Below are positions 1 to 64,000 of a DNA stretch of 64,000 bases, in pieces. The position numbers and the translations under genes were made by a program. This DNA is from Camelus ferus (taxonomy: Eukaryota). Location of the stretch: the NCBI RefSeq assembly GCF_009834535.1, contig NC_045696.1, forward strand, positions 77,750,001-77,814,000. The letters run 5' to 3'. The notes under the pieces are model-generated. The model did no database searches, was not told the origin of the DNA, and saw nothing but the letters and a program-made list of their open reading frames with translations. Position 1 is the stretch's first letter. Every line of letters begins with the position of its first letter.

Positions 1-100
1 TATATATAGATTTTTCTTGATGGTTATTTTCCTTTCTTCCATCTACTAACAAAAAGAACAAAACTTTCTCAACATTTTCATGAAAGTGTTTCTCTCCTAC

Positions 101-196
101 CTTGGTAATGGTCTCATGAAGGTTGAAAAAAGGATCCATTTCTTCAATTTTTGTTGCATGTTTAGGGAAAAGGGCCTCAGAGAGAAAACTCGGACC
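101..196 (-). CDS. NAALADL2: Internal coding exon (96 bp, phase 0/0) of NAALADL2; encodes GPSFLSEALFPKHATKIEEMDPFFNLHETITK (probably exon 11 in human numbering)
   Basis: Minus strand reads ggttttccacag|GGT CCG AGT TTT ... ACC AAG|gtagga, with canonical AG/GT and 32 open codons. The peptide matches recalled human NAALADL2 GPSFLSEARFSTRATKIEEMDPSFNLHETITK and continues in frame from the exon at 45194-45340. Confidence 0.95.
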
Positions 197-846
197 CTGT
201 GGAAAACCAGCAAATAAACAACTTAAACTCTTCATTGATTTTATTTTTCAAGTGTTTATTGGATCTTCTTTAAAGATTCAGAAGGACTCTAAATTGCCTT
301 AAGGTTTCTTTTGATTGTTGGACTTCATTCTACTGATTTAATTAACCAATCACAAAATATAAATTAAAATGAGCAGAATTCTGTAACTCAACATTATTTG
401 TACTTACAAAAGAATGTTTTCTTACTCAGAAGATATGATTATTTGCATGCAGTCCCTTCCCCCTTTTTCCAAATGCCGACTTACTGTAGAGTAAGATATC
501 TTGGATACAAAACCCATATCTGAAACCCTTTCTCTATTTTATATATTAAATTATATGCTACAAGGCTGTAGAAAGGAATGTTTTTGATTTAAAAAAAGCC
601 TAGGTGACAGGGTACATGGTATTTTGAACACTGCAAAACTTACTTCAAAACAATAGTAAGATATATTTGGGGTAGAATGACCTCGTGACTTTACCTGCTG
701 CCAATAAAGTGGTAACATATTGCATCATCAGAACCTTAATGTTAAGATGACTGAAGTGAATCGAGATACTGTAATACATTTTGTACTTGCAGGAGTAGAT
801 AGATTTCAGGATGCAAGAAGACACAGGATGTTGATAACTAACTATC

Positions 847-1212
847 TGCCATGGTCTGAATATTTACGCCCTGCTCCAACTCCACAATTCATATGCTGAA
901 ATCCTAATCTCCAAAGCAATGGTATCAGGAGATGGGGCCTTTGGGATGTGATTAGGTCATGAGGGCTCTGTTTTCACCATTGGAATCAGGGCCCTTATAT
1001 AAAAAAAAAAAACAACCTCACAGAGCTCCCTAGTTCCTTATGTGAGGATATAACAAGAATTCTGCAGCCTGAAGGAGGACCCTCACCTGACCATGAAGGC
1101 ACCCTGGTCTTGGATTTCCAGCTTCTAGAATTTACCAAATAAATTTCTGCTGTTTATAAGCCACTCAGTCTGTGATACTTTGTTACGGCGGCTCGAATGG
1201 ACTAATAAGACA
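847..1212 (+). mobile_element. MaLR solo LTR (MLT1A-like)
   Basis: TG…CA ends; typical MLT1 motifs (aattcatatgctgaaatcctaat, ggggcctttgg…gattaggtcatgaggg, tgtttataagccactcagtctgtgatactttgtta); 5-bp TSD ctatc/ctacc. Confidence 0.85.
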
Positions 1213-1671
1213 CTACCTAAAACAATGCTCTTACAGCTATCAACAGCACAAGCATCTTAGGAAGTAATTACTTAACATGGAACTTTTATTTGAAAACCTG
1301 GAGCAACTAGAATTATTTATCTAGAAAATATAAGACTTGGGATAGGATATATGTATGCATGCAGATGACAGATAAATAATCTTTCTGAAAACTATCATGG
1401 AAAAGACACATTCAATCCAGTCTACACTGACAATGAGCGCACAAGGTAACAAATTTAATTTGAATTCTATTAGAACTATTTATCAGAGCAATCCAAAAGC
1501 AGAACAGACTACTTTGGAATGTATCAGTAGTGGGAAAGAAAGTTAGGATTATGTAGTTGATAGACTCAGAAGTCATACAGATGAGAACTGAAACCAACAT
1601 AATTGCAATTCCCTATATATTAAATAATTCTGTGATCAAGCATACTCTCCACTCCCTATTTTGAACAATAC

Positions 1672-2513
1672 TGTGATAAAAAAAATAATTTAGCTGTTTG
1701 CTCTAGCATATATGTACTTTTGGATAATAAGACCATGAATCAACCGAACAGCTTACCTAGCAAGACTAACAGCTTATTTATCAAAACTTGTTTATGTTTC
1801 TCTTCTCATTTTGCCTGCCAATCTAAAACTAATTTGTCAGAAACTCTGTCCAGTCCCAACCATTACTCCACTTTTTAAGATCTGCCATAAAACCATACAA
1901 CCGAGGCATAAAATACCATACGTGTCCTTTCCCAATTTTCCCCCATTTTGAGATAATACTAAGACACAGTGCTATGGTTTGAATAATTCATACATTGAAG
2001 TCCTAACCTTCAGTACCTCAGAATGTGATCTTATTTGGAAAGAGGTCATTACATATACGAGGTCTAAATTAGAATGAGGTCACACTGGAGCAGAGTGAGT
2101 CCCTGGTACAATATGCCTAGCGTCCTTATAAAAAGAGGAAATCAGAGACAAATTTGCACACAGAGAGAAACCCATGGGAACATGAAGGCAGAGACTGGAG
2201 TGATGTGTCTACAAGCTAAGGAACTCCAAGGATTGCCTGAAGACCACCAGAAGCGAAGTAAGAGGCTTGGAACTGATTCTCTGTCACAGGCCTCAAAAGG
2301 AACCAATACGGATAAAATCTTGAACTGTTAACATGATCCATCTGTTCTTTAAGTCATTCATCCTGTGCTACTTTGTTATGGCAGCCCTCAGAAACTAATA
2401 CACTCAGTCAAGGTGGTATTGTTCTTTAACAGCTTTGATACTCTTAATTTTGTTTATCAACAGGTTGGTTGTTTTTTTTTTTTTTTTTTTTGAGTTATTT
2501 TAGGCAGTCAACA
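1672..2513 (+). mobile_element. Old ERV-type LTR (possibly MER67/MER89-like) split by the MLT1 at 1970-2402
   Basis: Starts tgtgat…, ends …gtcaaca. The sequence runs on across the MLT insertion (ccccattttgagataatactaagacacag | tcaaggtggt). Confidence 0.4.
1970..2402 (+). mobile_element. MaLR solo LTR (MLT1C/B-like)
   Basis: tgctatggtttgaat…gaatgtgatcttatttggaa…gtccttataaaaagagga…ttgttatggcagccctcagaaactaataca; TSD cacag/ctcag. Confidence 0.85.
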
Positions 2514-3744
2514 TATAAGTAAGTTAGAATTTTGGTTCTGGCACTTAATTGTGCCATCTTAAGCAACTTAGTCTCCAAAGGATTAGTTATAGCATCTAAG
2601 AAACTTGGATAATAACATACTTCACTGAGGTGCTATGAACTGTCCAATGCCGGCCACACAGGAGACACTGTGTTAATGGCAATGATGATGTTGCTAAAAA
2701 CAGTAAACATCATAATATTGATAGGGTGGTGATGACGGTAGGATGCTGAACTAAAGGAAATCCAGTCTGTATGATTCTAGGAGAAACACACAATTTGCAT
2801 AGAGATATCTTTAAATTAACTTTAGTGAAAGTATGGCATGGACAATTTGTGGCACTTATTTTCATGTAATAACTAAGTTTGAAGTCCTTCAAAAGTTTAC
2901 CCTATGAGTAATTATAAATAATCTTCCTGAAATAATTTCATCTTACTAGTATACTTAGCTAAACAAAACTTAATAAATAGTGCAAAGGTGAAATATCAGT
3001 CAGCCTCAAATTGAATGATCCCGTAAGAACATAAATTAGGTGTTACCATTAGTGAGGTTTTTATTGAACTTTCAATTATTCAAAAGCAGAACATTAATTT
3101 AAATGATCCATATGTGCCTTATTCTCCACTGTAATCCCCTCCTTTATCTTACTCATTCGCCTCTCTTGCCATGCCATTCTTCGTTTACAGCACCCCTTTT
3201 TCAGTCATTAAAAAAAGAATACGCATTTAACACTTACTATATGCCGAGTGCTTCACTAAATGCAGGATACAGTCCTTAATCTCAGGAAGTTGAATCTAAT
3301 AGGATTTGGACACATAACAGATCAAACATTACTGTCTCTGAAAATACTAGCACCATCATTCTTTTTCATGTATATGTGAATATATAATCATTACTTACAC
3401 ACAGGTATATATCCTGACATAAAAATCATGAAAAGATTAAAAAGTATATATGCTTTTGGAAGCTCTTCACCACTATCACATTAAGTACGAGGAATGGCTG
3501 TTTAATAATGGCTCCCATCTGCTGATGAAGAAAGGGAGGCAAAGCACAATTAAGCATTGAGAAAGCACTTTTGTTGAGAATGACTCACTGATAGATAGAC
3601 TGAAATGGAGTTAAGTCAAGATATGGAAAACTTCATACTGTATGTCTGCCACATGGAGAACTTAGTAAGACTACAGAAGAAGGGATATTGATAAGAAAAG
3701 TTTATCCAGGATCCAGTTTAAAATTCAGTTTATCTCCCCAGCCC

Positions 3745-4770
3745 CTAAACTACCTGTCCTTCCTGGAACATTTGACAACATTTAGCACACCTTCCTTCTT
3801 TTAACTCTTTTGTCTTAAGTCCGTGATTAGACTCTGCTGGTTCTCTATATGTTATTTTCTACCTGTATCTGATTTTTTTTTTTTTTTTCTACTTTGAACC
3901 CTTATTGTTTCTAAGTGGTCTACCCACAGTCTTCTCCTTTTCACAGACTCCCTAGGTGGTTTTGTCTACTTTTCTGGCTTCAACTACCAACTTCAGACCA
4001 ATAGTTCCCCAATATCTCTAGGCTTAATTTCTGCTTTTAGTTTACCATTTTTGTTTGTCTACAAGATCCTTCAGACACATCAACTTATGTTCCAAATTAT
4101 GAGCCTGTGTTTCCCCACTGTCACCTTCATTTCTTATTTTGGATGATCGTGTAATACCTACGTTTTCCCAAACGTGAAATTTTATGCCATTCTTGACTCC
4201 AATTTCTCTCACCCTTAATACACAGAACTACACTAGCCAATTTCTTTCTATAGTGTTGAGACAATCCTCTGCAAGTTCTTATTCATTGCTATTGTACTAA
4301 TTACTTTCACCCAAACCACAGTCCTTACTTGTCTACAGACCAAAGCCAAAACTCATTAGTATATTCCACAAACAAGTCCCAACTTTAAACAGTTCTTTCT
4401 TTCCCATAAACTTCTTTGCACTATTTCCATATAGCCACTGCTATGTCAGAGCAGTCTATTTACCAAACCTTGAATACATGCAACCTTTTTCTATCTCTGT
4501 CCTCTTATTAATGCCATTTCTTCTTCTGCCTGAAATGTTTTTCCTTCATCTGTTCATCAGGCTTCTTTCAACTATTGCTTTCCTCGATCGTCACCAACCC
4601 ATCAGAGTTCATAATTCTCTTGTCAGTGTTCCCCTACCACTTTATATTTGCTTTTCCTCATTATTTATTATATTTTTGTTATATTTCTGTTTTTATCACT
4701 ATACAGTGAGCCTTTTAAGACTTGAGACTCTTTTCTTATTAAAATAGTCTAACATTGCCAGACAACCTTG
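3745..4770 (+). mobile_element. LINE-2 relic
   Basis: Degenerate L2 ORF2/3' motifs (catttgacaaca…ccttccttctt…ctgctggttctct…ggcttcaactacca…atatctctag). Confidence 0.6.
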
Positions 4771-5109
4771 ATTAAGCCATTAATCTCTCAATCTTTGTAT
4801 CACCACCCATAAAGTTGAGATGTAAATATACTTATCCTTCTCAACTCAAAAAGTTCATGTCAGGATCAAGAAAAAAAAAAAGCATATAAAGTACTCAGTA
4901 ACAAGGAAAGACCTATACTAATGCTGGATTGTGTTTGATTTTCATCCTGCTTGCCAGGAATTGCATTGCTTTTCTATATAACCAAGAGTTCAAGTTTTAA
5001 AATTTAAATCACTAAAAACATGTGTTTGTATATTAAACTCTATACAATTTTTCTTTTTGTGACATTTTTCTTTTAAAATCTACAAGTGTTAAAACAAAGT
5101 TTGAAAACC

Positions 5110-6300
5110 ACTTCTGTAGGTGACAGGAAGTCCTTGGAGGGTTTTGAATAGGGCGGATGATATTTTCAAGTGTATACTGAGAACAGCACATACTGATGTG
5201 TATGTTGGGAATAAACTTAAAAGAGAAGTGATGGGAAACAGGAAGTATAGATAGGTTATTGCAGTAACACAGTCAGAGAGAGTGAGAGATTAGAGAGTGA
5301 GAGGACACAGGAAGTAGAAATAGAGGAGGAGATGTGTTTGATAACTGAGATAAAATTGGTTAATACTTTGTAATTACTTGGATGTAGAAATCTTAAAAAG
5401 GAGTCAAGATTGTTAGTATTTGTTAGTATTTCTAGATTTGATAAAATGAATGAATACAAATTTCATTAACTTAGAAGATATAGAAACACATGAAGGTTTA
5501 GGAGAAAAAAAAATAAATCTTAAACATTCACAGTGATGTGTTTGTGGGACCTCGATATGAAGTTATTCCAGAAAATGAGTGATTTTATTGTTCAAGAAAA
5601 ATTTGGTTCAAGACTAAATCCTGGACTAAAGATATAACAACAGTTTGAGTACATGGTAGTTAAAATGTAAAGTGCACATAGAAGTACACTGAGTGTAAAG
5701 ACAATGAGATCTCTGACTGTCACTGATATTTAAGGGGTGGGAGAATAAAAGGAAAACCAATGAAGACATTAAAGATAGAATTATCAGAGAAATGTAAACA
5801 TAATCATGTGAGAGTGATTTCACAGGAGTCAAAAAGGTAGAGAATGTTTGTGAATGAATAATCAGTGCTTCAAGGGAAGTGAAGGAATACATTAAGATAA
5901 AACCTGTCCATCGGAAGTAGCATTTCAGAGATTCCCAGTGTTTTTTTTGTCACCGGAGTCTCTGTGGATTCATGAGCACAGGAGACAATGTGATCGGTTT
6001 AGAGAATAAATGTGAGGAGAAGAAAGGAAAACATCACCTACGAACTACATTATTCTCTAGAAATCAAGATTAGGTTCAGAAGTTAGAAAAAAGTGATCAT
6101 CAACTACAAAGAGTAAAAGAATCAAGAACGAGTTTATTTGTCACATTTCAGACATGACTGATAGGGGTGTATTTTTGGTGTAAGAGAAAGCAACCAGAAT
6201 GTAAGAAGGGTCAATAAATACAGGAAAATTGGGGAGAAATAAAATGGATCACAGTTTTAAAGAAAAGTAATTCAAAGCTTAGTAAAGTTACCCAGAAATC
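5110..6300 (-). mobile_element. LINE-2 relic (reverse orientation)
   Basis: Purine-rich antisense L2 motifs (gtaggtgacaggaagtccttggagggttttgaatagg, ggagtcaagat, gatatttaaggggtggg). Confidence 0.55.
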
Positions 6301-6629
6301 AGAATTGTAAGTAGATGAGCCATTGGAGAGAAAGATGATGAAATGAGGGCAGGCTATAAATATGGTGGAAGACAGTGTTAGCATGTACACAGAGGTGGAA
6401 AAAAGTTAAAAAAACAAAAAACAAAAAACCCAAAAAGGTTATAATTAATTCAGCTCTAGATTAGATTGAACTTTCACTATCATCTTAACATATATCCTTT
6501 GCATCTTTTTCCCAGAAATAATCACTTAAAATATTTAGTTCATGTAGATTTAGTGGGTGTTGAACTAGACAAAAACATTCTGCACACATTTTTTCTAAAT
6601 AGTTGGCACTCAATGACAATGACTTGGAA

Positions 6630-6870
6630 TTAACGGGCTAATAATGCACTTTCCATATGTGAGCACTAGGCTAAGTGTGCTAAGTGCACCACCTAATTAA
6701 ACCAATACACTTACGTTTAAGGTAGGAACACTGCCCCCTCTTTCCAAATAGGGGAATTGAGAACCAATGAATCTCAGACACTAGTTCAAGATCATATTAT
6801 AAGTGGTAGAGGTAGATTCAATCCCAAGTCTCTCTGACTCCACGGCCCGCACTTTCATTCCTGAGCCACA
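6630..6870 (-). mobile_element. MIR SINE
   Basis: Antisense MIR core (…gttcaagatcata…taagtggtagaggtagattcaatcccaagtctctctgactcca). Confidence 0.65.
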
Positions 6871-8769
6871 TCTCCTCCTTACTGCCAAAGTTGCTCATAG
6901 CCTAAGATCCTGTGCTTTTGAATTTAAGAAAGGATGATTTCCAACTCTTTTTCCAGTTCCCTCCAAGTCTTAGTTGACACAAGCAGCATGAACACTACGC
7001 ACAGTTTAAAGATATAATCACAGACTCCCTACTTAGACCAAATACAATTGAATCTAAAATGTCCCACATGCACTTTCCTCATTGCAGTATTTTTCATTCT
7101 GCAGCCAGAGAATATACACATCAATACTTAAATTTAATATACGAAATTAAAACACTTGCAAGCTTTGAATGGCACTCACATTCAAACATGCTGGGCTGAG
7201 GAAAAAGGTAATTAGAGCCATAATTTTTGAAACATGACATTCTTATCACTACTCAAAGTAAAACAGATCTGAGATAATCTGGAGTTTAAACAGAAGTATA
7301 ACCATCCAAGGGTCACATATGGAACATTAGGACATTATTTTCTGAATTCACTCATTTTTTTCATTTCAATTATTTTTCCACATCTAGGAAGGTCCATAGC
7401 ATTGGCTTTATTGACAATATTCAAGGCACCTTTATAGTTCTATTCATATTGATCTAGCATCCTAATTTGAGACCAGAATGAGACATTAGAAACCTTAATT
7501 TAACCCAAATATACAAAGCGAAACATGGAAAATTCAAATGATTAAATAACTTTTGCAAAGTCACACAATGTTTATTAGAAAACCAACACTAAATATTGGC
7601 TCTGTGTATGTTTCTTAATCATTTTGCCTTTTCTTGTAAAGTACTTTTGAGATGGGGATAATAATTGTTATAAAGTCTTAAAAATGTGAATTATTCCAAT
7701 GAAACCATGATTTATTTTTAGCCTAAAAGTTCTTACGTGTCAACAAAATACTTTTAAAAGATCCAGTCTTCATATTTTAGACTTTTTTCAAGCTAATCTC
7801 CTCTACATATTTTGCCTTCTTTCCTCCCTTAATCATTGAATGTGTGCTTGTCTTACATATTAATAAATACACACCACGTACCATTAGTTAAAAAGTCTGT
7901 GTTTATGTTTTATTTTGTTGTTTTTTTACATCATGCTTTCTAGGCAGATCAGGAGGCAGGGAAAGTTAAGCTATAGCAACAAATAAACAATAAAAGATGC
8001 TCTTAGCAGACAGAATATGTCACAAATTAAGGCACTGTTATAATAAATGCCTTTAGTTAATATTTTGGTGGCACTGAGCAGTTTGATGGTACCTGTTGAG
8101 TGAACAGAGATACAGACACATTCTTTCCCTTCTCTTTCTGGCCTACACTTTCTAGACCTGAAATTTCAGCTTTGGTCAGTTAAGTGACATACACGCACTT
8201 ACATTTATGACACTGTAGCCAACTCTACAATTCTACTATTTCAATGACACAAAGCCTAAAAAGGGAAGGAGGCACTTTCACAACTTCTAAACAATAAGAA
8301 CAACTAAACCACTTACCTGGAACACTTTTCTACAGAAGTACTATCTACACACCAAAATGTCAAGATAGTACAGATTTCCTGATTGGTGGGAAGCTTAACA
8401 GAATTTCCAGTATATATGCTAAATACTGTTTAGCAAAAGGTCATAACACCCTTGACACTTGAATATAATTTGATCACAAAAGATGTGTTGTAACTTAAGC
8501 CAGAGTTCCTAAATATTTTTAAACCAAGTATCATTTTAAAATATGTATTAAACGTCTTCATCGTTTCAGAGATTCTGGCATGCCTACTCTTGTGGATGAA
8601 GGATTAAGGAGGGATGTGGAGGTATCATACTCCCCTTGAGAATCACTGGTAAACAAAAGACATATATTTACATACAGATCTTCCCTAAAGTAAAAAAAAA
8701 AACAAAAACAAAAACTATACTTATACTGTAAATATAGGAATTTATGTCAATCCTTGAGTTCTATAACAT

Positions 8770-8990
8770 GCACTGAAAAAGATGCTTTATGTATTATAAA
8801 TAATATCTAATCCTAATAGAGCACACAGCAGATATTAGTTCAATTAGTCCTCATAAAATCCTTATTAAGTAGATACTATCATTATCCCACTTTACAGATG
8901 AAGAAACTGAGTCACAGTGAGTTTAAGTATTTTGCCTAAGCAGTAAAGCTGGGAAATGAATCCAGGCGGTATCTATGTTCTTAACCATTA
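8770..8990 (-). mobile_element. MIR SINE
   Basis: actatcattatcccactttacagatgaagaaactgagtcacagtgagtttaagta is the antisense MIR core. Confidence 0.75.
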
Positions 8991-11471
8991 TAAAAATATA
9001 CTGCCTACAAATTTTAATATTGACTTAACATATTTTTGAGAGTCCTTGCAGGTAAGGAAAAATGAAATCATGTTCACCTTGTATAAATTTCAAATATGAA
9101 TAAAATACACATCTGCGTGTAATGTACTTTAGAATCTTTGATTGCCCTGAACTTCTCTTAGCTTGTAAACTCATCTTTTTCTCAGTAATTTTAAATTCAT
9201 GCTCTATGCTATCATATTTTAATTTTTTTCAATAGACTATATGAAACTAGAACACCCTCAAATATTTTTGGTACTTATACTGAGTTAGGCAACAGAGATG
9301 TTATTTCCATTTTCCTACGAAGTGTAAATAACCATGAAGTAAAGGAGTCAGTACCATAACCTCAAGTCAGTGAATTAGCCAAGCACTCTGTTCTCCTGAG
9401 CTTGCCTCCTTTCTTTTGGGGGACAGGCAGTTCTCAAAGTATCAGCCATGTGCTAACAGATGATTAAACCTCACAGCCAGTCAGCTGGAGTCCTGCAGAA
9501 GGCTCCAGGAGGAGACGCTATGGACGAGAGAAAGCCACTCAAGAGCTCAGAGCAGCAGCTATTTCTCAACTCTACTAACTTATTTCAGACAGAGCTGGTT
9601 CAGCTCTCCCGGGGCATGCCGACTACTCTTGGAGGTAGGCCATGGCACCTAACAGCATCGTGACACAATTACCATTCTGCGTATCACTGTAAATTCAGGA
9701 CACACACAAATAACTTGCGAGGTAGAAAAAGAAAACTGATATTCTCAGATCTTGGAGGGAGAGAAGATTTCTCAATACTGAGGAGTACAAATGTTAATAC
9801 GGTTTTGAGGAAAACCTGGTCTCTCTGGTAAGGTCTCAAGTCAATTTAACACACCATTTCTTGGAGGTCAGAGCCTGTTAGCCCCCTGAAAAGTTTTCTG
9901 TTGAACAGTCAGTAAATGCATTTCTCAGGACTGTGTTTAATCAACTGTGAAAGAAATGAGGGATTTAAAAGTCTTCGAGTTAAGGGCAAAAGAAGCTAAC
10001 CATCAGGTTAAGAAGAAACAAATACATTATTCAAATCCTGGGAGAGACACTGTAGTCCTTCAAAGTCCTTTTGCTAGAAATAGAAAGAGATTACCTTTAT
10101 AATCTCTTCCATAATCTGGGTGAAATTAAACCTGGAAAATTAGCCTATCTGAAATTTTGCCATTCATTATACTACTCTTATAAGTTTAAAATCCTTTTTT
10201 TTTTTTTTTTTTTTTGGCCAAATGCAAAGCCTGATGTGGGTTAAATTGTGGCAAAACCAGAGGAGCACAATTCTGGAAACAAGTAGCAATTTAAATCCCT
10301 CCCAGCCCACCTCCCCTCTTCCTTTCTGCTAGCCCACGCCATCAGTCTTCCATTTAACAACATATGAATGACTTCACATTAATACAGTCAGATAACCTTG
10401 GGCAAATTATGTATTTCTATTCCTGTTACTACTTACTAAAGACTTAATGAAAGTCTTTATTTCCTCATGTATCCCAGGGAGCATAGGTAGATTTAATTTC
10501 AAGGACTGAAAATGATTTCTGGAATATCTTTAGTTGGAGGCAACGTTTTCCTTCAGCAAAATGCATTCATTTTAATCATTCATTCCATTTATTCATTTGG
10601 AAATCAATAAAGACACTAAATTAATTCTGCAATTTACTAAAGCAAAAATTCCATTTAATTGAATAAGTGTTTAAGAGAAGAGCTACTATTTTAGCCCCAG
10701 TGGATACAACATGTAAGCTATGTTTGTCTCTTATTGAGTCTCTAAAGACTATTCTAAGCTCGACCAAAAAATTATCCAACTCCCAACACAGAATAGACTA
10801 TTTCCTTTGTGAACTAAAATATAAAGAAAGAAAATATGCTTTTGGTTCATTTGTGATAGCATCTTTTCTTAATTATCATTTGAGAATAATCAGTTATCTT
10901 AATTTTCCTCTGTCCTCATTTAAAGACAGTGAAATTAAAAAAAAAAACAAAACACAGATGTTCCCACTTTTCAAACAATGGATCACTTCTGATTAAACTT
11001 CGATTGAACATTAAACTTTCAAACTTAAAATAAATTGCCTCTCTTTTCTTTTTAATTTGGACCCAATTTCCAGCTGCCCTCAGGTCACTTGATGGTAATT
11101 AATTGATTTATGAATCAACTGAAAGGAGATTCAAATTGGAAAAAAAGAAAAATTGTGAGTTTTTTTCTAGATTTATGACCAATATTTTATAAGTGACTGA
11201 ATCCTCCCTAAGTTATTTATATTCATCATTTAGCAAATTTCACATTTATAAGGTATTTTTAGGAAAGTTAAATGTTCACATTTAATTTCACTTTAGATTA
11301 TTTATTATTTGCCTTTGAGGAAAATTTTAATCAAAGTACCATATCACAATTATTAGCACAATTATTAAGTTATTCCATTGTGATTTGATAGAATAACCAA
11401 ATCTGAAGGGCTGCAGCAGTAATTCTCATCAACCTCTCAATATAGGCAGCAAGGTATATTAAGTTAAATAG

Positions 11472-11637
11472 GAATTTTGTTTCTTTCTTTTTTTTTTTTT
11501 TTAGATTTTTTTTGGGGGGGGAGGAGGTAATTAGGTTATTTATGTATTTACTTTTTATGGAGGTACTGGGGATTGAACCCAGGACCTCGTGCTTGTTAAG
11601 CATACTCTCTACCACTGAGCTATACCTTCCTTCCCTC
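11472..11637 (-). mobile_element. tRNA-derived SINE of camelid type with A-rich tail
   Basis: Minus strand ggaaggtaTAGCTCAGTGGtagag…gaggtcctgGGTTCAATCCccagtacctcc (Pol III A and B boxes), then aaataacctaattacctcc…(A)n tail; candidate TSD taaatag at 11465-11471 and 11638-11644. Confidence 0.85.
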
Positions 11638-12659
11638 TAAATAGTATAATAATTTTTGAACCTAGGTTTGAATTCTGCCTCTGCTAGTTACTGTGGTGAC
11701 TCTGAACAGGCACTTTAACTCTCTGACATTGTTTCTTAGGAGTATTATCGAAATCTTGACATAATGCACTCAGTATTATTGTATACTATTATTATTATAG
11801 CCACATATTTAAAACATATATGTTAATAATAAATATATTAATAATAGTTATATATTAAGTATTATTAAATGAGACAATCCAACAAGCAAAACACTTAGGT
11901 GGCACAGAGCAGTAGCTCAATAGTAACACATTATTACTACTATTATTATTATTATTACTATATTAATGTATCTTACTTAACTCTGTATTCTCAGTGCTTA
12001 GTATGACTTCAGACACATTAATAAATACATGTTTGAGCTTAATATATTTGAATATCAGAATCATACATTATCAAACATACCATACTGAAAGGGAAAAGAC
12101 AGAGTTTTTAAATCCTCAAAAATGTCTTGAATATTTTAAAGAATTTTGATACATTACTTGCAAATTAAAAATTCAAAGTAGCAAATAATAAATCCTGGAT
12201 TGTAAGACAAGTAAGCAAAAAGACAAGAGCTTTAGGTGCTCTTTTAAACTATTGTAGCTCCCTGTGTGGCCACGGGCACATGTCAAATATTTTCATGCTC
12301 TCTCCCCTCATCTCTAGCAGTTAAACAAATGTTTATTGAGCTACAGGTTATTCCTTACCCATGCACAAAGAATAAATTACAGCCATTAAGATTAAGAAAC
12401 AGACAAACAAGAAGAGAAATGAAGGTGCAAGTATGCAAACATGTGTATGAATGTGTTTGTGTCTGCGTGTGGAGAGAGAAATGAAGATAAATAAAATTTA
12501 CTGATGCACACAATCTGGAAAGATATATACACATATGTATGCAAATACATATATATATATAGCAACAGTAGATTTATGTATATATGCGATATATAAATAT
12601 GGTATGTTTGTTTATGCATTTATGAAGAAATAAAATTTACTTAACAAACTAAATGACAA

Positions 12660-13030
12660 AATAGAGACATACACAGGATGCTAATTTCAAATGATGGATT
12701 GGGGGTTCAGAGAAGGGACCCTGGGGAAAGCGCTTTCTTCACTCGATTTTGAAAGGTAAGATGCAGTTAGGAAGAAAGAGGATTTAGCATATTGGAAGCA
12801 AAGGGAAAAGCATGTTCAAAAGCAGACAGGTGAAGAACTTGCTCAGTAGCTGGATACTCTCAGAATTTGGTGTTAACTGGCTAGGATGAGTTGGCCAGGC
12901 ACAAGGACGTGACATAAAGGAAAGTCACTGGAGATCTTAATACAACGCCAACGTATTTGGATTTTATTCTGAAGATAATCAAGAGGCAGCTTTAAGGTTT
13001 TAAACAGGGAGTGAGGAAGTTTGATTAGGT
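12660..13030 (-). mobile_element. LINE-2 relic
   Basis: Antisense L2 motifs (gcaaagggaaaagcatgttcaaaagc, tttggattttattctgaagataat…aggttttaaacagggagtga). Confidence 0.55.
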
Positions 13031-16000
13031 TATTTCAATGGCATGTCGGCTCTAACATTCTACGATTTTATCAAAGGTACTTGAAAGATTTTTTTTTCAA
13101 AATTGTTTGTATCAACTCACTCTAAAAATATAATAGCAACTCAGCTATATATATATTTTCCACTTTTATAAATTATGTCCTGGCCACAGTGTGGTTATAA
13201 AATGAAAAATATTGCTTTTTTTTACAATTTTTTTATAAGTGTATGATGGAAAAGATACTTGTTCAACAAAGCAGTTATAGCCATGAAAAAAGCCATATTT
13301 GATTTAAACACCATCAAAATGTTTTTATGATTACAGTTCAATAATGCAAACTATCACTAACAAAAAGTGAAGATAAAATCTGTTTACAGCAAAAGTCATC
13401 ATAGATCATTTTCTACAGAACAAAGCTCCTTTCCTATGTTAGCCTGACTGCAGTAACAGAATTTTGTTTACACAGTTGCATTCAGTAATGTCCAAAACAT
13501 GTAATCCAGTTCAATAATGACTACTTTGGTCTTTATCCATATAATTACCCCTCTTCTATAATGATACACCATCAGATCGCATATTGTCTGCAGAACAACC
13601 CTCACTTCCTAATTTACTAAGAAAGGAGGGAAAGTTGATAACAATCTGCTTCCACTGGATGATCTTCTATGTGTTTCAGTTTGTAAATTAAATGAGACAA
13701 GTATGTTTAAATCACTAACATGGTAAATGGCTGATAGGAAAATTTAACAAATATAAATTTATTAACAATTTTAGGCATTATTTTTTGGCTCCACATCTTA
13801 ACTTTAGAATTGATATTTCAGAACTGGAAAAGATGTTAGGAATTAGTCTGGAGAATCTCTCTTTTTACATCTGAAGAAATGGGAGCATAAGGATGGTGAC
13901 TGATTTACCCAATAAGAAGAGAGCTTGTAGTGGGACAGCTAGGGACAGACTCTAAGGCCCTTGTGAAGAGAAAAGTGCTTGTTCCAGTCGCCATACTGCC
14001 ATTTCCCACCACTAGGTAACTTTTCTAAACTGCCCATTGACACGGTCAGTCATTCACAACACAAGCCGGCAGATGGCCTGCAGTACAAAAGGAGATGGGG
14101 GAGTGCAGGAATACCTAAGTCCGTGTTCTCTCGGCCACGCTGTACAGCAACTAGATTTTTGCCCATTGTTAAATCCACTCACTTTGATGAGATTTAAAAA
14201 AAAAAAAAAAAGAAAAGCTGAGAATAATAAAACCATGAACGCTAGCAATGTATTTCCTGTAACAGTATTCCCTCAAACGGAAGAAGCATGCGCACACAAA
14301 TACCCTTGGGCACATGTAAGGACAAAGGTAAGCAAGGAAAGTATATGAATGCTCCCCATTTCTTTCATAAAGATGATGTCATGTCTATACATATTGACTT
14401 TCTTCAATGAAAATCTTTCCCATGTTTTCTCTCCTGGAATCATTCTAATTTTTAAATAGAGGTCTTTAATTATGTGAAAAATTCTTGAAAATTCTTTTTT
14501 TTTTTCTCTACTGGTTAACTCTGATAGATTGTGACCACAAGGCCAACGTCAGATGCCAACCTCATGTGTACTAACAGGCTTGTCAATGAAAACATTTCCT
14601 TTCTGGGTCTCTATTGTCATCCTAGCTAGTGATCTTGAAAACAGGCACTGTTGTCCAAAAGGGAAACTGGCTCCACACAGAAAAATGGCTTAGGACAAAC
14701 AGGCATCACTACCAGAAAAACCTTCTTATATGAGGCTTTGGATCAACAGGATTATCTTCTTGTGGGTACATATTATGGCGATGCCAGGGAAAGTGGTGCA
14801 CGTCAGCAGTAAATATTTTAGAAATAATAAGAGTCAGTGATATGAACAGTGCCCAACAGTGATAAGTTAGGCATCGTAGCAAAATGTTAATATTTGCTAG
14901 TTTTACTTTTATGCCACTCTGGAAGCAACTTACACTTTGCATAAAGCACACACTCAGTAAACTTGTGATGGAAAAATAAAAGATCATTAGAATTTCCATG
15001 ACTAAATTTATTATAAAATTTCTAATATTATTTAATCAACCTATGTTTAAAAGACTTATTTAAAAGACAATTTCATTCTCCTACACGACTGCTATTCGAA
15101 TGCTTAAATGATGGTCTTATTTTACATTCAAGAGGTATACCAAAGTCTGGGGAAGCATGAAGGAGAAAGAAACACTGGGAGAGAAGATAAAAAGAAAAGC
15201 AGAACAAAAATAATTCTGTGTCTGCACTGCAGGCTCTCTGTTCCTTTATAGAATGGGTTTGGGTTTCCCTTTCAATAAATCAAGCAGTGAGCAAGGGACT
15301 CGTTTCGCAGATGAACTGCTTGTAAGAAATTATGTATTATGGGGTTTTTTTTTAATATGGGAAATGTAGATTTAGGGGAAAATGGCACCAATACATCTTA
15401 TTTAACAGATTAAGAGGGAGAAAAGATTTTAATAAAAAAAAAAAGATATTTTTAGTAAATTACCTCATGGCCCACAATCTGAGGTTATAAAGTATTATCT
15501 CCCATTAAATGAAAAACAGAAACATATAAACAGTAACCAAAAATCCGAAAAGTATCTGTAGGACATGACCCAGAAGAGGCTGCCCCTTCTGCAGCAATGG
15601 GGATCCAAAGACAGGATGCTCTCTCCGGGCTTTGACACTGACATGGCGACCCTGGGCAAAATCCTTAACATTGTCCCACTTCAGTTTTCAATTAATGTGG
15701 GACACCTAACTTCCTTTAAATTCTAAATTTCTCAGATTTTAGATTTGGTACTTTCACCCCCCACCCACACACATATCACTGGCTTTTCTGGCTCTAACCA
15801 TTGTTAGAATTACCCACAGAGCTATTCATATTTACTGGTGCCTCTGCTCCATCCAGAGCAATTAAATCAGCATCATAAGACTGACCTTAAAAGATACCTT
15901 TTAACAAAATCTTTTTTTAATGGGAGTCCACCTCTTCCCTCTTTGTGGAGGTGTGACTGAGAAGAAAGGCATAATTACAGGTATTTAACAGATACTAGTT

Positions 16001-16143
16001 TATAACAAATTTGAATTCCACGGTAGCTGTTAGCTGATTTTGTAACATTTCAAACAACTTTCTCTTATCGTGGGAAGTAATACATAATAAAAACTATTAG
16101 ATAATACATTGAACTTTCTATCCTGCCTTTATTTCTGTAGACT

Positions 16144-16628
16144 TGCCAAATGGGCCCCTGTCATCTGCCTCCATAAGGACTGAATCATGTTGGCACTTGC
16201 CACCTACCTCTGCTCAAATTAAATCACGAGCTGCTGCAGCCCTGACCTCCAGCACTCCCTGAAAGGAGGTCAGGGTGGAGATCAGGAATGAGGCGCTCCG
16301 TGCTCTGGGAAAACTGGCTAAACAGGCCTTCAGATAGTTAGATATTTTCAGAAGATGTTATGAGCCCAAATTCTTGTGTTTCCTCATATCTAGAAAAGCA
16401 CTAAAATCGTTAATGGTGACACCTGCTCTTCGTGACTAGCCTAAATGTGTGCTTGACTGCAAGTGCCCCTTCACTGAGATCATGTATGATACTGAGCTCC
16501 CCCCTGCCTCTTTGGAGCAGTTCCTCAGAGCTCTCTGGGATGCTGTCTCCCAGGCTATAGTCCTCATTTTGCCCCAAATAAAACTTAACCCACAACTCTC
16601 ATGTTGTGTGATTTTAATTCAGTCGACA
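16144..16628 (+). mobile_element. ERV1-class solo LTR (cetartiodactyl-type, MER41-like R/U5)
   Basis: TG…CA ends, perfect 4-bp TSD gact (16140-16143 / 16629-16632), and AATAAA near the 3' end (ccccaaataaaactt). Confidence 0.85.
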
Positions 16629-19444
16629 GACTCTATTACCTTTGCCAACAAAATAAAGATGAGGTTCTACTTGGTGTGTATATATGACTGTATCAAAGAG
16701 TACACAAGTATAATTCTCAAGTTATGAGTGGAAGAAAATTTTCAACAACAACAAAAACACTTTAGCAGAGTGGAGGAAAAAAGTCTAATTATAAATTAAA
16801 TACATACTACTGTTATCCACATAAATTACTGAGAAAACATCTGAGAAAAACACAATCAAATTTAACAATGGATATGTGATAATAGATCTTTTTCTCTTTA
16901 TTCTATTTCTTTCCATTTTTTTAATAATGCACATGCATTATTTTTATAAATAAAAACACTGGAATTGAAAAAATATATGGCCTAAGTTTTTCATGGAACT
17001 CTCAGCTGAAAAACCTTTGGCTTAAAGCCAGAAGTTTTCCCTCATGCTCATAAAAGAAGCCGAACTTTACAATACACCTGCTTCCTCTCTTCTGTATAAT
17101 TTCTTTTTATATTCATGGAGTGAGCTGCAATTCAACAGCTTTTGTGGCCTTCTTCTCTCTTCTCCCCACTTGGTGTGGCATGAAAGACATTTCAAAAAAA
17201 CAATATAAACAACTCAATTGCTTGTTAAATTTTATGTTAAGGATATGCACTGACCCAGAAAAATCACCAGACAGCCAGACATGCTGCTGAAATTTAAGCA
17301 TCCCTGCCCACCTACTTGTTGTTTACAGAGAAAGCAAGCAGTGACCTGAAATTGCTTTGCTCTTCTCTGACACTTCAGCGAGAGAAACCAAGCCAGGAGG
17401 AAGGAATGGGAGCAGGTGACGTTTTTCCTACGCTATTCTACTTGTTTCGAGTAGAGCCGATTTGTTATAAGGATTAAGAACAAATTTATCACAGTTCATT
17501 CATGTATCTGAATGTAGAGGTGGGCTTCAAACACAGCAGAAGTGTGATCTGTTCTGTCACCATGTCACAATGCTTCGCCCTCCTGGGAAGACCCGTTAGT
17601 GAACATCCACTGGCTTTAGCAGTAAGGGGTTCTGCAATGTCATTCCTCAAATATTATGAACATTTTAGCTGAATTTACATTGAAAGAAAATATTTTTGTC
17701 CTGAATGTGACAAAAAAGATCTCCTTTTGTTACTGTCTTTCTCTCTCTCTCTCTCTCTCTTTTTTTTTTTCTGATATCCCAGCAGCAAAGAAGCATTCGT
17801 GTAAGAAAAAAGACATCTCACAGTTACTCTGATCTTCCTCAGACGATCAGACAGGGGAAAACAATACTCATCCTCTACACATTAGGATTTTTCCTTCCCA
17901 TGGCTCTGCTTTTCAAGCAAACTTCACCAAATCCTAGTTAGAGTAGTTAGAGTACCTGCTTCTAACCAAGGTGCTGGGGCATGAAATATTAATTTGTATT
18001 TCTGAGGAATTCTTCAACAGATTTAAATTATTTGGCACTTTAAAAAGAAATAGCTCAGTACCCTTTGGAGTTGCAAGGCTTTTTGTTGTTGTTTTTCGGT
18101 TACTTTTCAGCCCTTTCCTTCTGTCCCCTCCGAGGATACATAAAGTATAATGGCAGTGTAGGAAGCAGTTTGATAAAACTCACTGAGGGGATCAGATGGT
18201 TAAGCTCCAGGATGGGAGAATCTGGTCCTGAGTGTAAGCACTCTCTCCTGCCAGCCTTGGGAGGATAAACTTTCCTTTGGATTTTTTCTTACCAAGAGAT
18301 GCTAAGCAATAGGGCCACACTCTAAAATAAAGTGATGCTTTTATTCACCCTGAGAAGATGCTCTAGTAATGTGCTTCATAATTTAATAATTTATTATAAA
18401 ACAGAGAAAACATAGGTTGCAATTTATTGTCCCACAATATCAAAAATGGGAGGCGATATTGCAGAATTATAATTAAATGTTGGTTTAAAACAACATTTGG
18501 GTGAAAAACAAGCATTTGACATTGCAGGTGTTTTCAGGCTGAGAAGCAAATGAAGGTTAGACAAAGGAGGCTGGATAAAACAGTGATAAGACCTATGCTT
18601 AACTTAGAAAAGAAGGCAAATGAGCCTGTCTTTTGCCTTCCTCCAAATTTCCATCTTTTTCTTTTTTCTGATAACCCCAGTTACTCTAACAAAGTCTTCA
18701 ACCTGCATTAAACATACACGCATAACATGATTTCCTCAAAAAAAATTTCCCTACTTCCTACTGATGCATCCATTTTCTCTTTAATGGGAATAAAATCTTC
18801 CCTATCTACACCCAGAAATAAAGGCTTAGAAAACAAATGCAGATTTGAACAAACACATTAATTGAAAGATGGTTCTCAGATACTTTGTCTAGAGTAGCAC
18901 AAATGACTCAGATACCTAAGCAGCAGTTAGAAGACAGGACACTAGAGAGTCTTCACTGAGGGAGGAAGAAACAAAGAACAGAGGAGCTGGCGGCATGGAT
19001 GTCGTGAGCAGATGACTGGCATCAGGTCCCTGCTGATTCTGACGAGGGCTTGGAGGCGAGATAACGTGAAAGGGAAAGGGTTTCTCCTTAACAGGGTATG
19101 CAACAGAAGACATGTTTTATGATTTTGGGATCCTTTACTGAGCTCCACCTCAGCATGGAGAAGCAGAACCTGCAAGTATGCCTAAGCCAGGCATGTTCAT
19201 ACAGAGGAAGCTGTGTGACTCATGCTAACCACACTGGCTCCATATTCCTGTTATAATGCTCTAGGTCTGCCTTCTCACTCTCTTGTATGGGCCATAGCGG
19301 TAGTCCTCCAACTGGTCTCAGTGATTCTTTTCTAGCTTGTTTCACTTCTGGAGTCACCTTTCTAAACGGCAGATCTGGTGAGAATGTTTCCATGCTTAAA
19401 ATTTTAATTTTTCTTCATTATACAAGGAATCACACCCCAAGCAT

Positions 19445-19780
19445 ATGATACAAATGAACTTACTTACATAACAGAAACAGACACACAGACATAGAAAAAA
19501 AAAAACTTATGGTTACCAGAGGGGAAACAGGGGCAATAAATAATGAGTTTGGGATTAGCAGATCCAAATTACTATATAGAAAACAGATAAACAACAAGGT
19601 CCTATTGTATAGCACAGGGAACTATATTCAATATCTTGTAATAATCCATAATGAAAAAGAATATATATGTGTACAACTGAATCACTTTGCTGTGTACCAG
19701 AAACTAACACAACACTGTAAACCAACTATATTTCAACCAAAGGAAAAAAAGATAAACAGATACAAGTAGAGAAGAATCTG

Positions 19781-19816
<36 letters not shown>

Positions 19817-19832
19817 GAAAACAAAAAAACCC
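19445..19832 (+). mobile_element. 5'-truncated cetartiodactyl L1 3' UTR with A-tails
   Basis: gatacaaatgaactta…cttatggttaccagagggga…ataaacaacaaggtcctattgtatagcacagggaactatattcaatatcttgtaata…; TSD caccccaa(g/a)cat at 19433-19444 and 19833-19844. Confidence 0.85.
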
Positions 19833-19844
19833 CACCCCAAACAT

Positions 19845-21303
19845 CATGTACATAATGGCTCAGCCAGGAATATATAACCTAAACCTAATATTAAAAAATG
19901 TACAACAAACTCCAAATGGGGAACATTTTATTTAAAATAGTGAGGTGGAAGAAAAGGGAGACTGAATGTTTCAAAAAATGTCAATGTCGTAAAAGATGAA
20001 GAAGAAATCACAGTGAGCTACCACCTCACAGCCATTAGGATGATGACCATCATAAATAATAACAACAACTACTGGTGAGGATGTGGAGAAAGTAAACCCT
20101 TGTGCACCTTTTATGGGAATGCAGAATGGCACGGCTGCTGGAGAAAACAGTATGAAGTTTCCTCAAAAAATTAAAAGTAGAATAACCATATGATCACACA
20201 ATTCCACTTCCAGGTATATATCTGAAAGAACCGGAAGTGGGGTCTGGAAGAGATACACTCACATTCACAGCATTATGCATGAAAGCTAAACCAGGAAAAC
20301 AATACAAGTCTCCATAGATGGATGAATGGCTCAACAAAATGTGGTGTGTACACACAATAGATTACTCAGCTTCACAAAGACAGGAAATTCTGCTACAACA
20401 TGGATATACAGTTGAGGATATTATGCTAAATGAAACAAGTCAATCACAAAAAGAAAAATACTAAATGATGCCACTTACATGAGGCTCCTGAAGCAGTCAC
20501 AATCATAGGGACAAAAAGCAGAATGCTAGTTGCCAGGAGTGAAGAAAATGAATGGGGAGTTACTGTTTAAAGGGTATAGAGTTTCAGTTTTAAAAGGTGA
20601 AGAGAGCTATGGAGATGGTATGATGCTGATGGTCGTGCAAAAATATGAATGTATTTATTATCATTGAACTGAACACTTAAAAATGGTTAAGATGATCAAT
20701 TTTCTGTTACGTATATTTTACCACAATAAAAACTGAAACAATATGTATAAAAAAAGACAAAGGCTGTGTAAATGTTCCAGATTAATGAGCCTAAAAAGCA
20801 TAATAACTAAACACAGCATCTGATCTTAGACTAGTGCTCATACTAGAGAAAAATGAAGATCATAAAAGATATTAATGGGCCAATTGAAAAGACTAGAATG
20901 CAAACAGTAGATTAGATAAAAAGAACTCTATTAATGTGAAATTTACTGAAGTAGATACTGTATTGAGCTACGTAAGAGAATATTCCTGCTTTGGGGAAAT
21001 GTACAGTGACATATTTAAGGTAAAAGAACTTGCTTACATAATGTATTCTAAAATACTTCAGATATAAAGACATATCTATACCTATCTATCTATAGGTATC
21101 CCCATATCTATCTCGGTATCAACACAGAGAGAGGGAAAGGGAGAACAAAGGACTGATAAATGGTTAAGAGAGTTAACAATAGGTGATTCTAGGTAAAGAG
21201 TATGTAAGATTTGTATTATTATTTGTATTAGTCTATTCTTATTCTTGCAACTTTTCTGTAAGCTTGACATTCTTTCCAAATAAAATGTTAAAAAAAAAAA
21301 AAA
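19845..21303 (+). mobile_element. Old L1 3' end (L1MC3/4-like) interrupted by a younger L1MB-like copy
   Basis: aatgtcaatgtcgtaaaagatgaagaa resumes as agacaaaggctgtgtaaatgttccagatta; ends cttgcaacttttctgtaagcttgacattctttccaaataaaatgttaaaaaa. Confidence 0.7.
20003..20750 (+). mobile_element. L1MB-like ORF2 C-terminus plus 3' UTR
   Basis: cacagtgagctaccacctcacagccattaggatg…ggtgaggatgtggagaaa…tagaataaccatatgatc…caattccacttccaggtatata…cacttaaaaatggttaagatg…tttaccacaataaaaa. Confidence 0.85.
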
Positions 21304-22015
21304 AGAATTAAGTCCTAAATTCTGCACTTGAAATCTGAGGCCCTTCAGAGTTTGGCCTTAGCCTATCTCTCCAGGTCCTTTAGTTTCCCAGCACTGTACT
21401 GAAACTGGTACTTTCTGAATCATAGCACAGATGTTCATCAAGCCCTGTAACTCTGCTATTCTTGTGTATAATGATTATCTACTGATCCTATAAAGCCCAG
21501 CTCAATGATCATGTCCAGGCTTCTCAGTCAGAATTAAATGCTCATCTTCGTCCTACTGAAATACACACACAGGTATAAATACTTATCACCATGTTGGTAA
21601 ATTCAGATCATGGGACAATGCCTATATTATATTTCAATAAAACTCTGAAATAAATGAATGATTCCTAATATTAACTAATCATAATTGAATGTTAAACATT
21701 AATTAATTAATGCTAAGGGACTATGGTTCCACAAAGAATTTATCCAGTAATGGATACAAATATATGTGCATGTGCATTAGCCAGATTAATATTCTCTGTC
21801 TTATCTTATCATTTTTTCTTATCTATTTTCTTCTTCTCAATAGTCACTATGTATAAACAAGAAAACTGCCAAGATTCATATTTTCTGAAGAGAAGCTTAC
21901 AGGCTATTAAAATCGAGAAAAATTCTTATACACATATTAATAAAATTCAGATCTACATGATTATACATTAACTTATATGTTAACATATATACATACATAT
22001 ATATGTAACCTGAAT

Positions 22016-22141
22016 TATAAAAATTACACGTTTATTGTGTCTTTACAACTGATGGAAATTCATATAAATGCTGGTAAGTATAAAAATTACACGTTTATTG
22101 TGTCTTTACAACTGATGGAAATTCATATAAATGCTGGTAAG
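22016..22141. repeat. Perfect 63-bp tandem duplication
   Basis: tataaaaattacacg…aatgctggtaag occurs at 22016-22078 and again at 22079-22141. Confidence 0.95.
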
Positions 22142-23469
22142 TTCCAAGGAACTCAGAGCTTCATTTCTTTAAAACAAAAATTCCATTTTGTGTAATTACT
22201 TCTGGTAAATACTTTACACTAGAGCTATGGTCATTTATCTTTACTGAAAGTATGTTTTATAGCTAAAGATATTATAAAACCACAATCAAACAGAATGATC
22301 TGATTTTTAGTTTTGGTGTTCAGTGTTTCTGGAGAGATTTAAATGCATGTGTGAAGGCATTAAACCTTCCTTTTAGCCATCGGTTAACCACTGTGTGGGT
22401 ACAGACCCAACCATTTAACCAACTAACCTCAAGTTTTACCTAGAACAAGAAATATTTCTATGGATGACAGCATGAGTCATTCACTGTGTTCAATCCATTC
22501 AAGGTATTTTAAGAGTAAGAAGTCTAAAATACCAGATTCTGACATTCTTCATGTCAGTATATTACTATGAACTTATAACTTGCCCCAAATCACCAGATAG
22601 TCTGTGCTCCTGACACATTCGTTATATTCAATCACTGTATCAAAATAAAACAGGACTTTTCATATTGTGCCCAATATCACAGAGCTAAAAATAATAAACT
22701 TTTTACTGTTTGGCCTAAGAAAACATGGGGAAAAAACATTCACTTTGTCAAGTACATAAATAAGACTTTAGAAATAACTTAAAAATATGTATTTCACATT
22801 TTTGGCATTAAATAGTATGCTATTAACTAATTCACTTTTAATTATGTCAAAACAATATGAATAGATGGTTATGTAAACTTTTATAAGAATATGATTGTAT
22901 GTTTTAAAAGTAAACTTCAGGTACCTAAAAAATTGATAAAAATGATTAGAAGGCATTTTTAAGGTGTGAAATGAAACTGCTGCCTTCATTTAGCCATATG
23001 CCTAAATTTGTCCTTCCTGAGAGGGAAAGAAAAAACAAAACTCTTTGTTCGACACAGATTTTTCCTGTATCATAATTAGAAATGCAGATGGGAAGTTTAA
23101 ATTAGGCAATGGTTGACAGGAGGAAAGACATTTGCTTTAAAACTGTTGGGAGTGATTTCAAGTTCAAATCCTTCGAAATGAAACAAGGTCCATTTGTCAC
23201 AGAATGTAATACAATGGCACATGATCTGGTTAGTTGGCTCAAGTTTGGTTAAGACTAAAATGCATCTGTGAGACAAAAGATAAATAAGTTACATACTGGT
23301 AAGGGATCCTCAGAAAAAATGAATTTGTTTTACATTTCCAAAAGCTAACATATTAAGGGTTTCCAAATCTCTCCACAAGCTCATCTAATACTTCTCTGTG
23401 ATGGCTTTTACCTTAAAAAGGAAACATCTGCTATGCAATGAGATGTGATTCTTTTAGAATTTAAGATTT

Positions 23470-23478
23470 TATATATAT

Positions 23479-23509
<31 letters not shown>
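23470..23509. repeat. (TA)n(CA)n microsatellite
   Basis: Read directly from the sequence. Confidence 0.9.
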
Positions 23510-24999
23510 TATCATACATTCAAAACTGAGTGTCTTGAGACTCGAGGGATATATATATATTTGTAATATATATACTTCCCTGAACTTTTCTTTCTAGCCA
23601 GGGACATATAACTGAAAATCCTGTAAATAATTCTTTACAGTAATTAGAAATATTGATGTAAATTCTTAAGATATGTATAGCTTGATTTAGGTTTTCAGAA
23701 TTATAAATTGCATATGGTATTCAGTTGTATTGAAATTAAATACTACAAACTATGGAATATGACATTGTCCTGCTCTTACACAGCTGATATGGGCCTAAGA
23801 TTTGCATTCATAAAACAATTAGATAATAATGTTTATTTTAAATGTTACTTTTGATTATCCAAGTGATGTTAAATAAAAGCAATTATTTTAAACTCTTTCT
23901 ATAGTGATGTTGATTTGCGCACACAGTGATGAAGAGTACCATCACAGTAAAAATACCAGTTTGGCCAAATGAAGCCTAAGCTACTAAAGAAGCATTATTA
24001 GTGAGTAGAGTTACATTATATTCCACCTTCATTCACTGGAAAAGGAGTGTTGTTAAATAATACATTTCTAGATTTTCTTTCATGATGGTGTTCAGTTTCT
24101 CAACTCCTGATTTTATTCAATCAGTAATAAGATAAAGCCTACAGGGACCAAACAAATCTAGAACACTAACTTTGCTTACAGTGTGTCCCTAAGTTAATTA
24201 TTCTCTGGATTCTGACTCCTGCTTTGTGACCTGACTGACTCATTACTGTTCTCTCAGTTACTGAATTAATATTTCCTCTTCCGTCCTCCCTTCCTCTCCT
24301 CCTTCTAGTTCTGATACTTTATTTACTCATATATCATCAGAGTAGTAATCAATTAGTTTTATTTACTACTCTTCCTACCACACTTGAGCTTCTGTTTTTA
24401 GTTATCCTGATGGTTTTATCTATTTTCCTGAATCATATGCTAATATTACTCTTTACTAATTTATAATTTTAAAAAATCTATTAACCTTGTGCTACAAAGA
24501 TGAATTTAGTTCATAAACAGCCATCAACTTTTTATTTCTTTATCCTAAACATAGTTATAAACGCTATTTTTAGTTCCTGTGTATCTTTAAATATTTATCT
24601 TTAAAACTATACAAATACCTAAACCTTTATTTTTCGTTATATTAATTATGGATTATATCTCAATTTTTCCCCAATGTAAAATGAATACAGTAGTACCGCT
24701 ATGCTTTTTCCATCACCAAACTACTTTTACTTTCATATTAACAAGACTCCTATTATTTACATTCTATTATACAACCACAATTAATTTATTCATATATAGG
24801 TTTATTCTAAAAGTAAACAGCATGTATGACATTTTGACTATGTAACTATTGTTCACTACAGAGCCAAATCAGCTGTCAGAATTGTAATGTTTCTAGCCAG
24901 TAAGACATATAACCCCATTCCACTCAAAAATACTATTCATATAGATTTTCCTTTCTTACTTACTGATCAAAATCAAGATACAATTTAATCAGCTTCATA

Positions 25000-25760
25000 T
25001 TCTGACCATGCTTCACTTTTGGTTTTAGTTTTGTTTTTCCAACCTGGAATTTCTCATTTTTCCCCCTCCACCTTATTGAGCAGAGAAACATTTTCTGTCT
25101 TCATGATATTCCAAATATCTGTTAGCTTATTACTTGATCTATTCATTGCTTGAAATGGGTTCCATTCTTAAAGTCCACTGATTTTACCCTCTATTTTAAA
25201 TTGGAGATTTCATATTTGAAACTAAAAATTTCTTATATGCACTTTGGGTTTCCCTAGTGTTTCTAGGAAACACTTGCATTTGATTTTGATTTGTACCCTT
25301 TCAGATGTGGCTCTTTCTGCTTCTAACTGGACTGTTTGCTTTTTTGGATGGCTGTACAGCCACACTCCTCTTCCCTGTTTTCTCTACCCTTCTGAATCAG
25401 TCACTGTTTCCTGGATTCCGCATCATCCTTTATCTTGTTTCTCTCCTCATTTGGTTGAGTAACATCTTCAAGTAGTTCTTTAATAATATATCCATGAGAG
25501 GTAAGTTCTGTGAGTCCATGCGATAGAGAGGTCCTGATTCTGTTTGCCTAACTGGTTGATAGATTGACTTAATTTAGTTTTCTAGGTTGAAAATAATTTT
25601 CTCTAAAACCTTTAAAGGTTTTTTCCCATTTTCTGCTACAATACTGAGTTGCTGATGTGATTCTGATGCCAGTCCTATATTAATCCTTTTGTAGAGATTA
25701 TGCTTTTAATTACATAGTTTGTTTTTAATCTTTGGAAGCTCTTAGGTTCATTATGTTTCT
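25000..25760 (-). mobile_element. Very old L1-family relic (HAL1/L1ME ORF1-end-like)
   Basis: T-rich antisense motifs catcttcaagtagttcttt…tggttgatagattgact…ttctaggttgaaaataattttctct…tctgatgccagtc. Confidence 0.5.
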
Positions 25761-26299
25761 TCTATTTCTAACATAACATTTAGGAATAATTTATTAGAAT
25801 AGGATTACTAGAGAAAGGCCAGACATATACATGATTAATGTAAGAAAACTACCTATATTGTGAAATTTCAGATGTGCCTAAAAGTCTGCATGCTCTTCCA
25901 CTTTTACAAAATTTTCCAGTATTGACCAACCATGGTACATAAAAATGCCCATAATTAAGTCATTTATTTGGAATAAGACACAAATATTTTCAAAGGTTCC
26001 ATGAAAATATCCCAATTTAAAAGAATAGGTTAATTCATTAACATTTGTTAATTGCCTTGGCCAGTGCAGTAGGCACTGGAGATACATTGCCAAATAAAAA
26101 ACTATCTTTCCCAGTGAGAAGCAACTTCAAACATTTATACACAATAGTTTTTTTATCCACCAAGGTTCTGAGAAACTAGTATATAGCGGTCAATCAAAAT
26201 AAGGTCTTAGAAAGAGGAAGGCAGACAAACGAACAGCCTTCTGGTAGAAAAAGTTGGAGGACTTGACTCAAGGTCCAGCTCTATGAATGAAAGAGGAAG

Positions 26300-26505
26300 T
26301 GCATAGTGGAAGTTAAGGGAATAAACTCTAAAATCAGACTGCCTGGCTTCAGATTTCCACTTAACTTTACGTGGCCATAAAAATCTACTTAAACTTTCTA
26401 ACCAAGAGATGGGTTTATTAATACAATAAATACAATAAAGCATTTAATATAACATCTATTACAGAGTAGCCATTCTATAAATGTTAGTAATAATAATATA
26501 ATAAT
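26300..26505 (+). mobile_element. MIR SINE
   Basis: gcatagtggaagttaagggaataaactctaaaatcagactgcctggcttcagatttccactta. Confidence 0.65.
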
Positions 26506-28046
26506 AAATATTGTTACTGCCATTTAGTAACAATCTTGACCAAGGGACTGAACCTCGGATCATTAGCACTGTCATTGGACAGCGGAATTGATGATTCCTA
26601 TGTGACAAAATTTCAAATAAGTATGTTGTGTAGAATATAAATCTCTTCATAAATGTTTGTCATAGTATAGTACCCACGTGCCAGTGTAAATTTGTCAGCG
26701 GTAATTTTTAAAGCTCACATTTCAGAAGCACTGTTAGACGGGTACAAGGCTTGCTGTTACATTATCACTATCAACACCACACCACTGAGGGTATTACAGA
26801 GATGTTCCATCAAGGCAGTAACACCCGCACTCCAGGCCTTCACACACTGTTGAATAAAACTATCCAAACAATCAATGTAACCTCAAATGTGTTTCAACTT
26901 ATAAAACATTGAGTCATTAACCTTAACAATGTCAGTGTGCTCCTACTACAAACTCAACTAAATGGGTGTCCAGAGGAATATTTAAGAGTACAATTCATGG
27001 AAGGCATTACCAAAGCCTGATGGGGGAATGACCCTTGAGTGTGCAGTGAAGGACTAAGTAACTCGAAACGGCGAGAAAGAAAGTAGACGTATGGAAGGAA
27101 CAGGCTCCATACATGAGGATATGCCGTCTCTGCTCTCAGAGTAGCCAATGCCGAGCAGTAGGAGGTGAGCCAAACCGTCTGTTGGCCTGTGGGGTAACAG
27201 GGAAACTTCCATACTGGGAGTCCTGTTATTTGTCTCGTGACTGTCACTTAATAGGAGTTTGACCTCTGTCTCAGTCTCCTTGTCCACAAGAAGGTCAAAT
27301 GATCCCTACCTAAACAGCACTGAGGTCATTACAGGAGATAAGGAAAAAGGCCTTGAATGATACAGAAAACGAAGAAACCAAGGTTATTATTAACATTAGG
27401 AAAGTGGAAATACCTGAACGAAACACCAGCTTTTGTCATGTTCACACACCGCTTCTCATTTCAGGCTTAAGGGATCAAGTAGCATTTAAAAAATATCTTA
27501 GACTATTTTTTGGACCCCACTGTGGTGTGAGAGGGAAAAATCCTTACTGGTCACAATCCTCTGATATAGTGTGATGGGTAGCAATCTTTTCATTCTGCTG
27601 TGTCATTCGCTGTGCATGTATTTTATGCTTATAGGGTCACATAGGAGAGGGAGATCATTTAAGCCCATTTCTCCTGCAAAGCTTTGGTAATTTGTTAAAT
27701 ATTCAGTATCTAAGAGCATTAAAACTAATCAGGCTTGACATTATCTGTAGATATTAGCTATTTTACTATGCCCCTCATTTTGACTAATAGAAAACAGATA
27801 GTATACATACACCCATCTATGTACATATAGACATGTACTCAGATATGTATTGATACACACAGGCACACAGAGATGGAAACAAGGTAGTGCTCATGTTCTT
27901 GAATAGCATGGTTCTTCAAAGAAGGTATTACAAATATCTGTTCATTATAGCATAATTAGAGCTAAAGTTTACTGAGCATTTATTACGTGCCAGGAAATAC
28001 ACAAACCTCTCTCTCTCTAAATGTAGATATTGATCTCTCTATAATC

Positions 28047-28269
28047 CAGTGATTCTCAACTGTGGATGAGGGGGCATTTAGCAATATGCAGGGGCATTTA
28101 GCAATACGTGGAGACATTTTTGGTTGTCACAACTGAGAGGAGGATCACTATACTGGCCTTTAGGAACCAGAGGCCAGAGATGTTGCTCAAAATTCTTCAA
28201 AGTACAGGACAGCCCCCTACAACAAAGAACTGGCACAAAGTATCATAGTGTTCAGGTTGAGAAACCCTG
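28047..28269 (+). mobile_element. MER20 (hAT-Charlie) with an internal 20-bp-period duplication, inserted into a MIR (about 27960-28440)
   Basis: TIRs cagtgattctcaac / gttgagaaaccctg; core ggagacatttttggttgtcacaactg…gaggccagagatgttgct…caggacagccccctacaacaaagaa. Confidence 0.85.
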
Positions 28270-29969
28270 ATAACCCTGACATAATATTCAATGTAACCAT
28301 GAGATGGGTAACATTATTACTCTCATTTTATAGATAAGAGTATAGCTCCAAGAAATTAGCTTGCAAAAGGTAACAAGCCAATAAGAAACAAGTTTGAGAT
28401 GCAAATCCAGAGAGCCTGACTCCAAAAACCACACTCTTATGCATAAACTTATTCCTACTAACAGATCTTAACAGCATTCCATACTTTAGCTGGAATCAGA
28501 TATATTCTTACAATGCTGATTAAGTATGAGACTTCACAGAAAACCTCACCTTTGATGTCCATAGTAGGGTTTTTCCCTAACAGATTAATGGAGTAAAAGT
28601 CCCAAACAAAAGGGGAAATGAGCAAATTGCTGATAAGGATTCAGTGATTCAAAGTTCAAGTATGTTGTACCCTTTGCTTTCATAGAGATGGGAAACTTGC
28701 TTTGAAAAGTGCTAATGAGAGTTGAAAGTTACCTTCAAGAAGTTATGCATATTTCAAAAGAAATAAAAGTCATTATGCATTCTCTCTAAAGAGGACACAA
28801 TCTCAAACTGTCAAACCCTAAACTCTTCTACATATATTACATATAAATGTCATCTTTTAAAAACCTCTTCCCATTTTTTCTTCTAAATTAGCTTAGTGGG
28901 CCATGGTATTACAGTGTGTTGGTCTGGCCTGTGAATAATGTGACAGGTAATTTTTCCACTTCTTCTTGCCTGTAGTTAAGTTTGACTGAAGATACGGAAA
29001 ACAACTTTTATGACTTAGGTGGTAAAAATAAATGTTCTGTAAGCTGTACAGAGCTAGGTTCCGGACAGCCAGCATAAAATATTGCATACTGAATTTATAA
29101 CTGCCAATAAATAATTTTTAAAAAACTAGGGACATTTTATACTAATGTACACTAAAATATTTTCTCAAAGCAAATTGATAATGTTAGCAATAATCTCAAA
29201 ATACCTGTCATATTACTGCAAAGTATGTTTCTCAACACCAAAAAAGCATTCTACTTGGATGTGTTCAAAAGATGAATACAGCAAATAAATAACATTCAAA
29301 ACTGGCTAACACTAATTTTAAGGATTCATTCTCTGTGATAAAGAGCTGGCAACATTTGAAAAATGTCACAGAAATAATAATCTATTCTTATCTCTAGAAC
29401 AGATAAGGACACATCTTCTGCAAGAGACCATGATTGCAAACAACATGAAAATTCTCTCCAAGATAGTATAATTTAGCTTCGTTTAGTTTATAATGATTGT
29501 GATTAAATCTAAACTATTACGAGCAAGCCACCATCTGGAACCATAGCAAATCAAGATTCTATTTTCTTTGATGACCAATCACAGAAAGCTTATGCAGACT
29601 TCTACTTTGCAATATTGTATAGTAATGTGATTAGATAATCATGCAGATCAATGAACCCAGCTAACTGGAACTAAACAAATGTACAATGTGTCACTTGGAA
29701 ATACTTCAGTATTTTATCAGGGCCTCCTCACCCAAACTGCTAAAGTTATTTTAAAACAACAGGATTTAAATTTGATATCAAGCATTCTGAATCCACACAA
29801 AAAGCTAGAAAAGGGGGAATGGAAAAGTTAGACATTTTACATGTAGTTTGTAGGGATCAAACGAACACTTTCAGGAGTAAACAAATAGCAACATAGTCAA
29901 GTAAGAACCTACAAATTGATTTCCTTAAAAAAAAATCTCTGCAGTATATATAGTTGATATCTTACTGTC

Positions 29970-30411
29970 TGTTTTGGGTTGAACTGTATCTCCTAAAAAG
30001 ATTTTAAAGTCTTAATCCCTGGTGCCTCTGAACGTGACTTTATTGGGAAATAGAGTCTGTAGATGATCAGGTTAAGACAAGGTTATTAGAGTAAGCTCTA
30101 ATCCAATAGAATTGTGTCCTTATTAAAAGGGGAAATTTAGACATAAAGACAGACACAATGAGAAACCCACATGAAGACTGGAACTAGGCTGCCACAAGCC
30201 AAAGAAAGCCAAGTGTTGCCAGCAATCTACCAGAAGCAAAGAGAGAGACAAGGAACGAATTATTTTTCAGAACTGCCAGAATAAACCAACCCTATCTACA
30301 GACACCTCAATCTTGACTTCTAGCATCCACAATCATGAGACAATATGTTTTTGTTGTTTAAACCACCCAGTTGGTGGTATTTTGTTATGGTCGCCCCAAG
30401 AAACGAATCCA
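29970..30411 (+). mobile_element. MaLR solo LTR (MLT1C-like)
   Basis: tgttttgggttgaactgt…tgtccttattaaaaggggaaattt…gccacaagccaaagaa…tgttgtttaaaccacccagtt…aaacgaatcca; TSD ctgtc/ctgtt. Confidence 0.85.
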
Positions 30412-33199
30412 CTGTTTCAATACGGATTCATCTATTTCACGGTACTGTTTCATGGTTCTACACCCTCGGTATAAATGCAGTATGTAGAGATGGTGAGCAC
30501 AGAATCTGTAGCCTCAACTAGCATAAAATACTATTAGGGAAAAAAAAAAGAATGCAAATTACTTCAAGGCATTACCCTGTTAGATGTCATGAGAATAATA
30601 AAAAGCAATAGTTGTGTTTTAGGGAAAGACTGTATTACTTGCAGGACCATTAAGAATTGTTCACTGGAAAATATGCGAAAGTTGTTAAGCAAAGGAGAGG
30701 AATGGGGAAAATGGGCATAATCAAAGCAGCTTTTTAGGAGGTTAGTTTCTGAGCAGTTTGCAGGATGAAATGGTGGGCAGAAAGACTCCAAATTAGGAAA
30801 CAAAAGTCCAATGTGCTGGAATAATGAATGGCGTGAATTAGGCAACAATTATTAGAGATTAAATGACAGCAATGAAATACATTATCAGAAAAAAATAAAT
30901 TGAACTCAGCAATTGAGTGGTTGGCAAAAATAGGAGTCAGAATAATTGAGTGGGGTGTGAAGAAGAAAAACAGTCTGCAGTAATTTCAAGAATTAGAGCT
31001 TGGGTGGATGGGCATGTGGCTATGTTCTGGTCAGGTAGTATTAAGTCTGGATTCCGAATTAAAAGGATGTTGTCATACAGAAATGCCTTTATAAATGAAT
31101 GATTCCAGGAACTGACACTGAATATTGCTATAGAAGAACTGCACACACTCGGGGTGCTGTCACTTTAACCTCCAGAGAGGCACAGGGGTTTGCAGACTTG
31201 TAAGACCTGCTCTTTTGAATTTTCTCTGATTTATCAGCTGACAGGTACAGGATCAGATTTTATTTTTCCCCCATAGCATTCTTCAGATTTACTTTATCTA
31301 TGGTGTGTGCCTCCGTATTTCATAAAGTGTCCAAGAATCTATGGCAATGTTAAAATATTTTAAAATATATATGTAAATTGTAAGAAAATAAATATAATGA
31401 AAATTTTAAATGAATCACTCTGCTGTGGCTCAGATACCTTACTAGCTACAAAATCACTTGGCATTGAGCCTTGGCTTCTTTTTATTGCCATTTGTTTGTT
31501 TATGCTCATGCCTGCGCACTCTAAAGAGATTATGAATCCCTTGAGCACCATGGATTGTATCATAGCTTTATCTGCTCTCAATGCATAGCATAGTGTTCTG
31601 CACAGAGTTTGTGCTCAATTAAATTTAATTGATGATGATGATGAATATTTTTAAGGAAAAGAGGGCTTAAATTACTTTCCTGTTACTATTATATATTTGT
31701 GCCTTTCCAAGATTTCGCCTCTCTGAAATATTTTTCACCAACATAAACAAATCTAACAAATGTTTTTAGAGAAACTTCTAGGCCTATAAATCTGGCATTT
31801 CTTTTGGCATCAGAATTATAGCTATTGTTTAAAATAAGCTAAATTCCATTCTTCATTTTCAGAAAAATGCTTTCTATTACATATGAAAACACAGACAGAA
31901 TCCAATAATAAAACAGATAAAAATAGAGATATCATGAACAGCACTGAGATTTGGAAAGCGATACCTTCCACCTCCACCCTCACTCCCACCCACCACCCAT
32001 CCACCCATGATGAAGTGTCGTTTCTCCTGTGGCACCTCTTGAAAAATGACATCAGAGAATGATAGAGTGCAATGTGGGACAAATCTATTTTTCTGTTGCC
32101 TTACAGGTTAATCATAGTGTAGTAACAGCACCAGCTATTTGAAGGGGTGGCATGCCCACTAGACAGAGACATTAATCATGCCCTGGGCCTCTTAACAACC
32201 TGCACCCCCTCCCCATCCCTAAGCACACACATATACCTGTGTTCAGTACTAAAAGCAAATACCTATAACTTTTAAATTATGACCTTGGAATCATTAAACA
32301 TTGATTTATGTACATGTTTAACTCCAGTTCTTTCACTGTCCCCTCTCTCCCACCCTCTTAGGAACTATGATGACCTTGTTGAAGGAATCAAATATGATTA
32401 CTTCCTTGCAACAGTTTGGAATAATATATTCAGACTTTTATAAGGCAATCTCTGACACCTGTCAACCTAGTTGTCAGACTCTTTCTATTTTCCAGCTTCA
32501 ACACACCAAGTGCTTTAAAGCTCCTTGAAGTTCAGTTTTCAAAATGTGAGTATGTTGATCTGCAGAAAGATTCAGGCCTTGGCAAACCTGAACATAGGCT
32601 CCTTTTAGAATATCATCCTGGGATGGATTATTAAATTAATTACAAACTTATAATGTCTTAGAGTAGATCCTCCAGTTAACATATGTGCCATATTATTTCT
32701 GTTTTTATACCATGGAGAGGATTTAATAATTTTGATCAATGCTAATATGTTCATTTCCAAATACAGACTCTACATTGGATATCCTTGCAAAATATTTTAA
32801 TAACTCAGTAAATTAATATTGAATAAGTTAATATAAGAGAAATCAATTAAAATAATGGATAGCAAGTTTACCAAGCACATGGGTAAAGATTTTTTTTTTT
32901 AATGCACACCATTGGCAAGAGTGAGATTAAAAAACATGCTCTTCCTTAAAGGTTTGAAAATGTACCATCATTCAGCAAAGTCTTTTCAGCCTGAGGTTGA
33001 AAATATTCATACTTTAACCCAAACTTTATGACTAGAAGTGTACCCCAGAAGAATCAGTGAGAGGAACAAATATCAAGTTTAAAAATGTTCCACAAAAGAT
33101 TACCTATAAGAACAGAACAATGCAGGTAAACCTAATATCCAATAGTAGGTAAATAGCTGCATTAATTATCATATAATTATACTATGGATTATTACGTTT

Positions 33200-33370
33200 T
33201 ATGATGCTTTTAATATATTATTAAATTTGTTTTGCCAATACTTTGCTGAGGATCTTGACATCTATATCCATCAGAGATACTAGCCGATAATTTTCTTTTT
33301 TTGTAGTGCCTTTGGTTTTGCTATGAGGGTAACAGTGGCCACATAGAATTAATTTGGGGGTGTTCCCTCC
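33200..33370 (-). mobile_element. Isolated internal L1 ORF2 fragment (start of the RT region) inside a plus-strand L1ME-like relic (about 32860-33500)
   Basis: Minus strand translates approximately as …PN*FYVATVTLIAKP…ENYRLVSLMDIDVKILSKVLA, matching the L1 ORF2 motif [21 protein letters not shown]. Confidence 0.8.
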
Positions 33371-34599
33371 AATGATTATTTTTTAAAACAATATGAGAAA
33401 CTACATTATCTTAAATAAATAAGAACAATATATACACAGCATGATCAACATTTGATGGAAACAGGAAGGAAGAAAAAAAGGACGGAATTAAGGTTTTTAA
33501 GTACACAGTAGCTATAATCAAAGTACTAATTAAAAAACAGTGTCCATCTACAAACGTAAAACTATCAATAACTATGTTTTGAGCAAAGAGTAGAACTATT
33601 ATGCTTTCTGGTATAATATTTTATTGATATTATGCTACTTGGCAGGTTTCTCTTTGCAAGATACAACCAAAAGGACTGTTGCTACTAATAAAATATAAGA
33701 AAACTGAATTAATACTGACTAAATTCTTAACCAACATTCCTTACTTTCTTTCCAGTTTTCTGACTTGAGTTTTAGTTCAGAATTTGTATTTCTCTCACTA
33801 AAAATCAAACACAGAAATTCTAATGGTCCTCTGTTAAAAAAAACATCCAAATATATTACTTTTGCTCAAAATATTGCTCAAAATATTTTGGTTTGCATAC
33901 ACACTACTTGGGGCTCATCACATATTCAGAGTTTTACTTCTCAGAGTAGCACGTGGTCATAATCTTTAAAATGGAATAGATGGCAGAGAGCATTTGAAAC
34001 CTGCCCAGAGGTTCCATCATGTATTCCTTTGATTAGAAAGTGTTCTAAAATTAACTCTTGCTTTAAAATACATCTCCCAGACACTGCCTCCTTAACTGAA
34101 GATTCTTTATTTTGACAATGTCTTTTTACACCTCTTTAGGCTTGAAATTTTAGAGCATACTGTTAGTCGTATTCTGGAAGTAATTTGCTGTATTAAGTAC
34201 CTCATAGCCTCAAAGTCACAACCATTGAATAGCAACATCTTTTAGAATCCAAGTCAGGTCAATACCCAGCTGATACTGCCAATGATCCTATAATAATTGG
34301 TTCAGTCTCAAGTTTTCTTAGCAACTAATCTTAGTTAACAGACTCAAGGCGTTTGAGCAGGTTTATTTAAGAATATTTATCTGTCCTACACCAGGACTAC
34401 CTATAGTTTGGCATACCCAGTGTTCTAGTATATAGTAATTTGTATTTCCAAGGTCTTTGCATTTTATATCAACACAGACAGATGAGTCCAATCAGGTTCC
34501 AGGACTTTCTTTCTAGATCAAGTTCTCACTACCCTGAGCTCTAGAATCTCAGAATTCCCTGCTCACATGGTCCCAGATCTGCTTCCAGGGATTGGGCAG

Positions 34600-35050
34600 C
34601 CCTCTTTTTCAGGTCCATCATTTCCAGGGAAGACTGTGCTTCCAGTGTGTGGCCATAGCAAGTAAGTGAGGAGAAGCTACTTATGGGTGTGACGACTGTG
34701 CACAGAATTGCAGACCAGGGTGTCCACACACATGCACAAAGGCCCCTTATGGTGTGAGACAGAGTCAAGGTGGGCAGAAAAAGAAGAGTTATGTCAAGGG
34801 TCAAGGGGCAAAGACTGGAGATCAGCTCTTCCCTGTCACCCCACTTTGGCATAGGATTCTCAGGAGTCTGAGGACATTAAATTCAAACCTTTCTTCCTGA
34901 TAACTTTAGACATGTATTTGTCAAACCAGAAGGAAAAGAGCATTTTTATTTAACAGATTTTTTTAGTTTGATTTATAATAATTAACCTAGTATTTAGCCA
35001 TATGGTATAATGGCCTCCATTTATACAATTGCCTCATCGTGTTAGGAAAA
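34600..35050. mobile_element. hAT-Tip100-type DNA transposon relic (MER115-like)
   Basis: taaattcaaacct…tatttgtcaa…tttatttaacaga…tagtttgatttataa…tatttagccatatggtat…ggcctccattt resembles the recalled consensus. Confidence 0.45.
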
Positions 35051-37329
35051 AGACTTCACTTATAAGCAAATTAAAGACATCAAGTTGGCTGAAACAGGCT
35101 AAATTTGAGCATCAACCAAAAAACAAAGTAAATAGACTGGGGAAGCAAACGAAGTGGGAGTAGAAAAGTACACAGAAAAGGCAAGAGATTAACAAAAAGA
35201 AGGGAAGGCTACGAAGAGTAAGACCATGTGTGCAGGAAAAGGTAAGAGAAGCCAGACTGAAAAAGAGAGGGAAGAGAAAGTTGAGGAAAGAAGCGAGAGA
35301 AAGAGCGTAACATACAGAAAAAGAGTTTAGAAGAGCTGCAGACAGAAGTGAACAGCTGCAAGCAGGGAGGAGTCAGTCTGTACTCACTCTTCTTAACTCC
35401 TTCAGTCAAATATGGAATCCCTCTAGGCTACTGCTTCCTCTTACTGCAGAGAAACGGATTAAACTACCTGGGGTCAATGATCTGTGTTTCTCTAAAGGTC
35501 AGTGAATCTATGAATGCTTCTTTTCAATCAGTCCATCAGACAGTCTGGGCCAGACACATCGCTGGACCCAGCACTCTCAGGGGACCATCCTCTCACCAAA
35601 GAAGCTCCTGATCTCATTCTGACCACTTGGATTGTCCAAAATCACCCATGAAGAGGTGAGAGTCTGCAAACCAAAGACAGTCAGTGGAGTCACCATTACT
35701 AACCTGAGCCATGTGCCCAGACGGGAAGAAGTACTTTGAATTTAACCTTAATATTTTGCCATGATCAATGTCCTAATCTAATTTTATTGTTTCAAAGACT
35801 AGGTCCCAGCAACACTGACACAAATTTTCTTAAATTCAACTTTCATGTACACACACATACACACGTCATAAGTTAAAAATTCTCTAAACATGGAATATGT
35901 GTAAAATTTCTAATGTTCTGATAAGAATTATCAATAAATAAAAATAAAGTGATGAGATTTAAAGAAAAACTGAAAATGACCTTGTGCATAAAGCTACAGT
36001 TATTTTTTCCTACATTGCCCACATACCAGTACCACATAAATACTACACTATGTAGACTTAAAATGTTCTTCACTGATAAGAGAAAATTGGGTCAGAATAA
36101 TTTCAATGCTAAAGCTATTGACAAAGAGACTGTAGAAATCGAAACACTAATAAATAATTTGTTCCCTTTTAGAATTTTCTCCATTCATTTAAAATCACAG
36201 GGACGTGAGCATCGTGAAAGGAGTCTGAAGACAACTACAGCTCTCTGGAGACGAACATAAAAGCCAGAGCTTTCATGAGGAAGCAGTAGCAATCTTTACA
36301 AGCTAAGTGGCCTTGGCATCAATTGTGTTTTCACTTTTTAGTATTTATGAGACTCCAAGGCCTATTGTTGTTGCTTTCCTTGTAGTTTCGATAGAAACAT
36401 TTGCTTAATAAAAAAAAAACAGATAAAACTATAAGCCTCTGTGTGACACACAATAAGCTATGAAACAGATGTAGAAGACCTGAAACTCCAGATGCAACTG
36501 AAGTTGGATGAAGAAGTTGTGGAGAGACAGGGGAAGAAATAACATTCAGGCCACAGCCACCATCCACAGCTATGTGAGCCCTAGATATGCCATTTCCTTC
36601 TGACAGTTACAGTTAGAGCATATGGTTACCAATACTGCTCTTAACATTTTAATTATTCATTTAAAAAAGTCATCTAAATTAGTCCCCGCAATGGTTTTGG
36701 ATGTCAAAATATTCTACTTAAAGGAATGTGGCATTATCATTGAAATTAGAAGAGACAAACTTATCCATCTCCTCATCTTCCAAAATTACCTTGGAAATAA
36801 AATTACGAAACAGGGGATGGAATAACACAACATATTAAAGCTACGAGCCTTCATATTAAATGGATAATTAAAATATCATGTTACAAAGGAAACAACAGAT
36901 GAGCGAATCATCTTCACATCTTTATTTTTTAAACTTAGGAAACTAATTACTTATGTTTAGAGTAGTTAGATTTTATCCTATCTTTCTTATCATGCTTTTT
37001 AATCCATTCCCTTATATTTGTTTAAAATGTAAATTCTGGATAGCTTAGACTCTAATTATAGACTCTATTTGTTTTGTAAAAGAATACAGAAACTACTGTA
37101 AGTGAACATTAATATCAGTTTTGCCATTATGTGTAAATTATGGCTCATTTTAAATTTTGTTAAGAAATCTTACCCACTTACAGCTGTTCCTTAACTTTGA
37201 CAGTCATCAAAGCTGAAATATTTAGAACCTTTGCAAAGGAAACTATGAAAAATAGGAATGAGTACCACAGCATTATACACTGCATTCTGGAAGCAGTGGG
37301 AGATGGAAAGCATTTTAAAATGATGTCAC

Positions 37330-37683
37330 GGGGCTGAGCCAAGATGGCGGAGAAGAGGGACTCACAGCTCGCCCTCTCCCACAAATACACCAAGAATTAC
37401 GTCTACAAACCCACTGAATCGCACAGAACACCTACTGAACTCTGGCAGAGTGTCTCTCGCTTTGAAATACAGGAGGAGTCTCACAAAATCTGATAAACAA
37501 GTTCATACTGTATAGCACAGGGAACTGTATTCAATGCCTTGTAGTAATTTATGGTAAAAAAAATATGAAAAGGAATATATGTATGTTCATGTATGACTGA
37601 AGCATTGTGCTGTACACCAGAAATTGACACAATGTTGTAAACTAACTATACTTCAATAAAAATACATACATTAAAAATTAAAA
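37330..37683 (+). mobile_element. Bipartite L1: about 163 bp of L1 5' UTR head joined directly to about 190 bp of L1 3' UTR and tail
   Basis: Begins ggggctgagcCAAGATGGCGG (L1 5'-end YY1 motif) and switches at 37492/37493 to ataaacaag…tgtatagcacagggaactgtattcaat…cttcAATAAA. TT/AAAA site with candidate TSD taaaatga (37316-37323 / 37684-37691). Confidence 0.85.
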
Positions 37684-37699
37684 TAAAATGACTTAGAAA

Positions 37700-37965
37700 C
37701 AGCCTAAGCATAGGGAAAAGAGCCCAGAAACCTGGTGCTAGAGTGCCAGGTTTGAATCCAAATTCCATCACTTAATAGATGTGTCATATTGGCCAAGTTA
37801 CCTGACAGCTCTGTGCCTCAGTTTCCTCTTTAGTGAGAGAAGTAATACTAGTACCTTCCTCGTAAGTACCAGTTATAAGTACCTGAATTACATTAAATGC
37901 ATTAGTAAGTTTAAAGGATTTAGAACAAAACAATATCTACCACAAATGTTACACGAATAGTTGTT
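37700..37965 (+). mobile_element. MIR SINE
   Basis: ggtttgaatccaaattccatcacttaatagatgtgtcatattggccaagttacctgacagctctgtgcctcagtttcctc. Confidence 0.8.
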
Positions 37966-38744
37966 AATATCATTTTCCTTGACACTACTGTGCCTCTGTC
38001 CATCACTTCACCCTACATTAGAAGCCCTCCTAGCTGGTATGATTTGTCCCAGTGATTGGCAGGATAATTATCTAGAAGTCAGTTCAAATAAGTAATCAGT
38101 AAAACAACAAACAAAAACTACATATATAAAATGTCATATGTTAATTTAAAACCTATGTGTGCATGTTTATTGGCCAATATTTTGATGTACAGCTAAGGCC
38201 TTTTCTCTGATACTGATCTGTTGAACAAAGGTCCATTCTTTCTTTCTTGTCCTATATATTACCTACATTTCAAGTTGCCTTCTATTTAAAATGGAATTAT
38301 GAAAGATGTTTTTGAAGTATACTGAGCACAGAATGCATCTAGATGACTACAATTTCCCCCATCTTTGAGAGTTGCCTGGTCCATTTTATATCAATTCTTT
38401 ATTAGCAACTCACCTTTCAGAGTGTTATCACTATAGGTTTGTAAGAAGTCATTTTTTTTACACTGATGACTTAAAATTTGATGTAACAATTAAATTACCT
38501 AACTACTAAAAACAAATACAAAGGGCACATATAGACCTGAGAATAGAGTGGACTCCAGGCAAGTATACCATTGAAAGTGAGAACAAAGCATGAAAAAGTC
38601 AGAAGGATCTCACCACAATGAGCTTCAGGGAGCCTTGAGCACTAGTCATTGTGTTTCAAGGGAATGAAAATTGTCAGTGAATCCCACAAATTGGTTAAGT
38701 GGAAGTCTGTTTAGAGAATGTCTGCTGTACTTAATTTTTTTATT

Positions 38745-38885
38745 GTTTACATGTCTGAATCCCAATCTAGACTGTGACCCCTGTGAAGGAACGAGGGCAT
38801 GATTTACTCATCTTTGTATTTCTAACAAAGTGCCAGATCACAGCAAGTGCTTAATAGCTGCTGGCTAAATTAATAAATGTGTTAA
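38745..38885 (+). mobile_element. L2 3' end
   Basis: ctagactgtgacccctgtgaagg…catctttgtatttcta…agtgccagatcacagcaagtgcttaata. Confidence 0.6.
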
Positions 38886-39663
38886 AATTAACCAATATCT
38901 GAATAAATCACATCTGGAGTTGCCCTACGTTCTTAACTTAAATGTTGTCAAATTTATAACTTGGTCTCTCATTAAACCCATTGTAAGTACTGAAATTATC
39001 ACAAACTTCGTGATGAAAAAAGTCCCATCATAACAGAGATGATCACAAAATAATCCCTGAAAATAGTATTAGAGTTAAAATATACTGCATATGCTATACG
39101 TTTTGATCCACTGATTACAGGCATTCAGAATAAATGTTCTTATTTAGAGGTCCAAGCAAGGACAAGTGCTTGGGGAAATCTGCCCTTCTTGCAGCCATTT
39201 CAAAATATTAGGCAATTTGAAATATGATCTTTTGAATTACCCACTTGAGTCTTAAGAGTTTCTCCATTCTTTGTATTTCCAATACCTGTCTCATATTTCA
39301 ATTTCTTGTGTTTACTCCTCAGGCTCTTGGAAGCATACGGCAGCTTTAATAGCCCTCCCTCTGTGACAGGCATTTCATATACTGTACAATCAAAGCTTTT
39401 CAAGTCCGCTCTATAACTGCTGATTTGTTGATTGGGGTTTAACCTTCTCTTTTAAAAGAAGGCTTCTAAGCAGCAGAATTCTTTGTAGTCACAGTTTATG
39501 AGAGTGTTATATTCCCTACTTCATGTTGTTTGTCAGGTGAATGGGACAGCAATACTCAAAGACTACCGGAAAAGATAAACACAGGTTTATACAGAATCAC
39601 AGTTCAAATCCTCATAACAGGGCAAAGTTGAACAGCTTGTCAGATACTATGAAGAATAAAGCA

Positions 39664-39805
39664 CGGTCACCTTTCAGTATCTTTGGACCCCCACCACGGA
39701 TACCAAAATGTGTGGATGATCAAGCCCTTTACACAAAATGGCATAATAAATCCAGTTGGCCTTCCTTATCTGCAGGTTCTGTGTGTGGATACAGGGAACC
39801 TACTG
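39664..39805. mobile_element. MER2/Tigger-type miniature element
   Basis: Degenerate TIRs cggtcacctttcagtatc / gatacagggaacctactg; internal cacggataccaaaat…ggatgatcaagccctttacacaaaatggcata. Confidence 0.6.
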
Positions 39806-39837
39806 CAGAACAGTTTAACCAAGGCCATTTCCCCAAA

Positions 39838-40451
39838 TAGCACCTCTCCAAATGTGATCCAGAGATCAGCAAGGGTCCCTGACACCAAACCCGTTTTCAT
39901 AGTAATAGTGACACCACATGCCCTCTTCACTTGCATTTTCACTCTACATTCACAAGTGTCCAGGTACAAAATTAATATGGTTTCAGATTCCACACTGAAA
40001 CTCACCTTTAGGAAACTAACGTTTGTCATGTTTTAGTGTATTACCAAAGAAAAATGTCCATCATTATACGAAAAGACTATTAGACCAGATTTCATTCACA
40101 TATTTCCACCAAAACAACCTATTACAACAGAACAAATGCAGAAATAGATATGAAAATCCAGACGTAGTATTCAGTCACATTAAAGAGATTCGCAAAATGT
40201 AAAACAGCGCCCCTCTCCTTATTTATGTGTTCTTGCCTTGGGAAATATAATGACCTTCTGTAAAAATAAGTCACTTATATTAATTTGTAACAAATGTATT
40301 ATTGATATATTAAATTAATAAATGTTATATTTCTTCAGTTTTAAATTCTAATATGGTAAATATTTACACATAAACAAAAAGTTCTTTTCTTTGGAGTGTT
40401 CAATACCTCTAGAGGGCAAATGGGTTTTTAGAACAAAATGTTTGAAAACCT
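39838..40451 (+). mobile_element. Charlie1-like hAT DNA transposon derivative
   Basis: ccaaaacaacctattacaacagaacaaatgcagaaatagatatgaaaatccag…cattaaagagattcgcaaaatgtaaaaca…cagttttaaattctaatatggtaaatat…tttgaaaacc. Confidence 0.7.
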
Positions 40452-40972
40452 TTACTCTAAATGAAAGCAGGTCTGATTTGAAAATAATCATACCACTTAC
40501 TGTGATCTGAGCTTTTCCTTTTACTAAAGTCACTTACAAAGATGAAGAATACGCTGGAGAGAATGCTGCAGAACCCCTCTCCTGCTTCCAGCTGGCACAT
40601 TTTGAAGTAGAAAAGGTAAAATCACATTTCTTAGTTTTGCAGTTATCAGTATGAAACAGATTCTATTAGATACCGCAAAGCATCAGTCCAATTTAAGCAC
40701 AGTTACACATAATTATTTGGTTCCTTAAGTCAAGAGCTTTTAATTGACTTTTGAACTGTTACTATCTGTTAACATAACAATGACAGTGACTAAGTTCCCG
40801 GCAAAGAAATGTAATGACAGAATGATCTCTAGTTTAAATTTTCTTCTACTTAGAACAACAAAACAAAGAATCCACGTGTAAACTCTGAGTTATACTTTGC
40901 ACCAAAATGTGTCTATGTGTATTGTATCTGTATTGTACAAATCTTTTATCCCATAAAATTAGCTTAATGTTA

Positions 40973-41149
40973 TACACACTACTACATATAAAATAAACAA
41001 GGACCTACTGCATAGCACAGGGAACTATATTCAATATGTTGTAATTACCTATACTGAAAAAGAATGTGAAAAAATCTATAAATATCTGAATTACTTTCCT
41101 GTACACCTGAAACTAACCCAATTTTGTAAATCAACTATACTTCAATAAA
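40973..41149 (+). mobile_element. 5'-truncated L1 3' end with 18-bp TSD
   Basis: aacaaggacctactgcatagcacagggaactatattcaat…cttcaataaaa; TSD aaaatta(g/c)cttaatgtta at 40955-40972 and 41150-41167. Confidence 0.9.
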
Positions 41150-42664
41150 AAAATTACCTTAATGTTAAAGTTCACACACACACACACACACACTCGTACT
41201 ACTGTGTATCAGTTTAATCAGAACTGATATCAAAGTCATCTAACTTAAAAAGAATTAATAAGAGTTTCAAAACACTTAAGCTACCTGGTTTTCATTCACT
41301 GAGTTACCAGATGATATTGAAACAAATTATGCAAAACCCCCTGCTATATAAAAGCTATAATACTCCTTTATCTCATTATCATCTAAATGTTAAATGCTCC
41401 ATTATAGAGGTAAATTGGGTTTAAAATAGAATATTTCGAGCAGAAGAGCAAAAAATATGAGGTTAAACAGAGTGAAGAACTGAAGCTTCAAATTGTGGTA
41501 TAAAGCTTGAGAGGGCATGGTTTGATCTCTTGATATACTAAGAAAGCCAGACCCTCTGACATGCCCTATGGAGAGTAAATACACTGATCTGGAACAAAAA
41601 TTATGTGAAACAGCTGTTAAGTGACAGAAGAAATGTGCATTGGACCACCAGCTTGTCATAAATATTGCACTCTTAATCAGAAGGCATCTGTCTTTTCATT
41701 TTCTCTTCAGCAATCTCTGCATTGTATTTAATCTGCTCAGAATGCTTCTCCTAACAGGTGCAACAATGTTTACAAATTGAAAACCTTATTTAAATGAAGC
41801 TTACAACTAGAGACGTTTCAATTAACAAGGTGATAGCTTATGAGAAGGAATAATTCTAACATTTGGCAAACCCATAAATTTGTGAAATTTAATTATTAGA
41901 AAATTAGAGTATAGATGCCAAGAATTGCTAAAGATGAGAGGTGTGTCAAACAACTTTATGTAATATATTAGCACCCAGAGAAACTACAGGGAAGGTTACT
42001 GGGGGGAATGTGGACAAAATTCCAGGAATAGATATTATAAAATGCCATGTTCATCAAAAAATAATTTTAGAATAGTGTCCCATATGTCCATAAAAAGTGG
42101 TGTCTGTGGCACTAGTTTCTTTTCCTACAGGTAATTTTTCTCTTATTATCATTATTCACTTGCTGAAACTGAATATAAGAGTTTCATAATCAATTTTGCT
42201 GGATTAAAAAAAAGCTGTCAGATATATTAAGATTTGCATTATAGTCACCTAAATAAATTTTAAATAGGTAATTTCTTCAAACACATGAGTATAATTTAGC
42301 TTAGAATACATACACAATTTTTAAAGTGAAAGGGACTGTAGAATTACCAACTTTAACTTTTTTACTCAAAATGACTGCAAAGATAGTGAACTCAGTTTCT
42401 CCAGCAGCCCAGCAGCTAATATAGTGGACACAAGTCTGGTCAAACATGTGGCCCTTCAGGTTGATCATTCATTTCCTAATTTTTGATTGCAAGGTGTGTT
42501 GAAGACATTTTCTTCTTAATATCGTAATTGTAAATCACAATTCAGTCAAGTTTCCTTGGGGAAAAAGAATCCAGTGCGTCCAGAAATCCCAGTTTTCAAT
42601 AAAGCACAGAACAAACAAAAGGTGTGTGTGGACGGGATCTTGCCCTTGGCATTCCAATTTGCAG

Positions 42665-42935
42665 ACTTTGGTGTAATAGTCAAGAACGTGGGCTTGCTGT
42701 TAAAAGAGGTCTAATGACAAGTTGTCTTGGACAGTCATCAGTTTCATAAGCTTGGATTAAACTATTCGATTTTAAGAGCCATTTCATCCTCAGCCAAAAA
42801 GAGAAAAAAATTGTGAATAGTAGTAGGTGACTCATAGGGATATGGTAAATATTAAATGAGATGAGGTAATTTAAAATATTTGTTAATATGAAAATACTTA
42901 GCAAAGCAAGTACTCAATAAGTGGTAAGTATTATA
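42665..42935 (+). mobile_element. MIR SINE
   Basis: ggtgtaatagtcaagaacgtgggctt…tcataggga…attaaatgagat…gcaagtactcaataagtggtaagtatta. Confidence 0.55.
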
Positions 42936-44242
42936 TTATATATTATATGCATAATATATATAAAAATATATTTTAAGTTTAATTGCAAATTCATGAAAAA
43001 AGCTCTAGTTTCCTCACCTGCTTTTCTAGTTGACATAGAATAAATAGCCTTTATATCATGGATAAAGACTCAATGTTTCTAATTCCTCTTAATAACTGTA
43101 TACAAATATCCAGTATAGGTTAACATAGAAAGCAAAGGGTTATTATCAATCTGTGCTTTGGAGAGTTCACCACACAAAATCATCTCATCTCAAGCGTTAA
43201 AGATTTTTTAAGGGACAAATCCATTTAAAAAATTTTCCACACTAAAGCAATGTAAACAAGGTCATTTGTTATAAAGCATAGATGATTTTCTTTTAATTAT
43301 GTTTTTGGGGACAAATACTGTAGAAAATGATTTTGATGATGGGAGTTGGACGTTCTGGTATAACCTGAAAACCTGAGTAGCTTCTTCAGACTAAGCCAGT
43401 TCTCGGGGACAGCCCTGAGCCTGAGGAGTTTCACAGCGACAGCAGCAACTTCTGAGAAACTGACTGGGATCTTCCTCCCAACCTTCTCCCATTAACACTA
43501 CCCACCTTCCAACTGATCCTCATCAAATCCCACCTCCTCAGCCTTAGAACTATGCTTTTCTTAACAATGAACAAGCTCCTCCCTCCCACTAATTTCTTCT
43601 TATCTAAGAAAGTTTAGACATCTCCACTAATAGGTAAATCGGACAAGAATGACTATGATGACAGCTGTGGTTGCTGGAGGTCTGACTACACACCTACTGT
43701 TAGCTAAGCCTTTACATGCATAGTCTCATTTAATCCTTATTTATAGAGTCATAAGTAAACCAAGGTTCCTCATCTGTAAAATAATTCTGAAAGAAGTTAA
43801 ATCATCTGTCTAGTAAGTATGAGCCCAAAGTCAAGTATAGTCCCATTCCTATGTCGTCTCTAAATTCTTGTTTCAAACTCAACCAAAATGAACTAGACAT
43901 GTATTGAATAAAAGCTATCATTCAACATGTTACATGACAGGAGCTGAAAGGGCTCAAATGCGGCAGGGGATGATAAAAAGATGTTACAAGGCATCAAACA
44001 GGAGAATTAAAAATGAGTTCATTTCTTAATATATCAATTTCATCAGTGTATCTATGGGCTTGGTAAGAGAAGATACCTCTACACATGGACCACATTCTTC
44101 AACATCAAGAGCATGTGGAAATCCAATTTTAAAAAACAGATGCATCATAATGACTGTATTTCCATAACCCAAAAATTCATCTCATTATAACAGAAGTCAC
44201 CCAGAGTTTCTCCCTCCATGAATTGTTATTGATCGTTAGCTG

Positions 44243-44340
44243 CTTACAGAGGAAGTAAGGAAGGAGGTGAGGGTAGAGGGCTACAGAGAAACTTACAGAG
44301 GAAGTAAGGAAGGAGGTGAGGGTAGAGGGCTACAGAGAAA
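44243..44340. repeat. Perfect 49-bp purine-rich tandem duplication
   Basis: cttacagaggaagtaaggaaggaggtgagggtagagggctacagagaaa at 44243-44291 and 44292-44340. Confidence 0.95.
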
Positions 44341-45193
44341 CACAGAGGTAACTAGTGCAAAAAACTATCAGAAATGAAGAGACTGCATATGTGACATCGA
44401 GCCTATAAAAACAAAATTGCAACACAACTTTTCAGGAACATCTATAATTCAAAAACAAAGCAGCCTTTACTCTCTTTTCCAGCCACAATATGGTTAAAGT
44501 AATGATTACCTTAAGCAGGCCAACCCCAGAAGCTTTTAAATAGCTCCCAATAATGCATGCACAATTTGTAAAAGAAGGTAAAATATTGCAAAAAGTTCGG
44601 ATCTACAGAGAAACAGTTCCTGTGACATAATTCTGAGAAAGAACAAAAGGCTTAAAGTCCAACAGAAGGATGAACACACTTAATTAAGGTGACTCAGGCT
44701 TATCTGATACTCTTTGGGAAAAAGCCTCGTATCCTCACAAAAAAGTAGCACCTTTTCAGGCAAGGGAACTACTGACAAACTTTCGGTAGCTAACCCACAA
44801 GACTCACATTAATACACCACATGGGAAATGCTTTTTCCCTTGGGCAAGGAGACGAGGATCTATTGCACCTGTCATCTGTTTCTGTGAATACTGAAGATTA
44901 CAATTATGTTTTGATGTTAATCCAACAACTGTAAATTTCTTGTTGCGAAGCATGCTGCAAAAATGTGAGTGACAGTATAAATCTTTTTAAATTGATTTCA
45001 CGACTACTGAAAAGAGCTGATGTTTTCATTCAAATATCCTTACAAAGCCTCTGAACAAGAGTTAACTTTCTAAATGTAGCAGCTTCTTACAGTGTGACCT
45101 ACTTGGTAAAAAAGACGAATAGCCAGGATAAAATAAAATTCTGTGTGTCTGCTATTTAGTGTGTGAGTGTCTTGTATTTTTAAAAACAATTAC

Positions 45194-45340
45194 CTCTAAT
45201 GCTTTGATGTCTTCATAAGCAAACCTCACAGTGGGAACTCCAAGATGGTTGATGAAATAATTGGCGTCATCTTGCATCTGTACAGAGCTTATGTTGGTCT
45301 CTGGACACTGACCTCTTCTGGAACAGTTGAAATTATTTTT
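45194..45340 (-). CDS. NAALADL2: Internal coding exon (147 bp, phase 0/0) of NAALADL2; encodes KNNFNCSRRGQCPETNISSVQMQDDANYFINHLGVPTVRFAYEDIKALE (probably exon 10 in human numbering)
   Basis: Minus strand reads ttatatttttcag|AAA AAT AAT TTC ... TTA GAG|gtaatt, 49 codons. It matches recalled human KNNFNCTRRAQCPETNISSIQIQGDADYFINHLGVPIVQFAYEDIKTLE and lies within ORF 45152..45373. Confidence 0.96.
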
Positions 45341-45368
45341 CTGAAAAATATAATTTAAATTGTCAGCA
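45341..45368 (-). promoter_or_regulatory. Branch point (tgCTGAC, A at 45363) and T-rich tract of the 3' splice site
   Basis: Minus strand tgctgacaatttaaattatatttttcag; a YTNAY match with the A 23 nt upstream of the exon. Confidence 0.6.
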
Positions 45369-45398
45369 CACACACTGCTTCTCAGGTTATCCCTAAAT

Positions 45399-45585
45399 CA
45401 ATGCTACTCAAAATGTGGTCCACAAATCAACAGCATCGATGACACCCATGAACATATTTGAAATACAAATGCTTAGGCTCCAGTCGTGTCCTCCCAAATG
45501 GGAACCCTTGAGGATGGAGCCCAGGAATCTGTGCAGTAGCATTCCTCTACGATGGTGATTCTCTTTGAAGTGGGACTAGCACTGC
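45399..45585. mobile_element. MER5A-like hAT MITE just upstream of the exon acceptor
   Basis: caatgctactcaaaatgtggtcc…cagcatc…gaaatacaaat…ggagcccaggaatctgtg…ggtgattct…agcactg. Confidence 0.65.
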
Positions 45586-45635
45586 CCTATATTAAGATTT
45601 GCTTCCTGATGTTGCTTCAAAAGCATTTTTATCAT

Positions 45636-46089
45636 TGTGAAATAAAAATTCATATTTTATGACAAGACAAGAAAAATTTAAACAAAAGTTTCTTCTGCCT
45701 TTGCTCTCCTCCCCCTCAACTGTGCAGTGTATCTGCGTTATTCATTGACCAAACCTCCCCCATCGGCAGAAATACCCGCTCAACCGTAAAGAGCAGCATT
45801 CTCCTGGCATCAACAGGACAACTCCTTAAAAGAGAACATTCCTTCTTGATCTTGTAAGGGGTCGCATGACCCACCAGGATGAAGGTTAGATCTGCATTAT
45901 GTAAACTGTCAATAATACATTATTTGAGGTACAGCTCTGTCTCAGAAGACTTATAAAACTGTGCCTTGATTTCTAACCACTGACACAGTTCTCAGAGCTT
46001 CTGAGATGCTCTTCCAGGTTATAATCCTCAAATTTAGCTCAAATAAAATTTCCCATTTCTTTCTTAGAGTGACTAATTTTTCACTGACA
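45636..46089 (+). mobile_element. ERV solo LTR related in R/U5 to the LTR at 16144
   Basis: TG…CA ends, perfect 5-bp TSD atcat (45631-45635 / 46090-46094), TATA-like ttataaaa and AATAAA (ctcaaataaaattt). Confidence 0.85.
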
Positions 46090-48417
46090 ATCATAGATTT
46101 ATTATAAACTATAATGACTAATTTGAAATATTATAAAAGACTGTTAAATTCTTTAAAAGATTTAGTTTTTTTTTTTAAGTTTTCCCATAATTTAAAGAAC
46201 ATCTTGGTAGGATCTAATTCTATTCTTAAAATGTTTTTTTGAAAACCACTGAAAAAATGTTGTCCATTTCTTCTACAAAGCATATTCCCTTATGTCTTAA
46301 GAGTATATGCCAAATACCCTGGGCCAGAGAGAACCACAAAGCCAAGTGCAACCTCTGGGAAAATACAATATGATAGACTATTATTCCTCAAACTAAGAGT
46401 TCTCTAGCATGCAAAACAAATGACAGTAGCTTTACAAAGATAAAACAAAACACAACTAAAAAATCAAAAAGCAGTAAACTAGAGATTTCTATAATTAATA
46501 CTGATTAAAAATGTCTTCTTCAATAAAATTTCCAAAAAGCTAGACTCTTTCTGAGATGCTGTGGTCTTAAGTGTGAAATGTGGAAGAAGGCCAGTCCCCT
46601 CAGCAGTAATCGGGGGGGAGTGAGACAACAGGCACCAACTATGTGCTCAATCCATGTCTGCCACTGAATCAAAATATCGACCCTTCAAGCCTGCCCCATG
46701 CTGCTTTGTCATGATAAAACTTCAGAAACACTTCTAAACGCAAAGTATCAGAAGATTTGGAAAGACACATTTTAATACTTACAAAGTGAATGATTCTAGC
46801 TTCTTTCAACTATAATGCTAGATCTTACAAACATACAATAATATTTCAATACTTATCCAATATTTTGAACTCGTAATAGAAAGAAATTTGCCACAAACTT
46901 AAAATCAATTAAGATGGAAAGTCTGTGAGTGTTTGTAAACTAGAGAAGGTTTCAAGCTTAATGCCATTTACAAATATCTTGGGTAATTCAGTACTTCGGA
47001 AAAAGAAAGGAAAAAGAGTGTTCTACCATACAATCTAACCAGTAGCAACCTAAACCTTTTTACGGTGACCCCTTCACCCCCCAATTTTCTTCTTTTGAAA
47101 GCCTAATTTTCTGAAAAGAGTTAATATTCTTTCACTCCCTCATATACTCCTGGGGCAAAGACTCTAAAGACTCCTGGAGGTTTTATATCAGCTGGGATAG
47201 TTTAGGGTGGGTCTTGATTCTTCCCAAAGACAAGCTACCCCTAAGTACTAGATCACGAAAAGCAAAGAAACTACTTGATATCGTGAGAAAAGTCCCAAGT
47301 ATTTCTGAGAGAGCCAGGTAATGAAGATACTTGTTTAACTGGAGTAGACTTTTCTCCTAATTGCATTTGAATGCCCTGGGAAGGTAAGATGTCCCCCAGC
47401 GTCCCATCACTCTGTCTCACACTCAGCTCGCCTCACTCAATCACATGTACTGAATGGTGGCAGGAAGCATTTAAATTTGTGAAACTGAGGTTTTTGCACT
47501 CTTATAATTAATGAGGTTTTGATGGAATCTAGTCTCTTCTCAGATGCTCAGCCAATAAAATTAAAAATTATTTTAAAGTGGTCTACTTTTCCTTTACTGC
47601 AGGAACATCTATTTATTTTAGCGACTGCATATGTATCCTAGTCAACATCAATGAATATATAGCTTTGGTTTAATTTTATTTTGTATACATAATTTTTATA
47701 TCCATTCTAAATATCAGCCATGCTCCTTAGAAATTTTTTCTCGACAGAAGAATGGCATGGATCAAAAACTGACGTTCTAAATTTTTCAACATGTTGTCTG
47801 TAAAAAAAATTTTAATGAAGTTTTTAAAAATAATTGTGGCTTTAAATTTTGATGCCACTTTTACTCAGTCACCATTGTTACATGATTGCTTCCCTCTGAC
47901 AAAAAGTATTTATTTCCCATACATGCAAGTTCCTAAGATGGCAGAAATGTCTCACTCCAACCAATCCTCACATTCTGTTTGTTATAATAGTTACAGAAAG
48001 CAAGATTCTTGTTCGACCTCAGTCTTTCACTGGCCCCAGGCATTCTTTCCCAAGCCAGCAGAGATTCTCTTCCAGTCTCCCTGTTCTTGCCGTGGCTAAT
48101 TCCACTGCACTTTAATATTTTCTGTGCATTACATTTCTGTGATTTCTTCCAGCTGCATCATTACTTTTATGTTTTGCATCTTTCAGGCAAATCAAAAGGG
48201 TAATTAATATTCAGCCTTCAGAATCACATGCCCTAAAACTCTTCTGCATTCTTCCCTCTGCTCTGGTTTGCTTTACTTCACCTGACTAATGGGAAGGTCT
48301 GTATTGCCACCTCCATCATATACAAACTCCTTTGTAAACTAAGATCACGACCAGGTGAGCACTACCTAGAATTGTTTAAAATTACACAGTGAAAGGTAAG
48401 ATCTATTACACCACATC

Positions 48418-48837
48418 TGTGGTGCTAACCGGGACTATTTATAGAGGGAGGACAGAATACAGAACGGTAGGGTCACGTGGCCTGAGTTAGAGCTGGGCCC
48501 CGTAGCTGGGAGCACTTGGCTATTGAACCTCACGTCAGAGTTAAGCCCAAATCAAGGGTAAAACCTTCAAGAAAGCCAATCCAAGATTGGAGGGCCAGGG
48601 GGGACACAGAGTTCCCTGAGGAGCCTTCCTGGGGCCTGTTCCTGGCCTACTGGGTTTCCCTATAACTCTTGGGGAGGACCTATCTAGCCAGCCCACAGCA
48701 CATCTCCTCTCGGTCTCTCTCTCTCTCTGTCTTCTCTTCCTTCCTCTGTCCGTCTCTCTCTCTTCGTTTCTCTGGCCACCTCATTTTCTACCACCTACTC
48801 TCCTGTGACTTAACCAGCGGTCAGGGGTGGAACCACA
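48418..48837 (+). mobile_element. LTR-like element of unassigned family
   Basis: GC-richer block bounded by inverted TGTGGT…ACCACA, with CCAAT (48576) and TATAA (48661) followed by a CT-rich tract. No clean TSD. Confidence 0.45.
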
Positions 48838-49847
48838 GTACCCTCAAGCCTGTGTTTATTTTGTTCTTTTTTTCCTAACTAGTTTCTGAGTAAAATTTAA
48901 AAAATAACCCAATTTTTATATTGGATTTCTCTTTCCCAAGTCATTTCACCTTGGGACTTTCCTTAAGAGGAGAACATTCCTGGCACAGGAACTCTATTCT
49001 CTAAATCTTTTCATTATTCATTACTTTAAAATCTAGGCCAAATTTGCAGACCTTAAGTGATCCTAAATCTGCATTCTGATTTCATGTAATTGTTTCCCAC
49101 ACAGCACTTCATTGGACGGTAATAGCTCCACCCCAGGTAACAGATGCTGGTCTACTCAGCCTCTGTTAAGCATGAATATCTGAGAGGGAAGTGGAAAGAG
49201 AAGTTATTTCCTTCATTTCTCTAGAAGATAGCCATCATGGGAAAGAGAAGGTTGGTAACAAATTTGTGCAGGTCAATCACTTTTTAAAATGTATTTACAA
49301 GGCTGAGTAAATTCAAACAGAGTATTTCATCCAAGGAGTTCAAATTTTTCTAGTAACACTAAGTGTGGAACATTTTTGTTCCAGCTTCTCAATTAAACAA
49401 GTTCAGGCAAAGACCACAGTTATGTCACTTGTTTAATTTCCTACTCCTCATCTGTTGAAGACCTGAGATGAAATTAGCATCTCAGTCTTCAAGCTGCAGA
49501 GTATACTTGTAAGCTAAAAGGCAAAACCTCACAGCAAATTATTATGTAAGTGAAATATAAAGAGATTAAGTCAGCATTTGCATTAATTGAATAGCAATAC
49601 CAAGACGCAATGACAGGTTTCTAAAGTATTTAAAAATCTGTTTAACAATTAATTTTATTTATCCTACACTCTGCTTTTGCCTGCATACATAATCATTCTA
49701 CATACATGAGAAATCTAAGGTGGTTACTTACTCTAACAGCAAGAAAAGTATACCATTCAAAATGAAAGTACCATATTCTACATATTATAATAAAATTAAG
49801 TCACTGTCTTTTCATTCCACTGTTATTTTGTAACTTCAGTTACAGGA

Positions 49848-49940
49848 CATATGTATGTATATGCATGACTGAGACATTATCCTGTACACTAGAAATTGAT
49901 ACACTGTAACTGACTACACTTCAGTCAAACAAACAAGAAA
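49848..49940 (+). mobile_element. Very short camelid-type L1 3' tip
   Basis: atatgtatgtatatgcatgactgagacattatcctgtacactagaaattgatacactgtaactgactacacttca, homologous to 53440-53520. Confidence 0.75.
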
Positions 49941-49961
49941 ATGATTTTTCATTGTGGGCAC

Positions 49962-50341
49962 TGAGGTGGCTAATGTTATGTGTCATCTTGACTAAGCCAT
50001 GAGGTGCCCAGATACTTCATTATTATGGGTATGTCTGGGGGGGTGTTCTTGGATGAGATTTTCATTTGAATTGGTAAACTGATTAAAGCAGATTGCCTGC
50101 CCTAATATGGGTGGGACTAAATTTAAGATCTGAATAGAACAAAAGGCAGACCTTCCCACCAGTAAGGGAGAACTCCTCCTCCCTAACTGTCTTGAGCTAG
50201 GGTGTGGTCTTTTCCTTTCCTTGTACTCAGCTGAAACACCAGTTCTTGGGTCTCCAGCCTGCTGGCATTTGCACTGGCATTTACACCAGCACCTCTGGCC
50301 AGCTGCAGATGTCGAGACTGTAGAGAATTTAGACTAATACA
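49962..50341 (+). mobile_element. ERVL solo LTR (MLT2D-like, internally deleted)
   Basis: tgaggtggctaatgttatgtgtcatcttgactaagcca…ggtgcccagata…ggatgagatt…taaagcagattgcc…gactaataca. Confidence 0.8.
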
Positions 50342-50629
50342 GTCTTAGATGAGAGAGCACCTTTTTGTACAAGAAATTTTCATCAGAAATAGTAAAAATT
50401 AAACTTGAATGGTGGTGCAAAGAGCTTCTGTGTCACTGTTTGATCAATTGGAGGTATAGTTTCACAAAATTTTGTTACATTTTAACTTCAAAATTTGTAA
50501 ACCTGATCCCAGGCAATGCCAACATGTAAAGAGGTGAGGAATCACAGAGAAATGACTCCATTTTGAAACCAGAAAGAAACGAAAACTTCTAAAGTCCAAA
50601 GGTAATTGTGCTGAGCTTCACTGAAAGAA

Positions 50630-51070
50630 TTTAAGAGATCCATGAACCTAGTGGACCACCCCCCAAAAATTTGCATTTTTATTTTCACTCAATTCTAACT
50701 GAAACTTAACAATTTATTCAAATGTGGAGAGGTCATAAGCCCAATAGAATTAGCAGTATCTGTGGCTTTGTGACCAAATGACATCAGGCATTTTCCTAAC
50801 ACATTTCAGTAGTTGTGATAAATTCAACACCATTTGAAAAGATGAAAGTTTTGAGATACTTTGCTGAAATTCAATATGTAATGTGTTTAATTTTAAAAAG
50901 CTTACACATTACTAATATGCAAATGTGTGTGTTTTAATATTTAGTTAACTGCAGTTTGATGTAATTGGTTTCTTTTATAATCCTGTGTATTTTAATTTAA
51001 GCATTTTAAAACATTACTTCTGAGAATGGGTCTATAGAGGATTTACCAGCCTGCCAAAGTGGTCCACAGC
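50630..51070. mobile_element. hAT-Charlie relic (MER113-like)
   Basis: aaaacattacttctgagaatgggtctataga…accagcctgccaaagtggtcca resembles the recalled consensus end. Confidence 0.45.
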
Positions 51071-52329
51071 GGGCATCTCTCCTAGCAAAACAATTTTGTT
51101 TTACAAACTGGAAAATGGAGGGCCCAAATCAACAGAACTAGGATTTGATTCCAGGTCTTTCCACTCCAAGTGCAATGTTTTTTCCTCTCCACCATGCTTA
51201 TATATCCAGTACAGAAACTACATTAATGCAAGTGAACATCCTAATTTTAAACTTGTTATTTCTGAGATTCTGGGTTTTGGTTGTTGTTTTAAGTCAGATT
51301 ACTGGATATAGTTGTAACAAACTGTATCTGTGGCACCTCTTCAATGCTTAGTTACTGTGTGTGTATCATATGTTCTTCATTTATTTAGCTTGTATTTTTA
51401 TGCCAAATATGCCAAGTTGCTATCGAATACCTAATTCTCAACAATGAATTGTAGATCTCTTCTTAATCTTTGAGATGAAATAGGAAGTTATGTTTCCTGA
51501 CTTTCTATAATATTTTAAACTAGAAACTTACGTGATTCTCAACATCAGCACCTGATATTGAGTTCCTTACACATAAAATATACTTTCAAAATGGTAAACA
51601 TTTTAAAAAAATCAATAAAATCTTGCAACGCCTTTTTAAAAGATTAAATTGAGTAGGGAGGGAAATACAGCTTTTATCTTACTTTATTTTATTTCAACCC
51701 ATAAAACGGAACTTTCAAAATCTCCAGTATCTCCAGGTTTCTCCAAAGGTATAATGACCTACCTATAGGGTGTTAAAGTATTTTCAGCTTTAAATGGTGA
51801 AGAATGACTATTCCTCTGGTATATACAAGTAGTTTTACCAAACTGAAAACCACACTCTGATTCTTATCATCATTCTGTTAATTTTTTAAAATTTAATCTT
51901 GTTTTTCTTTGTGGAGAAATATAACTTTAAATTTGAAAAACTTCAAATTATAGTTAAAATATATTTATGAACTAATGGCTGCTCTAAAGGTCACTCTGCA
52001 AAGGTGAAAATGGAGGAGAATAAAGACATTTACCCTTATTTTAACTGTAATTTCTAACTTACATCCTCCCTAACCCCTAACTCTACTTTTCTCCTTCCAC
52101 TTCCCTGACCAACTTCAGATCCCTGACCAAGAGGTACATGACGGCAGAAGACCTATTTTTTTATTTCTCTCCACTTAAAGTTTTTTGTAAAAATAGAAAC
52201 AGGTGGATTATTGTAAAACTTTAAAAATATTCACAATTCAACCACTCTGTTGGGTTTAAATAAAAATCTCAACTAATGTAATAAAATAGTATCTACTCAA
52301 TGGTATCTTATACCATAATTCATTCCAGA

Positions 52330-53095
52330 TGAAGCTGTCTTTTAAATGTAAAAATCTAAATCGTAAAAGTACAGTGGAGACAATGAAAGATAATTTTAAT
52401 AATCTTAGAGTGGGAAAGACGTTTTTGACTGTGACAACAAACTCAGAAGACAAAAAAGATTGATTAGTCCAACTACATAAAATCATAACTTTTCTTCATT
52501 ACAAAATTAACATAAAGAAAAATAAATGAAAATCTAGGAGAAAATTAGTTAAATTCATTCCACAGACAAATGGTTAGTTTCTGTGTAATATAATGGACAA
52601 AGACTGACACGTTGATAAAAAGGAGTCAATGAATATGAGCCTGTCATTTCACAGAAAAAAATTATAAATGCCTTTTTACTGTATTAAAAAAATGCAGTCT
52701 TTAAAAAGAACAATGAAGGTATTTATGTAATTGGAGAAGAACAAATTCTGAGATACATTTTTACATCAAAAATCTACAGGAAGATTCTCTAAGATATTGT
52801 AATTTGTGTTAAAAAGTAAGTAAAATAAGAAAAGCATACACATATGCTCTAATATAGCTATTCCTGTGTATCTGTGGATGCATTATGCTATTTTATATTA
52901 GGGACTTGAGCATCCTCACTCAGTCTTTGGTATGGGGCAGAGGTGAGGGAGTTGTCCTGGAACATATTCCTGAAGATACTGAGGGACTATATATGCAAAT
53001 GGAATTTGTCTCCCAGAAGAGGTACTACTGGGAGGAACAAGCTTAGGAGAAAGACTTTAATTGTCTGTTTATTACTTTTGAATTTTCAATCTATG
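52330..53095 (+). mobile_element. Old L1ME-like relic with a MER2/Tigger fragment (about 52855-52990) inside
   Basis: taatcttagagtgggaaagacgtttttgactgtgacaacaaactcagaa…; internal ttttatattagggacttgagcatcc…tcctggaac…gatactgaggga. Confidence 0.55.
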
Positions 53096-53378
53096 ATTGA
53101 GTCCCATTCCCCCTACCCCCAATATTACATTTCAGTCCCCTCTGAACTGTAAGTTCTATGCTCCCAATTCTGAAGTATCCTTGATTGTAAGGAATAGTAT
53201 CAATTCAAAAACAGCTTTTGTTGGATAGTAGGAAAGAAAGAATCTAACAGGTATCTGCCAGCTTCAGAAATGTTAACATTTTACAAAATGACCACAAGTA
53301 GAAAGACAAGGTATTTGAGTTGTATTGCTGATAACCATTTATTAGAAAAAGGTCAATTTAGGATCATCAGAAATATAT

Positions 53379-53527
53379 AGCCCAGGAAACTGTATTCAAT
53401 ATCTTGTAATACCTTTAATGAAAAAGAAAATGAAAATGAATATATGTATGTATATGCATGACTGGGACATTGTGCTGTACAACAGAAATTGACACATTGT
53501 AACTGACTGTACTTCAATTAAAAAAAA
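53379..53527 (+). mobile_element. 5'-truncated camelid-type L1 3' end
   Basis: aactgtattcaatatcttgtaatacc…atatatgtatgtatatgcatgactgggacattgtgctgtac…cttcaatt(A)n; candidate TSD agaaat(a/g)tat. Confidence 0.85.
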
Positions 53528-56500
53528 AGAAATGTATGAAGAAGCATTGGGGAGGCGACCCATGAAAGGAACTGCCACTTAATTTATGAGGGAAGAACAG
53601 GTTCTCTTAGAGAGGATTTGGGAATGGATACAACAGTATGAGACCCTTGTTCAGACAGAGGTCACTGAAGTAGGCATCTCAAATAACCAGGAAGACCCAG
53701 GGAGAGAAAGAGCTAGCAAAAAGACAGTGAGGAAAACTGAAAACAAAACTCCATTCATTTAATAATTATGATTTCCTTAGGCACTATTCTTGTTTACATG
53801 CTTTGTGTGTGTTTATATTTTCTAGACGAGTATCAAATTATCATCAAAATATGCTAAGGATGGACCACCTCACTTACTACAAGAATACAGTTACATAAGG
53901 TTCCATCATTTACAAGCAGACATCATATTAGATCATAGTACAACCCTATGAGGTGGGTGAAACAAGTATTACTCTCTTTTACAGACTAAAAGCTTTGTTA
54001 TCTTCTAGAGATGTAAGGATAGCAAATGGAATGGCAGGCAGGGATTTCTAACTCAGTTACCTTGTTGCCTCCCTGCCCCCTCCCCAACTATCTCCACCCC
54101 TGGTCCAGTGATTTTTCTCTCCAGCTTCACTAAGGGCATAAGGAAGGAGTTCACTTTGCACATAAGGAGCTGGTAGGCTGCTGACTAATCAACTAAATTA
54201 AAATTACCTTTCAGTTTAAGAGACCTAGTGACTTAAAAATAATTTACCAGGTAAAAAGACTCCATAGATCCTTTGGCCATTTCTGTAACAGGTTTCCTGT
54301 TGGTCAGTCCAATAGCTAAACCCATTTCTTCATAAAATGCAAACTATGTACAGAATAACAACCCCAGAGCCCTTCCAAAGCTGTACTCTGAGTATACCTA
54401 AATGAAACAGTGAGCATAGTGAAAAGGTAAAGCAGAACCATCCAAAATGACCTTTGGCCAAAGCACTGGATGAAAGCACACTCCCCGTGGGCGCAATTCC
54501 TATAGGACCTTTATTGACCGAAAGGATCAAGATATAGATTTTACGTCTCAGTGAAGGATAACAATTCTGCTTCACATCGCTGTTCCATGCTGAGGAATTG
54601 GCTGACATAACGTAACTTCAGCTATTATTTCACCAGCCTTCTTGAGGTTTGTCTTAAATAGCTTCTCTTAGCCTCACGGGCAATGCTATTTTAAATAATA
54701 CAGTGTCAGCATTTTAGTGATATATTCCAGCTGCCAGGCGTTAAAAAAAATTAACTGAAAAACCTAACTGATTTTCAATTCAACATTAACTGTCTGAGGC
54801 TCCAAATATTTTTAATGAAATATTTAAACAAAATCTCCTGTAGATGAAACAGTTTGGTAACTTCCCTTTCAAAACAAAAATCAAGCATTTCAAAAAAACT
54901 AAACCCCAAAGCAAGGAAACAACTGGAGTCACTTTGCATATATTTAGCATCATTCAGTAGACAGCCAGAGAAAGTCTGTTGTCCTCTCTGACCAAGGTTA
55001 CTGGGCAGTTGTAAATCAGGAGGGTGCTCTCAGGGGTTTTTTTAGAAGTAATTCATTTAATTTTAGGAAGACACAGGGAGAAAAAGCTGAAAAATGCAGA
55101 CTTGGCACACAAGAGGGCAAAAAGACGTGGGTGGCAAACCATCACATATTACCATTTCAAGCAAGTTAGGTGCCAAGCGTGAGAAATCAGGCAGAGGAAA
55201 TGACACCAGCAGCAGTAATGTGTCTGACCCTGACAGATGACAGCATCATGGCATAACCTCCAAGCCCTGGTCCTACACAACTGCTGGACTAGGGATGGTT
55301 TTGCTAGAATGAATTCACCGGAGCTTTGTAGCCACCACTGTACCTACGAAGCACTGTGCATAGGATACCCAGACACCCCCCATGACTCTCGCCCCAATGC
55401 CAATCCCCACATGCTAAGTTTCTTTGCACCAAACCTAGATCCATTATTTTGGTCAGGATGTACCAGGAAGTCTTGCATTTATATAAGCTGTTTTAACTTA
55501 ATTCTCTTTTGTATATTTTCTGCCTCTCCAACATGATTTTTGAGGATAGAGTTTTGTCTATCTTTCTACTGACCCAGTAGTATTGATCAGCACAATAAAA
55601 TGGGTACTATTAAAGTTTGGAAAACTGAAGTCCATCCAATCAGATAAACTTTTGCCAATGGGAGGGATTCGTAAGGAGAAGAGAAGAAAGGAGCTACACA
55701 AACACCATCTGGCTTAGCCTAGGTTTGGACCTGAAAATGATTGCACTCAGAATGCCAAAGATGCTGCAGGAAGTTTGAGGTTGACTTCAGGTAATTCTGA
55801 GTCACAACTATACTGGAAAGCATTTGCTTTCTTAATTCCTTAGGGGATAAAACTGGCTTTCAAGTAAACTATGTATCCCATTAGGTACTTGTAGAAATCA
55901 GTAACTGTGTACGGATACCACCAAGCACGTTGTGCTGAGTAGGTGCTTGAGATAAATGTTAAAGAACAATCAAAGCAAGACTCACAAATAAACCACAGAT
56001 GAGACAGACAATTTTGCATTCTGCCTTAAAAAACATTGACGTTTCTTTCTAGCAGTATGACCTTAGGGCAATTACTTAACTTCCTAAAGCCTTGAATTTC
56101 TCAAATGTAAAAAGAGAATTGTATACAATATAAGGCGGCTAAGAGGAGTCAATTAAAACATTCTATCTACTCCATCATAAATACTTAGTGCATAACTATC
56201 CGCATTATGAATTATAATCACTACTAATGCAACCAACACGTATACCCACACATCTCACACACCCACACAGCCCACATACCTCCTATATTTTTGGCAATGT
56301 CTTCCTAACAAATCTCTTGAAACTATAATTTCTCCTGCCTTCTAAGATGTGGAATACTCATATTTAGAAAGCTAAGTCTGTTCAAGATTTTCTAACTCAC
56401 TTTTTCTTAATTAACTTTGGTGGACTTTGGTTTTAAAGAGGGTTCTTTATATACTATTTGCCCCCAAGTTAATCTCTTTGGATTTTATGAGGTAATTCAT

Positions 56501-57219
56501 GTGATGGGATAGTATTTTTACTGTTTAAAATTTTCCTGCTAAACACATTAACAGAGAATTTTTTAAATGTTATACAAATATGAAATACTGTAAAAATATA
56601 TTCCCCTTTTGATATTTTATACGATATAAGGCTTTTTTACTTGGGATAAGGCTATATAAAAAAATGATTATCTACACCTGAGAAATAGGGTATCATTACA
56701 TATTTTTTTCATTCAGCATCAAGTAATTTTTAAGCATTCTTTTATTTTTCTTAAACTTTTCCTTAACAAAACTGTTATTTTCTTAAAGAATAATCCTTAA
56801 CACTACGCTATGTAATCATAGAAACTGTTATTCTAGATATAATATATATAAGCTTATGACTTTTTAAATTAAAATATAAATTGGATCAAGATAAATCTGT
56901 GATGGGAAAACACAAGAAAAACATACTTTAAAAATATAATACTTAATTCTTAATTCTTTAACCCCACTGCTGAGATTCCAAAGAAGTCAGCTTTCAAAAT
57001 TTACGTTGGAAATCCCCTCTTCCCCACATCTGGAACTCAAAGCACTTTGGAATGAGACTACTTTCATATGAAATTTTGTACTGAACTTGACATTTTGCAG
57101 ATAGACATGAAAAGTGCACAAATGACCACTTAGCATGCCCTTCTGCCATCCACCACCTTGATCTCACACTTGTACGTGAAACGGCTACTTCAAACTTAAC
57201 TCATCAAAGAGTACATTCT

Positions 57220-57910
57220 ACATTGTGCTAAATGAAATGAGCCAGTCACAAAAAGACAAGGACTGTATGAGTCCAGTTACATGAGTGCTGTGGACTAGAC
57301 TGTGCCCCCCCCAAATTCATACATTGAAGCCCCAATACCAAATGTGACTGTATTTGGAGACAGGGCCTGTAAGGAAGTGACAAAGGTTAAATGGGGTCAT
57401 AAGGTTGGGGCCCTAATACGATAGGACTGGTGACCTTAAGAGAAGAGGAAGAGGCACCAGAACTTCCTCTGTCATACTGAGGACACAGCAAGAAGGTGAC
57501 GGACTGCAAGATAGGAAGAGAGCTCTCACCAGGAACCAGCACCTTGACCTTGGACTTCACAGCGTCCAGAATTAAATTAAATTAAAGAGAAGTAAATGTC
57601 TGTTGTTTAAACCTCCTAGTTTATGGCGTTTTGTTATAGCAGCCCAACCAGGTTAATACAATGAAGTATCTAGAGTAGCCAAATTCACGGACAGAAAACA
57701 GAACAGGGGTTGCCAGGCACTAGGCGGAGGCGGAAACTGGGTTGCTCTTTACTGGGTACAAAACAGAGTTTCAGTTTTGCAGAGTGAAAAGTCCTGGAGA
57801 CTGGTTGCACAACAATGTGAATGTACTTATGATCATTGAACTATACACTAAAAATAATTAAGATGATAAATATTATGTATATCTTACTATAATTAAATTT
57901 TTAATAAATC
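57220..57910 (+). mobile_element. L1MB-like 3' end split by MLT1A
   Basis: gctaaatgaaatgagccagtcacaaaaagacaa…ttacatgag | atgaagtatctagagtagccaaattca…ggttgcacaacaatgtgaatgtactta. Confidence 0.8.
57286..57660 (+). mobile_element. MaLR solo LTR (MLT1A-like)
   Basis: tgctgtggact…ccccaaattcatacattgaagccc…gactgtatttggagacagggcct…ataggactggtgacctta…ttgttatagcagcc…taataca; TSD atgag/atgaa. Confidence 0.9.
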
Positions 57911-58049
57911 GAAGAAAAAATTTTGATTTCTCCTCTCAAATCAGCAGTCTTCCTTATTTCCAAAAATGGTCCCAACATTCACCAGTTGCTCACATTAAAT
58001 TTTTATAATCACTCTGTACTATTTAGCTTCTTTTTCCATTACATGTAAC

Positions 58050-58168
58050 TGAGTGTTTCCCAAACTTCAGCAAGCAAGAGATCAGTTGGAGGACTTGTTA
58101 CAACACAGGCTGCTGGGCCCCATTCCCAGACTTCTGATTCAGTAGGTCTGAGGTAGGGCTCAAGACAC
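58050..58168. mobile_element. MER5A fragment
   Basis: cttgttacaacacaggctgctgggccccattcccagacttctgattcagtaggtctgaggtagggctcaaga. Confidence 0.75.
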
Positions 58169-58589
58169 AAGTGCATAGATAGTCAGTATGGGATAAAAGA
58201 TTAGAAAATTAAAAGAAGTTACTACTGGTATGAAAGTAGAATTTTTAATATACAAAAAAGTTTACAAGATAGGTCTTAAAATTCAGAGAAACAAGATATT
58301 GTTCAAAAATAATTTTATTTTTCACAGTCCAGAATATATCCACCCCAATTTTTTTTTCTTTTTTGGTTATATGTTTGGAATTCTGTGAAATGATAACAAT
58401 TTTAAATGGACTAACTGAATGAAATAAGTTCATGAAGAAATTGATAATAGCATTCTACTTGGAGTACAATTTCTATCATCTGAAATGAAAAGTATAGCTT
58501 TTCCTTTTTTAAAAACTATTGTCTCTGAGAGCTAGGCTTTAAAAGTATATTATGTTATTCTTTAAGTGCTTTATACTTTATCTAGGACT

Positions 58590-58745
58590 TTGACCTACAT
58601 ACTCCTCCTATATTTTCATAGCACTTTGAGATGAGTAGGGTAGTACAGCTACCTGACAGATGAGAAAACTGAGGTGCAAATACGTAAGTGATTGCCAACA
58701 ATCATATAAATAGTAAGTAACAGAGACGCCAGTAGAATTTGATGG
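58590..58745 (-). mobile_element. MIR SINE
   Basis: gacagatgagaaaactgaggtgcaaa…gtaagtgattgcc…tagtaagtaacagag. Confidence 0.65.
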
Positions 58746-60474
58746 CTACTCCAAGTTTGTTTGGTATTTTTTCCCTCCTTCATGGCTTGTTGAAAGATTT
58801 ATTTTGCTGTTTTTTTCTTTCTTTGGGGGGGGGTATTTTGTTTTGTTTTTCCCCTATTGGCTCCTTCAAAAACTTTTCCACTAGTCAAGTTTTACTTTTT
58901 TGGTGAATGTGCATCAAGGAGGAAACAGAAGATAAGCTGTTATCAATACCTGCCCTTATGCTGTTCTGTGCTGATTATGCTAATAAATGCTAAGGTGATT
59001 GTTAACCTGGGCCTGTGCCCTGATTTCTGGAGTTCCCTGCCCTCTACCTTGGTTTCATCAGCACCACTTTCCTTGATGATGACTGCTCAGAAGTTAAAAG
59101 ACATTTAAAAAGAGAATTAAGAGGGATTTTTTTTTTTTTTGATATTCAATTCAGTTTAGATCTCAAACATTTAATAGAAGGTAGAATTTTCCATTAACCA
59201 CCTTGGAGATCAGAAAGTATAAACCAAGCATGACACTAATAATTTGGTAGGGAGATGCTCCTCTTTCAAATAACATTAAGATTGATTAGTTTTCATTTCT
59301 CAGGGTTGTCTACAAGATGCATGGCAGTAAGTAATCACAAAGAACTGAAAAAAGAGATCAGAAAATAATGCAATAATATGCCTCTACTACTATCTGAAAG
59401 AGATGTAGGAGTTTTGAACAATAGACACTGCTAGCCAGAAGATTCTTTTCTGATAACAGAACATTGTGGTGGGCAGACAAACTACTAACATGATCACTTT
59501 GTCAATTAAGTTTGGGTTTCTGTCTCAAATACATCAAGTTAAATAGTAACATATTATTTCCTTTTTCTGACATTTGACATGGAAAAGCAACTTAAATAAA
59601 AATAAAAATAAAAAAACAACAACAACAAACTCTTTAGGACTCATGAATAGATAGGCTCTTGGCTCACAGAAGTCAGAGTTAGAAAGTATTTGAATCAAGC
59701 TCCTATTCCTAAAGCAACTAGCTTTACCCCAAATTGTGCTGCTCCTGAGGTTCTGAGGAAAATCTGCAAAAGCCTTTCATAAACGTGTATCACTAAGATT
59801 CAGGCTGCTCTCCAAGGTCTGAAAGCAACCTGGTGTGATCTAATTAGATCAGGATAGCCGATTTAGCATAAGGTAAACAACAACTGATAGTAGATAAACT
59901 GTATAAGTAAGTTTAAGCTGAGATAAGCTATAGTTTATATAGAGCTGTTTACTATTTAATTTTTTACGTTAACTAGTATCTTCTTCTATGCTAAACATGT
60001 AATATATGTAATCATTTGGGGATTTTGCTTACTTAATTAACAAAATTTTTTAAATGATTTCAAGTCAGTAAGCCTACAATAAATTGTATGTTCTTATATC
60101 ACCAATGAAAACAAGTGGGTACCAGCCTTTCAGAAATTCATTCAGCAGGGTGTATTAAGTACTTGAAAAAAAGATATTCTTATTCTCTGATCCAGTTATA
60201 TTATTTCTGAGAATCTATAACATGTAACCAATCTAACAGAAGAGGAAAAGTATTTACATAAAAATATTTACCACGTCATTATTTATATTATAATATGTTA
60301 CATTTTGAATATATTTTATAAGTAAGAAATCACTATTAAACGTAACTTAAATACCCCCAAAACATAAATACTTAAATTACATCTCGCCATTAAACATAAT
60401 TATCCTAAGGTTAGTAGCATGAAAAATGCTTTTGAAAACCAATATTGCTAGACTAATTTTTAAAAATGTAAAAC

Positions 60475-60956
60475 CACCATGATCTCCTTTCCTAATTTAA
60501 ATTTTCCAAGGGCTTCCCATTGCACTCAAAAGCCAAAGACTGGCTCTGGTTTAGAAAACCAACCTGATCTAACTCCTGAGAACTTCCTCACTCTTCTATG
60601 CCCTCTCCCTCACCTACTAACATCCCACACTAAGGACTAATGATTCCACCACTTGGAATACTTGCCCCCTGCTCTTTGCTTGGCCAACTCCTTCAGGTAA
60701 TGATTTAAATGTTATCTCCTCCCAGAAGACTTCCCTGAGTTCCCAATATGAAGCAGTCAACAAGTCACTCTCTGTCATGTCCCATTGTTTTAATTTTCTA
60801 CATAGTACTCTTACCGTCTGATAATTTCCTGTTCACTTCTATATACATTTGTATATCATCAGGCTCCTCCCGCTAGAATGCATATTGACAAGAGCCCTGA
60901 TGTTGTATAAATTGGCTGGTACACAGAAGATGCTTGGTAAATATTTTTTGAATGAA
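60475..60956 (+). mobile_element. L2a-like 3' end
   Basis: ggcttcccattgcactca…cccagaagacttccctga…ctagaatg…acacagaagatgcttggtaaatattttttgaatgaa. Confidence 0.75.
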
Positions 60957-61476
60957 TGTAAGGGATGGGGCAGAGTATCCACTCCAAAATATGCTACTTT
61001 GACGTAAAGATTATGTTGAGCTGAAGACATAAGAAAAATTCTCTGCCTTCCTTCTCTCTACTAGGAAGGGCAAGATGATTCTTCACCACCAGAGACAACT
61101 TTAGACTCTTTTCAGCCCAGAGACAGATGTAATTAAAGGAATCTATATCATAAATCTTAATAAAGTGATGCTTCCATTATTTTTCCCCATATATTTACCT
61201 TTCAAGTTTGCCGCCCCTAAAAGCCTAAAACCCCTTTCCTTTCTCTTGTCATTTCTCTACAAATCCATAATTCTTTGTAAAGATGCTAAGCCCAAGTTCT
61301 AACCACCCTTTTGAGTTACTCATCACTGAGTTCTCTCGTGTGTATGTGCAATGCACACATTGATAAATTTTGTTTGTTTTTCTCCTTTTAACCTGTCTTT
61401 TGTTCAACCTAATTTGCAGGGCCCCAGTCAGAGAACACAGAAGTGGAAGAAAAGCTTATTTTCTCAACACCCTACA
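60957..61476 (+). mobile_element. ERV1 solo LTR (MER34-like) inserted in the L2 (AATG)n tail
   Basis: tgtaagg…ccaaaatatgctactttgacgtaaagattatgttgagctgaag…taatttgcagggccccag…ccctaca, flanked by aatgaa repeats. Confidence 0.75.
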
Positions 61477-64000
61477 AATGAATCAATCAATACTCGTAAT
61501 TTTTTTTAAATGGAGACATCCTTTAAAAGAAAAATTAGATATATTTAAAGAGGACTATGTGGAAATGTTTAAATGATCAAATCGTGGGCCTAATTTTAAG
61601 GCTGTAATGCCAGCTACCGTTAACACCTGGGAACAGCTTCTGTCGTTAAAATATAAAAGGGTCCCAAGGATATAAATCATGTTTAGAGTTGTGCTGTTGG
61701 AAACAAACAAAATTTCACAATGTCAAACATTTACAAAAACCCAAAGCAATATATAATTATGGAAGAAACTGTTTAGTTCACTGCGTAAGTACAACAGCTA
61801 TATAGAGAAAGAAAAGATTCGTGTGGGGTTCAGCTGTTTGGGAAGATTTCATGGAGAGGATACAACTTAATTCAAGGACAGACAGAAGGATTTGGACTCA
61901 GGGAAAATAAAAAGGATCCCAGAAACATTTAGGTGAATTTTTTTTTCAAGGAACTTTAAAATATTTTCACCCTTTCTGACTTCTAGAACATTCTAACCCA
62001 AGATTATCCTAATTTCAATCATTTGGCTTAGAGCCAAGTAGTATAGGACAACGAAAATCTTAGTCTTCAGATTCTCAGGATTTATTCATTTTAGATATTT
62101 GAATAGCTCCAACTGGTATGTAATTGGTCAGAAGATAGCTAGAATTTATATAGATTCTTTTGGGGTTTTAAGTATCCTTATTCAGCATCTGCTACATTAA
62201 ATAAAAAAATGATTTCAATATTTCTATTTATTTTCTGGGGCCTTGATATGTTTAGCAAATACAAACTGAGCTATCACCATAAATGAAAGATAATTATTCA
62301 GATATAAACATGGATATTTCACAAGCTGCCAAAACTTCTTTCCATACATTGAGTGTTTTGAAAGGCAAGTAAAAGGAAAGCCTGAATCTTTAAGAGCAGA
62401 TTTAATTTGGTGCCATTTGATTCAGATCATAAAATTTTTTAAAATGATATAATATGTAATAAATAAAACCAATTTGTCACCAGCAGTAACTTTTAAAGTG
62501 CACCTACTTAAAATTAAATAAGATTATATTGAACTTTATTCCCCACTGAATTAAGCAATTAATTCCAGGAATTTCTAACATATCATCGGTATATGCTTGA
62601 ATCCTCACCTGTGAGAGATGATACAATGCATTATGTTCATCAGCATATGCTTGTAAGTCAATAAAGTGGAATAAAAACGAGACATAAGCAAAGAGGAAAT
62701 TTTAATATTATTGTGTAATGCATGCTTCACATCTTGTTATACTTTTATTAAATATTTAGCTGCTAACATAGAACTATTAAGACTGTGCGGCAAGAGAACA
62801 CATTTACAGAACATTTCTTTAACAACTTATAAAAAAGAAACATGTAGATTTTGACAAGCACGTAATATGGTAAATCTCAGTAATATGAAAGTATAGCTGT
62901 ATATTTCAACATAAAATGAATGTTCAACGTTTTAAAATAGCAATAGTGGGAATAAAGTAATTTAATAGGCAGACTTGCCCCTAGTCATTTGCAAACTACT
63001 GAAAATTTGCATGTAAAATTTAATACTCTATTTTCCTTTTCACTAGAGGCCTTATTGAAGAGAGGAAAAAGAGCAAATGTGAAGAAATCATACATTAGTG
63101 AGCATATTGTTCTTCTAGAAACTTCAAATAAAGGAATAACAACACTTTACTCCATTGCATTTCCAATGGACTTCATATTTCTACCTAACAAACACTTTCT
63201 TAACAATCATTCTGATGCCTGCTTTTGTGTTACACCTACAAAAAGTTTGGTTATAAGCAGTTATTATTCCTAATATATATATAGTATATAAGTAAGTTAT
63301 ATATTTTACATATTAAAAAATTACAGTTCATATAGACACACAGTTTTAAGCTAAAAAATGATACAATGTAAGCTATAGGCATACTGATGTACAGCCATAA
63401 AAATTCCACATTTTCCACAGAACAAAATTACTAGAGGATACCTAGAGAAAGAATTCCTTCCTGTACAGATTTTGTTATATATGAAGTGGTACATCAGAGA
63501 ATAATTCACACTTTAAGAGCGATGACACTTCCCAATTTCAATGAGACCTTTAATTTAATTGTATGAGGCAAGATCTAAAGACTACAAAGTGTTCAAGGAA
63601 AATGTGACGCCAGAAAATTTTGTCCCTCAATAGCTCTTTCACATCTCCAGCTGAAAAAAAATAAGGGGGTCTGACCAGAAATCCTAGAAGATAATGTATT
63701 TCCGGTCACTGCTATTTTAAAACGTGGAGCATTCATTTTATGTTGAAATATATGGTTTCTCGCTTAGGCAGCATCCTCTCTGATACTCTCTAAAACCCGG
63801 GGTTGCTGGGACCTCGTTTCCTCATTGCCTCTACTTTAAGCACAATCACTCCTAAAGCATCCGTCTCCTCCCTAGATGAAGGATCTCATCATTATTAATT
63901 TTTCTGGGTTGCCTGGTTCAGCTTATTGAATTTTCAAGTATTTCCTGCAGTTAAGCAAAATTCACCACCACCTCACCAAATGCATCATTCAGTCAGTGGC

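Follow-up and report, generated by a model that had tools for sequence, protein, structure and literature searches.

A 362-nt element made of the two ends of L1 in a Camelus ferus intron: a junction shared with other loci and a probable splice origin

The window, by which the whole 64,000-nt stretch of Camelus ferus DNA analyzed here is meant, contains two AG/GT-bounded coding exons at 45194-45340 and 101-196, both on the minus strand. The element described below lies on the plus strand inside the ~45-kb intron that separates them and, given minus-strand exons on both sides, was deduced to be intronic and antisense to some gene. The exons were located by matches to peptide motifs of NAALADL2, which is therefore the putative host gene; PDB searches with both exons returned no gene name. 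The first-pass annotation had placed the element antisense to NAALADL2; the intronic, antisense position is borne out, and the gene name is presumptive. A first set of host-gene motifs gave no match in the window, and reading frames near 39.5-40.0 kb, considered as a host exon, were rejected as they had no Pfam match. The features of the locus are as follows.

37330-37691, plus strand: whole bipartite element, 362 nt, L1 head and tail only, no ORF
37316-37323, plus strand: left candidate TSD copy, TAAAATGA, an exact 8-nt match to the right copy
37324-37329, plus strand: 6 unexplained bases between the candidate TSD and the L1 head (window sequence)
37330-37492, plus strand: start of the L1 5' UTR, ~163 nt, by homology; putative exon 1 of the spliced RNA
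37492/37493, plus strand: junction with one shared G, an abrupt head-to-tail change; putative splice point
37493-37662, plus strand: L1 3' end, last ~170 nt, with AATAAA at 37655-37660; putative exon 2
37663-37683, plus strand: poly(A) tail, decayed and A-rich (window sequence)
37684-37691, plus strand: right candidate TSD copy, an exact 8-nt match to the left copy

The L1 head, the abrupt switch at 37492/37493, the AATAAA and the A-rich tail were thus all present as had been claimed. Within the head, GGGG occupies 37330-37333 and CAAGATGGCG occupies 37340-37349 in the window sequence, the core of the latter being presumably of YY1 type. A 49-codon frame (37344-37490, plus strand) starts at an ATG within the CAAGATGG core, stops at the junction and is probably due to chance; a protein search with this frame found no homologue. 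The 3' half (37493-37662) is 74-82% identical to four other L1 3' ends in the window, and no second copy of the 5' half (37330-37492) was found within these 64 kb. The four other 3' ends, at 19400-19760, 40985-41155, 49840-49940 and 53375-53530, are 5'-truncated and all lie on the plus strand like the mini-L1. Elsewhere in the window, near-perfect tandem duplications were observed at 22013-22138 (2 x 63 nt) and 44243-44340 (2 x 49 nt), as were inverted repeats at 62900-62969 and 63683-63752 (70 nt each, 713 nt apart, 79% complementary) that resemble those at DNA transposon ends. Just right of the element, 37745-37840 is taken to be a MIR-like fragment.

The hallmarks of TPRT at this copy are clear for the poly(A) tail and for the L1 endonuclease-type site TT/AAAA at 37315-37320, and weak for the TSD, which is 7-8 bp long and offset. 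The 8-bp TSD proposed at first pass does match exactly. Its strength did not hold up: it ends 6 nt short of the GGGG and, since 115 of 3000 random 20-mers from the window match the tail end over an equal length, it is to be read as suggestive. The 6 bases between (37324-37329) are unexplained; they may be untemplated, transduced or the remnant of a longer TSD that has decayed. Alignments of the other copies begin at 37331-37339, and the join between left flank and head of the window copy is the same in organisms A and B (records 1 and 25).

Other copies were sought in contigs from 4 of 24 public runs (X1, X7, X18 and X23), which were aligned to 37140-37739 at 80% likeness; 32 pieces of 63,493 were listed, the longest of each run, so that the list is biased towards pieces that bridge the junction. 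Nine of the 32 listed pieces bridge it, aligned over 31 letters or more both in the head and in the tail, all four runs being represented, and 2 further listed pieces bridge it with 27 letters on the tail side. The bridging pieces are 85-93% identical to the window element and differ from it by 8-26 letters, and were therefore assigned to other loci. In a conservative chance test that charged every mismatch to the tail, eight of the nine reached P <= 1e-3; record 10 and the two shorter bridging pieces failed at this strict level. Records 6 and 16 probably come from the same locus, so that the nine pieces hold eight distinct patterns of mismatches and gaps. Three of the pieces carry foreign, unaligned 5' flanks (4372 letters in record 5, 486 in record 10 and 1549 in record 11) and hence are not duplications of the window locus. 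Recurrence of the same junction at other loci was thereby established, and the outcome that the first-pass annotation had named as speaking against its own reading, a single copy lacking GT/AG at the junction, is excluded by these pieces together with the splice-site evidence given below.

About 8-10 other loci with the junction were seen among the listed pieces, and some hundreds is a loose ceiling; none of the 32 listed pieces spans a whole second copy. Summed depth was ~780-840 times that of the flank at the head end and 210-240 times at 37492 (X1 and X7), which is such a loose ceiling and no copy number, as unspliced heads are included. Poly(A) loose ends behind 37662 occurred in 508, 532 and 159 contigs (X1, X7 and X18, respectively). 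The depths of X23 records 17 and 18 (183 and 162) were rejected as a sign of high copy number because tail-only X23 records have depths of 90-132, and presence in the RNA run X18 was rejected as a sign of expression because its contigs may include DNA or pre-mRNA. The copies have diverged enough from one another to suggest that the family is old.

The acceptor side could be read directly. Loose ends before 37492, that is, tails without this head, were found in 187, 212, 92 and 31 contigs in the four runs, and their consensus contains TACTAAC and ends in TA ahead of the shared G (agreement, 0.61-0.75). Ordinary L1 tails consequently read TAG exactly at the junction. TACTAAC is the ideal branch motif; its branch A lies 19 nt upstream of the 3' half with no AG in between, and a polypyrimidine tract is absent at the acceptor. 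A second class of tail, 3 nt longer, gave loose ends before 37496 in 281, 268, 122 and 36 contigs; it has TAG at the same place and, in 3 of 4 runs, TACAAAC instead of TACTAAC, as read from a mixed consensus. The AG predicted immediately before the 3' half is therefore present as TAG in the loose-end consensus of four runs and as CAG in a copy within the window, the L1 3' end in which CAG at 19584-19586 had already been noted to precede the homologous start. The 3' end near 41 kb (40985-41155) is, like the window element, one AAC short after the homologous acceptor position.

The two classes of tail appear to be mirrored in the bridging pieces: 3 of 11 have no inserted letters, as in the window copy, and 8 of 11 have 3-5. 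This hints at several parents, in an argument that is indirect because it uses the number of inserted letters and not their places and because contraction or slippage of AAC can recur.

The donor side was deduced from related heads. A metagenome scan with a motif from the head yielded 8 records with homologous heads, and the 5' half is 71-79% identical to the heads in these loci from other animals. In one record (L004), a piece downstream of the head matched solved L1 ORF1p in a PDB sequence search (E, 4e-5), by which the head was identified as the 5' end of L1; this search matched two of four L004 fragments, and Pfam recognized none of the four. GTAGGG stands at the aligned junction or 1 nt away from it in L003, L005, L006, L007 and L009, which differ pairwise by 15-27 mismatches and so count as distinct loci, or five of six distinct distant ones. 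The sixth, represented by three records that are identical over 276 nt (L002, L004 and L008), has AT instead of GT at the junction. Two further arrangements were observed in these records. On the minus strand of L004 (3328-3561 and 3164-3290), a piece of L1 ORF2 endonuclease immediately precedes the L1 head, reflecting nested or rearranged L1s, and L007 carries a 43-nt tandem duplication in the L1 head at 1029-1097 that includes the conserved motif.

A closer relative was available as a predicted protein, P0001. Up to the junction its alignment to the window is gapless, with 32 of 40 codons identical; beyond the junction none of 7 agrees. In place of the D-K of the window, P0001 has G-R, in the register in which G-R spans the GT in the five distant loci; the Gly gives a G at donor position +1, and position +2 is a wobble base, so that the T is unread. 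Of the GT that had been predicted right after the head, GTAGGG is thus found in five of six distant loci, and in the close relative the G is found and the T would be present by analogy. P0001 was treated as a chance reading frame over the L1 5' UTR and not as a gene. It was the sole match among 25 longer candidates in a protein search with frame 37330-37512, likewise in the HMMER library, with no match of near length; it belongs to a cluster of one member and had no credible Atlas match. Motif scans for close relatives in viral contigs gave 0, 1, 0 and 0 loci, and the one locus (L001) was rejected by eye as unrelated coding DNA. A metagenome scan with a motif from the side of the junction gave 0 loci, scans of prokaryote genomes gave 0 and 0, and plasmids and phages gave no match.

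The position of the donor was further supported by the runs. In records 3/27, 12 and 13 the alignment ends at 37490 and is followed by 66-226 unrelated letters, from which the junction was deduced to be the point where unspliced heads diverge from the element. Substitutions in other copies, T>C at 37491 in 30 X1 contigs and G>A at 37492 in 14, are those that a CpG at the end of the putative exon would leave as it decays.

Some contigs showed other arrangements of head and tail. Fourteen X1 contigs match the head as far as 37415 and from there on have a different, well-agreed sequence, which would be a second type of L1 5' UTR with the same first 85 nt. In record 12, an X18 contig with a depth of 45.6, an L1 tail (37656) is directly followed by an L1 head (37338-37490) and 226 unaligned letters, the head having been inserted in or after the tail of another element. 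X1 and X7 each contain one single-copy contig in which 37492 is connected to 37566 with the strand reversed; it represents a further locus, whose inversion stops precisely at the junction and may have come from twin priming on spliced or ordinary L1 RNA.

The favored explanation, to which we assign a probability of about 0.6, is recurrent splicing of L1 RNA from the 5' UTR into the 3' UTR followed by mobilization in trans, with more than one L1 variant as parent. In full-length L1 RNA, a cryptic donor ~163 nt from the start of the 5' UTR would sometimes be joined to a cryptic acceptor ~170 nt ahead of the poly(A) signal, with the remainder of the 5' UTR and both ORFs removed as one intron. The product would be a polyadenylated RNA of ~360 nt that encodes nothing. 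Since it would code for nothing, L1 proteins would have to be supplied in trans for its reverse transcription and insertion, as for a processed pseudogene. Repetition of these events from more than one parental variant would leave many old copies with the same junction, most of them presumably primary products of full-length parents. The splice origin proposed at first pass is supported by an acceptor that was read directly and by a donor that was read in distant relatives, with G at +1 in one close relative.

Several points speak against this explanation: the T unread in any close parent, the AT in one distant locus, the acceptor without a pyrimidine tract, TACAAAC in the second class of tail, and a TSD that is short and offset by 6 nt. 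The unread T and the bare acceptor would equally suit a founder whose ends were joined by a template jump of reverse transcriptase or by a DNA deletion and which was then copied, and such a founder would also account for the one G shared at the junction. This origin was nevertheless judged unlikely. Microhomology of one base is no more than chance would give, the break falls on AG with TACTAAC 19 nt upstream and has GTAGGG opposite it in five of the six distant loci, and two parental 3' classes among the copies would imply that the same bases had been joined on two occasions. Far less probable again is a single deletion after insertion of a full-length L1, or an assembly artefact, confined to the window locus. 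The lack of a second head in the 64-kb window would fit, as would the finding that no listed contig spans the window locus from end to end, but the same junction was found in loci that are 7-15% diverged and have other flanks, in four runs, and organisms A and B share the join of left flank and head at the window locus.

A more serious competitor to repeated splicing, although held only tentatively, is that one or a few splice-born copies kept enough of the internal Pol II promoter to be transcribed and seeded a SINE-like family that used L1 proteins in trans. The same junction at many loci is what this would produce, and the 163-nt head with its presumed YY1-type core is retained together with the poly(A) signal. 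An RNA dependent on proteins in trans would be expected to give few primary events, whereas 9 of the 32 pieces in the list cross the junction, a share raised by the bias towards long pieces. The summed depth at 37492, with unspliced heads counted in and thus no copy number, also points this way. Set against this, both parental 3'-length classes are seemingly present among the bridging pieces, and human SpIRE97/622 elements have a weak promoter and are presumed dead ends (PMC5860796). Recurrent splicing with mobilization in trans therefore remains the preferred reading.

Under recurrent splicing, SpIREs would be extended to a class that lacks both ORFs and is mobile in trans only, against the cis-preference of L1. 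Even if all copies are primary products, they would keep a record of how frequently germ-line splicing stripped L1 RNA of its content and so held L1 back. Had the copies instead given rise to one another, L1 would have bred a minimal parasite of its own through splicing, and the dead-end fate seen in human SpIREs would not hold as a general rule. Such elements are probably annotated as two repeat fragments, one 5' and one 3', and would thereby escape notice.

The element was compared with known systems. In the open-access literature no description of it was found; Repbase, Dfam and most subscription journals lay outside this search. Passages of PMC8605555 (whose supplements may hold a camelid repeat library), PMC6726744, PMC13174262 and PMC4398370 hold no relevant mention. 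Two known kinds of element were rejected. HAL1 is non-autonomous and derived from L1 like the mini-L1, but retains ORF1 (PMC5786205), and the 362 nt of head and tail hold no ORF1. A SINE headed by tRNA, 7SL or 5S, such as the short camel retroposon vic-1, which is listed as a simple ID-type SINE in PMC3531059, was rejected for want of a head derived from a small RNA: a search of the mini-L1 found no tRNA and one Rfam match with an E value of 0.68, far below the cut-off.

Bipartite non-autonomous LINEs without ORFs, namely RIME, NARTc, the Vingi derivatives and Bov-A, resemble the mini-L1 in keeping only the two ends of the parent LINE, with no ORF and in multiple copies, and their transcription is presumed to be by Pol II (PMC5786205). 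According to this 2018 survey, such LINEs had been reported for RTE, Ingi, Vingi and R2 only, by internal deletion, and the word "splice" is absent from it (PMC5786205). The mini-L1 differs in that its parent is L1 and its join fits splicing, and membership of this class requires self-propagation. That it is a splice-born L1 member of the bipartite LINEs, amplified as a Pol II SINE-like family, is accordingly a conceivable but doubtful assignment.

Short spliced human L1 transcripts that lack most or all coding sequence in transfected cells (Belancio 2006, as cited in PMC3091869) are the same kind of RNA as the proposed intermediate; they are cited there as transcripts and not as a genomic multi-copy family. 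The closest genomic parallel is found in the SpIREs, which derive from human L1 RNA spliced from a donor in the 5' UTR and retrotransposed, and which have TSDs of ~6-25 bp, a poly(A) tail and an endonuclease site and are often intronic and antisense (PMC5860796). SpIRE97/622 elements, which keep the first 97 nt, number 116 human copies, were judged evolutionary dead ends by those authors, and had ~7-fold promoter activity over empty vector compared with 267-fold for wild type (PMC5860796). Like SpIREs, the mini-L1 has the same junction at many loci, and its break in the 5' UTR is a putative splice donor. The SpIRE classes described have both splice sites in the 5' UTR or the acceptor in ORF1 and are near full length (PMC5860796), whereas the mini-L1 has its acceptor at the 3' end, has lost both ORFs, measures ~360 nt and would depend wholly on proteins in trans. 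The mini-L1 is thus best read as a SpIRE variant without either ORF, outside the two described classes.
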